From an uncultured Bacteroidales bacterium (GTDB lineage Bacteria; Bacteroidota; Bacteroidia; Bacteroidales; VadinHA17), in contig CAVTDE010000002.1 in the NCBI GenBank assembly GCA_963733455.1, forward strand, positions 41,259 through 105,258: 64,000 bases of DNA, in the 5' to 3' direction. Shown here in pieces: positions 1 through 64,000 of the stretch. The notes beneath the pieces were generated by a model, which made no database searches, was not told where the DNA came from, and worked only from the letters and a program-made list of their open reading frames with translations. Each line of letters begins with the position of its first letter. Position 1 is the stretch's first letter. Made by a program: the position numbers and the translations under genes.

Positions 1-8
1 CTGGTTTT

Positions 9-680
9 ATGATGTTATACTCAATCATCGTGGCCGGTGGTGCAGGAAGCAGGATGGGAACTAATATTCCCAAGCAGTTCCTCGAGCTTGCCGGTAAACC
101 GGTCCTAATGCATACTATTGAAAGGTTCAGGGCATTTGATGAATCGATTGAGATAATTGTCGTTCTGCCAGAGAACCAGCTTGAATACTGGGATTTTCTT
201 CAGAAAGAGTTCTCATTCTCAATTTCCCACACCATTATAACGGGAGGCAATTCCAGGTTTTTCTCAGTGAAGAACGGTTTACAGAGTGTTACGGATTCAG
301 GGTTAGTTGCGATTCACGATGGGGTCAGACCGCTTGTCAGCACTGCGACTATAAGGAGATGTTTCGATGCTGCAGAAAAATACGGGAATGCAATCCCTGT
401 GGTCACCCCGTCCGATTCTCTCAGAATGGTGACCTTGCAAGGGAGTGTCGCGGTTAACAGACAGGATATTAAAATCATACAGACTCCACAGGTATTTAAA
501 GCAGATCTTATTAAAAAGGCGTATCGGCAGGAATATACTGACGATTTTACTGATGATGCAACTGTCCTTGAAAAAACGGGTGAAAAAATTCACCTTGTCG
601 AAGGTAACCGGGAGAACCTGAAGATCACAAATCCGGAGGATCTTATTATTTCTGCAGCACTTTTAGCGCTCATTTCCTGA
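9..680 (+). CDS. ispD: 2-C-methyl-D-erythritol 4-phosphate cytidylyltransferase
   Basis: AGGAGSRMG..PKQFL N-terminal motif, HDGVRP and NLKITNPEDL motifs typical of IspD. Confidence 0.93.
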   Translation: MMLYSIIVAGGAGSRMGTNIPKQFLELAGKPVLMHTIERFRAFDESIEIIVVLPENQLEYWDFLQKEFSFSISHTIITGGNSRFFSVKNGLQSVTDSGLVAIHDGVRPLVSTATIRRCFDAAEKYGNAIPVVTPSDSLRMVTLQGSVAVNRQDIKIIQTPQVFKADLIKKAYRQEYTDDFTDDATVLEKTGEKIHLVEGNRENLKITNPEDLIISAALLALIS

Positions 681-726
681 CTTACATTCAAATTTGTATC
701 TTGCAGGGAATTTAAATCCTTGTGAT

Positions 727-1485
727 ATGAAAGTCAGGTATATTATGCTTGCTGGTGTAATTTTAATTTTTTCGGGATGTGCCGAACTGGTGAACGTCCT
801 TCAAACATCTGTAAATATTCCACTTACAGAGGCTGAGGTGGTCAGCGGACTTAAAGAAGCTCTGTCAACAGGTGCTAAAAATTCAGCTGCACGTCTATCT
901 GCAGAAAACGGTTATTTCGGAGATGCTTCAATTAAAATATTGCTTCCCGACGAAGCAAAGGTTATCGTTGATAACATCTCGCGATTACCCGGGGGTCAGC
1001 AGCTTGTCAATGATGCGATCCTCAGAATTAACAGGGCTGCTGAGGATGCCGCAAAGGAAGTTGCTCCGATCTTTGTTAACAGCATTACCCAAATGACAAT
1101 AAAGGATGCCTTTAATATCCTGAAAGGAGAGAATAATGCAGCTACAAATTACCTTAGAGCTACAACCTGGGACCAGTTGTACACACTTTACAAACCTAAG
1201 ATACAGAGTTCAACAGAAAAAAAACTAATCGGCAATATTTCAACGAAAGACTCCTGGATTGCTCTTACTGGCAAGTGGAACTCCGTCGCTAATTCGGTTG
1301 CAGGAAAGCTGGCCGGATTGAAACCCGTTTCGACCGACCTTGATGATTTCCTGACAACCAAAGCACTGACCGGCATGTTCTCAAAGGTTGAAATTGAAGA
1401 ATTGAAAATCAGGACAGATGTCTCTGCAAGAGTCACCCCATTATTGCAAAGGGTGTTTGGGTCTCTTGACAACAAGACCAATTAG
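727..1485 (+). CDS. DUF4197 family lipoprotein
   Basis: Start moved to the ATG at 727, which gives a signal peptide with lipobox IFSG-C; GLKEAL..GA, NRAAEDAA and LLQRVFG motifs fit DUF4197. Confidence 0.8.
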   Translation: MKVRYIMLAGVILIFSGCAELVNVLQTSVNIPLTEAEVVSGLKEALSTGAKNSAARLSAENGYFGDASIKILLPDEAKVIVDNISRLPGGQQLVNDAILRINRAAEDAAKEVAPIFVNSITQMTIKDAFNILKGENNAATNYLRATTWDQLYTLYKPKIQSSTEKKLIGNISTKDSWIALTGKWNSVANSVAGKLAGLKPVSTDLDDFLTTKALTGMFSKVEIEELKIRTDVSARVTPLLQRVFGSLDNKTN

Positions 1486-1499
1486 CAGTTCAGGTAAAG

Positions 1500-2630
1500 A
1501 TGTTTGAACGCAATATTGTGACGGAAGGCGGACTTGAGGTAAGGATATCTGATCATGCAAATGAAGGGATCCTTGAAATCCTGAATCAAACGATACAAGG
1601 TTCCGAAGGAGGGCTAAGATTTCAGCTTCAGAATATCGCTTCACGGATTGCAGCATATAAAGACCAGATCAGATTCGTCTCCCTTTATAAAAAGAACCAG
1701 ATCACAGGTACTATCGGTTCCTGTTACAGGATAACCGGCCAGGGTAACCTCAGGTATCCTTCTTCTTACCTGAGATATCTCGCAATGCAAACAACTTACC
1801 AGTCGGATCCCGGCTGGACAAAGAGAACGAAAGAACCCGCCCGACCTGAAAAGGAAGATTCTTTCAAACGAAAAACCCTTGAGATATTCAGCAAACCGCA
1901 TCTCCTTGATTATAAGAAATCAGAAGAGACAGATAAGCACCTTATGTATGCTTTTCTCGAAAGCATGAATGAACGGTCAAAAAACCTTGTAAACCAGGCC
2001 GGATACGAATATATAAGATCTTTTCTGACGGTGGCATTCAGCAGGTTTTCTCCGAAAACTGATACCAGGGTCTCCAAAATCAGGACGAAGGAAGAGAAGA
2101 CCAGAATGGAGTTACTCCTTAATGATTATTACAGGGATCATTCATTTTTCAGTACCGAATATGCATTCTATGGGGATAATTACTATGTTCTGAAAGAAGG
2201 GGAAGAAATAATTGCCGGTGTTAATTCTATCCCTTCAGTTTACAGGATCTATGATATGCCGGGCATCTGGGGCTGGGTTATAATGAAGATCCTTCCGGGG
2301 ACACCCTGGTTCAGAAGGTTATTTCATCCTCAGGAATTCAGACATATTGTTTTTGATGCCATCTACTGTAAAAAGGGGAGAGAAAAAGAGCTCGGCACCC
2401 TCTTTGAATCAATTTGCGCTACTGAGGGTTATTATACAGGACTTACCTGGCTCGACGACCACAGCTATCTCTTTGATAAACTAAGGACCGGTGTAAAAAT
2501 GGGTGCGCTGAACCGCATGCTGAATGCAAAACCAGGTTTAGTGTATGCACGTTTTTTAAATCTTACGGAAGAAGAAAAGGAGTGTTTTTATGATGCTCCA
2601 GCCTATATATCCGGATTTGATTTTTCGTAA
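1500..2630 (+). CDS. hypothetical protein, possibly tandem GNAT-like fold
   Basis: 376 aa open frame downstream of and co-oriented with the previous gene; no family motif securely recognised. Confidence 0.6.
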   Translation: MFERNIVTEGGLEVRISDHANEGILEILNQTIQGSEGGLRFQLQNIASRIAAYKDQIRFVSLYKKNQITGTIGSCYRITGQGNLRYPSSYLRYLAMQTTYQSDPGWTKRTKEPARPEKEDSFKRKTLEIFSKPHLLDYKKSEETDKHLMYAFLESMNERSKNLVNQAGYEYIRSFLTVAFSRFSPKTDTRVSKIRTKEEKTRMELLLNDYYRDHSFFSTEYAFYGDNYYVLKEGEEIIAGVNSIPSVYRIYDMPGIWGWVIMKILPGTPWFRRLFHPQEFRHIVFDAIYCKKGREKELGTLFESICATEGYYTGLTWLDDHSYLFDKLRTGVKMGALNRMLNAKPGLVYARFLNLTEEEKECFYDAPAYISGFDFS

Positions 2631-2728
2631 ATTATTAACGCCCGGCACCCTTCGCGCCTGCCCTTTGCCGGCAGCTTTTTAAAATCACTTACAGAGGTAC
2701 TGATGGCTATCAGGAAGGGGTGAACCAT

Positions 2729-4312
2729 TTATGTTATCCATGGACGAGTACGCACTTTTGCACCTGCGAAAGCTTCAAGAGCAATATTGACATCTTCAAC
2801 AATCTGAAAATCATACATCCCGAGGCACACGAAATCAGCTCCGTTGTTATATGCATATTTCAATCCTTGCTCAGGAAGCAAAGCCCCTGCAGCCAGTACT
2901 TTGAAAGCAATCCATGGCTCCCTGAGCGTACCCATGAACCGGATAGTTTCTTCAGGATCATAATCGAAAATGTTGTCCTTCCATTGATTTCCCGGCTGTG
3001 CTGACCAGTATTCATGATTATGGCATGTCTTTACCCAGAAATCAGGTTTCAGGCCATACTCCACACAAACCTTTATGGCTTCAATCCTGTGAGCTCCGAT
3101 CCCGGCAGGTTTTCCATGGCTGCGGATCTCTTCAAGACCCTTTCGGATCAGCTCCATCCTCTGTGCTACAGTTTTGCCTGAACCGTCATCATATTCCGGG
3201 CTGGTCCAGCGGTCGGTAATTTCACCCTGACAATAAAGTGCATCGGCTTCGGCGGCAAGCGACATCTCTATTCCTTTCTGAAAATCAAGAGCAATGCCGC
3301 AATCGGAAATAAACTTCATATTGCTGCGGAATTCCTGTTTGAACTTATGGAAAACCCTGCCGAGCTGCGGATTGGTAATAAGGGCATTGATGCCGCACTT
3401 TTCAGCCAGCGCCAGCGTCTGCATCACCTTTTCATCTGTATGGTAGGTCTTGACAAGTTTCGAAACATAAATAAGGTCGCGGGCATGTGCCCATCCGCCG
3501 ATCAGGTTTCCTCCGGCAATCAAACGGCTGAGTTCAAACCTGGCTTGCTGACCCGATTTGTCAGTGTAGTTAATATATCCTTTCGGGACCTGCCCTTTAA
3601 GGTCCTGAAGTGTCGAATAGTTGAATTTCAGTAGGGTTGCACCTGAATTGGCATCCATTCCTTTGACATTAAGTAGTCTTTCTTCAAAGCTGTCCCATTT
3701 TCTTTTCCTGTAAAGAGCATAAGCAAAGGCGCCAAAGGCCGGTACTGAAATCAGATTCCTGATAACCTCCCGGCGGGCAAGGCCTTTTTCGGAATCAGCC
3801 GGAAGATCGGCTACGGGGATATGGGCTTTTTCCTCCTTCCACCTTAAATACATCCTGTCGAGGCCGAACAGGTAGGCGGATGGAATAAACGCAAAAGCTG
3901 CCAGTACAAGTAACTCAATAAGGTTTCTGTTGACCCACAGGTAGCTTCCTTCTGACGGAACACCAAACATATAACCCGGTATGGGAGGGTAGGCAATAAA
4001 GTAGAAAAACAGCATTAGCGCACCACCGGCGGCTGCCCACCGTGAGAAGAGCCCAAGCATCAATCCCAATCCCACGAGGATCATTCCCCAGATATTCAGG
4101 AAATCAACAACAGCAACTACACCAGGACTTCCCGCCATTGAGTGGAACATTGGTGCGAAGATCCATTGCGATCCTGCAAGATAAGCTGCAGAGCTCCAGT
4201 TATCGGCCAGAAGCTTTGCGACTCCCTCATAAAGGAAATGCCATCCGATTGCAATTCTTACAATAACGAGCAACCAGATGTGAACCGAATTTAACCCGGA
4301 TTTTGATTTCAT
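2729..4312 (-). CDS. DoxX-family membrane protein fused to a C-terminal aldo/keto-reductase-like barrel domain
   Basis: N-terminal RIAIGWHFLYEG and ILVGLGLMLGLFSR DoxX helices; C-terminal SRLIAGGN, GIGAH and IAFKVLAAG resemble AKR-like oxidoreductases. Confidence 0.7.
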   Translation of the reverse strand: MKSKSGLNSVHIWLLVIVRIAIGWHFLYEGVAKLLADNWSSAAYLAGSQWIFAPMFHSMAGSPGVVAVVDFLNIWGMILVGLGLMLGLFSRWAAAGGALMLFFYFIAYPPIPGYMFGVPSEGSYLWVNRNLIELLVLAAFAFIPSAYLFGLDRMYLRWKEEKAHIPVADLPADSEKGLARREVIRNLISVPAFGAFAYALYRKRKWDSFEERLLNVKGMDANSGATLLKFNYSTLQDLKGQVPKGYINYTDKSGQQARFELSRLIAGGNLIGGWAHARDLIYVSKLVKTYHTDEKVMQTLALAEKCGINALITNPQLGRVFHKFKQEFRSNMKFISDCGIALDFQKGIEMSLAAEADALYCQGEITDRWTSPEYDDGSGKTVAQRMELIRKGLEEIRSHGKPAGIGAHRIEAIKVCVEYGLKPDFWVKTCHNHEYWSAQPGNQWKDNIFDYDPEETIRFMGTLREPWIAFKVLAAGALLPEQGLKYAYNNGADFVCLGMYDFQIVEDVNIALEAFAGAKVRTRPWIT

Positions 4313-4396
4313 AAATGGTCAGGATAATTTGTGGGTCTAAAAAAAAAAATTTATCGTGCAAATTACTAAGAAGTAAATTATAATTCAATAGGGAAT

Positions 4397-5164
4397 CTAT
4401 CTTTCCAGCAGACCTCCAAGAATGGAGCCTGCTTCTTTGCTTCTGTTTTTTCCCATCGGGGCGAGAGCACGGATAAGTTTGCGGATAGGCATTGACTGAA
4501 GCCAAACATGCCCGGTTCCCCTCATTGTTGCAAGGAATAATCCTTCACCGCCGAAGACCATTGATTTCAGGCTTCCTGTCGATTCAATGTTGAAGTCAAG
4601 TGTAGGTTCATATGCCACTACGCATCCTGTATCAATTCTCAGGGTCTCATTGTTAAGCTGGCGCTCAATTACTGTCCCTCCGGCATGGATAAAGGCTCTC
4701 CCGTCTCCCTCAAGCTTCTGAAGTATAAAGCCTTCGCCTCCCAGCAGACCTGAACCGATCTTCTGATTCAGCGTTACGGAGAGCTTTGTACCGAACGCGG
4801 CGCAGAGGAAACCGTCCTTTTGAACGATCAGGCTGTTGCGAACAGTTTTCAGATCGACAGGGATTATTGTTCCAGGATAGGGCGCAGAAAAGGCAACCCT
4901 GCTTTTAGCCGGGCCCTGATTTGTAAAATGGGTTAAAAAAAGTGATTCCCCGGTGATCAGCCTGGAACCTGCTGACAGCAGTTTACTCATTAGTCCCTGA
5001 TCAGGGGAGGAGCCGTCGCCCATTTTGACCTCAAAGGTTATGCCCTGTTCCATATAGACCATGGCACCCGCTTCAGCAATTACTGTTTCATTCGGGTCTA
5101 GTTCAATTTCAACGAATTGAATGTCTTCTCCGATAATTTTATAATCAATTTCATGTGATTTCAT
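4397..5164 (-). CDS. TIGR00266/AIM24 family protein
   Basis: [27 protein letters not shown] and VWLQSMP motifs; start placed at MKSHEIDY. Confidence 0.85.
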
Positions 5165-5315
5165 AATCTTGTGAATTAAGATTGGAATGATGGAATTTAT
5201 CACGGGGCTGCACTGAGTTTCACCTGGTAAGATACAGGGCTGACTCCGTTTTAACCCTGTGTAACTCAGTGGTTAAACATAGACGGAAGCATTGGCGATC
5301 AAAAAGCCTCTTCTG

Positions 5316-5390
5316 TGGGTTGTACTGGATTCGAACCGGTGACCCCTACCCTGTCAAGGTAATGCTCTAAACCAACTGAGCTAACAACCC
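5316..5390 (-). tRNA. tRNA-Val (anticodon GAC)
   Basis: Reverse strand reads GGGTTGTTAGCTCAGTTGGTTTAGAGCATTACCTTGACAGGGTAGGGGTCACCGGTTCGAATCCAGTACAACCCA: 7-bp acceptor stem, D arm, anticodon loop TTGACAG, T loop GGTTCGAATCC; CCA not encoded. Confidence 0.95.
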
Positions 5391-5482
5391 TTACTTGCCT
5401 CAAAAATAGTAAAATTCTTATAACTAATGGCAGGTAAAGTTAAAACTGATCCCTGTAATATACCGGACCTTTGTTTAAAAGT

Positions 5483-6145
5483 TTAATCCGGAATTGATAA
5501 GGCAACCTGGTTAATAAAGCTTGTCAGTTTCTGTTTATCAAGCTTGCCGTTAGTTCTGACGCCGCTGCAAACATCGACAGCAAACGGGTGGACTGCTTCA
5601 ATTGCCTGTCTGACATTTTCGGGTTTCAGTCCGCCTGCAAGGAATACCGGGCATTTTGAATGGTCACGGATCTTCCGGCTTAATTTCCAGTCGTGCACCC
5701 TGCCGGTTCCTCCAAGCTCCTTGATTTTAAGATATGGATTACCGCTATCAAGAAGCAATGCATCAACCTCACCGGAAATACTGACTGCAAAGTCAACTGA
5801 CTTTTCATCAATTACATGGATTACCTGGACTATCCTGATTGCGGGCAGAGCTTCCTTCAACTTAAGATAGGTACCGTTAGTAAGCTGGTCAACAATCTGT
5901 ATTGTGCTGGTATTAGTGCGTTGATGATGTTTTATTATCTCATCAACGGATGTTTCACTTGTCAGAAGGAATGTACTCACAGGCGGTGGCACTTTCCTGG
6001 CTATCTCCCTTATAAGGACGTCAGCAATAGGTCCGGGTCCGCTTGGCATCCTGGCCACAAGTCCAATAGCCGAAGCTCCCGCTTCGATTGCCATCATCGC
6101 CTCTTCAATACTGCTGATGCAGCATATTTTAATGCGTGGTTTCAA
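5483..6145 (-). CDS. trpF: phosphoribosylanthranilate isomerase (standalone copy)
   Basis: RIKICCI, LLLDSG, GGTG..HDW, FLAGGL and DVCSGV motifs. Confidence 0.82.
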   Translation of the reverse strand: MKPRIKICCISSIEEAMMAIEAGASAIGLVARMPSGPGPIADVLIREIARKVPPPVSTFLLTSETSVDEIIKHHQRTNTSTIQIVDQLTNGTYLKLKEALPAIRIVQVIHVIDEKSVDFAVSISGEVDALLLDSGNPYLKIKELGGTGRVHDWKLSRKIRDHSKCPVFLAGGLKPENVRQAIEAVHPFAVDVCSGVRTNGKLDKQKLTSFINQVALSIPD

Positions 6146-6317
6146 AATAATTTACAAAAATAAGTTAGGTACCCCATTATCAATATTACGGTCATTGCGA
6201 GGAGGAACGACGAAGCAATCCTGCAATTACAGGCACAAGGTTAATAAAAAGTGTTGCCTTTACGCCGTTACGCCGTTGCGCCTTTACGCCGTTACGCCGT
6301 TACGCCGTTGCACCGTT

Positions 6318-6890
6318 TCAATAATACTTTTCAATCCCTCCGAAACCCGAAATAAGTTTATTTTCCCTGGTTTTCTTCAGAAAATTACCAAGTCTTTTCT
6401 TAAACTCCTCAGGACGATTCCTTGCCCCTTCAATATAGGCAATTCGGATCCTTTTGTACGAATCGGAAAATTTCTCATAATTTTCCCAGGTAACTTTATC
6501 TTCTTTTAGAATATTGACAATGTCGGAAGGGAATACAAATTCTTCCCTGAGGATCTCCCTGACCAATTTTTCGACCGAAGGATGAATCATTTTCTTCTCA
6601 AATAACCATTTCAGCCTCTCTTTGTTAGCCTGGGAATAATCACTTCCTCTATTCCTTGGTGTAAATCGCTGTATGCTGTGATCCTTATCTAAAGTTCTGA
6701 CAGTACTGTCGATCCAGCCAAAACACAGCGCTTCTTCAACAGCATCGTTATATGGGATCCGAACTTTGCCTGTAGATTTTTTTGGATAGATTAGCCATAC
6801 CTCCGGCTTTTTGTTATAGTTCTCATTTAGCCAGACGCGCCACTCTTCCCTGCCCTGTACATAAAGAGTATTGTTCTCAGCCATACACAA
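6318..6890 (-). CDS. YdeI/OmpD-associated family protein
   Basis: WRVWLNEN, AVEEALCFGWIDS and FTPR..S.YS..NK motifs. Confidence 0.82.
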   Translation of the reverse strand: MCMAENNTLYVQGREEWRVWLNENYNKKPEVWLIYPKKSTGKVRIPYNDAVEEALCFGWIDSTVRTLDKDHSIQRFTPRNRGSDYSQANKERLKWLFEKKMIHPSVEKLVREILREEFVFPSDIVNILKEDKVTWENYEKFSDSYKRIRIAYIEGARNRPEEFKKRLGNFLKKTRENKLISGFGGIEKYY

Positions 6891-6948
6891 ACTAAGTCAA
6901 ACAGGATGACTGATCCTGTGACTCTCTGCAAGTTAATTTATTTCCAGG

Positions 6949-7350
6949 TTATCTCATTATAGGCTGGAGCAAACTTACCAGGTTGCCTTCGGTGTCAATG
7001 AATGAAATATACTTTCCGATCCCTGGTATATCCATAGGCTCACCCAGAACTTTGCCTCCTGCTTTGGTTACTTCGCTTACAGATTTCATTATATCATCAG
7101 TTCCAATTACAACAGAAGGATGCTGGGAGGGTGAATCCGGCATTTTTGGGAAAAACCCGCCATTAATAAATCCCGGAGTCTTAGGCATTCCCTTTTCATC
7201 AGTTTCGGAAGTTGATACTGTGACGTAGTTGCCCATATCTTCACCCAGCAGTTTGGCTTCCCATCCAAATACATTTGAATAGAAGTTTGCCATACGCTTC
7301 CTGTCCTCAGCTGGCATTTCAAAATGAATAACCGGATGCATTTTTTTCAT
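6949..7350 (-). CDS. VOC/glyoxalase family protein
   Basis: VIHFEMPA, FYSNVFGW, INGGF, AGGKV and FIDTEGN motifs. Confidence 0.85.
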   Translation of the reverse strand: MKKMHPVIHFEMPAEDRKRMANFYSNVFGWEAKLLGEDMGNYVTVSTSETDEKGMPKTPGFINGGFFPKMPDSPSQHPSVVIGTDDIMKSVSEVTKAGGKVLGEPMDIPGIGKYISFIDTEGNLVSLLQPIMR

Positions 7351-7377
7351 CTTCTTAAGTATTAAAGGTTTATAATT

Positions 7378-7761
7378 CTATTTATTTTCTGCTTCTAATT
7401 CAGTCTTTTTCAGGTTCTCCCGTAGCCTGAAAGTCACTATTCTGGCAATAAGGTCTGAAGGTAGCGGTTTGTCATATGGAAACTCAATTGCGCCTTTTGT
7501 AGTTTTATAACCTGCCAGCTCTTTTTTAAAATTCTCAACCGCTGTTGATGTCGGGTACAATCCTATATAATCAGGCTGGGCGTTAAAGTAAACCAGGACT
7601 CCATTATAATTAAATGCCGGCATCTGAAAAATGATCATTTCTTCTGCCATTGGTGCTGCTTTTCTTATTGCAGCCCTCACTTCTTCAAGTTTCTTTTGAA
7701 TATCAACCGGATACCTGGAAATGTATTCGTCAATATTTTTAGCGATGCCTCCTATTTTCAT
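7378..7761 (-). CDS. DUF1801 (YdhG-like) protein
   Basis: IDEYI, IRKAAP.AEE, YIGLYP, KGAIEFP...PLP..LIARIV pattern. Confidence 0.8.
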   Translation of the reverse strand: MKIGGIAKNIDEYISRYPVDIQKKLEEVRAAIRKAAPMAEEMIIFQMPAFNYNGVLVYFNAQPDYIGLYPTSTAVENFKKELAGYKTTKGAIEFPYDKPLPSDLIARIVTFRLRENLKKTELEAENK

Positions 7762-7962
7762 GGTTATGTTTACTTTAACAGCCGATTTCCATTTGTTATA
7801 GTTTGACTATATTGGGCTCCCGCATATACAAACCACAGTCAGTTCTATAACAAAGAAATCCGGAATTTGTTTCCAGTTTTTAATCACGAAAATTGAGGGT
7901 AATTGTTTATTTTAACAGGAGGAGATCCTATCCGTGAAAGTATAAAATGCAGGGAAAATTTC

Positions 7963-10356
7963 TTAGCTTTTTATGATAAGCTTTTGGGCAAAAAGAGTCA
8001 GATTTCCACAGCCTATTTCGACTATATAAATCCCCTGTCTGAGATCGAGGTGTATTTGAACATCGGGGGTACCCTGATTCATCTTTTCCTCAAAGACTAC
8101 ATTCCCCGACAGATTCAGTATCCTTATAATATCCGGATCGATAGTCAGATCATCTATATGGATATTGACATACTTATTTGCCGGATTGGGATAAATCTTT
8201 ACAGGGTTTTGTTCATAATCAGACGGATTGCGGTGTTTGTAGCCGAATATCTTAAATTCAGAAATATAGTTCCAGGTGTCAACTGAATTTGTATGCCCTA
8301 CCATCTTGACGTAATTGTACTCTCTTGAAGCCTTTGACGGAGGGAAATCGAATACCTGAAGGTCGCCCGAAAAAGCACAGGATGCTGATTTTATAAGTAT
8401 CGGCTCCCAGTTAATCTTATCTTCCGATCCGAGGATATCAAAATAAGCTTCCCGTTTTTGTCCTGCCTGGAATGCAACCTTAACGAGTTGTATGGTGAAC
8501 GATTCCTTAAGTTCCATGATGATCCACTGGTTGTCCCCGTTTGCTGACCATATTGTGCCTATATTCCCGTCAAGAATGTTATATGGGTAATTTGGTGTTT
8601 GGAAACCGCTTGCTTCAATACTTTTAATTTCAGCTACCTCAAGTTCAGGTTTATACGGCAAAATATCTACTTTAACACTTTTAGACTGAGTAATCTTCCC
8701 GTCGCTTACATTTAGTTTGAATTCAACTGTTTGAGGATCATTCAGAGCCGGACTCAGAAATTCAATCCTCGGGCTGTTTGTTGAGGAAACCGGAATATTA
8801 TTGGGTACTATCCAATTAAAGGTCAGGTTGTCACGATTAGTATCATAACTTCCGGTGGCATCTAACTCTGAAACGAAGCCGGACAGGCTGTTAGGTGGTG
8901 AGTTAATAACCACTACCGGAGGAGTATTAACGACAACTGGCGGCGTAATAGTAACAGGCGGCGTAACGGTAACAGGTGGCGTAACAGTAACAGGCGGTGT
9001 AACAGTAACAGGTGGCGTAACAGTAACCGGGGGAGCAACATATGCAACCCTGTTGGTCACAGGTTGCGAACTGACAGAAGCAGCCTGACCCCCTCCCGAA
9101 GACTGTAGCATATTTGCTGATGGCTTTGTATAGCTGATTGTCACTACATTCCCAAAAACAACAGGCGCAGCAAGTGTCAGAAGCACTTTCTTACCTGAGA
9201 CCGCAACGGAATTAATATTTCTTGTTACGGTATTAACTTTTACACTGAAAGCTGAAGTTGTCGGAACGACAGCGGCAAGCGTCAGGTCATAATTCATTTC
9301 GAGTATTGAAGGAGTTGCATTTTCGATGGAGGAGCCCTGATATACCGGTATTGGAGCGGGTGCAACCAATACCTCAGGATATATGATTGCTCCGACCTGC
9401 CATGTGGCGTTTTGATTTGTTGTTGCAGGTGAAGCGCCTGCTATCCATTTTGCAGATGTGGAGAGCCCTGTTTGCCAGACTGATCCCAGACTTGTTCCAT
9501 AATTTAATCTTGCCTTTGGAACAAATTCCACTGTATTTATGAAATTTGGATTAACAACAATGGAATGAGTATCGTAACCCAGAGCCTGCCATTGCGAAAA
9601 GGTTTTGGATGAACCATCAATTGAAAACACAGGAGCGCCCGATTCACAGTAGAATACATTATAATCACTTTCAAAATTTAAAAGGCATCCGCTTTCAATG
9701 GCTATATTAGGTATCTGGTATACAGTGTAGAAGATGTTGTTTTTTATTTTTGCCCCGGTTGATGGCGCCGGGATTCTCCGGTCGTGGTTCGCGTCAATAA
9801 ATATTATTGATCCTGACCTCTGATTTGAATAGAACGTATTATTGTAAACCCGCACACCGTTTATTCCCTTCATCCTGAGCGAAAGTTTTGAATTCCTCAC
9901 AATATTATATGCTGCGCCATATCCTGATGAATAAGTCATATTGGTTCCGGAATCTGTTCCCGATTTAAAGAGGATTCCGTAGGGTGTTTTATCGAGGTAA
10001 TTGTATTTAATGGTGTAATTAATATTATATCCCATGAACATCCCATGGGTTATGGATTGTGTATCCGTTCCATTCCAGGTGAGTTTGTTGCCAGTAATAA
10101 CTGTTCCGTCGATATTGTTATTAGTTGAGAGGGGAGTTTCATCGCCGGCCTGAATTAAGTAGCCGGTGGAATTCAATGAAATTATTATGTTATTTTTTAT
10201 TGAGACTTTAGCAGGAACTGCCCTTGAAATATTGAGTCCCTCCCAATAACCGGATGTAGTATTACTAAGTGAGGCTCCTTCCCTTAACAGCAGTATCTGG
10301 GATGGCAAAAGAGATGAATTTATTACTAGTAATATTAATATTACTGCCTTCTTCAT
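7963..10356 (-). CDS. T9SS-secreted multidomain protein (beta-helix-like, SwmB-like, Pro/Thr linker, PKD-like, F5/8 type C, CTD)
   Basis: Signal peptide; YNNTFY/NNIFY beta-helix repeats; SwmB-like AFSVKVN..VAVSGKKVLLTL; PPVTVT linker; NILDGNIGTIWS discoidin motif; KIYPNPA T9SS CTD. Confidence 0.8.
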   Translation of the reverse strand: MKKAVILILLVINSSLLPSQILLLREGASLSNTTSGYWEGLNISRAVPAKVSIKNNIIISLNSTGYLIQAGDETPLSTNNNIDGTVITGNKLTWNGTDTQSITHGMFMGYNINYTIKYNYLDKTPYGILFKSGTDSGTNMTYSSGYGAAYNIVRNSKLSLRMKGINGVRVYNNTFYSNQRSGSIIFIDANHDRRIPAPSTGAKIKNNIFYTVYQIPNIAIESGCLLNFESDYNVFYCESGAPVFSIDGSSKTFSQWQALGYDTHSIVVNPNFINTVEFVPKARLNYGTSLGSVWQTGLSTSAKWIAGASPATTNQNATWQVGAIIYPEVLVAPAPIPVYQGSSIENATPSILEMNYDLTLAAVVPTTSAFSVKVNTVTRNINSVAVSGKKVLLTLAAPVVFGNVVTISYTKPSANMLQSSGGGQAASVSSQPVTNRVAYVAPPVTVTPPVTVTPPVTVTPPVTVTPPVTITPPVVVNTPPVVVINSPPNSLSGFVSELDATGSYDTNRDNLTFNWIVPNNIPVSSTNSPRIEFLSPALNDPQTVEFKLNVSDGKITQSKSVKVDILPYKPELEVAEIKSIEASGFQTPNYPYNILDGNIGTIWSANGDNQWIIMELKESFTIQLVKVAFQAGQKREAYFDILGSEDKINWEPILIKSASCAFSGDLQVFDFPPSKASREYNYVKMVGHTNSVDTWNYISEFKIFGYKHRNPSDYEQNPVKIYPNPANKYVNIHIDDLTIDPDIIRILNLSGNVVFEEKMNQGTPDVQIHLDLRQGIYIVEIGCGNLTLFAQKLIIKS
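8939..9030. repeat. coding 18-bp tandem repeat x5 (PPVTVT linker)
   Basis: GGCGGCGTAACAGTAACA-like units varying at synonymous positions. Confidence 0.9.
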
Positions 10357-10459
10357 AAGCAGGGACTACAAAAATCGATTGACGAATGTACTATTAACGG
10401 ACAAAAACTGGTTTTATTTCAAAGTGGCGAATTACAAGGTTAGTTTTTATTCCGGACTG

Positions 10460-10467
10460 CAAAGATA
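10460..10467 (-). promoter_or_regulatory. Bacteroidota -7 promoter box (TATCTTTG) upstream of the T9SS protein gene
   Basis: Matches TAnnTTTG about 100 bp upstream of the start; short motif, so a chance match is possible. Confidence 0.5.
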
Positions 10468-10615
10468 CAGTTAATGTTGGAAATGAATACTTTGAACTGA
10501 AATTATTGAGATATAAAGGAAAAAATTAGACTGAGTTCCACATTTAAAACCCCTTTTTTATTTCCCCCAGTCCAATAACCCTGCCTACCGTCAGGCAGGC
10601 AGGCGGCTGGAAGGA

Positions 10616-11353
10616 TTATAGTTCCCGTATCTTAATATTTCTGAACCAGATATCATACCCATGATCCTGAAGCCCTATATAACCCTCCTTTGCAATACCT
10701 TCTGTAAAACCCGGAAAGGTTTTGAATTTGCTGTTAGCTACCATAGCATCCCATTCGGGAGTCCAAAGAGTATATTCGAGCACTTTAACACCGTTTTGGG
10801 TGTGGGTGACTTTGCCGTCTTTTACTGAAATTACAATTGTGTTCCATTCCCCGGCCGGCTTAACGGTTTTTGGATCAGCAGCTATGATATCATATAATGA
10901 TCCGGCCAGATGACTTGGGATTTTATTATCGGTCGCGTCGGCGTTATCGAGTATCTGAACTTCAGGCGCAGCGTAATATATCGGTTTGCCGGGCACCTCC
11001 CGAACGTTGAAGAATATGCCGGAATTTCCCATCTTGCTTGTTTTCCAGTCGACAGAAAGCTCAAAGTTTTTGAATTTCTTTGTTGCATAAATAATGTCCC
11101 CATCCGATCCCTGACCGGGTTTTTTATCAGGCGCAGTAAAGACCTTCATAGCATTATCTTCTATAGTCCAGTTCCTGGGCATCACAGTACCATTACACTG
11201 GCGCCAGCCTGTGAAATCCTTGCCATTGAATAATAGAGTCCATCCGTTTTTCTTCTCATTTGCGGTCAGGGTGTTGACCTTCTGTCCAAAAGCAGAGGTT
11301 GATAAAGCCATTGTGGCTATCAATGCCAGAGATAAAGCAATATTCTTTTTCAT
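10616..11353 (-). CDS. DUF1080 / 3-keto-disaccharide hydrolase family protein
   Basis: GWTLLFNGKD.TGW, GNSGIFF, EVQILD, GEWN and GYIGLQDHG motifs; signal peptide. Confidence 0.88.
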   Translation of the reverse strand: MKKNIALSLALIATMALSTSAFGQKVNTLTANEKKNGWTLLFNGKDFTGWRQCNGTVMPRNWTIEDNAMKVFTAPDKKPGQGSDGDIIYATKKFKNFELSVDWKTSKMGNSGIFFNVREVPGKPIYYAAPEVQILDNADATDNKIPSHLAGSLYDIIAADPKTVKPAGEWNTIVISVKDGKVTHTQNGVKVLEYTLWTPEWDAMVANSKFKTFPGFTEGIAKEGYIGLQDHGYDIWFRNIKIREL

Positions 11354-11607
11354 AGTATGTATTTATTAAAACTTTATGCAAAATAAGAAAAATAAATCAT
11401 TAATAAGTAATAAAGTTGCAATGAGTTTCAACCCCCCGAACCTCCATCTGGGGAGCTCGACTCTGTGGCTATCTTTATGTGACTAATAAACATATTTAAC
11501 AAAGAAGACCGGACATTATGAAATATGAATTTGCACGCTTAATTATGATTTATTATTGGTATTAATGGTTATGCCGAAAATAGTAGTCATTATTTTTCAA
11601 AAAAAGT

Positions 11608-11637
11608 TTTGTAACTACAATAATAGTCGTATATTTG
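11608..11637 (+). promoter_or_regulatory. putative blaI promoter (TTTG-N18-TATATTTG) with an internal imperfect palindrome ACTA-N6-TAGT as candidate operator
   Basis: Both Bacteroidota promoter boxes are present; BlaI/MecI repressors are known to bind palindromes in their own promoter. Confidence 0.5.
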
Positions 11638-11750
11638 GGGGAAGAAGAGGTAAACCAGGTTAGGAGTATGAGGGGTGAAGTTAAAATGCACCTCACCCCT
11701 TGCACTTCGCACCTCGCACTTCGCACCATTTATTAATTAAATTCTTAAAA

Positions 11751-12137
11751 ATGAAATCAATGCACCTGACAAAAGCTGAAGAGCAGATTATGCAGATCCT
11801 TTGGGACATGAAAACCGGGATTGTAAAAGATATCCGGGACAGGTTCGATGATCCCAAACCGGCTCGCAATACCGTCTCTACTGTGGTTAGAGTTCTGGAG
11901 AAAAAGGGATTTGTCGGACATAAAGCTTACGGCAACACACATCTCTACCGTCCTCTGGTTTCAAAGCAGGAATACTCCAAAAGCCAGCTTTTCGGCCTGA
12001 TGGAGGGCTATTTTAACAACTCATTTCCGGCCCTTGCTTCATTTTTTGCAAGGGAGAAGGACCTCACTGTCAAAGAACTCGAAGAAATTCTGGATAATAC
12101 CAAAAAGGAACTTAAGAAATCCAAAAAGAAAAAATAA
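11751..12137 (+). CDS. BlaI/MecI/CopY family transcriptional repressor
   Basis: LTKAEEQIMQILW, NTVSTVVRVLEKKGFV, YF.NSF..L..FF; start moved to the ATG at 11751. Confidence 0.9.
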   Translation: MKSMHLTKAEEQIMQILWDMKTGIVKDIRDRFDDPKPARNTVSTVVRVLEKKGFVGHKAYGNTHLYRPLVSKQEYSKSQLFGLMEGYFNNSFPALASFFAREKDLTVKELEEILDNTKKELKKSKKKK

Positions 12138-14260
12138 TGGAAGCTTTTGCTCTCTATTTTTTGAAGTCAGCAATCTGGCTGACAGGTATTGCACTTGTTT
12201 ACTTTCTATTTCTGAAGGATGAACGATTCTTCCTTCTGAAAAGAATTTACCTGATCGCGGGCATCCTGATTTCTTTTATTTTTCCGCTGGTAACAATTCA
12301 TTATCAGGTTGAACTTCCGGCGCCGGCTAGCGATACTTCCGATATAGCTAAGTTAAGCCAGGGTCTGGTAAATTCAGCTCAACAGGCAATTCCTGAAAGG
12401 ACATTTGATTATAAATATATCCTTTTATTCCTGTACCTGGCAGGCATTTTTTTCCTTGTTTTTAAATTGATAAAGCAATCTGTAGTCCTGCTGGGAAAGA
12501 TAAGGGAAGCAGGTATCGGCAGATCTGACAGGACAAAAATTATCAGGGCTCCTGAAGTCACCGGCTCCTTTTCATTTTTCAATTATGTATTTATCAATCC
12601 TTCACTAAATGAAACTGAGCTCAAAATCATCATAAATCACGAGCTGGTCCATGTACACCAAAAACACTGGTTCGATCTTTTGCTTGTCGAGTTGCTCCGA
12701 CTATTCCAGTGGGTAAATCCTTTTGCATGGATTTATACAGGATTTATAAAGCAGAACCATGAATTTATTGCCGATGAGGTGGCGTTGCAGCAAAGCTTCG
12801 ATCCTGCAGTATACAGGGCTGTGCTTGTGAACCAGATGTTAGGTACGAAGGTCATCAGCCTTTCGAATTCTTTCAATTATTCAGTTAATAAAAATAGATT
12901 TGACATGATGAAGAAAATAGTCACCTCACCTTACAGGAAGATGAAGATCCTTCTGGTTTTACCGGTTTTTGCTTTTGTATTCTATGCATTTGCTACTCCG
13001 GAGTATAAATATTCCGCCCCTTCTGAAAATAAAAACAAAATCGACAGTACTTCAAGTGCTGTCAACAATATTTTTACGAATTATGACCAGGTTCTGATCA
13101 CGGATCAGAAAACAGTGAAAGGTATTGTCCTGAAAGAAGACGGAAAACCACTTGCAGAGGTCAATATAACAAGTACAGGTACTATTGGGAACGCTTATTT
13201 TGCAACAACAGGTCTGGATGGGCGTTTTGAGATAAACAATGTCCAGCAGGATGCATCTCTTTTGTTCTCCTGCAGAGGATATAAAGGTCTGAGCCTCAAA
13301 CCCGTCTTTACGTCCGATATGACTGTAAAAATGGAAAAGGATGCGGACTACAAGCCACCGGTAGCTCAGCAGGATACGAAGTCTAATGCCATACAAAGAC
13401 AAGGTCCGCTTGTCGTTATAGATGGGATTGTTACTGAGAAATATTATTCTGACGCTGTTAAGGAGCTCGGATACAATATGGGCATAATCAAAAATATATT
13501 CGGTAAAGAAGCAACTGATAAATATGGAGAGAAAGGGGTAAACGGGGTCATGGAAATAACAACAAGGAAGAAAGCACTTGAGATGGGTCTTAAACCTCCC
13601 TTCCCAAGGATTTCGCCCGATGATTACCCTACCTTTCAGGGTCAAAGTTATTTAAGTTTTAACGATTGGGTTGGAGAACATGTGAAATATCCTGCTGAAG
13701 CCAGGGCAAAAACCCTTAACGGATGGGTCCAGGTGAATTTCATTGTTGAATTGGATGGGTCAATAAGTGATATAAAGCCTGTCGGTACCGTTGATCCTAT
13801 CCTGAGCGATGAAGTGATAAGGGTGATAAAGACCTCACCAAAATGGGAACGTCCGAAAAATCCCGCAGTTGATATGCCATTTAATTCAAGTGTTAATATA
13901 GGATTTAAATATCCGGACATGATAAACAAAGAGGCTCCTTTTGTTGTAGTTGAACAGATGCCTCAATATCCGGGTGGGGAAGGTGAAATCCTGAAATTTA
14001 TAGCAACCAATACCAAATATCCTGAGGAGGCAATAACTAAAAAAATCCAGGGTAAGGTTATTGTCAGATTTATCGTTAATACAGATGGGAATGTTGAAGG
14101 ATTGACAGTACTTAAAGGAGTCGATCCCCTGCTTGACAACGAGGCATTAAGGGTCGTCGGGATGTTATCCGGATTTCAGCCCGGAATGCAGGGAGGCAAG
14201 GCAGTTAATGTGTGGTATATGGTACCGGTGAATTTCGCCCTGGCTGAAGACAAACCTTAA
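12137..14260 (+). CDS. M56 (BlaR1-like) metallopeptidase fused to carboxypeptidase-regulatory-like, plug-like and two TonB C-terminal domains
   Basis: HELVH zincin motif then HWFDLL and NHEFIAD; two YP..A...G.V.V.FIV..DG TonB_C repeats; translationally coupled to blaI. Confidence 0.88.
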   Translation: MEAFALYFLKSAIWLTGIALVYFLFLKDERFFLLKRIYLIAGILISFIFPLVTIHYQVELPAPASDTSDIAKLSQGLVNSAQQAIPERTFDYKYILLFLYLAGIFFLVFKLIKQSVVLLGKIREAGIGRSDRTKIIRAPEVTGSFSFFNYVFINPSLNETELKIIINHELVHVHQKHWFDLLLVELLRLFQWVNPFAWIYTGFIKQNHEFIADEVALQQSFDPAVYRAVLVNQMLGTKVISLSNSFNYSVNKNRFDMMKKIVTSPYRKMKILLVLPVFAFVFYAFATPEYKYSAPSENKNKIDSTSSAVNNIFTNYDQVLITDQKTVKGIVLKEDGKPLAEVNITSTGTIGNAYFATTGLDGRFEINNVQQDASLLFSCRGYKGLSLKPVFTSDMTVKMEKDADYKPPVAQQDTKSNAIQRQGPLVVIDGIVTEKYYSDAVKELGYNMGIIKNIFGKEATDKYGEKGVNGVMEITTRKKALEMGLKPPFPRISPDDYPTFQGQSYLSFNDWVGEHVKYPAEARAKTLNGWVQVNFIVELDGSISDIKPVGTVDPILSDEVIRVIKTSPKWERPKNPAVDMPFNSSVNIGFKYPDMINKEAPFVVVEQMPQYPGGEGEILKFIATNTKYPEEAITKKIQGKVIVRFIVNTDGNVEGLTVLKGVDPLLDNEALRVVGMLSGFQPGMQGGKAVNVWYMVPVNFALAEDKP

Positions 14261-16695
14261 AACCCCGTCTTCAGAAATGCTGCCCTCACTGTCGGTGGAC
14301 ATGGTGAATCCAACCCCTTGATCGCACGCCAGATCACTTCATTGAACTGAAAATCATTGACCCTGTCTTCTGCAGTGAAATCAAACTGGTCGCTCAATTG
14401 CTGCCATTTGTTCTCCGCCATGTTTTTTTCATCAAGATTGATAAGGCATGGCTTTGCTTTAAACGCAGGATGGTTCGGTGCATTATCAAAACATCTCCAT
14501 AATGAATTCGATGCAGCATCATATTGTGTCATCGGAGGAAGCCCGAGTATAAGCTCCATCGTGCGTAACAGCGAAGTAGTCGTATACGGAGTATGGTCGA
14601 CGAAACCCTGTTTTACATACCCGCCTGCAAGGTATGCGGTACTCCGGTGGGCATCCACGTGGTCAGGACCGTTCTGTGCATCATCCTCCACAATAATTAC
14701 CAGGCTCTCTTTCCAGACAGGACTATGGCTCAGGTAGTCTATAAACATGCCTACGGCAAGGTCGTTATCTGCAACATGTGCAAATGGAGTCGGTTTCCTG
14801 AGACTCAAACCTTCAGTATGGTCATTTATAAAGCGTACGGTGTTTAACTTCGGAAGTGCATTTACAGTAAGGAGTGAGTCAAAATCCCGCTTCCACTGAT
14901 GGAACCTGACTGTGTCACGAACCGACTGTACCCATGGCGTGAAATAAGTGCAATAGTTTTTCTTCAAAACAGGGATTGTCGGACCGTCGTCACCCACAAA
15001 TTCGCCATATGTACGGAACGTAACTCCGTTACGAAAACAATTATCCCAGAGAAAGCCGTTCTTATTGTTTGCTGTTTCTCTTCCTCCCTCACCGGGATAA
15101 TCCCCGCCTCTGCCGCCATAGCTGCTTGGCCAGTTCTTTTCAAGATAATCGGTTGCATAACCACCCATTGTCCAGTTATGGCCATCTGCGCTTACTTCCC
15201 CGTTGACATAGAAATTATCGAGAAGTACAAATTCCCGCGCAATCGCGTGCTGATTTGGGGTTATGTTTTCGCCGAACAGGCAAAGATTACGATCACCGTT
15301 TCCTTCAGACATGTCCCCAAGCACCTGATCGTATGTCCGGTTCTCTTTAATTATGTAGAAAATATACTTTATCGGGGATGTGAGGCCAACTTTCCCGGGA
15401 ACAGGATTCCCTGCCGGCGCGTCAGCTGCAAGTTCTTTATCCTTTGTGTATGGAGTATTATTATAGACCGCTTTTGAAAAGATTCCCATCTGACGATCAT
15501 CAGGAGGAGATATAATGCTCAGGGTACCTTTAAAAAGTCCGGCAATATACTGCACTTTTATTTTTTGCTCTTTCCCGCCTTCCTGGTAAACGACCTGTTC
15601 ACCCTTTCTGGCAGGATTTGGTCCATAAGGATTTGGCATTGAAGTCATACCTTTTCCATTGCTTACAAGAATCTTTTTACCGGCAACCCTGACACATGAG
15701 GGATACCATCCCGTTGGTATGAACCCTTTGGCTTTGCTTTCACCCGGGGCACTTACATCAAAGACTGCCAGACAGTTATTATCTGCATTTGCAATATATA
15801 GAGTCTTTTGATCTTCACTTAAAGCAACACCATTGGTCGTTGAACCTGATGGTGCATCGGGATAAAGAGCGGTATTCAGCGTCTCAATTGCTTTCATCTG
15901 CTTTGTATCGATAACCGAAACATTGTTGTCGTTTGCATTGGCTACGAACAGGAATTGCCCGTTACGGGTGATGCACATATCATTTGGATTGTCGCCGACT
16001 GAAATAGTCCCGGTTATCTTTTGCTGGAAAGTATCAAAGACAACTACCTTGTCACATCCCCAACATGTAGCATACAGGAGTTTATGGTCGGGTGAGAGGA
16101 TACATGTATAGCCTTCTCCTCCCAATTGATGCTGTGAGACGATCTTTTTAGTCTGAAGGTCAATAACATAGAGAGTATTGTTTTCTTTCGTTACTGCGTA
16201 TAGCACTTTTTTTGCATCATCCACGGCAATTCCGGCTATGGAGATCCTCTCCGGCCACGGCTTACCGAACCGTATCGTATCGGCATTCGAAAGATGATCT
16301 TTATCTACTGAATATCTGATAATTATATTATCATTACCTCCGGATGCATACAAGGATTTATTGTCGGCTGAAAATGTAAGCCCAACCCATGACTTGCCAA
16401 TTGGGATTGTTTGTAAAACTGTTTCCTTTTTAATATCAATCAGATTGATCGACTGATCGCTCTGTCCGTTATTTGTAACAGCTGCGAGCTTCTGATCAGG
16501 TGAAACGGCAATATTAAGCGGAAGATCACCGAGGGTCAGTATTCTGCCAACAGGTGTAAGCTGCCAACCGTTAGGAAGCGATACACGCCCCGCTTCAATT
16601 TCATTTAAAGCCTGAGCTTGTAACTGAAAGGTCACGACTATCATTATGGCAGCCAGCAAAACTGACACTCTGTTCATTTTAAAGTTCGAATACAT
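14257..16695 (-). CDS. YncE beta-propeller / phosphoesterase (alkaline-phosphatase-like) fusion
   Basis: LGDLPLN and GFIPTGWYP propeller repeats; IKENRTYDQV, SADGHNW, EDDAQNGPDHVDAHRS motifs; the true start may be 16677. Confidence 0.85.
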   Translation of the reverse strand: MYSNFKMNRVSVLLAAIMIVVTFQLQAQALNEIEAGRVSLPNGWQLTPVGRILTLGDLPLNIAVSPDQKLAAVTNNGQSDQSINLIDIKKETVLQTIPIGKSWVGLTFSADNKSLYASGGNDNIIIRYSVDKDHLSNADTIRFGKPWPERISIAGIAVDDAKKVLYAVTKENNTLYVIDLQTKKIVSQHQLGGEGYTCILSPDHKLLYATCWGCDKVVVFDTFQQKITGTISVGDNPNDMCITRNGQFLFVANANDNNVSVIDTKQMKAIETLNTALYPDAPSGSTTNGVALSEDQKTLYIANADNNCLAVFDVSAPGESKAKGFIPTGWYPSCVRVAGKKILVSNGKGMTSMPNPYGPNPARKGEQVVYQEGGKEQKIKVQYIAGLFKGTLSIISPPDDRQMGIFSKAVYNNTPYTKDKELAADAPAGNPVPGKVGLTSPIKYIFYIIKENRTYDQVLGDMSEGNGDRNLCLFGENITPNQHAIAREFVLLDNFYVNGEVSADGHNWTMGGYATDYLEKNWPSSYGGRGGDYPGEGGRETANNKNGFLWDNCFRNGVTFRTYGEFVGDDGPTIPVLKKNYCTYFTPWVQSVRDTVRFHQWKRDFDSLLTVNALPKLNTVRFINDHTEGLSLRKPTPFAHVADNDLAVGMFIDYLSHSPVWKESLVIIVEDDAQNGPDHVDAHRSTAYLAGGYVKQGFVDHTPYTTTSLLRTMELILGLPPMTQYDAASNSLWRCFDNAPNHPAFKAKPCLINLDEKNMAENKWQQLSDQFDFTAEDRVNDFQFNEVIWRAIKGLDSPCPPTVRAAFLKTGF

Positions 16696-16720
16696 ATTTA
16701 TCTATTTATTTATACAATGG

Positions 16721-18601
16721 TTATCTGTTTTTTAAATCTTCCGGTTTCAATGTGATCAGGTGTCCTATCGGCTTGCCGTTCCTGTACGAAATAACCCGCA
16801 GTGTTATTGGTCCTCCGGTTGGAAGCTCAAAAGGTTTTGAATATTTTGGAGTGAATTCATCAGGCATTGAATCGTCAATGGTATAGTACACATCAAGACC
16901 GGGTGCTTCAGTCTCCATTTCAACGGTCATCTTCCCGTTTTGCATCCTGGTCATAATTATGGGATCATATATTGCTCTGGAGAAATTGATTTCTCCTATC
17001 TCACTCCTTGGAAACTGAGATTCGACCCTGTTAATAAAGTCGGGCCAGCTTTTCTTTTCGTTGGGCGACCACAGATCTTCTGCAATGGCCCATCCGCGGG
17101 GCCATGTCATGTATTCGGCATGTCTGAGGGTGACAACCTGTTCGGTCCAGAGGTTGGCCTGTCCCCCCAGTATATATTTTGCATCGACACCTTCCGGAAG
17201 CGGATTATAACTGTAACATTTCTGAAGGCGCAAACCTGCGTATAATACCGGTTCGATTGTCGGTTCACCCTGCTGATAATCGATATATGTGAAATCTGTT
17301 GGCGACATCACAACATCATGGCCCATCTTTGCAGCTTCGATGCCTCCGTTTATTCCACGCCAGCTCATTACGGTTGCTTCGGGTGAAATGCCTCCTTCGA
17401 GTATCTCATCCCAGCCCAGAAGCTTTTTACCCTTTGCCTTGAGAATTCCCTCAACGCGGTTCATAAAGTAACCCTGAAGATCCTCAATATGCCTGATGTT
17501 CAGCTTTTTCATCAAAGCCTGACACTCAGGATTCTCAGCCCAGTAACCTTTATAGCATTCATCCCCGCCGACATGAATATACTTTGCAGGAAACATAGCC
17601 GCTACTTCGGTAAGCACTTTATCAAGGAATTCATACACTTTTTCATCAGATGGATTAAGAGTATTATCTATAAGCATCTTAAAGGTACCGTTCCCATACC
17701 ATTCCGAAAATGCCGTACCCGGGTTCACCTTTGCATTTGGGTCTTTAGTACAGCTGAGCTCAGGATAAGATGCAACTGCAGCAAGACTGTGCCCCGGCAT
17801 TTCGATCTCGGGAATAATTGTAATAAAGCGATCCTGTGCATACTGAATAAGTTCTTTGATGTCGGCCTGAGTGTAGAAACCTCCTGTTGTTGCAGCTTCG
17901 CCAGGTTTGGGATCGTCACGCATGCCGAAGTGACCTGCCCGCGGAACCCGCCATGCTCCGACTTCGGTAAGCTTTGGCAACGACTTGATTTCAATACGCC
18001 AGCCATTATCGTCAGTAAGATGAATGTGAAAAGTATTGTATTTGAACCTCGAGATCTGGTCGATATATTCCTTAACTTCTTCCTTTGTAAAGAAGTTACG
18101 GGCAACATCGAGCATCATTCCACGCCAGGCAAACCGGGGATAATCGGTTATCTTTACTGCCGGAATTGTCCATGTTATCTTAACCGGAGTTTTGCTTTCA
18201 ATTTCCCCGGGAAGGAGCTGAAGAAGGGTCTGCATGCCGTAAAACAGCCCGGCCGGTTGATTGGCTGAGATAATAGCCCCATTTGAGGAAACTGTAAGTG
18301 TATAGCCTTCATTTCCCAGCTCAGGGTGAGGTGCTGTGTTCAGATTCAGCTGAATTGAACCGGATTTACCCTGTTGGGTTTTTATTGAATAACCCGAAGC
18401 CCTGTTTAACTTCTGAGCCAGCATGACGGCAATATTTCGGCTTTCCGGTGAGCTGTAACCTATTGTTGCTGAAGGAGAAAGCCTGAAACTTCCGGAGGCT
18501 TGCTGAACGTCAACCGGCTGGGGGATAAGGTTGAATTTACCGGTTTGTCCGTAAACTGTTGTCACTGCAAGAAGAAGCAGATAAAGAACAACTTTTTTCA
18601 T
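16721..18601 (-). CDS. GH20 beta-N-acetylhexosaminidase
   Basis: DYPRFAWRGMMLDVARNF, HLTDDNGWRIEI, PEIEMPGH, catalytic HVGGDE, GGQANLWTE. Confidence 0.93.
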   Translation of the reverse strand: MKKVVLYLLLLAVTTVYGQTGKFNLIPQPVDVQQASGSFRLSPSATIGYSSPESRNIAVMLAQKLNRASGYSIKTQQGKSGSIQLNLNTAPHPELGNEGYTLTVSSNGAIISANQPAGLFYGMQTLLQLLPGEIESKTPVKITWTIPAVKITDYPRFAWRGMMLDVARNFFTKEEVKEYIDQISRFKYNTFHIHLTDDNGWRIEIKSLPKLTEVGAWRVPRAGHFGMRDDPKPGEAATTGGFYTQADIKELIQYAQDRFITIIPEIEMPGHSLAAVASYPELSCTKDPNAKVNPGTAFSEWYGNGTFKMLIDNTLNPSDEKVYEFLDKVLTEVAAMFPAKYIHVGGDECYKGYWAENPECQALMKKLNIRHIEDLQGYFMNRVEGILKAKGKKLLGWDEILEGGISPEATVMSWRGINGGIEAAKMGHDVVMSPTDFTYIDYQQGEPTIEPVLYAGLRLQKCYSYNPLPEGVDAKYILGGQANLWTEQVVTLRHAEYMTWPRGWAIAEDLWSPNEKKSWPDFINRVESQFPRSEIGEINFSRAIYDPIIMTRMQNGKMTVEMETEAPGLDVYYTIDDSMPDEFTPKYSKPFELPTGGPITLRVISYRNGKPIGHLITLKPEDLKNR

Positions 18602-18613
18602 TTGTATGAATTT

Positions 18614-19519
18614 TTATTTTTGGGTAATCTTATTATGTCTCGTCTTAAGAACCTTTAATGCTCCTGACCTGATATTCACAACTGCATTTCCCGAAAACGT
18701 TACCGGTTCACCATCAATATGAAATCTGGTCTCATCGGTTTTGATTGTGATTTCCTTCCCGGTTTTAACACAAAGAACATACTTTGATTTGTGCATTTTT
18801 TTAGCAAACAGATGGTAAATAAAAACCGGGAATAGTATTTTAGGAAATGGTTTTATCATAACGATGTCCATCAGCCCGTCGTTGGGAACGGCTTGCGGTG
18901 CGATATAGGCATAATTTCCGAATTGCCTTGTATTTGCAATTGTAAGAACAAACAGCTCGCCTGAAAAGATAACTTCGCCGGGAATTGAAACGGTTACATT
19001 GAAGGGGCGAAGCTTGAAATAATTCAAAGCTGTAGCCCAGACATACGACCAGAAACCCCGTGCTTTAAGCTTGTTGAATGAGTGGGCGACAAAACTGTCG
19101 AGACCTACACCGGCAACATTGAGACACAGATTACCATTGATTTCCAGTACATCAATATCCAGACTCTCCTTTCGCTCAATATCCTTAAGAAGGGATTTTA
19201 TCTGAGGCCTGAAGCCAAGCTCTTTGGCAAAACCATTTCCTGATCCGATTGGAAGAACTCCCAGAAGCTTTTCTTTTCCAATAAGCTCCCTGGCAATTGT
19301 ATGAACTGTCCCATCGCCACCGGCAGCAACAAAGATTTCATATTTTTCAAAGTTCTGTTTTATAAGCGAACCCGACGCATCGATCGATAAAGATTTAAAG
19401 CAGGCCAATTCATGCTTGCGCCGGTCGAGTTCCTTCGAAATGATGAAATTGACAGGCGGAATCCCTGCATAAGGATTAAGGATGAAAAGAGCTTTATTAT
19501 TCCCTGAAGATTTTTGCAT
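18614..19519 (-). CDS. diacylglycerol/lipid kinase family protein (YegS/DAGK-like)
   Basis: NPYAG, AGGDGTVH, LPIGSGNGFA, NTRQFGN, DGL.D and HIDGE motifs. Confidence 0.9.
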   Translation of the reverse strand: MQKSSGNNKALFILNPYAGIPPVNFIISKELDRRKHELACFKSLSIDASGSLIKQNFEKYEIFVAAGGDGTVHTIARELIGKEKLLGVLPIGSGNGFAKELGFRPQIKSLLKDIERKESLDIDVLEINGNLCLNVAGVGLDSFVAHSFNKLKARGFWSYVWATALNYFKLRPFNVTVSIPGEVIFSGELFVLTIANTRQFGNYAYIAPQAVPNDGLMDIVMIKPFPKILFPVFIYHLFAKKMHKSKYVLCVKTGKEITIKTDETRFHIDGEPVTFSGNAVVNIRSGALKVLKTRHNKITQK

Positions 19520-19579
19520 AGAGGTATGCTATTCAGGGTAAAATTAATAAAATTTAGCAATCCAGCAGGGAGATAGTAT

Positions 19580-21205
19580 TTATTCCATAAACGGATATCT
19601 AAAATCAGTTGAAGGAATAAATGTCTCCTTAATAGTCCTTGGGCTTACCCATCTTCGAAGATTCAGATGACTCCCTGCTTTGTCGTTGGTACCCGAAGCT
19701 CTTGCTCCTCCGAATGGCTGTTGCCCTACCATAGCACCTGTAGGTTTATCGTTTATATAAAAATTTCCTGCAGCATACCGCAATGCTCTCCAGGCTTTGA
19801 GCATGGGATATTTATCACTGCAGAATATTGATCCTGTTAGGCCATATGGGGAGGTCTCATCGCAAAGCCTGAGAGTCTCTTCATATTGTGAATCGTTATA
19901 AACAAAAATCGACATTACCGGACCAAAAACCTCTTCCTCCATTGTTACAAAATGCGGATTTTGCGTGACAATCACAGTCGGTTCAACAAAATATCCCTTT
20001 GACTTATCCCCTTTGCCGCCTGCAATTATTTCAGCCTCATCCGATGAAGCAGCTTTATTTATGTAATTCATAATCTTATCAAACGCCGGCTCATCTATTA
20101 CTGCGTTGATTGTATTCCTGAAATCGGTGACATCGCCTGTTTTCATTCCTGACATCATTTCGAGGAGAAGGTTTTTTGTCGCAGGCCATAGTGATTCCGG
20201 GATGTAAGCACGGGTTGCTGCCGAGCACTTTTGTCCCTGGTATTCAAATCCTCCCCGGGCTATTGCAGATGCCAGCTCGCGGGGGGATGCTGAAGTGTGA
20301 GCGAAAATAAATCCTTTGCCTCCGGTCTCACCCACCAGTTTAGGATAGGATCTGTAATTGGTCAGATTATCAGTAACCTGCCGCCAGAGATTGTTAAAAG
20401 TAGTATTTGAGCCAGTAAAATGAATGCCCGCAAGCTCCCGGTGTTTCAATACCACACTGCTAATCAGCGATCCTATTCCAGGGACAAAATTGATTACGCC
20501 GTCGGGCAATCCGGCTTCCTTATAAACTTTCATCAGGTAATAATTTGAAAGCAGAGCGGTCGAAGCCGGTTTCCAGATTGTCGTATTGCCCATCAGAGCT
20601 ACGCTTGTACTTAAATTTAACGCAATGGCAGTGAAGTTGAACGGTGATACGGCAAAGACAAATCCCTCCAGAGGCCGGTATTCTATCCGGTTAATACTCT
20701 GGTTTCCGTAAGCCGGTTGCTCCCTGTAGATCAGGGAGGCAAAATAAGCATTAAACCGAAGGTAATCAATTACTTCACATGCAGAATCAATTTCAGCCTG
20801 ATAAACATTTTTCCCCTGCCCGAGCATCGTGGCAGCATTTATAAGGTACCTGTATTTGTTTGAGATAAGTTCCGCCGCTTTGATCATTATTGAAGCCCTT
20901 TCCATCCACGAAAGACTCATCCATTCACATCTGGCCTCAAGTGCGGCATCAATGGCCTGGGCAGCTTCCTTTTCGGTTGCCATGTGGTATGTTGCAAGTA
21001 TATGGTGATGCTCGGTAGGTTTGACAATAATTCCTGTGGTGCCCGTCCGGATCTCTTTGCCTCCTATTATCAGGGGGATGTCTATGACCTTGCTGCCCTG
21101 ATCGGTAAGCTCGGCCTCAAGATGTGCCCTTTCCGGACTTCCTGGGAAGTAGTTCAGGACTTGTTCATTCCTGGGTTCGCTGAAACTGTAAATTGCATTA
21201 TTCAT
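19580..21205 (-). CDS. pruA: L-glutamate gamma-semialdehyde (P5C) dehydrogenase
   Basis: ALDH motifs SPFNF, FTGS, ETGGK, EYQGQKCSA, EEVFGPV; QQPFGGARASGTNDKAGS. Confidence 0.93.
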   Translation of the reverse strand: MNNAIYSFSEPRNEQVLNYFPGSPERAHLEAELTDQGSKVIDIPLIIGGKEIRTGTTGIIVKPTEHHHILATYHMATEKEAAQAIDAALEARCEWMSLSWMERASIMIKAAELISNKYRYLINAATMLGQGKNVYQAEIDSACEVIDYLRFNAYFASLIYREQPAYGNQSINRIEYRPLEGFVFAVSPFNFTAIALNLSTSVALMGNTTIWKPASTALLSNYYLMKVYKEAGLPDGVINFVPGIGSLISSVVLKHRELAGIHFTGSNTTFNNLWRQVTDNLTNYRSYPKLVGETGGKGFIFAHTSASPRELASAIARGGFEYQGQKCSAATRAYIPESLWPATKNLLLEMMSGMKTGDVTDFRNTINAVIDEPAFDKIMNYINKAASSDEAEIIAGGKGDKSKGYFVEPTVIVTQNPHFVTMEEEVFGPVMSIFVYNDSQYEETLRLCDETSPYGLTGSIFCSDKYPMLKAWRALRYAAGNFYINDKPTGAMVGQQPFGGARASGTNDKAGSHLNLRRWVSPRTIKETFIPSTDFRYPFME

Positions 21206-21446
21206 AACGAAGTATTTTTTTTACACTGAGTCCGAAAGTCCTGCCTGCCATCAGGCAGGGAAAGCCCTGAGATCCACAGAGTTTAACTCTGTGTAAGTTT
21301 TTAAGACATCCAGTTAATTTCTAAACATATCCTGAATTGAAATGTTCACGAACTGATCTGATAAGAAATTTCCGGAATATGCTTTTTTATTGTAATTTGG
21401 ATTGACTTTTACTCATGACAAATTCTAAGACTACCATCTTATAAAA

Positions 21447-22493
21447 TTGAGACTGATGTCAGAATCCAGGTATTATCATTTTTCTGCAACAGGGTTGTTC
21501 TATGGGGTCGACACACTTATTAATGCTATTTCAGCATTAAGGGAGGGTGGCTTCATCTGGCTGAACTATTACAAACCCGAAAGAGCTGATCTTAACCTCC
21601 TTATCGACCTGCTGGGAATCCATCCACTGTCAGTCGAGGACTGTTTTGATGAGAAGCAGATACCAAAAATTGAACATTTCCAGAATAATACATTTATTCT
21701 GTTTAATGCATTCAGTTATACAGATAAAACGCTCTACACGGATGAGGTAAACCTGTTCATCGGCAAAAACTTCCTTATTTCGGTCAGCGGTTATCATTCG
21801 GATGAAAGGAAACCGTTACAAAAGATGGAAGAGCAGATTGAAGCAGATCCCTCTGTTGCCAGGAACGGACCCGCATATCTGATGCATAAGATACTTGATT
21901 ATATTGTTGATCATAAATACGGTGCCTTCGATACAATGGAAGATGAGCTTGAGGAGGCAGAAGATTTCCTGCTTGAAAATGTTTCGGATTTTAAGCCCAT
22001 GCAGCTGATATATCTGAGAAGGAATCTTGTAAATCTGCGGAAGAGCCTTTATCATGAAAGAGAGATCCTCGTGAAGATCAACAGGCTTGATTGCCTTTTT
22101 ATACCTGAAAAAGCGATAGCAGGATACCGGGATATTTATGACCACCTGTCAAAATTTTTCGAATTGACTGAAACATACCGCGAAATTGAAACTAGTCTGA
22201 TGGAATTATACACTTCTTTGCTCAACAACAAGATGACCCAGACCTCCAATGAAACCAACGCTTCTGTTAAAAGATTAACAATGATCGCGACAGTCTTCAT
22301 GCCTCTTACTCTTATTGCAAGTATTGGTGGAATGTCCGAGTGGTCCATGATGACAGGACCGGGAAACTGGAAAATATCCTATCCTCTTTTTATCCTTGGA
22401 ATGACAATAATAGGCGGAATTAATTATTTCCTGATACGTAGATTTGAAAAAGAATTATACGCCCGGAATAAAAATAATTCCGAGGCTGAATGA
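21447..22493 (+). CDS. corA: CorA family divalent cation transporter (GMN signature replaced by GMS)
   Basis: GIHPLSVED, PKIE, RDIYDHL, KRLTMIATVFMPLT and two C-terminal TM helices. Confidence 0.85.
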   Translation: MRLMSESRYYHFSATGLFYGVDTLINAISALREGGFIWLNYYKPERADLNLLIDLLGIHPLSVEDCFDEKQIPKIEHFQNNTFILFNAFSYTDKTLYTDEVNLFIGKNFLISVSGYHSDERKPLQKMEEQIEADPSVARNGPAYLMHKILDYIVDHKYGAFDTMEDELEEAEDFLLENVSDFKPMQLIYLRRNLVNLRKSLYHEREILVKINRLDCLFIPEKAIAGYRDIYDHLSKFFELTETYREIETSLMELYTSLLNNKMTQTSNETNASVKRLTMIATVFMPLTLIASIGGMSEWSMMTGPGNWKISYPLFILGMTIIGGINYFLIRRFEKELYARNKNNSEAE

Positions 22494-22505
22494 TACGATT
22501 TGAAA

Positions 22506-23060
22506 CTAGCTTTTGTTCTTCCTGAATCTTTCCGTTATAGCCTTCTCTTCAGCCGGTGTGACCACTGAAAACTTTTTCAGGGTTTTTATGAATGTTGCTA
22601 CTTCTTCGTCGGAGGCCGGACAGCCCATATTCTGGCCTGGTTTATCAAGCCCTTCGCCATCGGGCCTTATTTTCGAATCGGCAAGAATGGTGCCCTTACT
22701 GTCGTAGATTAGGAAAAACGGAATACCTGAATTCTCACCGGCATATTTCGTATATAGTTCCCTGGCACCCGGATTTTCAAGATTTTTCTTATCCTTCGAT
22801 TCAAGTACTGTCAGATGAATTATTACAAAATTCTTCTGAAAATAATCCCTGCAGGACGGATCATTTATGGATGCATCAAGTTTCTTGCACCAGCCGCACC
22901 ATGATGCATGGAACATTACAATAACATTTTTCTTTTCTTTTGCCGCCAGCTTGCAGGCTTCGGCCAATATTTTATCGGCTGGCCCGGGTTTTTCCTGTGC
23001 TGACACTCCGTTGAAAGTAAGGAGCAAAATAAGTGTAAATATTACATTTTTTAATTTCAT
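22506..23060 (-). CDS. exported thioredoxin-fold protein
   Basis: Signal peptide; FHASWCGWCKKL CxxC motif; GIPFF. Confidence 0.85.
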   Translation of the reverse strand: MKLKNVIFTLILLLTFNGVSAQEKPGPADKILAEACKLAAKEKKNVIVMFHASWCGWCKKLDASINDPSCRDYFQKNFVIIHLTVLESKDKKNLENPGARELYTKYAGENSGIPFFLIYDSKGTILADSKIRPDGEGLDKPGQNMGCPASDEEVATFIKTLKKFSVVTPAEEKAITERFRKNKS

Positions 23061-23272
23061 GCCATCTCATTATAAGTTTTCAAAATTTCCTCTTTATATT
23101 CCTCAGGAGCTTCAATATGTCCCCATCCCGATTGCATTTGCCATAGTCCGTCCATAACCGAATCGTGATATGAACGGATCAGATGCGGGATTTCCTTTTC
23201 GTTCAGAAGACCATCGATAAGCATGGCTTCAATCTCATCATTCAGAACCAGGATCTTTACGTTTTTATACAT
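23057..23272 (-). CDS. small DUF2007-like hypothetical protein
   Basis: NEIEAMLIDGLLNEKEIP pattern resembles DUF2007; overlaps the start of the next gene by 4 bp. Confidence 0.6.
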   Translation of the reverse strand: MYKNVKILVLNDEIEAMLIDGLLNEKEIPHLIRSYHDSVMDGLWQMQSGWGHIEAPEEYKEEILKTYNEMA

Positions 23273-23455
23273 TACCGGAAATATTACTTCGTAAAATTAA
23301 GTAATAATTATTAAAGATATTCCGGGATTTTATAAATGCAAAGAAATTAAGAACTTACATACGTCTTTAGGGTATTTAGGGGCGAAAAACGAACAAGGTA
23401 ATTTTGATACAACCTCATTGCTATTTCCTACCTTCCAGCTCTTTCGCTTCCCATT

Positions 23456-23967
23456 GGTTCACCCCCAACCCCCTAAAGGGGGCTATTAAAAACTATTATT
23501 TAGTCAGGTTTTTGTAAATTTGATAATTCGCTGCACTTAAATATCAGAAGATGAGGTCAAGAGTAATTGAAAGAAATATGTTTTATGGAGCCAGCCGCAA
23601 AACTTTCGAAAAGGCACATGAACTAAGGGGATTAATGACAGAAGCAGAAAAAGTTCTCTGGAATGAACTAAAAAACAGGAAGTTTTTTATACCTAAATTC
23701 AGAAGACAACATCCAATCGATATTTTTATTGTCGATTTTTATTGTCATGAGTTTAAGCTGGTAGTTGAAATTGATGGTGGAATTCATGTGGATAATGAAA
23801 TTCATGAATATGATCTAGGAAGGGAGGCCGATATCACAAAATTTGGTATCAAAATATTGAGATTTACGAACCAGCAAATATTTAATGATATCAATTCGGT
23901 TAAAAATGAGATACTGGTTGCTATTGCAGGTACAAAGGAACCCCCTTTAGGGGGCAGGGGGTGAACC
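23456..23967 (+). mobile_element. DUF559 element copy 1 with 27-bp terminal inverted repeats
   Basis: Left GGTTCACCCCCAACCCCCTAAAGGGGG and right CCCCCTTTAGGGGGCAGGGGGTGAACC match at 25/27 when inverted; mobility itself is inferred. Confidence 0.75.
23551..23964 (+). CDS. DUF559 / Vsr-like endonuclease domain protein
   Basis: MTEAEKVLW, KFRRQHPI..FIVDFYC, LVVEIDGGIH, R...I...G..ILRF.N. Confidence 0.92.
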   Translation: MRSRVIERNMFYGASRKTFEKAHELRGLMTEAEKVLWNELKNRKFFIPKFRRQHPIDIFIVDFYCHEFKLVVEIDGGIHVDNEIHEYDLGREADITKFGIKILRFTNQQIFNDINSVKNEILVAIAGTKEPPLGGRG

Positions 23968-24015
23968 CGATAGGTATTGGGATAGGGTTGAAAAACGAAC
24001 GATGTACTTTTGATC

Positions 24016-24435
24016 TTATTTTACGACAACGCAATTATTCAAAAGTATATCCATAAGAAATCCCGAACATTGGCCCCTGATCGTTATCTGATCGCCGGAT
24101 TTGAGATTCTGGAGTCCAGTCATTGACTGGAAAGTACAAATAACTGATGACATCGGACTTTCAGTCTTCAGAGAGACATTGAACGTATTGCCTTCACCGG
24201 ATTTCAAATCATTAATTGTTCCTGATACTTCAATGACCTTACCCAGGTATGTGGTGTTTGCAGTAGTCTCGTTTGCCTCAAAGGCTTTTTGAAGTTCACC
24301 TGCCGTAATGACAAAATCGGGTTTTACCTTCTGAAGATCCTTAGCCTTAAGATTGAACATATATAGTCCGAACAGGATGCCCGCAAGCGCCATGAAGAAG
24401 ACTACGAACAAAGCTATTTTAACTGAAGTTTTCAT
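24016..24435 (-). CDS. tRNA_anti-like OB-fold membrane-anchored protein
   Basis: N-terminal TM helix; A.ANTTYLGKVIEVSG and GDQITIRGQCSG. Confidence 0.7.
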   Translation of the reverse strand: MKTSVKIALFVVFFMALAGILFGLYMFNLKAKDLQKVKPDFVITAGELQKAFEANETTANTTYLGKVIEVSGTINDLKSGEGNTFNVSLKTESPMSSVICTFQSMTGLQNLKSGDQITIRGQCSGFLMDILLNNCVVVK

Positions 24436-24509
24436 TTTTAATAATTAAAATTCTTTGGCATTTTTAAAAGACCCCACCATTTGGGGGGCAAGGGGTTGAT
24501 TTTAGCAGT

Positions 24510-25064
24510 TTACTTATTTCCTACCGGTGAGTATTTAATAATAACAGTCACCTCAAAACTTTTCGCAATGTTGTTTCTTACAACCGCCGGAATGGTAATG
24601 TTGTATTCTTCAGGCACCAGGGGGAATTTTGAATTTGCATTTATCCCGTCTCCTGTAACCTCCAGTGTACCCTTTGTGCTTAATTTCTTTGTTACTCCGT
24701 GAATTGTCAGATCTCCCTCGACATTTACATCGTAAGTTCCGGGTTTTGTAAAGTCCACATTGGAAAGGTTTGTTAGCTTCCCTGAAAAAGTTGATTTTGG
24801 AATTTTATCCGATTCGAGATAGTTCTCATTGAAGTGTACTTCCATAAGTGCTTTTGGGAAATGGAATGATTTTATAAGAACCTGGAATGCGATTTCTCCG
24901 GTAGAAGCATCAAAAACACTGGCAACCTGGTTGTTGTCGGCTTTGATATCTTCAATCGGAGTATGAGAAAAAAAACCTATAAATCCATTTTTAGTAATGT
25001 ATTTCTGGCAATTGGCATTGAAGAACAAAAATGTAAGAATGGAAAGAATTAGTATTTTCTTCAT
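24510..25064 (-). CDS. YceI family protein
   Basis: FFSHTPIEDI, F.FPKALMEVHFNENYLES, GDLTIHGVTK; signal peptide; start at MKKILIL. Confidence 0.88.
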   Translation of the reverse strand: MKKILILSILTFLFFNANCQKYITKNGFIGFFSHTPIEDIKADNNQVASVFDASTGEIAFQVLIKSFHFPKALMEVHFNENYLESDKIPKSTFSGKLTNLSNVDFTKPGTYDVNVEGDLTIHGVTKKLSTKGTLEVTGDGINANSKFPLVPEEYNITIPAVVRNNIAKSFEVTVIIKYSPVGNK

Positions 25065-25199
25065 ATTAAATTTATTGATCAATCATTTAACAAGCAATGT
25101 CAGAAATTGTTCCGGTCTTAAATTTATAATCATTCCCGATCCATTCCCGGTCATCAAATCCAACTCACGGGGTGGCAGGGTAGGCAGGGAAAATGGATT

Positions 25200-26090
25200 T
25201 CAATTCCCTCCGGTAGCCCGAGAGTGTTTTTTAAGCGTGAAAACCCGTGATATATTAAAACCGAAAAGAATATCCCCTTTCCGCCAGTCACCCGTTGTTT
25301 CGCCTAAAAATCCCTTTTCTATCATCATCAGGGAATTTGTAAAAATAAGCTGGAAAACATGCCCCCCGGTTTCAATATCGAATCCAAGCGATAAAGGATC
25401 ATAGGCATGCTGATTAATATAATTTTTAGAATTTGCCACATAATAGTATTCTGCATTAAAGCTTATTCTTTTGATTAGTTTAATTCTACCGCCTGCACCT
25501 ATAGCGTATAAATCATTGGGGTCGGTTACAGTTGCCACCAGGCTACGGTGAACAATTGATGGTGCTATCTGAAGTGAAAATACCTGATTGATTTTTCGGG
25601 CAATCAGTATCTGCCCTACGTAGGAAAATGGGGAAGAAAAATAGTTTGGAGTGTAGGCGTGATTATGTGCGACAGATGTCATTAATGAAATCGAAACAGG
25701 CATAACTCTTGCTCCAGATGATTGCCGGAACAAAGTAAACTTGGCAAACCCGTTAAAAGTTCTTTCGTATGAGCTCCTCCCGATGCCAACCATCAACCAG
25801 TCAAGTATCCCATACTCAAGTGATAAATGTTGATATCCCACATCAAGCCCAAAAAACAGATTTGCTCCGGAATTTAATGTTCCGAACCTGTGTAAAACTC
25901 TGAAATCAAGCTGTCCGGAAGGCATTCTTTCAATCGAATGCCCGTTCATCACCCTTGTCGATTTAAAAGTTGCCGACACAAAATTTATTTCTGGAATGGT
26001 ATCTTTATTCAGGAGATCCATCAGATCATTCTGTGCAAACAAAACAAAAGGAGATACTGAAAGAAGAAGAAAGATAAACAACTTTTTCAT
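25200..26090 (-). CDS. DUF5777 family outer-membrane beta-barrel protein
   Basis: FKSTR..N.HS, DFR..HRFG, IETGGHVFQL.FTNS, FGFNISRVF; same orientation and cluster as yceI. Confidence 0.78.
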   Translation of the reverse strand: MKKLFIFLLLSVSPFVLFAQNDLMDLLNKDTIPEINFVSATFKSTRVMNGHSIERMPSGQLDFRVLHRFGTLNSGANLFFGLDVGYQHLSLEYGILDWLMVGIGRSSYERTFNGFAKFTLFRQSSGARVMPVSISLMTSVAHNHAYTPNYFSSPFSYVGQILIARKINQVFSLQIAPSIVHRSLVATVTDPNDLYAIGAGGRIKLIKRISFNAEYYYVANSKNYINQHAYDPLSLGFDIETGGHVFQLIFTNSLMMIEKGFLGETTGDWRKGDILFGFNISRVFTLKKHSRATGGN

Positions 26091-26389
26091 AATATTTTTA
26101 ATTATCTTATAATAAAATGATTACATTCTGAAATATCAAAATAAAGGTTCTTTCATTTAGCAATTTCCGCTACAGGGAGTTTATCCCGTTCCAATCCGTA
26201 ATCTTAATATTGTTCTATTTTCAAGTGAACATGCCGATCTAAAGGCATTTCCTTTACCTATAGTTTAAACAGTATATTCTTAAAATGGTTGTAAGAATTG
26301 AGAAAGGTTTATTAAACAGATAGATCTTATCGGTCTTCGTACGCATATAATTAGTTAAGGGCCTGACTATCCGTAAATTTAGATGACTT

Positions 26390-26911
26390 TTACTGATCTT
26401 GATTACCCGGCTTTATTTTTAAGGTCTGGAATTCATGTTCAAAATTGGGAGTGAAAATACCGTTGCCAAGGTTTTCTTCAATCTCTTCCATATTCCAGAA
26501 TCTGCCTTCTTCAATTTCGTCTCTGTTTATCACCGGAAGATTTTCAGTTCTTCCTGTAAAAGAATATACAAGCTCTCTTTCACGCGCAGATATCCAGATA
26601 TATTTATTCCTGAACTCGTAATCAAAATCTTCTAATCCCAGTTCTTCCCGTGCTTCCCGTTTAAGCGCCTCCTCAACTGCTTCTCCCGGACTGACATGTC
26701 CTCCCACCGATGTGTCCCAGAACCCGGGGAGGAGATCTTTTGTCATTGCCCGTTTCTGAAGGAACAACTCCCCTCTGCTGTTAAAAAGGTGCAAATGTAC
26801 AACAGGGTGAAGAAGCATGCTCTTCCCGTCATGGCATACGCTTCGTGGCGCTCTTGATATCTCGTTGCCGTCTTCGTCGACTATAGGGAACCATTCTTCA
26901 GAGAAACTCAT
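26390..26911 (-). CDS. NUDIX hydrolase (IDI-like)
   Basis: LHPVVHLHLFN, LQKR...K...PG.WD, Nudix box GGHV..GE....A..REAREELG. Confidence 0.88.
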   Translation of the reverse strand: MSFSEEWFPIVDEDGNEISRAPRSVCHDGKSMLLHPVVHLHLFNSRGELFLQKRAMTKDLLPGFWDTSVGGHVSPGEAVEEALKREAREELGLEDFDYEFRNKYIWISARERELVYSFTGRTENLPVINRDEIEEGRFWNMEEIEENLGNGIFTPNFEHEFQTLKIKPGNQDQ

Positions 26912-26954
26912 GATATGATAAATTGACTGGCAAAGATCGGAAATTATTTAACCA

Positions 26955-27540
26955 TTCTTCCCCTGAGCCCTGAGCACTGCGCTCTGAGCTCCTTGTTCCC
27001 TGCTTTCTTCCCCTGAGCCCTGAGCACTGCGCTCTGAGCTCTTCGCCCCCCATTCTCGACCTCCACCCTTTATCACCCCCAACTCTTTCTCGCCCTCAAA
27101 TCTTTTGTCACCCCCAACTCTGCTCCCTGCCCCTTGTTCCCTGCTTTCTTCCCCTGAGCCCTGAGCACTGCGCTCTGAGCTCTTCGCCCCCCCCTTCTCG
27201 ACCTCGACCCTTTATCACCCCCAACTCTTTCTCGACCTCAAACCTTTTTCACCCCCAACTCTGCTCCCTGCCCCTTGTTCCCTGCTTTCTTCCCCTGAGC
27301 CCTGAGCACTGCGCTCTGAGCTCTTCGCCCCCCCTTCTCGACCTCGACCCTTTATCACCCCCAACTCTTTCTCGCCCTCAATCCTTTTTCACCCCCAACT
27401 CTGCTCCCTGCCCCTTGTTCCCTGCTTTCTTCCCCTGAGCCCTGAGCACTGCGCTCTGAGCTCTTCGCCCCCCCCTTCTCGACCTCGACCCTTTATCACC
27501 CCCAACTCATTCTCGCCCTCAATCCTTTTTCACCCCCAAC
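26955..27540. repeat. tandem array, about 4 x 140-141 bp, abutting the left end of DUF559 copy 2
   Basis: Unit starts (CCTTGTTCCC) at 26991, 27132, 27273 and 27413; each unit has heptamer runs plus two TCACCCCCAACT motifs. Confidence 0.95.
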
Positions 27541-28108
27541 CCCCTAAAGGGGGCTTTAAAAACACGTTATTTATCAGGAATTATCTAAATTTGATATTTC
27601 GCTGCTACTAATATTATTTAAGATGAGATCGAGAGTGATTGAGAGGAACATGTTCTATGGCGCCAGTCATAATATTTTTGCCAAAGCATATGAACTAAGG
27701 CAGAACATGACCACTGCGGAAAAATTATTATGGGATGAGCTAAGAAACAGGAGAGTTTTTAAAGTTAAATTTCGGCGACAGCATCCCATAGACATCTTTA
27801 TTGTAGATTTTTATTGCCATGAAATTAAATTAGCAATTGAAGTCGATGGTGAGATTCATTCAGAAACTGAAATCAGAAAATATGATGATGGCAGGACTCA
27901 TGATATTGAAAAGTACGGCATTACAATACTAAGATTTTCAAATAATCAAGTAATTAATGACTTGGGTTCAGTCAAACAAATGATTTTGGAGAAGATTAAA
28001 TCTTTAAGCAGTCGTCAGATTCCTTAGGTCACCCAAGAACATGTTTATAACTACCCAAAATGATAAGTTCTGGATTTCAAGCCCCCTTTAGGGGGTTGGG
28101 GGTGAACC
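27529..28108 (+). mobile_element. DUF559 element copy 2 with terminal inverted repeats
   Basis: Left TTCACCCCCAACCCCCTAAAGGGGGCTT, right AAGCCCCCTTTAGGGGGTTGGGGGTGAA; upstream leader homologous to copy 1. Confidence 0.75.
27623..28027 (+). CDS. DUF559 / Vsr-like endonuclease domain protein (paralogue of 23551-23964)
   Basis: Same MRSRVIERNMFYGAS start and KFRRQHPIDIFIVDFYCHE core; about two-thirds identical to copy 1 by manual count. Confidence 0.92.
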   Translation: MRSRVIERNMFYGASHNIFAKAYELRQNMTTAEKLLWDELRNRRVFKVKFRRQHPIDIFIVDFYCHEIKLAIEVDGEIHSETEIRKYDDGRTHDIEKYGITILRFSNNQVINDLGSVKQMILEKIKSLSSRQIP

Positions 28109-28391
28109 TAAATAGGGGACGTGGAGGGCTTTTTCTGGTCAGAGTGAACTCAACTGAATTGGGGGTGAACCTAAATAGGGGACGCGGAGGGCTTTTTCTG
28201 GTTAGAGTGAACTCAACTGAATTGGGGGTGAACCTAAATAGGGGACGTGGAGGGCTTTTTTAGGCCAGAGTGAACTCAACTGAATTGGGGGTGAACCTAA
28301 ATAGGGGACGCGGAGGGCTTTTTCTGGTCAGAGTGAACTCAACTGAATTGGGGGTGAACCTAAGGTGAACTCAACTGATTTGGGGGTGAAC
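28096..28391. repeat. tandem array, 4 x 63 bp plus one 32-bp unit, abutting the right end of DUF559 copy 2
   Basis: TTGGGGGTGAAC recurs at 28096, 28159, 28222, 28285, 28348 and 28380. Confidence 0.95.
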
Positions 28392-30720
28392 TTATTTTGA
28401 AGCTGCATCTTACCCTGTTCCCATCCTCATCCACAACAGTCAACACATGATCTCCGGCTTCCGCAAAGATCTCAATCTGGTGAATGGATTTCGTAGTCCC
28501 TATATACTTTTCATCCAGATGCCAGAAGATCTTCTTCGACGGATTTCTGTGCACCACCTCCGGGATTACCCTGGTCAGCTCGCCGGTATGATCGCGCGGA
28601 ATGAATATTTTTATTCCCTGCACAGGGTAAATAAATTCCATGACCGGTTCACTTTTCTCATTCCCACAACCTGCCTTAAATGGCGGAAGAGGCTTATATT
28701 CTGAGTGCTTTTGTCTGTAAAAATATTCCATTGCGGGAGGCAGAACGAACCAGGGTATATTGATTATCTCTGAAGCCGGAACACAATCAGCTGTAACCTG
28801 CTTAGTCCCTGTTTTATCAAGATGAATGATCCTGTGATACGGACAAGCCTCGCTTCTAAGCCCGTTGAGACAGATCTGTTCCTCCCTGGTCCAGGGACAA
28901 TCCGGACCTGCCCTGTACCCGCTCTCACTGCAAACTTCAACAGTCGTCATTTCTTCGTAAGGAGGCGTAAACCAGGGACCTGATTTTAGACTTCCTGCGA
29001 GATCGAACATGATTGGTGCAGCAGCTACAATTCCTGTCAGCCCGGGACGACCTTCACCATCAGCATTTCCCGCCCAGACACCAATAACATAATCGGGTGT
29101 TGTCCCGACTGCCCAGGCATCCCTGAAACCGAAGCTGGTACCTGTTTTCCATGCAAGTTCCGTGGCATGATCAAAATATTGCCAGCCTGTCTCGGTCTCC
29201 GGACGGTTAACTTTCTGCAGGGCTTCATAGGTAATCCAGATCGAAGCTGAAGATAACGGCGGATCTTTTTCCACAATGGGCGCTTCATGATTATTTTCTG
29301 AAGCAACCAGAAAGGGCGGATGGTAATCACCATGTATATATTTCTTTTCATCGTTATATCTTCTCAGAACCCGGGAAATTGAGGCATAAACACCCGTAAG
29401 TTCCCAGAGAGATGTTTCTCCTCCACCCAGAATAAGCGATAACCCGTAATGGTCGGCAGTTCTGTCAAATGAGGTGAAACCTGTCTCTTTAAGAAGTTCA
29501 AGAAATCGCTCCGGAGTATAATCCTGAAGCATTTTAACGGCAGGGATATTAAGCGATTGTGAAAGAGCTGCTCCTGCAATTACAGCACCACTGAAGCTCT
29601 TATCAAAGTTTTTGGGTGCAAATCCCGGAAACCGTGTCGGAATATCAGCTATCAGGGTATTTGGAAGAATTTCTCCCGATTGCTGTACCCCGGCAAAAAG
29701 CAATGGTTTAAGGATGCTTCCTGTACTCCTCCTCGACCTTATTATGTCAACATCTCCTCCATGATCCGAACCATCGGCGTCAGTACTGTTACCCACATAG
29801 GCAAGCACTTCTCCCGATTCAACGCTTACTATAAGGACAGCTGAATTGAAAATGAAATTCCCTGCGAGCTCTTTCTGATGAATGTTTATAATTTCCATGG
29901 CCCGCTTCTGAAGTTCCGGATCAATAGTTGTCCTGATCCTTTCACCCCGGTTTGTACCATAAAAATAATCTGTAAGATGAGGGGCTCCGGAGGGTAATGG
30001 TTTCGGTTCACCGGGAAGGGGCTCATCGAGTGCCAGCACCAGAGTCAGCGAATCGAAGAGATCTCTTTTGAATAACCTGCGGAGGAGATCATCACGTCTG
30101 GTCTTCAATAGTTCCTGATTCTTTCCCGGATAGACAAGTGCAGGGGAATTGGGAAGGACAGCAAATGCTGCCGCTTCAGCCCAGGTTAAGTCCGCAGACG
30201 GTTTCCCGGTGTACCTCCATGCCGCGGCATCAAGCCCCACGTTATTCCCTCCGAAAGGTGCATTCCCGGCATACATTTTCAGTATTGTTTTTTTTGAGCG
30301 TAAGATTTCAAGCTTGACAGCCCCGAGCATTTCGACGATCTTCTCGTAATAGGTTCGCTGCCTGTTACCCCTTGATAGCCTGGCAACCTGCATGGTAATA
30401 GTACTTCCACCGCTTACAATTTCACGTGCTTTCAGATTGCCTGCAATGGCCCGTAAAATCGAAACAGGATTTATTCCGGGATGAAAATAGAAATAACGGT
30501 CCTCAAATGTCAGCAAAGCTTTTTCAAACTTTTCCGGGACCTGTTCTGATGACGGGAACCTCCATTGACCGTCATCAGCAATCCTTCCTCCAAGCAGCGT
30601 GCCGTCACGCGCTTCGACAATTGTCGAAAGAGGGGCTTTGAACCGCGGGACCGGTGAGATCAAAACCGGGATAATGATTACCCCGGCTGCTACAATTGTA
30701 ATTCTGAGCTTTCTATTCAA
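28360..30720 (-). CDS. pbpC: penicillin-binding protein 1C
   Basis: Transglycosylase EDRYFYFHPG and GGSTITMQVAR; transpeptidase STGSILKP, SLN and KTGTS; C-terminal BiPBP domain; adjacent to alpha-2-macroglobulin. Confidence 0.93.
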   Translation of the reverse strand: MNRKLRITIVAAGVIIIPVLISPVPRFKAPLSTIVEARDGTLLGGRIADDGQWRFPSSEQVPEKFEKALLTFEDRYFYFHPGINPVSILRAIAGNLKAREIVSGGSTITMQVARLSRGNRQRTYYEKIVEMLGAVKLEILRSKKTILKMYAGNAPFGGNNVGLDAAAWRYTGKPSADLTWAEAAAFAVLPNSPALVYPGKNQELLKTRRDDLLRRLFKRDLFDSLTLVLALDEPLPGEPKPLPSGAPHLTDYFYGTNRGERIRTTIDPELQKRAMEIINIHQKELAGNFIFNSAVLIVSVESGEVLAYVGNSTDADGSDHGGDVDIIRSRRSTGSILKPLLFAGVQQSGEILPNTLIADIPTRFPGFAPKNFDKSFSGAVIAGAALSQSLNIPAVKMLQDYTPERFLELLKETGFTSFDRTADHYGLSLILGGGETSLWELTGVYASISRVLRRYNDEKKYIHGDYHPPFLVASENNHEAPIVEKDPPLSSASIWITYEALQKVNRPETETGWQYFDHATELAWKTGTSFGFRDAWAVGTTPDYVIGVWAGNADGEGRPGLTGIVAAAPIMFDLAGSLKSGPWFTPPYEEMTTVEVCSESGYRAGPDCPWTREEQICLNGLRSEACPYHRIIHLDKTGTKQVTADCVPASEIINIPWFVLPPAMEYFYRQKHSEYKPLPPFKAGCGNEKSEPVMEFIYPVQGIKIFIPRDHTGELTRVIPEVVHRNPSKKIFWHLDEKYIGTTKSIHQIEIFAEAGDHVLTVVDEDGNRVRCSFKISSPPNQLSSP

Positions 30721-33700
30721 TACCCTGGCCTGTAACTTTTACCCTGTTTCCCGGGATCCTCGAATAACAGTTTCCTGTATACATTGCTTCACACCATAGT
30801 GGAGGCTGGTAAAATTCGCCCTTATATGCAGCATTTAGTATCAGGACAAAAGTTTTTGTTTCACCCGGTTTAAGGCTAAAATATGTGTAAACCCTGTCAT
30901 CCCTGAAATCACGGTAGTCGGATGCGCTCTCTTTTATCCCGTAATTTGCTTCAAACATCCTTGTATTCTGGATCTCCCAGCCCGATGGGACCATTTGAGT
31001 GAGGGCAATATTATCAACACGGTTGAAAGTAGTATTGGTTACCCGAGCCGCCATCATAAAATCAGTCCCTTGCTCAAGATTGGTCTGATCGACGGGTTTC
31101 ATTGTCATATCAAGGTATTCGACTTTCATCTGCAGTCCGTTATCAACTTTGGTTTCATCAGCAACCAGAGGGATCCCTTTCCTGACAAGATTGACATAAA
31201 GGGGTTTATCGGATATGTTCTCGACAGTAAGATTGTTTGCCCCACCTTTAACCTTCAGGTTCTTTAACAAGACTTTGTTTGACTGTATTACCTGATCAGA
31301 TTTCTCTCCGTTAAATGTGATGCTGATCTTTGCCTGTCCCGGCTGACCGGATGAAGTCATTTCCGCAAACTTCATGCAGGAGAAAAGACCCCATGCCAGC
31401 GACTGTGTGCTGTACCAGCTCTCCTGGTTAAGCTCATCGCAGATCGACTTGAGAAGTGGAAATGCTTGTTCTTCCTTTTTAAGGATTGAAAGAGTGTATA
31501 ACACTACCGCTTTATCACGGATGCTGCTTCCATAGTAATATCCTGAATATTCATCTTCGGTTGAAGTATTTCGCATGTCAAGAAGATTTCCGGCCACTTC
31601 AGGTCGGCCCGACACTGCAAAAGCAGCCGCCAGGAACCACTTTGATAACTGTGGGATCCCTGCCGATTCGCGAAGCCTGTTCATTGAACCCCTGTCAGGT
31701 TCTCCTTCAAGCGAAAGTGTAAAGAGTCTGTAAGACTGGTCATTGGCCGATTGTTTGAATTTTGGATCATAACTCCATTCCTGTGCAGTTTTCTTCTGGT
31801 AGCTGGTCCACTTTTGCTTAAATCCGGGCGGTATGCTGTAACCAAGTCTTTCGGCTTCTGTCATAAAATGACCCGCATATGATGTTACCCAGTTGTCAGG
31901 CTGATAATTTCCCGGCCAAAGGGCAACTCCTCCATTATTCATTTGTCTGGAAGCGATGCTGTTAATTGCCTCCTTGATGTTCAAAGCTGATGTTTCGACA
32001 GTTTTGGTATCATTACTTGTAAGAGTTTTAAGCCAGAGCTGCGGAAATGCTGCTGAGATGATCTGCTCAGTGCAACCATAAGGGTAATCAAGCAGATAGT
32101 CAAGCCGTTTTTCAAGATTTATGGAAGGAAGGGATGAGGTTTCCAAAGAAGCAGCATCGGAACCGGTAATACCGAACGGTGAAAAAGTTGTCTCCCACTT
32201 CTCCCCTGGACTGATCAGTTTAAGTTCTGCCCTAGTCTCGGGCGGATTGGGACTTCTGACTTCGATAGCAAGATCATATTCGGCACTCTCGCCACCTCCT
32301 GAAGCCTTAACTTTGATCTTTGCAATACCGGTATTCTCGCCTGCAGTGAATGTAAATTCAGTATCCGTTTCTCCCTGACCCGAAACAGGAATTGTTTTCA
32401 CTTTTTGATCAAAAGAAAGGAGTTCATCCCCTTCGGCGATTACGTCAACTTCCGTTATTCCATCCTTTTGTATAAAAAGGGTAACCGGTAGCGCTACCTT
32501 TTCTCCGGGACTTACCACCCTGGGCGCGGTTACGAGGATCATAAGCGGATCCTTCACAATAATACTCTTGTCAGCAAAACCGAATGCTCTGTCATTGCCT
32601 GCAATAACCATTACTTTTACGGATCCGGTATACTGTGGCAGGGTAATATTATGCATTGCTGTTTTTCCCGGGGCAAGTGTAAAAGGTCCAAGGAATTTTA
32701 CAACGGGTACAAAACGTTTTGCCTTGTTTGCCGAACGGTCAATCACAGCTTCATCCCCTCCTATGGCAAAGATCCTTTCAAGCGTACCTCCGAAGGCACC
32801 AAGCACATAATCATAGAGATCCCAGGTCTGAACTCCAAGCGCTTCCCTTGCATAAAAATATTTCCAGGGATCGGGTGTTTTAAATCCGGTTATATCAAGC
32901 AATCCTTCATCGACGACTGCCAGGGTATAAGTCATCGGTTTCTTTTTCGCCTCGCTCACCTTTATCTGGAAATTCTTCCCCGACCTTATTTCATCGGCGG
33001 ATGAGATTTGCGGACTAAGCCGTGTATCAGGGTCTTCAACCATTATGGGAACAATCCCGTAAAGCCTCATTGGCATATCGTTTATTGTTTGTGCATGAGG
33101 CTGTAAAACAGTCACATAAGCATAAACATTGGGAGCCATCTCCGTTCTTGCCCTGAAAGCTGCCACGGTATTTCCCTTTGTTGTTGGCAGGTGTATCTCA
33201 TCAAGTACCGATGTTGCAGTTTCAAGTGTAACTATTGCCCTGGCATTTTCGGGAGCTGGAAATGTAAGCTTTATTTCATCCCCCGGATTATACTTTTCTT
33301 TATCGGTACTTATTGAAAGAAGTGTTGCGCCCTCGGCATTTCCTTTCATCCCGTATTCCCAGGGCCAGTCGATAAGGATGATCTTTCCTGTTGAATGCCC
33401 TCCGGCTGATGTAGCCCTTATAAGATACCTGCCCCATTGCTTTTTATCTATTTTGAATGAAAAGCTTCCCTGACCGCCCGTTGTCCTTATATGTTTGGTA
33501 ATGACAGGCTTATATATATTACTGGCTATAAAGCCTGCCAGATCCTCCCTGTCTGATTCCCACCACCACCTGTAAGAGATTTTATATATAGTAATCTCAA
33601 CATCACCGGCAACAGGATTTCCCTCAGGATCGACTGTAACAATTTTGACTTCATTTTCGGAATCAGTAAAAAGCATCCTGTCTTTCTCTTTTAAGCCGGG

Positions 33701-36289
33701 CAGGTTAATGCCGGTAAAAACAGGAAAGGGTGCATATTTTTTTGATGTCTGTATAATGCTTTCATCCCCTCCTTTTTCAGAGACTTTTGCAGTAAATACA
33801 GCATTCAGCATTCCGGGAGCGTTGATTTCTTTCCCGGGATTAAATGTTACGGTTGCATTGCCGGTTTCATCGACGGATCCATCGAACATTTTAACAGTTT
33901 CGGAATTGAATTGAATAGCAGGATCATCAAAATTATACTGCGGGAACTTTTTAAATTCTGTCTTAGTCTGTTTCAGAATGTACTCGACAGTCGATTTAAG
34001 GTTTCCTGCCACTGCTCCGTTAAGCCATTTTACTTTCAGGTTTCCTCTGGCAGTATTGTCATCCGGTCCCAGGATCTCACCGGGGAAATCAAGTTCTATT
34101 TTCAGCCTGTTTGGTTTGATAGTCTCAACCCTGACTCGTTTTGTAAAGGTTGCTCCTCCGATAAGGAAACGGGCATTATAATTGCCGGTTACGGCATCCT
34201 CCGGTGTGGCCGTAGTGAAAACCAGAAGACTCCTGCTCTCAGGTTTCTGAACCTGGTAATCAACCCTTTGTTCAAGGGGATTGATGAGCTCAAACTGCAC
34301 GGGATGATCGGCAGGAAGAGCTTTATTCATGTCTTTTATAAAGATTGAAAGATAGATGGAATCGCCCGGACGCCATACATCCCTTTCTCCATAGATAAAA
34401 GCCTTGATCCCCTTCTCGGTTTTATTTCCGGCCACGTCGAATGAACTCACCGAAAGCGAAGATCCGTCGTTAAGTTTAAGATAATTGCGGTCTTTGTCTT
34501 CTTTTGCAATTAGAAGAAATGGTTTTCTCTCACAAAACAGGGTGACAGAACCATTCTGACCGGTATTCCCCGAAACTATAGGCTGAAGCTGGAAATCATA
34601 CACATCAATCCTCACTTCGCTCAAAGGCAATGCCGAGAGAAGGTCATTCACAATTACGTGAAGCTTATTGTCAGGACCTTTTTTTGCTACAATCCCGAAG
34701 TTCGATGCAAGGATATTCCTTGTGACTTTTCTGTCGGGATTAAAGTAAGCTGCCTTGCAGGGATTATCACGGTCCCTCCAGCTGAAGCCATATGAATAAT
34801 AGAGGTAATCATCGCTATCAGCATAATAATTGTCCGGATCGTCCCAGAATTCGCGGCTCGTCTCTGCCGACATCTTAAGCATTTCTTCGTATTTGCCGAA
34901 GTCTTCTCCACCGGCGCAGGGGTAAAGGGAATAGGAAGGCCTCATACTTAGTTCCACCTTGTAAAGTATTCCCGGTTCAACATCTATGTATTCTGCAAGA
35001 TCTATCGTGTGCAGCGCCCAGGCACCAGGATTGCCGCCCGATGGACTTACAAGATCCACCCTGCCGGAATAGACTGGTCTGCCAAACCGTTTGACTGTAT
35101 AGCCTGAACTGATTTCATTCTCCTGAAGAAAATAGGGCAGGTTGTTTTCATATATTTTGATGATCTTAAGATCGACTGCTTTTAAATTTGCAGTTTTAAA
35201 CGGAAAGATGAGATTCTGTGATGATGGAAGTATAACGCCATTTCCTACCAGTTCTATTGATGGCGGAACAGGGGAGAAGTCGATCTTTTTTTGAAAAGAT
35301 GAAGTGAGGGAAATCCCTTTAAAATTTTTGAGCGACTGTTCAACATTCAGTTCAATAACACCTTCAGGTCTGGAAGAAGGGAACAGGCTCACAATGTTGG
35401 AGTTAATGCTTAATGTTGCTTCCATCGAAGGACTCAATCGGATAAGTCCCTCGGTTTCCTGTGAAGCATCGAGCGGATCGGAAAAAACAAGCTGTATGCC
35501 CTGACTTTCTCCCTGGCTGGCGATCAGATCGATGACTGAAAACTCGGTGGAAGGAGGGATCCTGACTGATGCCGAACCTTTCTGTCTTACTCCAGCCTGT
35601 GTTCCGTCCCAGTCGAGTTCGAGTTTCTGTGATTTAGCTGATCTTTCAATATTTATTACAGTAAATTTATGGATTAATTTGTCGGAATGATCCCATGCGA
35701 TCTCCATCTTCTTCCTCCCGGTTTTTGTTCTCAGGTACGATTCAACCTCTGAAGAAGCTATATAATCTGAAGCAACAACTTCGCCATGGAGAGAATATTT
35801 ATTACCTTCCGGAGAACTCTCCAGCGCGCCGGTTGTAACAATGAAATCTTTTTTTATGGTACTGACCCTTATGGGGAAGACCTTCAGATTGTCTTTCACC
35901 TCAGCAAGTTTATCAAGATTCAGTTTTCCGGTATAGGTTGTACCCGGATCAAGAGTTTTGGCTGGTTTGAAAGCCAGGGTTACATCGTCAGTCCATTCAG
36001 CCTTACCTCTTATTACAGGTTCAAAGAGAAAGAGTGCTGCTGGTGTCTGCTTGTTGGCCTTAACTGCAAATTCAGGAGTAAAGCGAATTTCAATGACGGA
36101 ATTCACAGAAATTATCCCGGAGGTATATCCGGAGATATATTCGGAGAAACCCTTATCTATGGGGATATTGATCTCCTCAGTTGGCTGTATCTTTTTTAGG
36201 GTGAATTTTACAGGAGGTTTCTCCCTAGGACCGCAGGACGAAACCGCTAACAGGATCAAGACCGGAAGGAACAGTTTTGCAGCTTTCAT
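30713..36289 (-). CDS. bacterial alpha-2-macroglobulin (YfhM-like lipoprotein)
   Basis: Lipobox VSS-C; ERDVWRPG, LAVVDEG and thioester motif YPYGCTEQ; overlaps the pbpC start. Confidence 0.92.
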   Translation of the reverse strand: MKAAKLFLPVLILLAVSSCGPREKPPVKFTLKKIQPTEEINIPIDKGFSEYISGYTSGIISVNSVIEIRFTPEFAVKANKQTPAALFLFEPVIRGKAEWTDDVTLAFKPAKTLDPGTTYTGKLNLDKLAEVKDNLKVFPIRVSTIKKDFIVTTGALESSPEGNKYSLHGEVVASDYIASSEVESYLRTKTGRKKMEIAWDHSDKLIHKFTVINIERSAKSQKLELDWDGTQAGVRQKGSASVRIPPSTEFSVIDLIASQGESQGIQLVFSDPLDASQETEGLIRLSPSMEATLSINSNIVSLFPSSRPEGVIELNVEQSLKNFKGISLTSSFQKKIDFSPVPPSIELVGNGVILPSSQNLIFPFKTANLKAVDLKIIKIYENNLPYFLQENEISSGYTVKRFGRPVYSGRVDLVSPSGGNPGAWALHTIDLAEYIDVEPGILYKVELSMRPSYSLYPCAGGEDFGKYEEMLKMSAETSREFWDDPDNYYADSDDYLYYSYGFSWRDRDNPCKAAYFNPDRKVTRNILASNFGIVAKKGPDNKLHVIVNDLLSALPLSEVRIDVYDFQLQPIVSGNTGQNGSVTLFCERKPFLLIAKEDKDRNYLKLNDGSSLSVSSFDVAGNKTEKGIKAFIYGERDVWRPGDSIYLSIFIKDMNKALPADHPVQFELINPLEQRVDYQVQKPESRSLLVFTTATPEDAVTGNYNARFLIGGATFTKRVRVETIKPNRLKIELDFPGEILGPDDNTARGNLKVKWLNGAVAGNLKSTVEYILKQTKTEFKKFPQYNFDDPAIQFNSETVKMFDGSVDETGNATVTFNPGKEINAPGMLNAVFTAKVSEKGGDESIIQTSKKYAPFPVFTGINLPGLKEKDRMLFTDSENEVKIVTVDPEGNPVAGDVEITIYKISYRWWWESDREDLAGFIASNIYKPVITKHIRTTGGQGSFSFKIDKKQWGRYLIRATSAGGHSTGKIILIDWPWEYGMKGNAEGATLLSISTDKEKYNPGDEIKLTFPAPENARAIVTLETATSVLDEIHLPTTKGNTVAAFRARTEMAPNVYAYVTVLQPHAQTINDMPMRLYGIVPIMVEDPDTRLSPQISSADEIRSGKNFQIKVSEAKKKPMTYTLAVVDEGLLDITGFKTPDPWKYFYAREALGVQTWDLYDYVLGAFGGTLERIFAIGGDEAVIDRSANKAKRFVPVVKFLGPFTLAPGKTAMHNITLPQYTGSVKVMVIAGNDRAFGFADKSIIVKDPLMILVTAPRVVSPGEKVALPVTLFIQKDGITEVDVIAEGDELLSFDQKVKTIPVSGQGETDTEFTFTAGENTGIAKIKVKASGGGESAEYDLAIEVRSPNPPETRAELKLISPGEKWETTFSPFGITGSDAASLETSSLPSINLEKRLDYLLDYPYGCTEQIISAAFPQLWLKTLTSNDTKTVETSALNIKEAINSIASRQMNNGGVALWPGNYQPDNWVTSYAGHFMTEAERLGYSIPPGFKQKWTSYQKKTAQEWSYDPKFKQSANDQSYRLFTLSLEGEPDRGSMNRLRESAGIPQLSKWFLAAAFAVSGRPEVAGNLLDMRNTSTEDEYSGYYYGSSIRDKAVVLYTLSILKKEEQAFPLLKSICDELNQESWYSTQSLAWGLFSCMKFAEMTSSGQPGQAKISITFNGEKSDQVIQSNKVLLKNLKVKGGANNLTVENISDKPLYVNLVRKGIPLVADETKVDNGLQMKVEYLDMTMKPVDQTNLEQGTDFMMAARVTNTTFNRVDNIALTQMVPSGWEIQNTRMFEANYGIKESASDYRDFRDDRVYTYFSLKPGETKTFVLILNAAYKGEFYQPPLWCEAMYTGNCYSRIPGNRVKVTGQGIE

Positions 36290-36576
36290 AATATGGGGAT
36301 CAAATCATTATCGAAGCAATTCACAGGATATCCAGTAAAACGGGGAAAGAAATTAATCCAAGATTAAAAGTACGAAAAAGAAATGAGACTTGCGGAAGTC
36401 AATCACTTACCTCCATGAAATCAATCTCTCAACCCCATTGGTTAACCCCCAACCCCCACCACATGCCTCCCCTGCAGGCTGGCTCCTTCGCTGAGACTTG
36501 CCCACTGGGCAGATATACTATTAACTCAGTTCCCTGGGGGCTTGAAAAAGCCTTCTTTAACCTTCACAGCTCGCTA

Positions 36577-36861
36577 GGTTCACCCCCAACCCCCTAAAGG
36601 GGGCTTGATATTTGCTACCTTCCAGCTCTTTCGCTTCCCGCTGGTTGTAAATTTGTTAATTTGCTGCACTTAAATATCAGAAGATGTGATCAATAGTAAT
36701 TGAAAGGAACATGTTTTATGGAGCCAGTCATAAAACTTCCGAAAAGGCACATGAATTAAGGGGATTTATGAATATTTAACGATATCAATTAGGTTAAAAA
36801 GGAGATGCTGGTTGCTATGGCAGGCAAAAAGGAACCCCCTTTAGGGGGCAGGGGGTGAACC
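36577..36861 (+). mobile_element. internally deleted (MITE-like) DUF559 element, copy 3
   Basis: Same TIRs as copy 1; the 5' end (GAAAGGAACATGTTTTATGGAGCCAG) and 3' end of the gene are joined with about 240 bp missing; ATG context mutated. Confidence 0.8.
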
Positions 36862-36877
36862 AAGTCAGAATTGAATC

Positions 36878-38824
36878 TTACAGCAAAATCCTGTTCCCCA
36901 GCTTCTTCGAGATCAACCCGAGTGCAATGCTGAGGTTGTTATATCTTTTCTGCAGAGAAAGAATCTTTTCCTGATCATTCGATTTTACGGCTTCCTCAAG
37001 AAGGATCATGATCTCCTTCCGGCGTTCATTTATCTTATCGCTTTTGAATTTTAGGACAGCATCAGGGACTATCTCCCTGAGCTTCATTTCCTCGGTTTCA
37101 ACATATGTTTGTTTATCCTGCCATATCTTGCTCAGTTCGTGCGAATCGGAGAGTAGATCCGCAGAAAGCTGCGATATATCGGGATCCTCATGTTTTATAA
37201 AATGTTTTTCGCCGGGAAAGAGCCCCTGCTCTGAGTTAAACCTGAATTCAGCAAAGATTTTGGCACAGACAGTGTTTTCGAAGGCGAGATCGTCTGATAT
37301 TATTTCATTAACAATATAATCAGACACCGTCACAGCTTCTTCCTTGCCATCCACTCCGTTTATCCTGCGTTCCAGGACCTCACTTCCATATTTCAGAAGC
37401 AGCCGTGTTATCTCTCTCTCCGAATAATACGTTGTGGTTGTTGGCCTTACAGGTTTCACTATTTCAGGAGGCGGCACCGGAAGATCCTCCAGTCCGGGGT
37501 ATTTGTTCCTTTCTGTAAACGACTTCTGCTGCATGAGCTTGTTCACCTCATGATAAAGCACCGGCTCGGGGACCTCAAGAACTACGCTGCACTCCTTTAT
37601 GTACACTGTCTGTGTTATCGCCTCAGGGATAACGGCAATCGACTTTACAACATCCCTGATAAGGTTTGCTTTTTTGACAGGATCAGTGCTGGCTTCCGAT
37701 AGAAGGAGCTGAGTCTTGAACCGTATGAAATCAGTCTCGTGATCTTTGATGTACTTTGTAAACTCTTCATTGCTTACTTTTTTGGAGTATGAATCCGGAT
37801 CCTCACCATCGGGCAGCAAAACTATCCTGACATTCATTCCTTCCTCAAGCACAATATCGATACCACGGATTGAAGCTTTGATCCCTGCAGCATCACCGTC
37901 ATAAAGTATGGTAATGTTCGGAGTGAACCTTTTGATCAGCCTCACCTGTTCCCGGGTAAGCGAGGTACCTGATGATGCGACGACATTCTCGATGTTTACT
38001 TCGTGAAGCGACAACACATCAGTGTATCCCTCAACAAGGTAGCACCTGTCCTCCTGAGTGATCATCTTCCTTGCCTGGTAGATGCCGTAAAGGATCCGGC
38101 TCTTGTGATATATTTCAGATTCCGGAGAATTAAGGTATTTCGCGCTTTTTGGATCTGCCTTAAGGATTCGTCCGCCAAAACCAAGTACCTGTCCCGACAA
38201 GCCATGTATGGGGAACATCACTCTTCCGCTGAACCTGTCGAAAATGCGCTCCTCGTGCTGTATTGTAAGGCCGGTCTTTACCAGGAAATCCTGTTTATAC
38301 CCGTCTTCAAGCGCTTTTTTTGAAAATGCGTCCCGCTGTTCAAAGCTGTAACCGACCTCAAATTTCTTAAGTACGTTCTGTTTGAATCCTCTTTCCTTAA
38401 AGTAGGTGAGTCCGACAGTAGTACCCTCATCCGAGTTTAAGAGATTCTCAGTGAACTGTCGTGCAGCATAAGCTGTGACAACAAGCAGACTCTCCCTTTC
38501 ATTCTGTTTCTCAATCTCTTCCTGGGTCCTTTCTTTTTCAACAATCTCGATATGGTATTTCCTTGCAAGATATTTAAGGGCTTCAGGGTAGGTGAGGTGT
38601 TCATGTTCCATTATGAAGTTGACCGAATTCCCAACCTTCCCGCAACCGAAGCATTTGAATATCTCCTTCGACGGCGATACCGTGAATGAAGGAGTCTTCT
38701 CATTATGGAACGGACACAATCCCAAATAGTTAACTCCTCGTTTCTTCAGCGGAACAAACTCCTGAACTACATCAACGATCTCGGCAGCATCGAATATTCT
38801 TTCTATGGTCGGGCGATCAATCAT
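36878..38824 (-). CDS. dnaG: DNA primase
   Basis: CPFH.EKTPSF zinc finger, KCFGCG, KYLNSPE, VEGYTDV, TOPRIM YDGD.AG. Confidence 0.97.
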   Translation of the reverse strand: MIDRPTIERIFDAAEIVDVVQEFVPLKKRGVNYLGLCPFHNEKTPSFTVSPSKEIFKCFGCGKVGNSVNFIMEHEHLTYPEALKYLARKYHIEIVEKERTQEEIEKQNERESLLVVTAYAARQFTENLLNSDEGTTVGLTYFKERGFKQNVLKKFEVGYSFEQRDAFSKKALEDGYKQDFLVKTGLTIQHEERIFDRFSGRVMFPIHGLSGQVLGFGGRILKADPKSAKYLNSPESEIYHKSRILYGIYQARKMITQEDRCYLVEGYTDVLSLHEVNIENVVASSGTSLTREQVRLIKRFTPNITILYDGDAAGIKASIRGIDIVLEEGMNVRIVLLPDGEDPDSYSKKVSNEEFTKYIKDHETDFIRFKTQLLLSEASTDPVKKANLIRDVVKSIAVIPEAITQTVYIKECSVVLEVPEPVLYHEVNKLMQQKSFTERNKYPGLEDLPVPPPEIVKPVRPTTTTYYSEREITRLLLKYGSEVLERRINGVDGKEEAVTVSDYIVNEIISDDLAFENTVCAKIFAEFRFNSEQGLFPGEKHFIKHEDPDISQLSADLLSDSHELSKIWQDKQTYVETEEMKLREIVPDAVLKFKSDKINERRKEIMILLEEAVKSNDQEKILSLQKRYNNLSIALGLISKKLGNRILL

Positions 38825-38935
38825 GATTCAAAGATAGGGGATTTTGGCACTCCGGATTCATTCTGTTTACAAGGTCTATCTTTTTGCTCGTGACCCTCCC
38901 TTAATCTTGCATTCTTTTGAGCTACTTAACCAGTT

Positions 38936-39625
38936 TCAAATTAACCTCATCAAATTTTCCGACAGTATTTTCACACCTTTTGTAGCTGGTGCCATTATTA
39001 TCTCAATCTTCCGGCTGACGGGTGCGTTAACTTCTTTCGGATCGATAAGCCAGAGCGAAGCCCTGGAGGGAGCATACTCTATTAAACCTGCCGCAGGATA
39101 AACATTGAGTGAGGAGCCGATCACCACAAAAATATCAGCCGTAGAGGTGATCCTTACGGCTTCATCCATCATTGGAACAGCCTCCCCGAACCAGACAATA
39201 TGCGGCCTCAGCTGACTTCCCCTTTCGCACTTGTCACCCGGTTTGATGTCGTTATATCCGATATCATATATCAATGACGGATCTGCAGTACTCCTTGCTT
39301 TTGTAAGCTCCCCATGCAAATGAAGAACTCTGGTGCTCCCCGCTCTTTCATGAAGATTATCAATGTTTTGAGTTATAATCTGAACATTGAAATATTTCTC
39401 CAGCTCTGCAAGCCCTGTATGTCCTGTGTTGGGCACAGCCCTGGCTAGCTGAGCTCTTCTCTCATTATAAAACCGCAATACCAGATCCCTGTTTTTCATC
39501 CAGGCCATGGGAGTTGCAACTTCAGTGACATCATACTCTTCCCATAGACCGCCCGAATCGCGGAATGTCCTGATGCCGCTCTCTGAGCTCATCCCGGCGC
39601 CGGTGAGTATTACAAGATTTTTCAT
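38936..39625 (-). CDS. cobB: NAD-dependent protein deacylase (sirtuin)
   Basis: TGAGMSSESGI.TFR, TQNID.LHERAG, HLHG, RPHIVWFGE. Confidence 0.92.
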   Translation of the reverse strand: MKNLVILTGAGMSSESGIRTFRDSGGLWEEYDVTEVATPMAWMKNRDLVLRFYNERRAQLARAVPNTGHTGLAELEKYFNVQIITQNIDNLHERAGSTRVLHLHGELTKARSTADPSLIYDIGYNDIKPGDKCERGSQLRPHIVWFGEAVPMMDEAVRITSTADIFVVIGSSLNVYPAAGLIEYAPSRASLWLIDPKEVNAPVSRKIEIIMAPATKGVKILSENLMRLI

Positions 39626-39787
39626 CTTTTTAAAATTGAATGAAATAAATTTAGCAATTATTTAGAAAATGGTCTTACAGGACTAAAACAATCTCCAAAG
39701 GGGCCAGCCTGAGGGCATAGGCGTCAACATAAGGAATAGTATCGTTTATTAATCAAACGGTATGCAACAGATTATCAATAATTTACA

Positions 39788-40088
39788 TTTCCCCTCCTTT
39801 TCAAGGAGGGGTGGCCGGGACTATTGACTTTTAGATGTTTACAATTTACTTTCCCGGCCGGGGTGGTTAACTTTAACTTACTCCATAAAACAGTTAATTC
39901 AGAGGAGGAGTTTAATCTCAGAAATAATCTGAAAGGTTTTGATCTTTTTCGGTTAAAGAGGTGTTTACTATCCATTTGAATAAACGTAATAAGAAAGAAT
40001 GAATCAACCACCCCGGCCAGATGAATTTAGTTTCTGCCTTTGAGATGATTTCACCATCTGGCCACCCCTCCTTCAAAAGGAGGGGAAA
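39788..40088 (-). mobile_element. deleted element of a second DUF559 subfamily with bipartite ends of about 80 bp
   Basis: Outer 29-bp TIR TTTCCCCTCCTTTTsAAGGAGGGGTGGCC (1 mismatch); inner inverted GGCCGGGGTGGTT; the minus-strand interior encodes MDSKHLFNRK..KPFR.FLR.NSSSE..LWSKLK, like a DUF559 N-terminus. Confidence 0.65.
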
Positions 40089-40252
40089 GTTATTTAACTG
40101 TATTTCTGATAATTAGATAATTCTCAGTCTAAAACTGATTCTTAGGTTGACGGCCTTAAGGGGAGGGATGTGGTGGGGGAAGGCGTGAAACATTGAGGTT
40201 AACAAAAGGTTTGTAAAATTTACTACCTTTACACTCATGTACTTATCTTCAG

Positions 40253-40828
40253 ATGGTTAATCTGACCCGAAAAATAATCCTCGCCGTAACCGGCGCAAGC
40301 GGATCAATTTACGCTCAGAAACTTCTTTTAAAACTGGCAAGTCTGGAAACACCGCCATCTGAGATTGCCGTGATCTTTTCAAATACAGCAAGGGAGATAT
40401 GGCAATACGAGACAGGGCAGCAATACGAAGCGGTTCTTCCGGTAAAGGAGTTTCATAATGACGACTTTTTCGCACCATTCGCCTCAGGGTCATCCGGTTA
40501 TGATACTATGATAATTTGTCCTTCATCAATGGGGATGCTCGGACGTATTGCGGGTGGTATCTCAGACGATCTCATAACGCGGGCTGCAGATGTAGTGCTG
40601 AAAGAAAGACGCACATTGATCCTTGTACCGAGAGAGACACCCTATAACCTTATCCATATAAGAAATATGGAAACCCTCACACTTTCGGGCGCGGTCATTT
40701 GTCCGGCAACACCTTCGTTCTACAGCAAACCGGCGACCATCGACGATCTTGTAATGACAGTTGTGGACAGGATAGTTTCACTTGCCGGATTCGATGCACA
40801 ATCATACAGGTGGATGGAACATGGTTGA
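40253..40828 (+). CDS. ubiX: flavin prenyltransferase UbiX
   Basis: AVTGASGSIY, ASGS, PSSMG, RAADVVLKERR.LIL.PRETP, P.FY..P. Confidence 0.93.
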   Translation: MVNLTRKIILAVTGASGSIYAQKLLLKLASLETPPSEIAVIFSNTAREIWQYETGQQYEAVLPVKEFHNDDFFAPFASGSSGYDTMIICPSSMGMLGRIAGGISDDLITRAADVVLKERRTLILVPRETPYNLIHIRNMETLTLSGAVICPATPSFYSKPATIDDLVMTVVDRIVSLAGFDAQSYRWMEHG

Positions 40829-41249
40829 CAGCAGAATAATCAGGTTTTTCAGGAAACATCATGTCCTTACGGTTGCAACGAGTGTAAATAACGAACCCTG
40901 GTGTGCAAGCTGCTTTTATGTTTACATTGAGAACAAGAACGCCCTCGTTATTACATCCGACACAGGAACTCGTCACGCAAGTGAGTTCCTGAAGAATAAA
41001 CTCGTTGCTGGCTCTGTGGTTCTTGAGACACAAATCATTGGAAAGATCCGGGGGATACAGTTCCAGGGAACCGTCTCTGAACCGGAAGGAGAACTGGCAG
41101 AAATCACGGAAAGTGCTTATCTTAAAAGATTCCCGGTTGCAATGCTGATGGAAACCCGGCTCTGGGTTATAAACCTGACTTATATCAAACTGACGGATAA
41201 CAGGTTAGGATTTGGGAAAAAAATCATCTGGTCTGCTGGAACGGCGTAA
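40821..41249 (+). CDS. pyridoxamine-5'-phosphate-oxidase-like / YhbP (UPF0306) family protein
   Basis: HHVLTVAT, PWCASCFY, TRHA, IRGIQFQG, KLTDNRLGFGKK.IW; start at 40821 overlaps the ubiX stop. Confidence 0.8.
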   Translation: MVDSRIIRFFRKHHVLTVATSVNNEPWCASCFYVYIENKNALVITSDTGTRHASEFLKNKLVAGSVVLETQIIGKIRGIQFQGTVSEPEGELAEITESAYLKRFPVAMLMETRLWVINLTYIKLTDNRLGFGKKIIWSAGTA

Positions 41250-41370
41250 TGGCGTTACGGTGTAAGGGCGTTACGGCCATCCTTATTATTGACCTAGTGC
41301 ATGCGACTTTAGGATTGCTTCGTTGTTCCCCCTTCCAATTGACCGTAACATAAATGATGATTACTTTAAA

Positions 41371-41970
41371 TTACTTCCCCAACTGCTGCTTTACAATCTT
41401 CGCAATATACTTCCCGAGAATATCAAACTCGATATTAACAACAGTCCCGACCTTTATCTGATGGAAATTAGTTATCTCATACGTGAACGGGATTATCGCT
41501 ACCTGGAACGACCTTTGCTGTGAATTGACAACTGTAAGGCTCACGCCGTTCACGCAGACAGATCCTTTCTCAACGGTGATATAATCATCCTGAAGTGGCT
41601 CATATTCAAAGGTATAGTACCAGCTTCCGCCCGCTTCTTCAACTTTGGTGCAAACCGCAGTCTGATCAACATGTCCCTGAACCATATGTCCATCCAGACG
41701 CCCGTCGAGTTTAGTACTTCTTTCAAGGTTCACCTTGTCACCGGGTTTCAGCAGTCCGAGATTTGTCTTATCGAGGGTTTCACGGATTGCGGTTACTGTG
41801 TAGGTATCGTTCTCCTTTTTAACAACCGTAAGGCAGACGCCATTGTGTGAAATGCTCTGGTCAATCTTAAGTTGATCAGTAAATGAGCATTTCATAGTAA
41901 TATGAAGATTGTCTTTTTCTTTCTTAATCCTGACGACAGGAGCTGCCTCTTCGACTATTCCGGAAAACAT
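41371..41970 (-). CDS. ribE: riboflavin synthase alpha chain
   Basis: MFSGIVEE, SISHNGVCLTV, VNLER, GHMVQGHVD, KGSV.VNGVSLTV. Confidence 0.95.
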   Translation of the reverse strand: MFSGIVEEAAPVVRIKKEKDNLHITMKCSFTDQLKIDQSISHNGVCLTVVKKENDTYTVTAIRETLDKTNLGLLKPGDKVNLERSTKLDGRLDGHMVQGHVDQTAVCTKVEEAGGSWYYTFEYEPLQDDYITVEKGSVCVNGVSLTVVNSQQRSFQVAIIPFTYEITNFHQIKVGTVVNIEFDILGKYIAKIVKQQLGK

Positions 41971-42149
41971 GAGCTTATTTTTTGATTGATTTTGCGTAAA
42001 GTTATTGAATTTCCGGGAATCCTCTCCCCATCTCCCTTTCTCCCCCTCTCCGTTTCCTTCTTTAAAGCCCTCTCCCTTTCTCCCCCTCTCTGTTACTCCC
42101 CCTCTCCGTTTCTCCCCCTCTCCGTTTCTCCCCCTTTCCGTTTTCTTCT

Positions 42150-42716
42150 TTAAAGTCTTCGCAGGAAAGTCATCGGGATATCGACAATGAGGTTCTGGTC
42201 AAGGCGGTCGATCCGGACGACGACCCTATTCTGCTTTCCGGTTTTGATAAGTTCACCTGTGAGCCCGATCAGTGCTCCACGGATCACTTCAACGTTGTCA
42301 CCCTTCTCGAATTTTTCTGAAGTTATTTCAATTTCCGTGTTGCTGTTGATCAGCAGACGCAGGTTATCGATCTGGTTCTGGGGAATGGATGCCGGTTGAC
42401 CTTCAAATGAAATGAACTTTACAACACCTGATACCTGGTAAACTCTTATAAATTCAGCCGGACAAACTTTTACAAAGACATAGGATGAAAGCAGCGGCCT
42501 CTCAACAAGCTTTTTCCTGTCGCTCCAAATCCTGAAGGTTTTCTGGAGAGGAAGAAAAACCTCGACTTTTGCTTCGATAAGCCTGTCTCTTACCTGTTTT
42601 TCAGCTCTTGGGTTAGTATAAATTGCATACCATTTGGGATCACTTGCATTCTTTAAAGTTCCGGATATTTTGGGGTTTCCATTAATACTAATGCTACCAT
42701 TAATAACTTCATTCAT
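42150..42716 (-). CDS. upxY: UpxY-family transcription antiterminator (NusG paralogue)
   Basis: WYAIYT.PRAEK, FLPL......WSDRKK..E.PL..SYVFV, C-terminal KOW motif G..V.VI.G.L.GL.G. Confidence 0.88.
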   Translation of the reverse strand: MNEVINGSISINGNPKISGTLKNASDPKWYAIYTNPRAEKQVRDRLIEAKVEVFLPLQKTFRIWSDRKKLVERPLLSSYVFVKVCPAEFIRVYQVSGVVKFISFEGQPASIPQNQIDNLRLLINSNTEIEITSEKFEKGDNVEVIRGALIGLTGELIKTGKQNRVVVRIDRLDQNLIVDIPMTFLRRL

Positions 42717-42742
42717 TAGATCATTGAGTTTTTCACTAAGGA

Positions 42743-42750
42743 CAAAGATA
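42743..42750 (-). promoter_or_regulatory. Bacteroidota -7 promoter box upstream of upxY
   Basis: TATCTTTG on the minus strand, 27 bp upstream of the ORF start and downstream of the dksA terminator. Confidence 0.5.
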
Positions 42751-42785
42751 ATTTTTTTGGAGCAATTGATCAGGGGTAACCAATT

Positions 42786-42815
42786 AAAAAAAACCGCCCC
42801 ATTTCCGGGACGGTT
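42786..42815 (-). terminator. intrinsic terminator downstream of the dksA-like gene
   Basis: Minus strand AACCGTCCC-GGAAAT-GGGGCGGTT hairpin followed by a T tract. Confidence 0.75.
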
Positions 42816-42877
42816 CTTATATTTTATATTTGGATTTATGCTCCTTTGCGCCTTTGCGCCGTAACGCCGTTACGCCG

Positions 42878-43255
42878 TTACTTTTGTTTCATCTTTGCAT
42901 CCATCGAGAGGGTAGCATGAGGAACCGCCCGTAATCTTTCTTTTGAGATAAGTTTCCCTGTCTCCCGGCATATGCCATAAGTTTTATTTTCGATCCTGAC
43001 AAGTGCAGCCTGCAGGTGCTGAATAAATTTAAGCTGGCGCTGGGCAAGTCTGCCTGCCTCCTCTTTAGATAAAGTTGTAGCTCCTTCTTCCAGAACTTTA
43101 AAAGTCGGAGAAGTATCCATGGTATCATTACTCTCTTCATGGGTGATACTGGATTTCAGAATTTCATAATCACGTTTGGCCTTATCCAACTTCGCAAGGA
43201 TGATCTGTCTGAATTCCTCAAGCTCATCATCCGAATATCTATTTTTCTCAGACAT
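42878..43255 (-). CDS. TraR/DksA family transcriptional regulator (only one Cys left in the finger region)
   Basis: RYSDDELEEF, L.AALVRIENKTYGICRETGKLI.KERL.AVPHATLS. Confidence 0.9.
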   Translation of the reverse strand: MSEKNRYSDDELEEFRQIILAKLDKAKRDYEILKSSITHEESNDTMDTSPTFKVLEEGATTLSKEEAGRLAQRQLKFIQHLQAALVRIENKTYGICRETGKLISKERLRAVPHATLSMDAKMKQK

Positions 43256-43281
43256 GGCAGTGGTCTTTTTTTAGTATGGCG

Positions 43282-43289
43282 CAAAGGTA
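43282..43289 (-). promoter_or_regulatory. Bacteroidota -7 promoter box upstream of the dksA-like gene
   Basis: TACCTTTG on the minus strand, 27 bp upstream of the ATG. Confidence 0.5.
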
Positions 43290-43401
43290 CTGAATTTTGT
43301 TAAATAAAAAAATCAAGGGTTTATTGCTAAATCCACCATTCTTTTGAGAGAACGTGATCCGCTAAATTAAATTTTGTTTTACAACGATGCGCAGGTCCAG
43401 G

Positions 43402-44364
43402 TCAAGCCCCCTTTAGGGGGTTGGGGGTGATTCCAATGATTTCCCTGAAATACTCAATCGTCCTCTTCAGCCCCTCCTCAAGGTCAACCTTAGGCTGCCA
43501 GTTCAACTCTGACGATGCAAGAGTAATATCAGGCTTCCGCTGCCGGGGATCATCCAGGGGAAGAGGCAGATAGATGAGCTTCGACTTCGATCCCGTCATC
43601 AATATTATCCTTTCCGCAAGCTCCTCTACAGATACCTCATGCGGATTGCCGATATTCACGGGACCGGTAAAGTCATCCCTTGTATCCATAAGTTTTACAA
43701 GTCCGGCAATAAGGTCATCGATATATTGGAAGCTGCGTGTCTGCGATCCGTCCCCGAAAATTGTTATATCACCGCCTTTTAAAGCCTGAACAATAAAGTT
43801 CGAAACAACCCTTCCGTCGTTTGTATTCATGCGCGGACCATAGGTATTGAATATCCTTGCGATCTTTATTCTGACCCCGTTCTGGGTGTGGTAATTCATG
43901 AAAAGGGTTTCTGCGCATCTTTTCCCCTCGTCATAGCATGCACGTGGTCCGAGGGTATTTACATTTCCCCAGTAACTCTCAGGTTGTGGATGTACTATCG
44001 GATCACCGTATATTTCACTTGTTGAAGCCTGTAATATTTTCGACCTGGTCCTTTTCGCCAGACCCAGAGTATTGATAGCGCCCATTACCGATGTCTTGAT
44101 CGTCTTGATGCCATTATACTGATACTGAACCGGTGAAGCCGGACATGCCAGGTTGTAGATCTCATCGGTCTCGACGAATAATGGCATCGTAACATCATGC
44201 CTGACAATCTCAAAATAATGATTATCAAGAAGATGTATGATGTTCATCTTCGATCCTGTAAAATAGTTATCGAGGCAAATGACCTCATTCCCAAGCTTCA
44301 GAAGATATTCACAAAGGTGCGAGCCGATAAATCCGGCGCCACCGGTTACGAGGATCCTTTTCAT
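43402..44364 (-). CDS. UDP-glucuronic acid decarboxylase (UDP-xylose synthase) family SDR
   Basis: [53 protein letters not shown]; start at MKRILV. Confidence 0.92.
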
Positions 44365-44408
44365 AATAGGTAGTTTAAATAAAGCAAATGTACGGAAAAA
44401 GGTATAAA

Positions 44409-45104
44409 GACGCACGACACACGACACACGACACACGACACACGACTCACGACACACGACTCACGACACACGGTATTTAGCTTTTTGGACGAATGGTTAT
44501 TGAAGTAAAAAAGGTTGGTTCATATAATTCTTTATTTTTAAATTTGAAGTGGAATAAAATAAATCACTAAAACTTGCTGCATTATGAGTAATTTTGAAAA
44601 TCTTAAAGTATGGCATAGAGCCATCGAGCTTGCTGTCTCTATTTACAATTTAACTGTAGAAAATAAGTCTTTACAAAAGGATTTTGGTTTAAGGGATCAA
44701 ATGAGAAGAGCATCTGTCAGTATCTCAAGTAATATTTCAGAAGGAGATGAGCTTGCTACAGATAAGCAAGCTATAAGGCAATTCTTTATAGCAAAGGGGT
44801 CATCGGCTGAGTTATACACCCAATTAATAATCTCAAATAAGATTGGTTACATCTCGGATGAGGAAAAGGATTTTTTCCAGAATGAATGCAAAGCCATTTC
44901 CTCAATGCTGGCCAATCTAATTAAGTCCAGGAATTTGGGATCCAAATAATAGAATTCTGTTTCCATATTATCCTGCATTGTGAGTCTATTAACCGTGTGT
45001 CGTGAGTCGGGCATCGTCTGCCTCCTATATGGTGATTACCCGTTTGTCGTGAGTCGGTCATCGTCTGCCTCCTATATGGTGATTACCCGTTTGTCGTGAG
45101 TCGT
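44409..45104 (+). mobile_element. four-helix-bundle gene cassette with an exact 18-bp TIR and amplified ends
   Basis: CGACTCACGACACACGGT (44457-44474) is inverted at 44992-45009; about 9 (A/T)CACGAC heptamers on the left; 47-bp repeats on the right. Confidence 0.7.
44584..44949 (+). CDS. four helix bundle protein (TIGR02436 / 23S rRNA IVP-like)
   Basis: FENLKVW..A, DFGLRDQMRRASVSISSNISEG, IAKGS..E..TQL. Confidence 0.92.
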   Translation: MSNFENLKVWHRAIELAVSIYNLTVENKSLQKDFGLRDQMRRASVSISSNISEGDELATDKQAIRQFFIAKGSSAELYTQLIISNKIGYISDEEKDFFQNECKAISSMLANLIKSRNLGSK

Positions 45105-45114
45105 GCGCCGTCTG

Positions 45115-48100
45115 TCATATTCGGGAACTATTCCTCGTTACCGAAATCCTAACCTTAATCTCATTTATCTCTTCCTCCCGGAGTTTCTCTGAAGGAACTT
45201 CCCTGACAACCTCCACCTTCGTTGCCAGAGTCTGCGACCCGATATACGCCGCATGTCGTTTTACAGCTTCCCTCACCTGGTCATTATCTTCAATGAGAAC
45301 CGTGATCTTATCGGTTACATCAAACCCGCTCTCCTTGCGGATATTCTGGATCCTGTTCACAAACTCACGTGCTATTCCCTCGTAACGTAGTTCATCAGTT
45401 ACAGTGATATCCAGGGCAACTGTGAGCTTACCATCGTTAGCCACCTGCCAACCTGGAATATCTTCGGAGATTATCTCCACATCCTTGGTTGTCAGATTTA
45501 CTTCCTGGCCGTTAATTACAATCCGGTGGGTTCCATTACTCTCAAATTCTGCTATTTCCAGACGTGTAAACCCGGATATTGCAGACGAAATGTCTTTCAT
45601 CAGCTTCCCGTAGCGCGGACCCAGCGATTTGAAATCAGGTTTTATCTTCTTTACAAGAAGAGATGATGTATCGTCAATATATTCAACTGCTTTAACATTA
45701 ACTTCAGCAAGGATCAGATCCCTTACTGCCTCAAACTTATCGCGGAAAGACCTTTCTGTTACCGGCACCATAATTCTTGCAAGCGGCTGACGGACCTTTA
45801 TCCCGACTTTCCTGCGCAATCCTAGTATCATCGAGGAAACCTTCTGCGCAATATCCATCCTCTCCTCAAGATCAGCATTTATCAGCGACTGATCATATTC
45901 CGGGAAAAGCTCAAGATGGACAGAATCCTCTTTGGAGCGATCAGTTATGCTGTTCAGGTCGGTAAACAGACGGTCGGCATAGAATGGTGCGATGGGGGCC
46001 ATAAGCTTGCAGACTGTCTCAAGACAAACATAAAGTGTCTGATAAGCCGCCAGCTTATCCCTGTCATATTCCCCGCCCCAATAACGTTTTCTGTTAAGCC
46101 TTACATACCAGTTACTCAGGTTCTCGGTTACAAATTCCTGAATTGCACGGCCCGCGCGTGTCAGATCATAATCATTATAACAATTCCCGACCTCTTTTAT
46201 CAGAGAATTGAGAAGCGAAATTATCCACCGGTCGATCTCCGGCCGTTCCTTAACCGGGATATCTTCTTCCTTATATCTGAAATTATCGACGTTGGCATAA
46301 AGTGCAAAGAAGGAATATGTGTTATAAAGTGTCCCGAAAAATTTCCTTTTTACTTCATCAACACCTGCTGCATCGAACTTAAGATTATCCCAGGGCTGCG
46401 AATTTGTAAGCATATACCAGCGCAAGGGATCGGAACCATACTCTTCGATGGTTGTAAAAGGATCAACTGCATTACCAAGACGCTTCGACATCTTATTGCC
46501 ATTCTTGTCGAGGACCAGTCCGTTTGAAATAATGTTCTTAAATGCAACGGAATCAGATGTCATCGTGGCTATTGCATGAAGCGTAAAAAACCACCCTCTC
46601 GTTTGGTCGACGCCTTCGGCTATATAATCTGCAGGGAACATTGTATTGAAGTTCTCCTTGTTTTCAAAAGGATAATGCGCCTGGGCATAAGGCATTGATC
46701 CGGAATCGAACCATACATCCAGCAGGTCAGGTTCGCGGAACATCCTTCTGCCGGAAGGACTTACAAGAATTATCTCATCAACGAAGGGTCTGTGCAGATC
46801 GAACTTTTCATAATTGTCTGCCGAATTATCACCCTCGTTAAAATTCTCAAGCGGATTCTTTTTCATAAATCCTGCCTTTACCGATTTTTCAATCTCAGCT
46901 TTCAGCTCGCCTGCCGAGCCAATACATTTCTCTTCCCGCCTGTCATCGGTGAGCCATATTGGAAGCGGCGTACCCCAGAATCTCGAACGTGTGAGGTTCC
47001 AGTCCACAAGATTCTCGAGCCATTTTCCAAACCTCCCTGTTCCCGTCGATTGCGGCTTCCAGTTTATAGTGTTGTTGAGTTCGATCATCCTGTCACGGAA
47101 TGCAGTTGTGCGGATGAACCATGCATCGAGCGGATAGTAAAGGACTGGTTTATCCGTTCGCCAGCAATGCGGATAGCTGTGCACAAGCTTTTCAATTCTG
47201 AATACTTTTCCCTGCTGCTTAAGCATCACGGCAATGTCGACATCAAGAGTATCAGCATCCGGAGAAAGTCTGGAATCATACTCGTTCTTTACGGGACGAC
47301 CTTCAAAACCGGTATAGGAACCGGTGTTGACACGTTCTCTTACAAATTGTATGTCAAGGTCCGAAATGGGCACCATATATCCCCTCTTGTCGACCATCGG
47401 ACCCGTTGTGCCGTCTTTCCTCTTTACCATCATCGGAGGTAAGTCAAACTCCTTTGCCACCCGGTAGTCGTCAGCTCCAAATGTCGGGGCAATGTGAACT
47501 ATCCCGGTACCATCCTCAGTCGTAACAAAATCTCCTGTGACAACCCTGAAGGCGCCCGGATCAGGTTTTACCCAGTCGATAAGCTGCTCATAGATTATTC
47601 CTTCAAGTTGACTTCCCTGGAACTCATCAAGAACCTTGTACGGTATCTTCTTGTCGCCAGGTTTATATTCTGAAATGTCTATAGACGCATTTGGCTCAGG
47701 GAACATTGAGTGAAGAAGCTCCTTTGCAATGACGACAGTTATCGGATTGTTATTATAAGGATTGAAACTCCTGACTTTGATATAAGTTATCTGTTTCCCG
47801 ACAGCCAGGGCTGTATTTGAAGGAAGAGTCCATGGAGTTGTCGTCCAGGCCATTATGTGGACATTGGGAGTGTCGATATTCTTATAAAGGAATTCTGATT
47901 TTGTATTTCTTATTACTTTGAACTGGGCGATGCACGTTGTGTCCTTCACATCGCGGTAGCAACCAGGAAGATTCAGCTCATGAGAGCTTAATCCTGTGCC
48001 TGCTGCGGGTGAATAAGGCTGAATTGTATATCCCTGGTAAAGATATCCGCTGGAGTAGAGTTGTTTCAGCAGCCACCATAGAGTTTCGATATAACGGTTG

Positions 48101-48561
48101 TCGTATGTGACGTATGGGTGATCCATGTTTATCCAGTAACCCATTTTGCGGGTAAGCTCCTCCCACATATCGGTGTACTTCATCACATCGACCTTGCAGG
48201 CCTTATTATAATCTTCGATGGATATCTTAACGCCAATATCCTCTTTTGTGATGCCAAGAGCTTTTTCAACTCCGAGTTCAACTGGCAATCCATGGGTATC
48301 CCATCCCGCCTTGCGCTTCACTTCATATCCGCACTGTGCTTTGAAACGGCAGATAGCATCCTTGATCGTCCTTGCCATGACATGGTGAATGCCGGGCATC
48401 CCATTTGCTGAAGGAGGTCCTTCATAAAACACAAATTCTCCTTTCCCGTCCACTTCCCTTACACTTCTGCGAAAGGTGTCATTCTTATCCCACAGCTTTA
48501 AGATATCCTTATTTATTTGCGAGAGATCAAGACTTTTATATTCAGGAAACCGTTTCCCCAT
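45115..48561 (-). CDS. ileS: isoleucine--tRNA ligase
   Basis: EGPPSANG.PG.HH, GWDTHGLPVE, WTTTPWTLPSN, R.R.WGTPLP.W, KMSKR. Confidence 0.97.
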   Translation of the reverse strand: MGKRFPEYKSLDLSQINKDILKLWDKNDTFRRSVREVDGKGEFVFYEGPPSANGMPGIHHVMARTIKDAICRFKAQCGYEVKRKAGWDTHGLPVELGVEKALGITKEDIGVKISIEDYNKACKVDVMKYTDMWEELTRKMGYWINMDHPYVTYDNRYIETLWWLLKQLYSSGYLYQGYTIQPYSPAAGTGLSSHELNLPGCYRDVKDTTCIAQFKVIRNTKSEFLYKNIDTPNVHIMAWTTTPWTLPSNTALAVGKQITYIKVRSFNPYNNNPITVVIAKELLHSMFPEPNASIDISEYKPGDKKIPYKVLDEFQGSQLEGIIYEQLIDWVKPDPGAFRVVTGDFVTTEDGTGIVHIAPTFGADDYRVAKEFDLPPMMVKRKDGTTGPMVDKRGYMVPISDLDIQFVRERVNTGSYTGFEGRPVKNEYDSRLSPDADTLDVDIAVMLKQQGKVFRIEKLVHSYPHCWRTDKPVLYYPLDAWFIRTTAFRDRMIELNNTINWKPQSTGTGRFGKWLENLVDWNLTRSRFWGTPLPIWLTDDRREEKCIGSAGELKAEIEKSVKAGFMKKNPLENFNEGDNSADNYEKFDLHRPFVDEIILVSPSGRRMFREPDLLDVWFDSGSMPYAQAHYPFENKENFNTMFPADYIAEGVDQTRGWFFTLHAIATMTSDSVAFKNIISNGLVLDKNGNKMSKRLGNAVDPFTTIEEYGSDPLRWYMLTNSQPWDNLKFDAAGVDEVKRKFFGTLYNTYSFFALYANVDNFRYKEEDIPVKERPEIDRWIISLLNSLIKEVGNCYNDYDLTRAGRAIQEFVTENLSNWYVRLNRKRYWGGEYDRDKLAAYQTLYVCLETVCKLMAPIAPFYADRLFTDLNSITDRSKEDSVHLELFPEYDQSLINADLEERMDIAQKVSSMILGLRRKVGIKVRQPLARIMVPVTERSFRDKFEAVRDLILAEVNVKAVEYIDDTSSLLVKKIKPDFKSLGPRYGKLMKDISSAISGFTRLEIAEFESNGTHRIVINGQEVNLTTKDVEIISEDIPGWQVANDGKLTVALDITVTDELRYEGIAREFVNRIQNIRKESGFDVTDKITVLIEDNDQVREAVKRHAAYIGSQTLATKVEVVREVPSEKLREEEINEIKVRISVTRNSSRI

Positions 48562-48604
48562 TGACTCAGATAGTTATAAATGAATACGTTCTTTAAAAAT
48601 CGGA

Positions 48605-48612
48605 CAAAGATA
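48605..48612 (-). promoter_or_regulatory. Bacteroidota -7 promoter box upstream of ileS
   Basis: TATCTTTG on the minus strand, 44 bp upstream of the ATG. Confidence 0.5.
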
Positions 48613-48777
48613 GTAAAAAAGGTTCAAAGGCGCAATGGCGTAACGGCACAACGGTGTAATGGCAGAACATAATGAGAAAAGGGGAGTGGGGGGTTGGGGG
48701 AAATTTGGAGAATGGGAGAAAGGGGAGAGGGAGAATGGGAGAAATTTCTTTAATTTGTATTTAAAAGAAAAGAAACA

Positions 48778-49203
48778 ATGAAATACCTCTCAGGTTTGGT
48801 TTTTTGTTCTGTAATTAGCGTCTTTTCCATAGCAGCACAAACCCCTGATTCACTGAAGTATCTATCCCTTGAGCCAAACGATTTTCATCTTCAATATCTG
48901 AAGAAAGATTCATCAGTCCTGATTGATGTTCGGGAGCCATTCGAATACAAACGTAACCGGATAAAGGGTGCTATCAATATCCCCTCGTCTGGAAATATTG
49001 AAAGAGTGGCGGATACCTTAAATAAAGAATTTACATATTTTCTATACTGCACATCAGGTTACAGAAGCGCCAATGTGGCAAAAAAGTTATTTGATAAAGG
49101 CTTCCGAAATCTTGTTTCCCTGAAAGGCGGAATCCTGGCGTGGAAAAAGGATAGTATGAAAGTAGAAAGAAGAAGAAGATTAAAAGGAATTAAGAATGAA
49201 TAA
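48778..49203 (+). CDS. exported rhodanese-like domain protein
   Basis: Signal peptide; LIDVREP.EY...I.GA.NIP, LYCTSGYRS, LKGGILAW. Confidence 0.88.
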   Translation: MKYLSGLVFCSVISVFSIAAQTPDSLKYLSLEPNDFHLQYLKKDSSVLIDVREPFEYKRNRIKGAINIPSSGNIERVADTLNKEFTYFLYCTSGYRSANVAKKLFDKGFRNLVSLKGGILAWKKDSMKVERRRRLKGIKNE

Positions 49204-49369
49204 TTGGGAGTGGATGAAAGGGAGAACGGCCATCTTTTTTATTAACATCGTGCCTGCGACATTAAGATTGCTTCGTCGTTCCTCCTCGCAATGACCGGAC
49301 CCTTGATGATGGGGTAATTGCACAATTGCACAATTGCATAATTGCATAATTGCATAATCGCACAATTAC

Positions 49370-50494
49370 TTATTCGTATTTCAAATACTGATCATACGTC
49401 CTGACAAGCCCCTCATCCAGCTCGATCTTATGCCTGTACCCGAGTCCCCGCAAAGCTGTAATATCCGTCGTCTTCCTCATCGTTCCGTCAGGCTTTGAAG
49501 CATCGAAAATGACCTCCCCTCCAAACCCTGTCAGCTCCTTAACCTTATATGCCAGCTCCTTTATACTTAACTCTATTCCCGTACCTACGTTTATAAAATG
49601 CGGCGGATTATACTCAGGGTCAGTCTTCCCCTTCTTATGAATAGCGATTATATCATTAACATCGATGTTTTCCATAACAAAAACGCAAGCTTCCGCCATA
49701 TCCTGCGAATTCATGAACTCCCTTAAAGGTGTACCGGAGCCCCAGATTGAAACTGAAACCTTTTTCTTGCCGGAGCTGCCCTGATCAGCTACTTTTATCC
49801 CGTATTTGCCAAATATTGCCAGGACTTCCTTCTCTTCTGCATCTCCTCTTACCTTTTCGACAGGATACCTGTTCAGATCCTTCCTTATTGCTGGCCAGTC
49901 ATTGTTTTCAATGCATTTCCCGAGATGAAACTTTCTTAATAGTGCAGGCAGGACATGCGACTTTTCAAGGTCATAGTTATCCCCGAAACCGTAAAGGTTT
50001 GTGGGCATGACTGCTATGAAGTTTGTATTGTACTGAATGTTAAATGATTCACACATCTTAAGACCTGCTATCTTTGCCAATGCATACGGCTCGTTGGTGT
50101 ATTCAAGAACCGATGTGAGAAGGTAATCTTCCTTAAGGGGTTGCGGTGCATTTTTAGGATATATGCATGTTGAGCCGAGAAACAACAACTTTTTCACTCC
50201 GTACTTCCAGGATGCATGGATAAGGTTATTCTGGATCATCAGGTTCAGGTATATGAAATCGGCACGTAATGTGTTATTTGCCACTATTCCGCCTACCTTC
50301 GCAGCTGCAATGAAAACATATTCAGGCTTCTCCGCTTTAAATAATAAATCTACCTGTTTCTGGTCTACCAGGTCGACCTCTTCCATCTTTTTAAGCAGAA
50401 GATTACCATAGCCCTTCGACCGGAGAGTACCTGTTATTGCTGATCCTACGAGCCCTGTATGGCCGGCAACATATATTTTGGAATCTTTTTTCAT
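49370..50494 (-). CDS. fcl: GDP-L-fucose synthase
   Basis: VAGH.GLVGSA, AAAKVGGI, LGSTCIYPK, YA.AKIAG, MPTNLYG, KPDGT.RK. Confidence 0.93.
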   Translation of the reverse strand: MKKDSKIYVAGHTGLVGSAITGTLRSKGYGNLLLKKMEEVDLVDQKQVDLLFKAEKPEYVFIAAAKVGGIVANNTLRADFIYLNLMIQNNLIHASWKYGVKKLLFLGSTCIYPKNAPQPLKEDYLLTSVLEYTNEPYALAKIAGLKMCESFNIQYNTNFIAVMPTNLYGFGDNYDLEKSHVLPALLRKFHLGKCIENNDWPAIRKDLNRYPVEKVRGDAEEKEVLAIFGKYGIKVADQGSSGKKKVSVSIWGSGTPLREFMNSQDMAEACVFVMENIDVNDIIAIHKKGKTDPEYNPPHFINVGTGIELSIKELAYKVKELTGFGGEVIFDASKPDGTMRKTTDITALRGLGYRHKIELDEGLVRTYDQYLKYE

Positions 50495-50630
50495 GAAAAG
50501 GAAGTTTAAGAACTTACGTCAATTCCAGTGGTTTAACCCCCTACCCCCTAAAGGCATATGCGTCAACTTAAATAGAGTAGCTTATGAATCACACTGCATA
50601 CAGCTGATTAACAATAATTTACATTTCGGG

Positions 50631-50772
50631 TGTTGAAAAAGCCAAAATCCATTAACCGCTGAGGGCGCAAAGAATTTACGCAAAGTTCGCAAAGAGCTGA
50701 ATTTATGTGATTTAGCTTTGCGTTCTTTGCGCTTCTTAGCTTTCTTTGCGGTTTAAAATGACTTCTTCAACA
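50631..50772. repeat. non-coding palindromic MITE-like element of about 142 bp with GCAAAG/CTTTGC arms
   Basis: Ends TGTTGAAAAAGCCA and TGACTTCTTCAACA are inverted; inner AACCGC/GCGGTT; three GCAAAG mirrored by three CTTTGC. Confidence 0.75.
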
Positions 50773-50793
50773 ACTCTAACTTATTTATTTGTT

Positions 50794-51951
50794 CTATTCA
50801 AAATAATTAAATGTCTTAAACCCGCCGTTCTTGATATGATTCTCCTTCTTCATTTGATGAATATCTGACGTTATCATATCTTCTATAAGTCCCTGGAGAT
50901 CATATTTCGGAACCCACCCGAGCTTCGTCCTTGCCTTCGTTGAGTCGCCGATAAGCAAATCCACCTCAGTCGGTCTGAAATAATTCCTGTCGACCTTCAC
51001 CATCGCCGGATTGGTACGTATCCTTTCCCTGACACCGCCAATAAATTCCTTCCCGATCTTCTCATTGAAAAGCTTTTCATCGACATTCACAATGTTGCCT
51101 GTCTCATTCTCATTTTCCCCTGAGAAATTAAGATCAATCCCGGCTGCCGCAAACGCCTTAAATATAAACTCCCGGATTGAAGTCGTGACTCCCGTCGCAA
51201 TTACATAGTCATCGGGTTTGTCCTGCTGAAGGATAAGGTACATTGCCTTTATATAATCTTTAGCATGTCCCCAGTCGCGACGCGATGAAAGGTTCCCCAT
51301 ATACAGGCAATCCTGCATCCCCAGTGCAATCTTTGCCATAGCCCTGGAGATCTTTCTTGTTACAAAAGTCTCGCCTCTTATCGGAGATTCATGATTAAAG
51401 AGTATCCCGTTGCTGGCATGCAGACCGTAAGCTTCCCTGTAATTGACTGTTATCCAGTAGGCATACAGTTTCGCACATCCATAAGGACTTCTTGGATAAA
51501 AAGGTGTCTTTTCAGTCTGTGGGACTTCCTGGACAAGGCCGTAAAGTTCACTTGTTGATGCCTGGTAGACGCGTGATTTTTGTGTCAGTCCAAGGAGCCT
51601 TACAGCTTCGAGGATCCTGAGAGTTCCGATTCCGTCAGCATTTGCCGTATATTCGGGAGTGTCGAAACTTACCTTTACATGGCTCATTGCCGCGAGGTTA
51701 TAGATCTCATCCGGCTGGCACTCCTGGATGATCTTTGTGACATTCATCGAATCGGTAAGGTCGCCATAGTGAAGGATGAAATCCCTCTTTTCAACATGAG
51801 GATCCTGGTAAAGATGATCAACCCTGTCGGTGTTAAAGAGCGAACTACGGCGCTTTATCCCATGAACGACATAACCTTTTTTAAGCAGGTACTCTGCAAG
51901 GTACGCCCCGTCTTGTCCTGTAACACCGGTAATTAATGCAATTTTTGGCAT
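50794..51951 (-). CDS. gmd: GDP-mannose 4,6-dehydratase
   Basis: [57 protein letters not shown]. Confidence 0.96.
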
Positions 51952-52196
51952 AGAAAGTAATTAATTGATTTTAACGGGTATTATAGTTTAAATATTGTGA
52001 GATAGAACTACCTGTCTTCCCGAAAGCTGGGGAAGGAGCAAAGCAATCATTTCCCCCCTGGGGGAAATAAGAAAGGGGGTCTGAATCCTTAAGGAGAGGG
52101 AGGGTCGTGTTTTCCAAAGTATAAAATAATTTGAATAGGGTATTAGAACCCCCTTTAGGGGGCAGGGGGTGAACCCTGGAGATTCGAGGGTGCAAT

Positions 52197-53357
52197 TTAC
52201 ATCCACAAATCCTTCACCCTTACCTTTATCTTAAATGCATTATCTATCTTTCTCTCGCTTATAAGTATCAGGTAACCACCGCCTCCGGCACCGGAAAGTT
52301 TCCACGCGAGAGCCGTATCCCTGTACCTGTTGATCACATTCTCTATCTCCGGATTCATCATCTTAGGGAACATTCTGACCTGTGAATTGAATGAATCGAG
52401 AAATCCTTTTGAGAAAGTTTTTATATCCATTTTCGTAAGTCCCTCCCAGGCAAGTTCTGCTGCCTCCGTGAGCTTTCTGACATTTTCTGTAGTTATATCA
52501 GTGCCTTCTAACACATTATACCCGTCCGGACGAGGCCATAAAGTAAGCATGAAGAGCCTCTCCTCAAGCCACCGGATAACATTCAGGTCGGAGATAACTT
52601 CGAATTTTGACGGCCAGTATTTTCCTTTTTCATAGAAAAATTTATTTATTCCCGGCATTGTGATACCTATTGAATCCTGTGATCCGCTTACTTCTTTTGT
52701 ACCGGGGTCGTTATCGTACCTGAAAAGAGTCTTTGCGAGTTTCTCCGGCTTTTCAAGGGGAAGATGGTCATTCCAGAGTTCTATTGCTTTTTTCCTGGTT
52801 GAGGTAGCCATTCCGGAGCGTTCATTGAACTCTATTGTAGGTTCAATTGATGCAGTTATTGCGGCGCCGGGCCAATATTTTGAGACATAAGGCTGGTCGA
52901 TCCAGGTGCCTGCCAGGTCGATCCTGTAAGGCATTGGTTTTATAGCCCTGAGCGCTGTAGTGGATCTTACAGGCAGGTTGGCATGAGGAATTCTTTTAAG
53001 GACTTTATATTCAATTCCGAGTTCCCTGCAAAGCTTTTCTTTTTCAGGGGAATGGCCGTCTTCGTTCACTATAAAGATATCCGGATCAAGGGTTTTCATA
53101 TCATCAAGGAAGTCGATCAGACCGCTGCCTTTATTTACTTTGGCATTCTGAACGCACGAAAGAGCGTTCAGAACGTACTTTCTTTCTTCTTCCGAATTGA
53201 TGGTTTCCCTTCCCTTAAGATCCCTGATAGTCTTGTCGGAGCCGAGTCCGATGTACAGGTCACCGTATCCGGCAGCCTCCTGCAGAAATGCGATATGTCC
53301 CGAGTGAAGCATATCGAAGCAACCCGAAACGAAGACCTTCTTTTTCCTTTCGCCCAT
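52197..53357 (-). CDS. cytidylyl/adenylyltransferase fused to a GHMP sugar-kinase-like domain
   Basis: N-terminal SGCFDMLHSGH (HIGH-type); C-terminal PYRIDLAG, SGSQD and AWKLSGAGGGGY; real start at MGERKKKV, the upstream in-frame part is repeat DNA. Confidence 0.82.
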   Translation of the reverse strand: MGERKKKVFVSGCFDMLHSGHIAFLQEAAGYGDLYIGLGSDKTIRDLKGRETINSEEERKYVLNALSCVQNAKVNKGSGLIDFLDDMKTLDPDIFIVNEDGHSPEKEKLCRELGIEYKVLKRIPHANLPVRSTTALRAIKPMPYRIDLAGTWIDQPYVSKYWPGAAITASIEPTIEFNERSGMATSTRKKAIELWNDHLPLEKPEKLAKTLFRYDNDPGTKEVSGSQDSIGITMPGINKFFYEKGKYWPSKFEVISDLNVIRWLEERLFMLTLWPRPDGYNVLEGTDITTENVRKLTEAAELAWEGLTKMDIKTFSKGFLDSFNSQVRMFPKMMNPEIENVINRYRDTALAWKLSGAGGGGYLILISERKIDNAFKIKVRVKDLWM

Positions 53358-53741
53358 TGAAACAGGTATTGGTTTGTTGAAAACAAATATAGGAGTTTTT
53401 AATAAATCCTTTCCCAAATAAGCCTGATGCCAATCTAAAAAGATCCTCCTCCCGGAACGGCTCAACGGCATAACGGCTAACGGCTCCACGGCCAAACGGC
53501 TCTTAAGAATCAGCCTTACAACGCGAATATTTTTCTCCCCCCTGGGGGAGATGCCGAGCTTGCGAGGCAGAGGGGGTTCTAATCCAGGCAGAAACCCCCT
53601 TCCCGGCCTTCCCCCAGGGGGGGAAGGAGCGAAATCCAGTACACGGAACCCGGGTTTCCAGCTGCTTTTGAACAAGATCCTTTTAATTGCATAATTACCC
53701 TATAAATCCTAAATTTACATTGCACCCAAAATGACATTAAT

Positions 53742-54122
53742 ATGGTACCTTATTCTAAAAACACTGATTACACCTCTTTCAATCGTTACTGCAAGATCCT
53801 CACCCTCCAGGATAATCCGGAATTAATAGAAAAATACAAGGAAGTCCATAAACCGGGCAATGTATGGCCAATAGTAGGAAAAGGTATCCGGGAGGTGGGC
53901 ATCCTCGACATGGAGATCTATATCCATGGCACCACCGTCTTTATGATAATGGACACTGTTCCCGGCTTCGACCACGACAATGCCATGAAAGAGCTTGCTG
54001 CAAAGCCCATGCAAAAGGAGTGGGAGGAGTATGTTTCACAATTTCAACAGGCAGGGGAGTTATCGGCCACTCCGGAGAAATGGGAACTGGTAGAGAGGAT
54101 ATTCGAGCTGGGTAAGGGGTAA
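53742..54122 (+). CDS. L-rhamnose mutarotase family protein
   Basis: L.L.D.PELI.KY..VH...VWP, GI.DMEIY, FMIM, WE.YVS.FQ, W..VERIF. Confidence 0.85.
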   Translation: MVPYSKNTDYTSFNRYCKILTLQDNPELIEKYKEVHKPGNVWPIVGKGIREVGILDMEIYIHGTTVFMIMDTVPGFDHDNAMKELAAKPMQKEWEEYVSQFQQAGELSATPEKWELVERIFELGKG

Positions 54123-54135
54123 TTCTATTAGTTTT

Positions 54136-54313
54136 GCAATTCTGCGATTTCAGGGGACTCAGATTGCTCGCGAGAGGTGAACAACATTCGAAAGGATCAG
54201 CCGGAGGGTCAAAAACATTTTATATAGCTGAAGATCAGTCCTATGTTTCTCATGAAACTGCTCTTGACCGAAGAGCCAAAATACAGGCATTAGAATTGCA
54301 GAATTGCAGAATT
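54136..54313 (+). pseudogene. four-helix-bundle remnant between inverted octamer arms
   Basis: Encodes SKGSAG..KT.YIAEDQSYVSHE, matching the family C-terminal AKGS.GE..TQLYIA.D.GY pattern; GCAATTCTGC at 54136 is inverted relative to the (AGAATTGC) run at 54292-54313. Confidence 0.6.
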
Positions 54314-54318
54314 AAAGT

Positions 54319-55422
54319 TTAGTTCCGTCTCGAGTGCATCAACCCCAACACTTCCATCATTTTATCGAAGATATCAGTATTATCATATATCCCCACAAAC
54401 TTCTCCGCCCCCGGACCATACACATACACCGGCACCATAACCCCGGTATGACCTTTCGTTGAAAAACTAAGCCTGACAGTGTGAGCAAGCGTATCAGCTT
54501 CGACGATCTTCACCCCTCCCGATTCATGGTCAGCTGTTATTATAACCAGGGTGTGTCCGTCGCTTTCGGCAAAATCAAGAGCCACTCCTACAGCTTCATC
54601 AAAATCAAGTGTCTCATCAATAAGCAATTCAGCATTATTGTCGGCGGCTGCCCAGTCGATCTGAGCTCCTTCGATCATCAGAAAAAATCCTTTCTTGCCC
54701 TGGTTTAAAATGTCAATAGCTTTTCCTGACGATGCCGGGAGCATATTTCCCCTTCCCTGTGTCCGGTACGGGGGATTGAAAGCTGCAGTCAGACCTGCAA
54801 GTTTTTTGGAAGAAGAATTTATAATCTGATTCATTGAGGAGTCAACTTCATAACCCTTGAATCTAAGGCTGTCAACAAGATTAAGTTTGTCTGTCCTTCT
54901 GGCAAAATTATCATACCCTCCTCCGATAAAGACATCGATATCAGTCTTCAGAAAGTCCATTGCAATATTTTCGTAGCTGGCTCTGCTTAACTCATGGGCG
55001 ATAAATGCCGCCGGTGTGGCATGAGTTATTGATGAGGTAGATACCAATCCGGTAGCCAGACCATTTTCCTCTGCAATTTCAAGGATGGATGTTAAGCTCT
55101 TCCCCTGTGAGTCCACTCCGATTGCTCCGTTATAAGTCTTATTTCCTGTCGCCAGGGCAGTCGCTGCCGCTGCAGAATCGGTAATTTTATTACCGGAAGA
55201 ATATGATGTCTGAAATCCGAGTACACCGCACCTCTCAATATTGAGTGGCGTGGCGGAGACAGTCATCGCAGCATATACCGTCGGAAGCCCCATGCCATCG
55301 CCGATCATGAGGATAATGTTTTTTACTTCATGTGATTCTCCGGAAATTATCTTTTCAGATTGATCACATGAAAACAGCGATATAATCAATATTGTCAGCA
55401 ACAAGATTGATAGTTTCTTCAT
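54319..55422 (-). CDS. alkaline phosphatase (PhoA family lipoprotein)
   Basis: MIGDGMG, catalytic TDSAAAATA, THATPA.F, IEG.QID.A, TADHESGG, GHTG..VP. Confidence 0.9.
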   Translation of the reverse strand: MKKLSILLLTILIISLFSCDQSEKIISGESHEVKNIILMIGDGMGLPTVYAAMTVSATPLNIERCGVLGFQTSYSSGNKITDSAAAATALATGNKTYNGAIGVDSQGKSLTSILEIAEENGLATGLVSTSSITHATPAAFIAHELSRASYENIAMDFLKTDIDVFIGGGYDNFARRTDKLNLVDSLRFKGYEVDSSMNQIINSSSKKLAGLTAAFNPPYRTQGRGNMLPASSGKAIDILNQGKKGFFLMIEGAQIDWAAADNNAELLIDETLDFDEAVGVALDFAESDGHTLVIITADHESGGVKIVEADTLAHTVRLSFSTKGHTGVMVPVYVYGPGAEKFVGIYDNTDIFDKMMEVLGLMHSRRN

Positions 55423-55599
55423 CTCGGGAAGAGTATATGAGCATAACAGTAAATTCGGGCTAAAGTTAAGGAATTAGTTTACGCCTAACCAACATCGTCG
55501 TAAGAGCAAGCCTTACAACGTGCATAGTTTTTCTCCCCCCCGGGGGAGGTGCCGGGCTTGCGAGGCAGAGGGGGTTTCTAACACAGGTAGCAATATAAT

Positions 55600-56295
55600 T
55601 TAGCTTATAAGTGGGAATTTACGATACATTTTCAATAATTGCACTGTCTCTGCCTTGAGTTTGCTTTTTACAAAATCCTTTAAATTTGGATCAACCAGTT
55701 CACCCAGCCCGAATAAAAGATTTTTGGATTTTAGTTTTTCAATTCTTGAAATACATAGATCAATGTAGTTTTCAAACTTTTGCCCCATGCGGATTTCAAT
55801 TATTCCACTGTTCACAGGAGTTTTTTGACTCATGAAATAATAAATGTCAAATACATCCCGGTTAGTAAAGATCTTCCTGTCAAGCAATGCGCACAATTTA
55901 TGAGCAAATAAATCAGGTTTGACCATTACATTCATTGCTATCCCGAGGTAGTTTTTTACTTCGTAGCTGTCGGGGAATTGTCTGTTGGAGATTTCTATTT
56001 TCAGGTTTCTTTCATTTGCACCATAATCCAAAACCAGCAGGAGGCCAAAGTGTTTTACCGCTTCATCCTTTATTGAACCGTAATTTAGTAATATTGACCT
56101 TATTTTATTAAATATAGTACTACTCTCCGGATTAAGAAGGTTAAAATCAAGATCTACCGAGAATCTCGGCAGATCATAAAACAACATTTGCGCTGTTCCT
56201 CCTTTAAAACCAAGTGAAGTGGCCAACTCTATATCAGAATATATATCTTTCAAAAGCGAGACTAGAAAGAACTTATGTTTATTTATGTCGAGCAT
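55600..56295 (-). CDS. abiEii: AbiEii-family nucleotidyltransferase toxin (type IV TA)
   Basis: FKGGTA..LFYDLPRFSVDLDF, LKIEIS, AHKLCAL..R....RD.FD. Confidence 0.88.
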   Translation of the reverse strand: MLDINKHKFFLVSLLKDIYSDIELATSLGFKGGTAQMLFYDLPRFSVDLDFNLLNPESSTIFNKIRSILLNYGSIKDEAVKHFGLLLVLDYGANERNLKIEISNRQFPDSYEVKNYLGIAMNVMVKPDLFAHKLCALLDRKIFTNRDVFDIYYFMSQKTPVNSGIIEIRMGQKFENYIDLCISRIEKLKSKNLLFGLGELVDPNLKDFVKSKLKAETVQLLKMYRKFPLIS

Positions 56296-56856
56296 TTATA
56301 AAAATTTGGTGATCCGTTTATTTAATTGTTTCGAATTATAGATAGGAAGCAAATTGTATACAATCTCCTCTTTAAGATTGTGTACTGTATCAAGATAAAT
56401 CGCATTATTCAGATATAAGAAATCCAGGAATGCCCGTTCAGCAGTTGCAATATTGATCCCGTTATTTTCTGTAGTTATGCCAGAGGTATTATATAAGATA
56501 TCATTTTTAATTTTGCGGTATCTTAAGGAAAGGCCATCAACGTCTATTTCCCGGCTCAGATAGCAGACATTGGTTATCTGGGTCGAGTACTGAAAAACAT
56601 TGCCTGATTTCTGCAATACATATTCCAGTGAAATATAGGAAGGTGCAAATATTTTACAAGCAAGCTCTTCGGGGGAATAGCTCTCTTTTACATAAATCCC
56701 GCGCCTGATATTCCTTAATTTGCCTTTTTTAACAAAATAATGAATCCGCTGTTTTAACCGGTTAAAATCAGATTCATTTAATAATATAGCAAATTCCTGC
56801 AGGGTAAAAACTGTTCTTTTATCCCTGTAAACTTCAAAAATAAAATCCATGCCCAT
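56296..56856 (-). CDS. abiEi: AbiEi-family antitoxin / winged-helix regulator
   Basis: L.NIRRGIY, PSYISLEY.L, AT.ERAFLD.LY; directly upstream of abiEii. Confidence 0.85.
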   Translation of the reverse strand: MGMDFIFEVYRDKRTVFTLQEFAILLNESDFNRLKQRIHYFVKKGKLRNIRRGIYVKESYSPEELACKIFAPSYISLEYVLQKSGNVFQYSTQITNVCYLSREIDVDGLSLRYRKIKNDILYNTSGITTENNGINIATAERAFLDFLYLNNAIYLDTVHNLKEEIVYNLLPIYNSKQLNKRITKFL

Positions 56857-56918
56857 CAGATATTCTTTATCTGGTCATTTATAAACTAAATGTAAGATAT
56901 TTTATTACCTTTAGTTCA

Positions 56919-56926
56919 CAAAGATA
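56919..56926 (-). promoter_or_regulatory. Bacteroidota -7 promoter box upstream of abiEi
   Basis: TATCTTTG on the minus strand, about 60 bp upstream of the start. Confidence 0.45.
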
Positions 56927-57181
56927 ATAAAATATCACAAAATAGGGCTTACTTTAAAGGAAAGAATATTGTATTGTTAAGTTAAATCGTAAAAAGGTAA
57001 AAGAAATCCTTTTAACCATTTCCCCCTTGGGGGAAACAGGAAAGGGGGACAATAATTCATTGGGGGAAGGAGCGAAATCCAGTGCCTGGAACTGGCACCC
57101 AGCAACCACAGCACCCGGCAACCAGCACCCAGGCACCCAGCAACCAGCAACCAGCACCTGCCTTTAAGTCGACAAAATGTT

Positions 57182-58738
57182 TTAATTCGATCGTGCCTTC
57201 TTAAAGAGTATATTCCACGAGGACTTCGCCAGATACCTGACATCAGTCATCACAGGACTTTTATCATACGAATCAAGATATCTGATCTCCGATGCCTGGA
57301 TCTCCTCCAGATCCGACGGCATGTCGGCATAGAAAGGAGGGATAAGCCCCGGCTTGTACTTTATCCTCCTCACACGGAGCTCTTCGGTGTATAATTCGAA
57401 ATAGTGCTTGCTCAGGGGCCTCACCCCGACAAGCTTCATATTTCCTTTAAAGAAGTTGATGAACATCGGGAACTCATCAAGCCATACCCTTCTGCAGATG
57501 CCTCCCCATGATGTTATTCTGAAGTCATCCCTGAACTTTCCACCCTGCTGCAGATCGTGCATTTTGTATACATAATCCTGGATGAACTCGGAGTATGGAT
57601 GCATAGTCCGTAACTTATACACCTTTATAAGGTCGCCATACATTCCAACTCTCGGGAGGGCGATAAGCGGACCATAAGTTGTGCCATTGATGTAAATGGG
57701 GTCGGTCATCTTCATAGCCTCAATGCAAAGGTAGCGACCAATAAACGACTCCTGGTTTATCATGAATCCTGCTCTTGAAAGTCTTCCCAGCGCTTCAGCC
57801 CTCGATATGACAGTATTTGAACCGCGGGTGATCATATTATAAAGTCCCTGGGTGAACTTAAGCTTCGGAAGAACTCTTTTTACAACAAAATCAGCCGTAT
57901 AAAATATGTAATTCAAAACAGGCGGATACTTCCTTAGCAGTCTTGCCTTACGCTGATCCTTGGTTTCGACGCAGCACAGGAATAATCCCTTGAATTCAAG
58001 CTTTGAATTCACTTCATCAAGGAACCTGTCGAGTCTTGTGATGTCGTTTATCTTATGAAGGTTGACTATATAGTCATACTTCTCTCTGGGCAGGTTTGAA
58101 ATATTAAAAAGTGTTGTTGTCGAAACTATAGCTGTACGGTCGTTAAGCCTTGTGCCAGTCATCTTAATGATGGCATGGGCCATTTCAGTTCCGCATTCCA
58201 TCTCAATTGCCCCGAGAACCTTTGGATTTATCTCAGCCGATGTTGCAGGTTTTCGCCCGTGGCCATTGCCATTTCCGTTTGCTTTTTTGACAAGCTCATA
58301 TTCGCTCTTCTTTATAGTCTTGAAATCGCTGTAATTCTCATAATCCTGAATTTTAGCTCTCTTAACGGCTAAAAATGCTGCTCCCACTAAAAGTTCGAGG
58401 ATTGTTGCTATTCCTGCAGTTCCCAGGACAACTATTCTTGAATACGAATACTCCCTGAGAGCGTACATCAAAAGAGCTGTGACTGACAGGGCAATAACGT
58501 TGCTGCTGATGACCCTGAAAAAGAGTGATTTATAGTTTATAATCTTTCCCCTGTGCATCTTACCGTTAATCAGCGATACAGCCAGCCATACCAAAGCCAG
58601 ACCCGTAAAAAACAAGCTGTGGGAGGGGAGATATCCTTTGAAGCCTGAGGGCTTGAAAGAAGCAACTATCAGGAATGATACTGCAAGTATAAGAATATCA
58701 GCAAATAAAGTAATTGCTCTGAATCTCTTAATCTCCAT
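57182..58738 (-). CDS. priming sugar transferase (Bac_transf domain) with N-terminal TM region and an extra central domain
   Basis: Four N-terminal TM helices; C-terminal RVG..G.LI.VYKLRTM, D.RIT.WG, LDE.P, G.MKLVGVRP, KPGL. Confidence 0.82.
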   Translation of the reverse strand: MEIKRFRAITLFADILILAVSFLIVASFKPSGFKGYLPSHSLFFTGLALVWLAVSLINGKMHRGKIINYKSLFFRVISSNVIALSVTALLMYALREYSYSRIVVLGTAGIATILELLVGAAFLAVKRAKIQDYENYSDFKTIKKSEYELVKKANGNGNGHGRKPATSAEINPKVLGAIEMECGTEMAHAIIKMTGTRLNDRTAIVSTTTLFNISNLPREKYDYIVNLHKINDITRLDRFLDEVNSKLEFKGLFLCCVETKDQRKARLLRKYPPVLNYIFYTADFVVKRVLPKLKFTQGLYNMITRGSNTVISRAEALGRLSRAGFMINQESFIGRYLCIEAMKMTDPIYINGTTYGPLIALPRVGMYGDLIKVYKLRTMHPYSEFIQDYVYKMHDLQQGGKFRDDFRITSWGGICRRVWLDEFPMFINFFKGNMKLVGVRPLSKHYFELYTEELRVRRIKYKPGLIPPFYADMPSDLEEIQASEIRYLDSYDKSPVMTDVRYLAKSSWNILFKKARSN

Positions 58739-59103
58739 TAACTTCCGGGAATTGGGGTTTTTATCCTAAATGTGAAATTAGACAAATTTCTAATACAGAT
58801 CCTAAATTTGGACTGCTTTTTTTATTAAAACTTACAAGACCGGTCCCCAACTCACAATACCTGCTTCCTGGCCTACAAAGTCCCCCATCCCGGATTGCAG
58901 CCACCCCCTGCCTCAAGGGGGTTCAATTCAAATTTTATTCAACCCCCAACCCCACCACATACCTCCCCTGCAGGCTGGCCCCTTCGCTTTAAATAATTAC
59001 TGGATTTCAGCCCCCCCTTGGGGGGGTTTGGGGGGGTCTTGGTTTTTCCAACGGCTTTAAAGCCGTGGTTTCGGTTTTGGCATCTGTTTTTATGCTCTAA
59101 ATT

Positions 59104-59331
59104 GATGGAACCGCTCCGCGGTTCAAATTGTGACCTGACCTATCTGTCTATAATGATGAAACCGCTCCGCGGTTTTAATCAAGCAGGATGCCAAAAAATA
59201 AAACAACCGCGGAGCGGTTTCATCATTCTGGTAACGGCAATAACACAAAATAAAATAACCGCGGAGCGGTTTCATCATTCTAGTAACGGCAATAATACAG
59301 AATATAACAACCGCGGAGCGGTTTCATCATT
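59104..59331. repeat. REP-like cluster, five copies of AACCGCGGAGCGGTTTCATCATT (two reversed, three forward)
   Basis: Copies at 59104 and 59152 (reverse) and at 59205, 59257 and 59309 (52-bp period). Confidence 0.9.
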
Positions 59332-60197
59332 TTAGGTTTCGCCTCGTGCTAAATGTATTCAATTCCTACGGCCTGATCCCGACTTGCAATGCTTTCATCT
59401 CCGTTGCGCCTGTACAAGATTCCTGATCCTAATCTGGCTCCTCGCTAAAAATACCCACAGGGTTTTTTATTAACGCCTGCCTGGCCGGTAGGCAGGCTAA
59501 TTTTTTAACGCTCGGTCCTCTAAAAAGGGTTTTAAAAAATTACTGGATTTCAGCCCCCCCTTGGGGGGGTTTGGGGGGGTCTCTGAGACCCATTAACCCT
59601 GGTTTAACCACGGCTTAAAAGCCGTGGTTAATTGATATGTTCTAATTGCCTTAGTACTGGGAAGTTAGGATTGCTTCGGCTCCCGCTAACGCGGGATCCT
59701 CGTAATGACCCTAAACTTCGTATGCTTTTAGTTGTAAAGAATTTAAGTATTTGGCGGTGCGCAGGCAATCTGGAAACGGTGCGAACCGAGGAAGGCTTCA
59801 GCCTGACGAGCTCGGCGAAGCCAACTTCAGTCTGTTTCGTAGCGCGGTTAAGGCTTTGTGTAGCGGGCGTAGAAACAGACTGAACTTTTCGTTTGCCTTC
59901 GGCGAGCTCGCGAAATTTCATACTAACGCTATCGCGAATTGAATTTGTAATTTTCGCTCGGTTCCAGCGCCTTTTCTTTATTACTTTCTTTTGTCGTTTC
60001 ACCCCCTTCCCCCTAAAGGGGGTTTAAAGAACCATTTTTCTGGATCAAATCTCATACGCGGAAAATATATCAAGAGAATGATGATTACCTATATGTATAG
60101 GCCTTGTAGAGGGCGGTACCATGGCAAACCCGAGAACGGTGCGAACCGGGGTCCCTACATCCGCTGGATCCTCATAATGACCTTATATTCCTAGAGT

Positions 60198-60393
60198 GTT
60201 ACATTATTAGCAGAGGTGCGGCGGACAACCGGAAATGGCGCGAACTTAAGCCATGCCCGTAGCGCCAATATGGCATGTGTAGCGAGCGAAGGGAATGGCT
60301 TAAGTTATTATTTCCGGCCGCTTTTCTTTGTTACTTTCTTTTACGGGTAAAAGAAAGTAAAAGAATAAATTTGGGCGAGCAAAAAATGAACAA
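60198..60393. other. long-stem structured repeat element, copy B1 (candidate structured RNA or DNA)
   Basis: Nested stems CCGGAAAT/ATTTCCGG and AACTTAAGCCAT/ATGGCTTAAGTT, plus a perfect 13-bp hairpin TTACTTTCTTTTA-CGGG-TAAAAGAAAGTAA. Confidence 0.65.
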
Positions 60394-60856
60394 GACCCTT
60401 AGTCTTATTCCGCTCCTACGGAGCTTAAGATGAGAGTCTTTCTCCTGCCATGGGTTGCGCCTCGTGCCTCGGCTTACCCATGGCTAAAGTATTCAAGGCC
60501 TACGGCCTGATCCCGACTTGCAATGCTTTCATCTCCGTTGCGCCTGTACAAGATCCTGATCCTAATCTGGCTCCTCGCTAAAAATACCCACAGGGTTTTT
60601 TATTAACGCCTGCCTGCCGGTAGGCAGGCTAATTTTTTAACGCTCGGTCCTCTAAAAAGGGTTTTAAAAAATTACTGGATTTCAGCCCCCCTTGGGGGGG
60701 TTTGGGGGGGTCTCTGAGACTCATTAACCCTGGTTTTATCACGGCTTAAAAGCCGTGGTTAATGGATATGTTCTAATTGCCTTAGTACAGGGAAGTTGGG
60801 ATTGCTTCGGCTCCCGCTAACGCGGGATCCTCGCAATGACCGTATGTTCTAAAAGC

Positions 60857-61052
60857 GTTACATTATTAGCAGAGGTGCGCAGGACAACCGCAAATGGTGC
60901 GAACTTAAGCCATTCCCGTAGCGCCAATATGGCATGTGTAGCGAGCGAAGGGAATGGCTTAAGTTATCATTTGCGGCCGCTTTTCTTTGTTACTTTCTTT
61001 TACGGGTAAAAGAAAGTAAAAGAATAATTTTGAGCGAGCAAAAAATGAACAA
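60857..61052. other. long-stem structured repeat element, copy B2
   Basis: Near-identical to B1, with a compensatory G-C to C-G change in the outer stem. Confidence 0.65.
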
Positions 61053-61202
61053 ATAACAAAAAAAACAAGACTCTTTAGCTCAAGAAGAATTAAATGATTT
61101 GTTCTAATTGGCTTATTACCTGGATGTTGAGATTGCTTCGTCGTTCCTCCTCGCAATGACCGTACCATTGAAGATGAGGTAATTGCATAATTTGCACAAT
61201 AA

Positions 61203-62879
61203 TTAAAATCCAAACGTCGCTCCAAAATTAAAAGTGGTTTTGGCCCCATAAAAATACTCCGGGCTCCATCTACTATCCCCAGATATATCACTAAAACTTA
61301 AATCAAACCACGTATAAAGATCATTTATGATCTGATATGAGCCCCTTGCTCCAAAAACGGTATAATGCCATTCCACAGATTCAAGTGGAGGATTTCCAAC
61401 CCTCGGTGTGCCAAGCTCTGTATAATCCGGACCACGGATCGCATCCGTAAAATACAGACCTGCTTTAAGGGTTCTGATTGGTTTGTAATCGATCGCCAGA
61501 TACCATTCCCTTGAGTTATCCCGGAGATAATACCCGAGATTATACCCTGCATTTTCAAAAGTCAGGGTTGGAACATAATGCTGGTATGTCAGAGGATAGG
61601 TATATGTAAATTCTGATGTAAATGACAGGTTTTGCAGAGGCAGGTTATATAATCTGAATCCGGTTTTCCAGCTGAAGAAGTTCCACTCATCCTCTTTGGT
61701 GAACCTTGCAACAGATAGTTCATCGATAAAGAGTGTTGCATATAGGTGAAGGTTTTTGATATTCCTGGAACTCACATCGATGAATGTCTGCGAATTCATA
61801 TTATCGATACCCGAAGTGTAGGAGTGATCGACAGATTTATAAAAGAAGACAGGCATAATATAAACCGGGTTGAAATGCTTATCGGTATAGACTATACTAT
61901 TCCCTGCTGAAATCTTAAGGTTCCTTACCGGTGTGATGGTAAACATGTTTGCTGCTATGAACTTCTTATGGTACACTTCACGGTAATCAGTCCCGTAGCT
62001 GTTGGTGACCCAGTAGGAGCGGGAGCTGTCGACGACCATCGAGTTGAGCCATCCGTGGAAATAGTTGAATTCGAACCATTTTACAGGTTTCAGGTTGAGC
62101 CTGAGTGCGATAAAAGTCGGATTATTCCCTCCGAAAATATTCGCACCGTTGTAATTGGTTCCCCACTGCAGACGCTCCTTTACAAATCCAATATTTCCCC
62201 ATTTCCAGGCCCATGTAACCCCTCCCTGCATCTCGCTCCAGTCGGTGCTGCCTTTAATATGTCCGCCTTCTCTCCTTGAAAGAAATTCCGGACGCCCAAG
62301 TAAAGGTTTTTCATGATTATCTCTTAATGATGCATAGAAGCCCCAATGCTGGATATATCCTCTTACTTCAGCTCCGTTTCTCATGTAAGTTGCCTTACCG
62401 GAAGAATTTGTGAACAACTCACCACCAATAACAGGATTTATAGTCAGAGAGAAGAGCGAATCATTATAATAAAACAGATCCCTCCTGAGATGTGAAGTTG
62501 TCCCATTGTTTCGATTAATCTCTAAGCCGTTGTGCCATAAAGCCGTTGTGCCGTTGCGCCTTAAGGCCGTTACGCCATTACGCCTTTCATTAAGTTCCTT
62601 GCCAAAATCCATCAGGTAGAAATCAAGCTCTTTCTGTTGCCTTGTATTGAGCTGATCTCTTTTCGCATCGGCTTCCATCAGACTCCTGGCAATAAACAAT
62701 CTTGAATACGGCTTAACAGCGGAATTGATTTCTATTATTTTAATTGAAGCAAGCTCATCAAGAAACTCATAAGCACCGTAATTGCGGACTGGATGTGGGA
62801 CCTCCTGGGATAATAAATTCGGTCCCAGAACTACGAAAAAAAAGATTAACCATAAAATAGAGCAGGATGAGAGTTTCAT
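61203..62879 (-). CDS. outer-membrane capsule-assembly Wzi-like protein
   Basis: Signal peptide from MKLSSC; Y.FLDELA, NSAVKPYSR and beta-strand-rich body ending in Phe; heads the polysaccharide-related run of genes; family name is tentative. Confidence 0.6.
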   Translation of the reverse strand: MKLSSCSILWLIFFFVVLGPNLLSQEVPHPVRNYGAYEFLDELASIKIIEINSAVKPYSRLFIARSLMEADAKRDQLNTRQQKELDFYLMDFGKELNERRNGVTALRRNGTTALWHNGLEINRNNGTTSHLRRDLFYYNDSLFSLTINPVIGGELFTNSSGKATYMRNGAEVRGYIQHWGFYASLRDNHEKPLLGRPEFLSRREGGHIKGSTDWSEMQGGVTWAWKWGNIGFVKERLQWGTNYNGANIFGGNNPTFIALRLNLKPVKWFEFNYFHGWLNSMVVDSSRSYWVTNSYGTDYREVYHKKFIAANMFTITPVRNLKISAGNSIVYTDKHFNPVYIMPVFFYKSVDHSYTSGIDNMNSQTFIDVSSRNIKNLHLYATLFIDELSVARFTKEDEWNFFSWKTGFRLYNLPLQNLSFTSEFTYTYPLTYQHYVPTLTFENAGYNLGYYLRDNSREWYLAIDYKPIRTLKAGLYFTDAIRGPDYTELGTPRVGNPPLESVEWHYTVFGARGSYQIINDLYTWFDLSFSDISGDSRWSPEYFYGAKTTFNFGATFGF

Positions 62880-63085
62880 TTTCAGATTATCGGTTGCTGG
62901 TGGCAAAGATAAGGTTTCTTTGAAATCCATTTTAACCGCAAAGTCATACACCCATCAATGAAATATGAGAACATCAATAAAAATAACTTTTAGTTACACA
63001 GAGCTACACTGAGAAGTCACAGAGGGCCACAGAGTTAAGAAATCAGATCTCTGTAACTATCAACGAATACCCAGTATCTTTTTTT

Positions 63086-63246
63086 GCAACCAGTAACCAG
63101 TAACCAGTAACCAGTAACCAGCAACCCGCAACCAGTAACCAGTAACCAGCAACCCGTAACCAGTAACCAGTAACCAGTAACCAGTAACCAGTAACCAGCA
63201 ACCCGCAACCAGTAACCAGTAACCAGCAACCCGCAACCCGCACCCC
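63086..63246. repeat. heptamer tandem repeat (G[T/C]AACC[A/C]), about 23 units
   Basis: GTAACCA units interspersed with GCAACCC and GCAACCA variants. Confidence 0.95.
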
Positions 63247-63321
63247 GTGAAAGATAATTTCTGTTCCAATGTATCAAAATCCCATTTTTCCCGTTAAACA
63301 TCTGAAACCTAACCACTAATT

Positions 63322-63876
63322 ATGATCATTTTTTATAAATTACAGAAATTAAGCGTTTTAAGCTTTATGCTCCTGACCTGTCCTGCCTTTTACCTTACAG
63401 CGCAACCTTCAAAACTTATAGTAATTGACCCTCTTGTGAGTAACGAATATAAAAATATTGTTACCCAAACGGGACAAAAAGTGATAAACCTGCCCGATGA
63501 AGGTAACCCCATTAAGTTTATCGGGGGAGAATTGAAAAAGTCCGTGTATAATGAAATACACATATACCTGCTTACCAAACCCGGATCACTGATATTCGAT
63601 GAAATAAATATCATTCCTGAAAACATAGATGAATATTCAGCCGACTTCATTGCCTGGAAGGGTCTGATGAAACAAGGATCGGTAATAATAATTCACTCGG
63701 ATAACCTGACCTCAGTGCAGGAAGGTCTGTTGATTACAGGGAAGATCACAGAGTATACCGGGGCCGCCGTTCATAGTCAAATAATAGCAATCGATATTAT
63801 TAGAAATGAAGTACAGATATATACTTTTATTCTTTCTGTTCTTTGCAGGCTTTGTTGTACGGGCTCAGCCACCTGA
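63322..63876 (+). CDS. secreted protein with a degenerate DUF4347-like domain
   Basis: Signal peptide; VIDP.V, EIHI....PGSL, G..I..KI.E.TGA.V resemble DUF4347 but the His-Gly and Gly-Cys motifs are absent. Confidence 0.5.
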   Translation: MIIFYKLQKLSVLSFMLLTCPAFYLTAQPSKLIVIDPLVSNEYKNIVTQTGQKVINLPDEGNPIKFIGGELKKSVYNEIHIYLLTKPGSLIFDEINIIPENIDEYSADFIAWKGLMKQGSVIIIHSDNLTSVQEGLLITGKITEYTGAAVHSQIIAIDIIRNEVQIYTFILSVLCRLCCTGSAT

Positions 63877-64000
63877 AATAACTTACCCCGGAACCATTAT
63901 TTATGAAGGGTATTATGATGACCGTTCCTGGGGACCAATCCATATGGGATTTAATTTTAGCTTCTATGGTCATCCTTACAATCATTTTTATGTAACCTCA

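Follow-up and report, generated by a model that had tools for sequence, protein, structure and literature searches.

The 285-bp DUF559 derivative at positions 36577-36861 of the window (the whole 64,000-nt stretch analysed, C2:41259-105258 of genome G000) is, in our judgement, probably a dead single-copy remnant, and the apparent swap of terminal inverted repeat (TIR) and flank at its left end would then reflect the phase of a tandem array together with one deletion. The genome comprises 5.16 Mb in 10 contigs, and the derivative lies on a 135-kb contig in the spacer between an alpha-2-macroglobulin (A2M) gene (30713-36289, minus strand) and dnaG (36878-38824, minus strand). An earlier note on this DNA had read the unit as a non-autonomous element whose end had been removed and a new end added further out, with flanking DNA captured in the process. 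This interpretation is partly supported by our analysis: DNA that stands outside the hairpin 'TIR' of a gene-bearing copy does end up inside a hairpin-bounded unit, and the replacement of an end is not demonstrated.

The gene-bearing copy in question, copy 1, has the order 31-mer, GGTT, hairpin motif (23460-23483), leader and a 137-aa DUF559 gene (23551-23964), the stop codon of which falls within the right hairpin repeat. Its 42-mer (23418-23459), which includes the 31-mer, and the hairpin motif that follows it make up one 66-bp unit on the plus strand (23418-23483), in the other phase from that of the derivative, and this unit served as our reference. A paralog on contig C7 is 94% identical to copy 1 (protein 95%), and copy 2 is 73% identical to it. 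Pfam searches identified DUF559 in copy 1 (E 2.7e-31, residues 19-125) and in copy 2 (E 4.8e-33). When DUF559 was compared with the PDB by phmmer (E<=1), only the uncharacterised structure 3HRL was matched (E 1.4e-16), and 3R3P was not returned.

The derivative, read on the plus strand, begins with GGTT and the hairpin motif CACCCCCAACCCCCTAAAGGGGGC (together 36577-36604, the motif itself at 36581-36604), which in array terms is an outer hairpin. This left end agrees at 28/28 positions with both copy 1 (23456-23483) and the innermost motif of C7, and its hairpin, CCCCC-TAAA-GGGGG, has a predicted DNA fold of -5.5 kcal/mol. The hairpin is followed by the 42-mer (36605-36646), which consists of the 11-nt spacer TTGATATTTGC and the 31-mer (36616-36646) and has its homologues in copy-1 23418-23459 and in the C7 units, and then at once by the leader (36647-36683). 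The leader, placed by alignment, carries TAAATTTG, which resembles the Bacteroidetes -7 box, TAnnTTTG, so that the leader may represent a promoter whose upstream part was lost with the deletion described below. An N-terminal gene remnant (36684-36771) comes next and on translation reads ATG and then TGA at codon 2. It is joined at 36771-36772 to a C-terminal gene remnant with the right end (36772-36861), the final 34 nt of which are AAAGGAACCCCCTTTAGGGGGCAGGGGGTGAACC, with the old stop codon TGA inside the repeat. The derivative, copy 1 and C7 agree in every one of these final 34 nt, and the C-terminal and right part as a whole shows 92% identity over 91 nt to both of these copies.

The coding loss is extensive. 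The earlier note had put the missing part of the gene at about 240 bp, and the alignment fixes it at exactly 239 bp, equivalent to copy-1 23639-23877. This deletion is not a multiple of 3 and takes out the catalytic core. By tblastn, the derivative retains only DUF559 residues 1-29 and 110-137 at 82-83% identity (83% for residues 1-29 of copy 1). With the core missing and a stop at codon 2, the derivative does not belong among DUF559 (PF04480) proteins, and it is a pseudogene of the family rather than a working member. An Rfam scan of the window returned one tRNA and nothing else.

A three-way alignment of the derivative with copy 1 and C7 needs two gaps only, of 54 and 239 bp. Over the same 265 columns, the identities are 88.7% between the derivative and copy 1, 90.2% between the derivative and C7, and 91.3% between copy 1 and C7. 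The smaller gap accounts for the unusual left end: the 31-mer abuts the leader GTAAATTTG in the derivative because 54 bp, copy-1 23458-23511, are missing there. The junction lies at 36645-36646 with a 2-nt TT ambiguity, GGTT adjoins both breakpoints, and the innermost hairpin and 28-30 nt of the proximal leader are gone. Between copy 1 and copy 2, the hairpin, the following CT(A/T)TTAAAAAC..TTATTTA..CAGG and the leader are conserved, and these 30 nt after the hairpin are absent from the derivative. Since they are kept in copy 2, they are ancestral and were lost in the derivative.

We then considered the DNA that appears on different sides of the hairpin at the two loci. Within the window, there are exactly two occurrences of the 24-mer TACCTTCCAGCTCTTTCGCTTCCC, one starting at 23429 and one at 36616, where none is expected by chance. 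The earlier note had placed a 31-mer outside the left hairpin of copy 1 (23429-23459) and inside that of the derivative (36616-36646), and these coordinates are correct: the 31-mer stands directly outside GGTT|CACCCCCAACCCCCTAAAGGGGGC at copy 1 and 11 nt inside the identical motif in the derivative, and the two 31-mers match at 29/31 positions. The shared piece is really 42 nt long (23418-23459 versus 36605-36646, 38/42); the 11 nt ahead of the copy-1 31-mer (TTGCTATTTCC) match the derivative spacer at 9/11 positions. The derivative 42-mer matches the C7 units at about 36/42. It is no more diverged than the interior of the element, with 38/42 against 88.7% overall for derivative and copy 1.

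The 42-mer is confined in this genome to four loci according to a sensitive genome-wide BLAST search, namely copy 1, the derivative, C7 (five times; matches at C7:224424-224770) and C10:375674, and searches of 40 related genomes, including 24 from the same genus, did not find it. At all four loci (4/4 of the subfamily) it adjoins the left hairpin, and at C10:375674, which is a solo left end, it abuts GGTT|CACCCCC. The earlier note had allowed that the 31-mer might be an independent abundant repeat; this is ruled out by the same kind of sensitive search, as the 31-mer is rare and always linked to the hairpin. Its reading of the 31-mer as a private flank of copy 1 does not hold either, given the four loci and the hairpin linkage. 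Moreover, the genes neighbouring copy 1 are 743 bp apart, versus 4 bp between their orthologs in a sister species, G010 (49% amino acid identity). This 4-bp spacer means that the 42-mer, the cassette and both B ends at copy 1 are extra DNA, and it rules out that the 31-mer is the ancestral host flank there. Here B denotes another repeat end (..ACTTTTGATACAACCTC), present in two copies near copy 1, which is the terminus of an abundant repeat of ~140 bp. The outermost 42-mer comes directly after a B-type terminus at copy 1, C7 and C10, with no hairpin ahead of it. The block common to the loci thus reaches at least 42 nt past the hairpin, and about 70-85 nt at three loci, so the copied DNA does not end on the left at the hairpin 'TIR'. 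On the right side, homology ends sharply after GGGGGTGAACC.

The ~140-bp repeat itself is MITE-like, with inverted ends GAGGYTGTATCAAAAGT / ACTTTTGATACARCCTC, and has termini at 23366-23416 and 23977-24015. The exact terminal 10-mers number about 40 in each orientation, where chance would give about 5, and there are 8 exact inverted pairs with a spacing of 100-213 bp. The element often has a TG-type hairpin motif inside it. Copies of its right terminus stand on both sides of copy 1 in direct orientation. We also compared the 42-mer with the hairpin-outer flank of this repeat (..ACACCATTCCAGTTTTTT); the relationship was marginal (shuffle p 0.016-0.19) and was not used.

The order seen in the derivative has a direct counterpart in C7. 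Upstream of the C7 DUF559 gene, Tandem Repeats Finder (TRF) reports an array at C7:224466-224771 with a period of 66, 4.6 copies and 93% matches, in which every unit consists of the hairpin motif (24 nt), TTTCTATTTGC (11 nt) and the 31-mer (31 nt). The hairpin, TTGATATTTGC and 31-mer of the derivative have the same 24+11+31 build. Across a unit boundary, such an array thus normally runs from hairpin through spacer to 31-mer; copy 1 has one unit, read as 42-mer and then hairpin, and the derivative shows one as hairpin and then 42-mer. With this array order and one 54-bp deletion, the removal of an end and addition of a new one, as proposed in the earlier note, becomes unnecessary.

Left of the derivative hairpin, there are also traces of a further unit. 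A degenerate outer unit can be recognised at 36536-36580 on the plus strand, starting with GGGGGCTTGA, continuing with a 31-mer-like part, ACCTTCACAGCT...CGCTAGGTT, that contains an 11-nt gap, and ending in GGTT. The sequence GGGGGCTTGA occurs at 36536 and 36599, 63 nt apart. The 36 nt left of the derivative hairpin align end-to-end with the 31-mer with the 11-nt gap, and 0.08% of shuffles scored as well; their score ties for third among 77 genomic hairpin flanks, behind copy 1 and C7. These array remnants indicate that the ancestor had at least two units. Further left, the spacer is filled by a member of another repeat family (36442-36511, ..AACCCCCAACCCCCACCACATGCCTCCCCTGCAGGCTGGCTCCTTCGCT..), which gave 98 BLAST matches including the query, forms some 74-bp tandem arrays (C6:360028-360596) and is also present in relatives of the same genus.

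Tandem duplication across a hairpin is a recurrent rearrangement at both cassette ends. At the right end of the C7 cassette (C7:225099-225381), the last 128 bp of the gene and the right hairpin are tandemly duplicated (155 bp, 1.8 copies), and the second copy has no hairpin and abuts a terminus of the ~140-bp repeat. Copy 2 has tandem duplications of 141 bp and 63 bp that span the hairpin, and at C5:1206882 there are 73-bp tandem units that do so; the arrays of the related genome G005, described below, belong to the same pattern. It is the phase of the duplication that decides whether flank lands inside the hairpin or gene sequence outside it. Units 2-5 of the C7 array have 42-mers that are the same or one base apart. 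Each of the four outer C7 hairpins carries 3-5 C-to-A or G-to-A changes by which its stem is disrupted, with predicted DNA folds of -1.3 to -2.4 kcal/mol versus -5.5 for the perfect motif, and the innermost hairpin alone is perfect. The C7 changes thus appear to be concentrated in the supernumerary hairpins.

We propose that the ancestor of the derivative was a DUF559 cassette of the copy-1/C7 subfamily with at least two of the 66-bp units of hairpin and 42-mer. A 54-bp deletion then took the innermost hairpin and the proximal leader and joined the 31-mer to the leader, a frameshifting deletion of 239 bp took the nuclease core, and a nonsense change arose at codon 2; the array, both deletions and the stop codon are themselves visible in the sequences. 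The 54-bp loss may have been an ordinary short-homology deletion at TT, beside the GGTT present on both sides, and the arrays may have arisen by slippage, unequal exchange or break repair at the G5/C5 hairpin. The perfect hairpins would have been kept by homogenisation with the ~77 other copies or by a function in cis, such as that of a dnaG terminator.

The state of the same spacer in related genomes is consistent with such a history. In a related species, G005, the syntenic A2M|dnaG spacer contains an intact DUF559 gene of 131 aa with the same orientation, and the N-terminus of its A2M is 70% identical at the amino acid level. On the left side of this gene are about 900 bp of arrays composed of 17-nt tip units (TTTTACCCCCAACCTGG) and full hairpins, with mirror arrays on the right; the cassette occupies about 750-2540 of locus L013 (G005:C8:26900-30400). 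Its innermost left hairpin is half-deleted, with TAAAGGGGAGGC kept at the inner position, and its outer hairpins are perfect and its gene intact. The spacer of G024 is about 100 bp long and empty, and it is the sole clean syntenic empty site. Three further genomes were dropped as empty A2M/dnaG sites (G010, G018 and G004), the neighbour there not being an A2M ortholog, though their dnaG 3' flanks are short and cassette-free. In G000, G005 and G024, the native spacer motif ..attacgaaaaag.. is retained on the A2M side, so both insertions lie within the final few tens of bases before the dnaG stop. The shared occupancy of G000 and G005 could be due to two independent insertions, and dnaG identity does not mark the two as sisters.

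No second locus with both deletions of the derivative was found: it is single-copy in the genome and absent from the 40 related genomes. An exact 57-mer query for its junction had no match in the metagenome contigs scanned, and one looser 22-mer match in these contigs lies inside an unrelated coding region and was taken as chance. The label 'non-autonomous derivative', which implied a mobilised unit, is thus not borne out by its copy number. Given this single-copy status and the intact cassette that G005 has in the corresponding spacer, the simplest reading of the sequences is that a once-intact cassette decayed where it stood.

The ends of the derivative fit less easily with decay. Inverted arms GGTTCACCCCC..CCCCCTAAAGGGGG are present at both ends and match copy 1 and C7. 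Taken together, the two ends are letter-perfect against these copies at 62/62 positions (28 nt left and 34 nt right), and the other 231 columns are 11-13% diverged (Fisher p 0.0005 and 0.0015). Such exact ends in a dead copy are outside what plain decay predicts, and the outer hairpin could be a working end. They could equally reflect gene conversion or homogenisation among the about 77 hairpins of the genome; the window contains nine occurrences of the hairpin motif, CACCCCCnnCCCCCTAAAGGGGG, and the whole genome 77 copies. In addition, the right hairpin read on the minus strand (36834-36849) is GCCCCCTAAAGGGGGT TCCTTTTTGC, a terminator-like stem with a T-tract about 28 nt after the dnaG stop, and its retention could be due to use as the dnaG terminator. 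The flanks, ..GCTCGCTA|GGTT.. on the left and ..AACC|AAGTCAGA.. on the right, show no direct repeat and hence no target-site duplication, and the same is true of copy 1.

The junction of the derivative is also shared. C7 and the derivative join hairpin, spacer and 31-mer in the same way, with hardly any microhomology by which such a joint would recur, and in the 5' part of the gene the derivative shares 7/8 informative sites with C7. A common junction with so little microhomology implies that the array probably moved between loci and that copying was not bounded by the innermost hairpin. As far as the sequences go, this suggests that the array arose once and was then carried to a second locus.

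These observations bear on a broader scheme, which we regard as possible but rather doubtful, in which hairpin ends migrate outward: hairpin and flank are tandemly duplicated together, inner hairpins are mutated or deleted, an outer hairpin becomes the working end and the flank is copied onward to new loci. The derivative, the C7 array and the G005 cassette would then represent three of its stages. The perfect ends, the mutated C7 hairpins and the shared junction are equally compatible with gene conversion of a homing-like kind, in which flanks are co-converted, and with homogenisation among the 77 hairpin copies of the genome.

Applied to the derivative alone, end replacement with flank capture would mean that the outer hairpin took over as the end, the 42-mer became internal and the 285-bp unit could be moved in trans by intact DUF559 copies. 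We consider this unlikely, somewhat more so than the outward scheme. It would explain why both ends are identical while the interior has diverged, and the half-deleted innermost G005 hairpin beside perfect outer ones and an intact gene fits it, as does the junction common to two loci with 7/8 sites shared with C7, where array DNA seems to have been copied along. The species-specific 42-mer is what a recent acquisition would leave, and the mutation of all outer hairpins in C7, where the inner one is perfect, is also counted in its favour. However, a movable unit is at odds with a derivative that is single-copy and absent from the 40 genomes and the scanned metagenome contigs, and the four loci carry the same 42-mer rather than varied flanks. 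Moreover, the block carried at copy 1, C7 and C10 is not bounded by a hairpin, no target-site duplication is visible, and gene conversion or terminator use would give perfect ends equally well. We therefore continue with array phase, one 54-bp deletion and decay in place as the preferred reading.

Two further alternatives were weighed. That the order of the derivative (hairpin, 42-mer, leader) is ancestral and copy 1 and C7 later gained a hairpin is highly improbable: the segment after the last perfect hairpin of the G005 array (TTTGTTTCACCTTCCAACT) does bear a weak likeness to the 42-mer (shuffle p about 0.012), but the 30 nt after the hairpin are conserved between copies 1 and 2 and missing from the derivative, and G005 retains its half-hairpin at the inner position. 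An assembly artefact, with reads from copy 1, C7 and the hairpins collapsed or mis-joined in a repeat-rich region, has hardly any likelihood in our view, since 15 private substitutions among the 265 aligned columns mean that the derivative is not a chimera of copy-1 or C7 reads, its junctions are unique, and it is enclosed by unique genes on both sides within one 135-kb contig of a 10-contig genome.

We also compared the cassettes with known systems. Like MITE-like TIR elements, the derivative is a short unit whose inverted repeats are shared with gene-bearing copies and whose coding sequence is mostly deleted. It differs from them in being single-copy and without a target-site duplication, where such elements have several copies and a duplication, and in that the Vsr-like DUF559 nuclease is not a known transposase. 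In addition, what serves as its left 'TIR' is a single tandem-array unit, past which the repeated block continues for at least 42 nt.

REP/REPIN sequences with their RAYT partners and BIMEs are short GC-rich intergenic hairpins that occur singly, inverted, in tandem and in mosaics. The 77 dispersed hairpins of this genome resemble them, being often located just after genes and terminator-like. In contrast to REPs, the motif brackets DUF559 genes, and its right copy supplies the last codons and the stop. A REP-like system would also place the motif beside a Y1 transposase gene, and none of the five Y1 transposase (PF01797) genes in the genome has the motif within 600 bp; other hairpins are found there instead. 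Separately, a ~744-bp tandem duplication at C10:256403-257491 contains two Y1 transposase (PF01797) genes that are identical to each other and flanked by GTCCCGTAGGGAC-type hairpins, which are not of the DUF559-end family. A repeat at 23335-23359, near copy 1, TTATAAATGCAAAGAAATTAAGAAC, has four further near-exact copies (C9:253324, C3:306016, C5:1014048 and C7:244564), and a Y1 transposase gene (C9:253882-254223) is located about 550 bp away from the C9 copy.

In a superfamily scheme (PMC3424549), DUF559 is placed together with Vsr and the entry for a group I intron homing endonuclease, and it is this grouping that relates the cassettes to the Vsr-like EDxHD family, a member of which is the homing endonuclease I-Bth0305I (PDB 3R3P; PMC3239194). 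The cassettes have in common with free-standing EDxHD homing genes a small nuclease of Vsr-like fold, an outer flank (the 42-mer and the end of a neighbouring repeat) that recurs between loci in the way expected from co-conversion, and a site that is occupied or empty across species: G000 has a remnant, G005 an intact gene and G024 an empty spacer, these being different species and not alleles of one population. Unlike homing genes, the cassettes are not set in an intron or intein and lack an N-terminal DNA-binding extension, their nuclease is a predicted one that gave no match to 3R3P, and they carry hairpin inverted repeats and end arrays, which homing genes are not known to have.

In ISEcp1-type one-ended transposition, and in read-through by IS91/ISCR elements and Helitrons, alternative outer ends capture flanking DNA. 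These are the closest precedent for a distal end that moves adjacent DNA. In those systems, however, the flanks vary from locus to locus and the enzymes are of the DDE or HUH type, whereas here the same 42-mer recurs, DUF559 is the sole gene and the outer end was provided by local duplication. A literature search found no paper describing DUF559 genes as hairpin-bounded cassettes.

By itself, the derivative is a decayed gene remnant. Its wider meaning lies in the behaviour of the ends, with a 42-nt segment, joined at three loci by the end of a neighbouring repeat, that travels with the hairpin, hairpins that are letter-perfect on a dead copy, and supernumerary array hairpins that seem to be selectively mutated. 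The outward migration of hairpin ends, if true, would represent a mode of flank capture as yet undescribed in any class of mobile element. For the family, the analysis provides a dissection of previously undescribed hairpin-ended DUF559 cassettes, which constrains models of their spread by transposition versus homing-like conversion.

Follow-up and report, generated by a model that had tools for sequence, protein, structure and literature searches.

Known PF05635 Systems and Other Repeat-Bounded Elements

Few bacterial small-gene families that still await an explanation are as common as PF05635/TIGR02436, and the only functional handles on it to date are the intervening sequences of rRNA and the Avd protein of diversity-generating retroelements (DGRs). 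Intervening sequences (IVSs) of 23S rRNA that encode S23p are known in Leptospira, Coxiella, Xanthomonas, and Brucella (PMC4990558). The Coxiella IVS is 428 nt long, carries an S23p ORF of PF05635, and is closed by a 28-bp terminal stem that is cut by RNase III; three to four tandem GACAGAT heptamers, variable in number among strains, lie at its 5′ cut (PMC4990558). IVSs depend on transcription of their host and have a sporadic distribution that suggests horizontal transfer, and S23p-family proteins have been described as a homopentameric toroid (PMC4990558). As the homologue of Avd, PF05635 is also the Pfam family found most frequently beside DGR reverse transcriptases (PMC10053308). Avd shares the four-helix-bundle fold and family, and the solved relatives are pentameric. 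We know of no report of heptamer arms at the avd genes of DGRs.

Eukaryotic foldback (FB-type) transposons have long inverted arms, variable and unequal in length, made of short tandem sub-repeats, with an optional internal coding sequence. Their arms promote inversion and rearrangement, and the elements are multi-copy, with arm sequences common within a family. Pairing in read-through transcripts, followed by RNase III cleavage or occlusion of the RBS, is characteristic of the intergenic, hairpin-forming Correia/NEMIS, REP/BIME, and ERIC repeats and of IS10-type fold-back inhibition; such repeats form sequence-conserved families, mostly with either no cargo or a transposase, and they lack a 7-nt periodicity. 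STRR heptanucleotide tandem repeats are intergenic and of unknown function, and occur in heterocystous cyanobacteria whose genomes hold many PF05635 genes; to our knowledge they have not been linked to flanking inverted pairs or to PF05635.

A Stem-Bracketed PF05635 Gene Between uxs and ileS

The cassette described here belongs to an uncultured Bacteroidales bacterium (assembly of 5.16 Mb, 10 contigs) and lies in the window, by which we mean the whole 64-kb stretch of DNA that was analyzed (C2:41259-105258); positions without a contig name are those of the window. Its only ORF is an intact gene on the + strand (44584..44949) for a four-helix-bundle protein of 121 aa, assigned by profile matches to PF05635 (23S_rRNA_IVP) and TIGR02436. 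The gene is antisense to both neighbors, a uxs-like gene of the UDP-glucuronate decarboxylase type on the left (43402..44370, − strand) and ileS on the right (45115..48561, − strand). An exact 18-bp inverted repeat, read directly from the sequence, encloses it, with CGACTCACGACACACGGT at 44457-44474 and the reverse complement at 44992-45009; no match of this kind arose when the window was shuffled. On the left this repeat forms the inner 18 nt of the 5′ arm, a GACACAC/GACTCAC heptamer array (44409..44474) in which TRF counts 9.1 copies of GACACAC at 44409-44472. On the right it forms the inner 3′ arm of an array of 2.7 copies (TRF) of a 47-bp tandem unit (44988..45114). The arm tip GTCGTGAGTCG is present in each of these units, at exactly 44999, 45046, and 45093, with two more reverse-strand copies within the left array; the chance expectation for such recurrences is 0.01. 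An earlier note, made from the sequence of this stretch, had described just such an antisense gene with an 18-bp terminal inverted repeat, a left heptamer repeated about nine times, and tips at these three positions in 47-bp units, and in all of this it was accurate. The outermost 47-bp copy directly adjoins the ileS stop codon (45115-45117), and comparison of spacers indicates that the promoter region of the uxs-like gene (44371-44408) is the sole remnant of the original spacer on the left side.

The arms of this copy stand well clear of the ORF, 110 nt away on the 5′ side and 43 nt on the 3′ side. Inside them, 37 nt 5′ of the ATG on the + strand, is a candidate promoter box, TAAATTTG (44539..44546), called by its agreement with TAnnTTTG, which we take to be the Bacteroidota −7 consensus. 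An equivalent of this box is kept upstream of orthologues, and a sigma-70-like match lies at 44500-44528. The + strand of the cassette has an MFE of −208.5 kcal/mol (z −10.3; − strand z −5.0). In the predicted single-strand fold the left array pairs serially with all three right-hand GTCGTGAGTCG tips while the 36-nt pieces between the tips form small local hairpins, so the amplification at the right end supplies partners for the expanded left array. Rfam gave no match across 44200-45300, and PADLOC gave no match. Matches to the 64-kb window came solely from DNA metagenomes of soil or sediment, with a share of at most 0.16, and runs with the same species label gave only short matches of <90% identity.

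The closest described object is the S23p IVS of 23S rRNA, with which the cassette has in common a PF05635 cargo and an ORF enclosed by complementary termini; here the ORF sits inside a stable stem formed by the exact 18-bp repeat and extended array pairing. Unlike an IVS, the cassette does not reside in a 23S or 16S rRNA helix but in a spacer between protein genes, antisense to both, and carries its own candidate promoter. Each arm is a long array (nine heptamers on one side, three 47-bp units on the other), in contrast to the 28-bp stem of the Coxiella IVS. RNase III cutting is known for that IVS and would be expected for the cassette, and an rnc (RNase III) homologue is present in the genome (C3:553257-553631). 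Unlike a DGR, the cassette has neither an adjacent reverse transcriptase nor a template/variable (TR/VR) repeat pair. The likeness to eukaryotic foldback elements lies in the arms, which are inverted, composed of tandem sub-repeats, and unequal (9 × 7 bp on the left, 2.7 × 47 bp on the right), and foldback-type unequal arms of sub-repeats are found at other PF05635 loci too; but each cassette locus has a unit of its own, and the arms are placed relative to the start and stop of the ORF.

Elements carrying DUF559 genes in the same genome also consist of a small gene between inverted ends, some with tandemly amplified flanks. The earlier note had equated the present architecture with that of one DUF559 copy, which holds insofar as both genes are bracketed by inverted repeats. 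The ends themselves differ in kind: those of DUF559 elements are hairpin-containing terminal inverted repeats common to several copies (e.g., CCTTTTGAAGGAGGGGTGGCC and GGTTCACCCCCAACCCCCTAAAGGGGG), which is the signature of a classical multi-copy element, not locus-specific heptamers. Compared with a classical transposon or MITE, the cassette has terminal inverted repeats and lacks shared ends, a target-site duplication, and a transposase.

Paralogues and Repeat Arrays in the Same Genome

The protein matches PF05635 over its whole length (E 3e-30, 105 bits, cut-off 33.8) and also TIGR02436 (E 5e-30, 103.9 bits, cut-off 24); its nearest solved relatives are 2GSC (6.6e-13) and 2RLD, and both entries contain five chains. 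Together with the DGR literature, these matches bear out the family assignment and the link to Avd that had been made from the sequence alone. Ten PF05635 matches occur in the genome, seven of them intact genes and three fragments. Tabulation of their flanks, as the earlier note had proposed, revealed an enrichment of inverted arms: 8 of the 10 are flanked on both sides by arrays that are inverted between the sides and differ in unit from locus to locus. All seven intact paralogues have their own locus-specific inverted arms of 7- or 8-mers, with units such as AGACGGA/GTCTTCC, AGTTGGC/GCCAACT, GGCGCAG/CTGCGCC, GTCGTGCG/CGCAAGAC, AGGGCTC/GAGCCCT, and GTTGCTG/CAGCAAC, and the genome has a single array of the GACACAC-type unit. 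Since they are only 23–28% identical to one another, the intact paralogues are ancient and not recent copies.

An array by itself means little in this genome, because approximately 530 tandem arrays of period 6–9 are spread over its 5.16 Mb, most of them solo, with about 30 in the window alone. Array growth on this scale may be a mutational habit of the lineage. Inverted pairing is much rarer; for only 16 of 532 short-period arrays does a strong reverse-complement partner lie within 1.6 kb, and among the eight inverted pairs with a loop of 380–730 nt, six enclose a PF05635 gene. In an unbiased screen, 923 ORFs of 85–180 codons were scored for complementarity between upstream and downstream flanks: six of the seven intact four-helix-bundle genes were among the top 23. 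The seventh (C5:27945) fell outside that list, yet its inverted arrays were found by the array analyses. The remaining high scorers were DUF559, IS200/RAYT-like, and GxxExxY (PD-(D/E)XK) genes and a few GIY-YIG genes. GxxExxY (PF13366) genes in this genome show equally tight repeat arms, and most of its GIY-YIG genes have no inverted ends.

Inverted Heptamer Arms Across Bacteroidota and Other Phyla

PF05635 was found in 96 of 121 sampled Bacteroidota genomes, in up to 19 copies. For 108 loci, re-oriented to the gene strand, an inverted-repeat score was obtained by local alignment of the 250 nt upstream with the reverse complement of the 250 nt downstream, and 431 shifted windows served as controls. 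Scores of at least 13 were reached by 51% of the loci vs. 0.7% of the controls (Mann-Whitney p 5e-43), and scores of at least 15 by 38% vs. 0%. At the 70 loci with clear arms, the median arm length is 29 nt, the best self-match period is 7 in most arms, and the arms keep close to the gene; the median distance is 27 nt from the end of the 5′ arm to the ATG and 10 nt from the stop to the beginning of the 3′ arm. With lenient TRF settings an array, mostly of period 7 or 14, was detected upstream at 96 and downstream at 94 of the 108 loci. The median array has 4.7 heptamers upstream and 4.6 downstream, with a soft mode of 4–5 owing to truncation of short arrays by the TRF threshold. The TAnnTTTG box is absent within 250 nt in 66 of the 70 loci, and a co-directional ORF lies upstream in 84 of the 108, so most copies look co-transcribed with the upstream gene.

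The layout extends beyond Bacteroidota. Among 42 further loci (29 from Pseudomonadota, 11 from one Desulfobacterales MAG, and two from one Saccharibacteria MAG), 25 scored at least 13 vs. 2 of 162 controls, and the period was again 7. In four related Pseudomonadota genomes, for example, (GTAGGCA)5-6 ends 4 nt before the ATG, (TGCCTAC)11-13 starts 3 nt after the stop, and the frame of an upstream acyl-CoA dehydrogenase terminates in an array TAG. The arms in Thiohalocapsa marina DSM 19078 (locus L166) read CGAGTCACGAGTTGCGAGTTGAA ... TTTAACTCGCAACTCGAAACTCG. Inverted heptamer arms also surround PF05635 genes in genomes and phyla that lack the array litter seen here, and in other lineages cassettes are syntenic across genera. 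The unit of gene plus arms is a general, maintained architecture of PF05635, present in Bacteroidota, Pseudomonadota, a Desulfobacterales MAG, and Saccharibacteria. We found no description of heptamer arms around PF05635 genes outside rRNA in the open-access literature, although such an absence is not proof. Insertion of the cassette into pre-existing heptamer arrays was considered as an origin of the arms and rejected; insertion leaves direct rather than inverted arrays, and the arms are found in litter-free genomes as well.

Arm Composition and Maintenance of Pairing

The 5′ arms are G-rich, with G exceeding C at 67 of the 70 Bacteroidota loci (G 597, C 186). A reading of this bias as polarity relative to the gene was rejected: an inverted repeat reads alike on both strands, and the G-rich 5′ arm therefore reflects the chirality of the hairpin and not a choice of strand. 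Across otherwise unrelated arm sequences, 55 of the 70 5′ arms have an AG every 7 nt in phase, and the per-position logo of the heptamer is A.78, G.88, T.43, N, N, T.58, N. This pattern recurs in other phyla, and the GACAGAT heptamer of the Coxiella IVS is compatible with the same AGN5 phase. Stop triplets (TAG, TGA, or TAA) are enriched as well; 33 of the 70 5′ arms have a stop in all three frames, compared with 11.2 ± 2.9 in shuffles.

Arm drift was followed in pairs of loci with a protein identity of 55% or more. Between orthologues, identity of the 5′ arm falls from 0.92 (proteins at least 90% identical) through 0.71 and 0.53 to 0.47 (proteins 55–65% identical), against 0.30 for unrelated loci, whereas complementarity of the two arms within a locus is constant at 0.82–0.87 over all bins of protein divergence. 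Arm sequences turn over but remain complementary, a pattern that excludes independent decay and leaves selection or concerted correction between the arms. Concerted correction at the DNA level would preserve complementarity equally well. Mismatches of the transition type fall as G.U on the sense strand of the gene in 101 cases vs. 62 (p about 0.002, a binomial estimate), a sequence bias that leans toward pairing in the sense RNA; 216 of the 379 arm mismatches are neither G.U nor A.C, and a transcription-linked mutation bias could also produce the G.U excess.

Turnover of the Cassette Within the Genus

Relatives of the present genome (uncultured Rikenellaceae/Bacteroidales MAGs) differ widely in the spacer between uxs and ileS. 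It is 86 bp long, has no repeat, and is thus empty in G004; in other congeners, where its inserts are unrelated, it measures 147 bp with a CTCTGTG/CACAGAG hairpin (G007), 181 bp with a palindromic MITE (G016), 268 bp (G010), 464 bp with a small GIY-YIG gene (G001), 473 bp with heptamer arrays (G012), 708 bp with nested palindromes (G006), or 1616 bp with an IS200/RAYT-like gene (G018). An orthologous cassette (70–81% aa identity, GACACAC-type arms) occurs at no fewer than five junctions and in both orientations: uxs/ileS in this genome, dksA/ileS in G005, upxY/dksA in L145 (G007 carries a 62% relative), and PNPOx/ribE in G016 and, in the opposite orientation, in L149-L151, while in G014 it adjoins ribE. 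In this genus, the cassette has changed both place and orientation and is absent from the same spacer in one relative. The earlier note had treated gene and arms as one unit and had suggested a search for empty sites in relatives; the variable spacers and the several junctions agree with this, and the locus is neither fixed nor uniformly syntenic. No target-site duplication is visible at the boundaries of the cassette when compared with the empty G004 spacer. The genes of the neighborhood (ileS, uxs, dksA, upxY, ribE, a PNPOx-like gene, and a rhodanese gene) are themselves reordered or inverted between genomes. Site polymorphism, relocation, and inversion are all seen among congeners, but within one rearranged neighborhood and with no junction signature, and recombination between arrays fits them as well as transposition does. 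Copies 61–66% identical also occur in Desulfobacterota MAGs.

A Proposed Fold-Back Cassette Related to Intervening Sequences

We consider the cassette to be an IVS-type fold-back cassette, in which a PF05635 (S23p/Avd-like) gene sits between complementary arms of 7-nt repeats that would pair in RNA and drive inversion and turnover in DNA, and we put the probability of this reading at roughly 0.55. A transcript running across both arms would form a long, interrupted duplex with the ORF looped out, and RNase III may act on this duplex just as it does on the S23p-bearing intervening sequences of 23S rRNA. In typical members, where only a few nucleotides separate the 5′ arm from the ATG, the duplex would occlude the start region, and the arm would end upstream reading frames. 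In DNA, the inverted arrays could serve as substrates for recombination and slippage, giving rise to inversion, changes of copy number, loss, and relocation without a dedicated transposase. What the four-helix-bundle protein does and how the cassette moves are parts of the model that we infer.

The uxs-ileS copy is a minority variant of the cassette. Its 5′ arm is C-rich and contains neither an in-phase AG nor stop codons, and its close orthologues also lack the in-phase AG. The relatives L148 and L152 carry AG-phased units (AGACGCA and AGACACC), so the local GACACAC-type unit looks like a drifted form. Because of this arm composition, the distance of the arms from the ORF, and the antisense gene, this copy falls outside the translational part of the model. 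With distant arms, a candidate promoter inside them, and a gene antisense to its neighbors, a duplex would form mainly in read-through RNA from ileS to uxs, where it may serve for processing or insulation, the gene itself being expressed separately.

Several other explanations have to be weighed against the fold-back cassette. The earlier note had proposed an element moved in trans, and a non-autonomous DNA transposon, a bacterial "foldback" in which the inverted arrays would be structure-recognized ends, the gene cargo, and the recombinase or nuclease encoded elsewhere (e.g., an IS200/RAYT-type Y1 enzyme acting on hairpins), would account for the empty and differently filled spacers, for the orthologous cassettes at five or more junctions in both orientations, and for the copies in Desulfobacterota MAGs. 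Also in its favor, the genome has five Y1-transposase-like genes and an 11-copy, 148-bp MITE-like family with (GTTGCTG)n/(CAGCAAC)n arms, and the same spacer of G018 holds a RAYT-like gene. However, arms that differ at every locus offer no shared recognition sequence, the boundaries show no target-site duplication when this genome (G000) and G004 are compared, the element encodes no transposase, the paralogues are ancient, and cassettes of other lineages stay in synteny across genera. Ends indifferent to their cargo would need neither a conserved position relative to the ATG and stop nor an in-phase AG, and every relocation falls in the one rearranged neighborhood, where array recombination serves equally. 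A transposon in this sense is therefore unlikely. The RNA step that the earlier note had suggested, in which a stem-closed cassette RNA would be reverse-transcribed and re-integrated by a reverse transcriptase with an Avd-like protein, fares worse and is very improbable. The family link between PF05635 and Avd and the single RVT_1 gene of the genome are all that point to it; that gene is on another contig (C8:77331-77981, the cassette being on C2) and adjoins no four-helix-bundle gene. Repeats of the TR/VR type were not seen, nor was a poly-A tract or other hallmark of retro-insertion, and relocated cassettes have kept a promoter-containing unit together with both arms.

The remaining alternatives concern the arms themselves. 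As a by-product of mutation, an inverted pair of intergenic, microsatellite-like 7–9-mers might arise by coincidence in a genome so full of mostly solo arrays, the window included. The scarcity of inverted partners and their concentration on PF05635 genes, an exact 18-mer with tip repeats whose expectation is near 0, and the recurrence of the architecture where the litter is absent, with complementarity kept through divergence, make coincidence the least credible of the explanations, and as a sufficient one it is refuted by the array-partner count, by the surveys of Bacteroidota and other phyla, and by the comparison of arm drift. More substance attaches to the idea that the heptamer arms are cognate sites of the encoded pentameric protein, with one repeat per subunit, through which the protein would control the pairing of the arms and hence its own processing or translation. 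HutP and TRAP, ring proteins that read spaced triplets, provide a model. The AG in phase every 7 nt in Bacteroidota and in other phyla is consistent with such binding, as are median arrays of between four and five heptamers on either side, the five chains in 2GSC and 2RLD and the homopentameric toroid of the literature (PMC4990558), and the membership of Avd, the one studied relative of the family, in the RNA-dependent machinery of DGRs. Even so, the proposed sites are putative, and the mode of four to five is soft, given the truncation of short arrays by the TRF detection threshold. The present copy and its close orthologues do without the AG, arrays in the genus reach 9–30 copies, and the AG itself could reflect the enrichment of stop codons (33 of 70 arms vs. 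11.2 expected) or purines resembling a Shine-Dalgarno sequence. We regard cognate binding as quite unlikely to be the explanation of the arms.

Implications for the PF05635 Family

A stem-bracketed layout around PF05635 outside rRNA genes appears to be new as far as the open-access literature goes, and it is found in at least four bacterial phyla. Its arms are flagged as local hotspots of rearrangement, which bears on the assembly of MAGs and on synteny-based annotation in these lineages. In a more far-reaching and distinctly speculative version, PF05635 and its heptamer arms would constitute a self-recognizing module of protein and nucleic acid across bacteria; by reading some five AGN5 repeats, either in its own fold-back transcript or in the DNA hairpin, the pentameric ring would decide between processing, translation, and recombination. 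The IVS of 23S rRNA and the partnership of Avd with RNA in DGRs would then be specialized offshoots, and the cassette would be the first bacterial "foldback" to spread and invert by means of its arms, with no need of a transposase. If complementary arms, position-fixed and 7-nt-periodic, accompany nearly every stand-alone copy, then the rRNA IVS is a special case of a general cassette. Should this be true, the family would gain a testable ligand and a testable mechanism, namely the stem, RNase III, and the AG-phased repeats.

Short Tandem Arrays and Multi-Copy Inverted-Repeat Elements

Across the source genome, a whole-genome count gave approximately 530 tandem arrays with a unit of 6–9 bp, nearly all of them intergenic and the majority solo; arrays of at least three copies include 233 heptamer and 140 octamer arrays. 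The most frequent units are AACCAGC and AACGGCGT. Examples in the window are found at 6256-6317, 41240-41277, 42068-42143, 42849-42881, 48625-48747, 49316-49367, 53456-53502, 57095-57158, and 63088-63247. Two of these, the inverted octamer arrays AACGGCGT / CGCCGTTA at 41240-41277 and 42849-42881, lie on both sides of the 1.57 kb ribE-upxY segment, whose genes vary in order and orientation between congeners. The octamer array encodes the final residues of a PNPOx-like protein (ORF 40782-41249), and at two other loci (in genome G016 and at L149) the tail of the corresponding protein is encoded by an arm of the four-helix-bundle cassette, i.e., a four-helix-bundle gene (PF05635/TIGR02436) between inverted heptamer arrays.

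The genome that holds the cassette in the window also carries a MITE-like family of 148 bp (11 copies, 83–93% identity), in which a conserved 85-bp core lies between inverted (GTTGCTG)n/(CAGCAAC)n heptamer arrays. One copy is at C5:1315947-1316095, with the 10 others on contigs C5 (C5:1447664, C5:1164453, C5:981422, and C5:1027807), C10 (C10:290397, C10:263113, C10:468980, C10:229210, and C10:519883), and C9 (C9:55823). This family is a multi-copy foldback-type element. In the same genome, ten DUF559 genes, exemplified in the window by 27680-27997 (C2:68938-69255), carry hairpin-containing terminal inverted repeats that fall into two or three shared types. Such ends are the signature of a classical multi-copy element, unlike the arms of the four-helix-bundle genes.

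Insertion Sites and Nested Genes

In nearly all species of the genus (relatives L021-L028), the uxs-ileS spacer contains a small insert that may be a palindromic MITE, a GIY-YIG gene, an IS200/RAYT-like gene (bounded by CTACCCTTTATACACATCT inverted ends), or heptamer arrays. Because this insert differs from species to species, the spacer is a hotspot for small elements. Two non-orthologous four-helix-bundle cassettes (C3:560215-560583 in the source genome and L030 in genome G002) each adjoin a tRNA gene, and the tRNAs are similar; the C3 site has a duplicated piece of approximately 60 bp that includes the tRNA end. Another four-helix-bundle gene of the source genome, bounded by (GTTGCTG)n arms (C5:25641-26430), is broken into two fragments (25744-25884 and 26189-26365) with a small GIY-YIG gene inside (25914-26126), and thus one selfish-looking gene is nested in another.

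Possible Related Architectures in Other Phyla and Gene Families

Three Desulfobacterota MAGs (L153, Desulfobacterales; L154, Desulfobacteraceae; L155, Desulfobulbaceae) encode proteins 61–66% identical to the four-helix-bundle protein of the window, with heptamer arms of their own in which AG recurs every 7 nt. These copies reflect either cross-phylum transfer or binning contamination.

Small GxxExxY / PD-(D/E)XK-type genes of the source genome (C10:542421-542798 and C9:43445-43822) have inverted tandem repeats close on both sides, with units of 8–9 nt that include CGCAGAGT... and CGCAAAGAG...; at one of the two, the arms are only 0–3 nt from the ATG and stop codon. A second gene family may therefore have this repeat-arm architecture in common with the four-helix-bundle genes.
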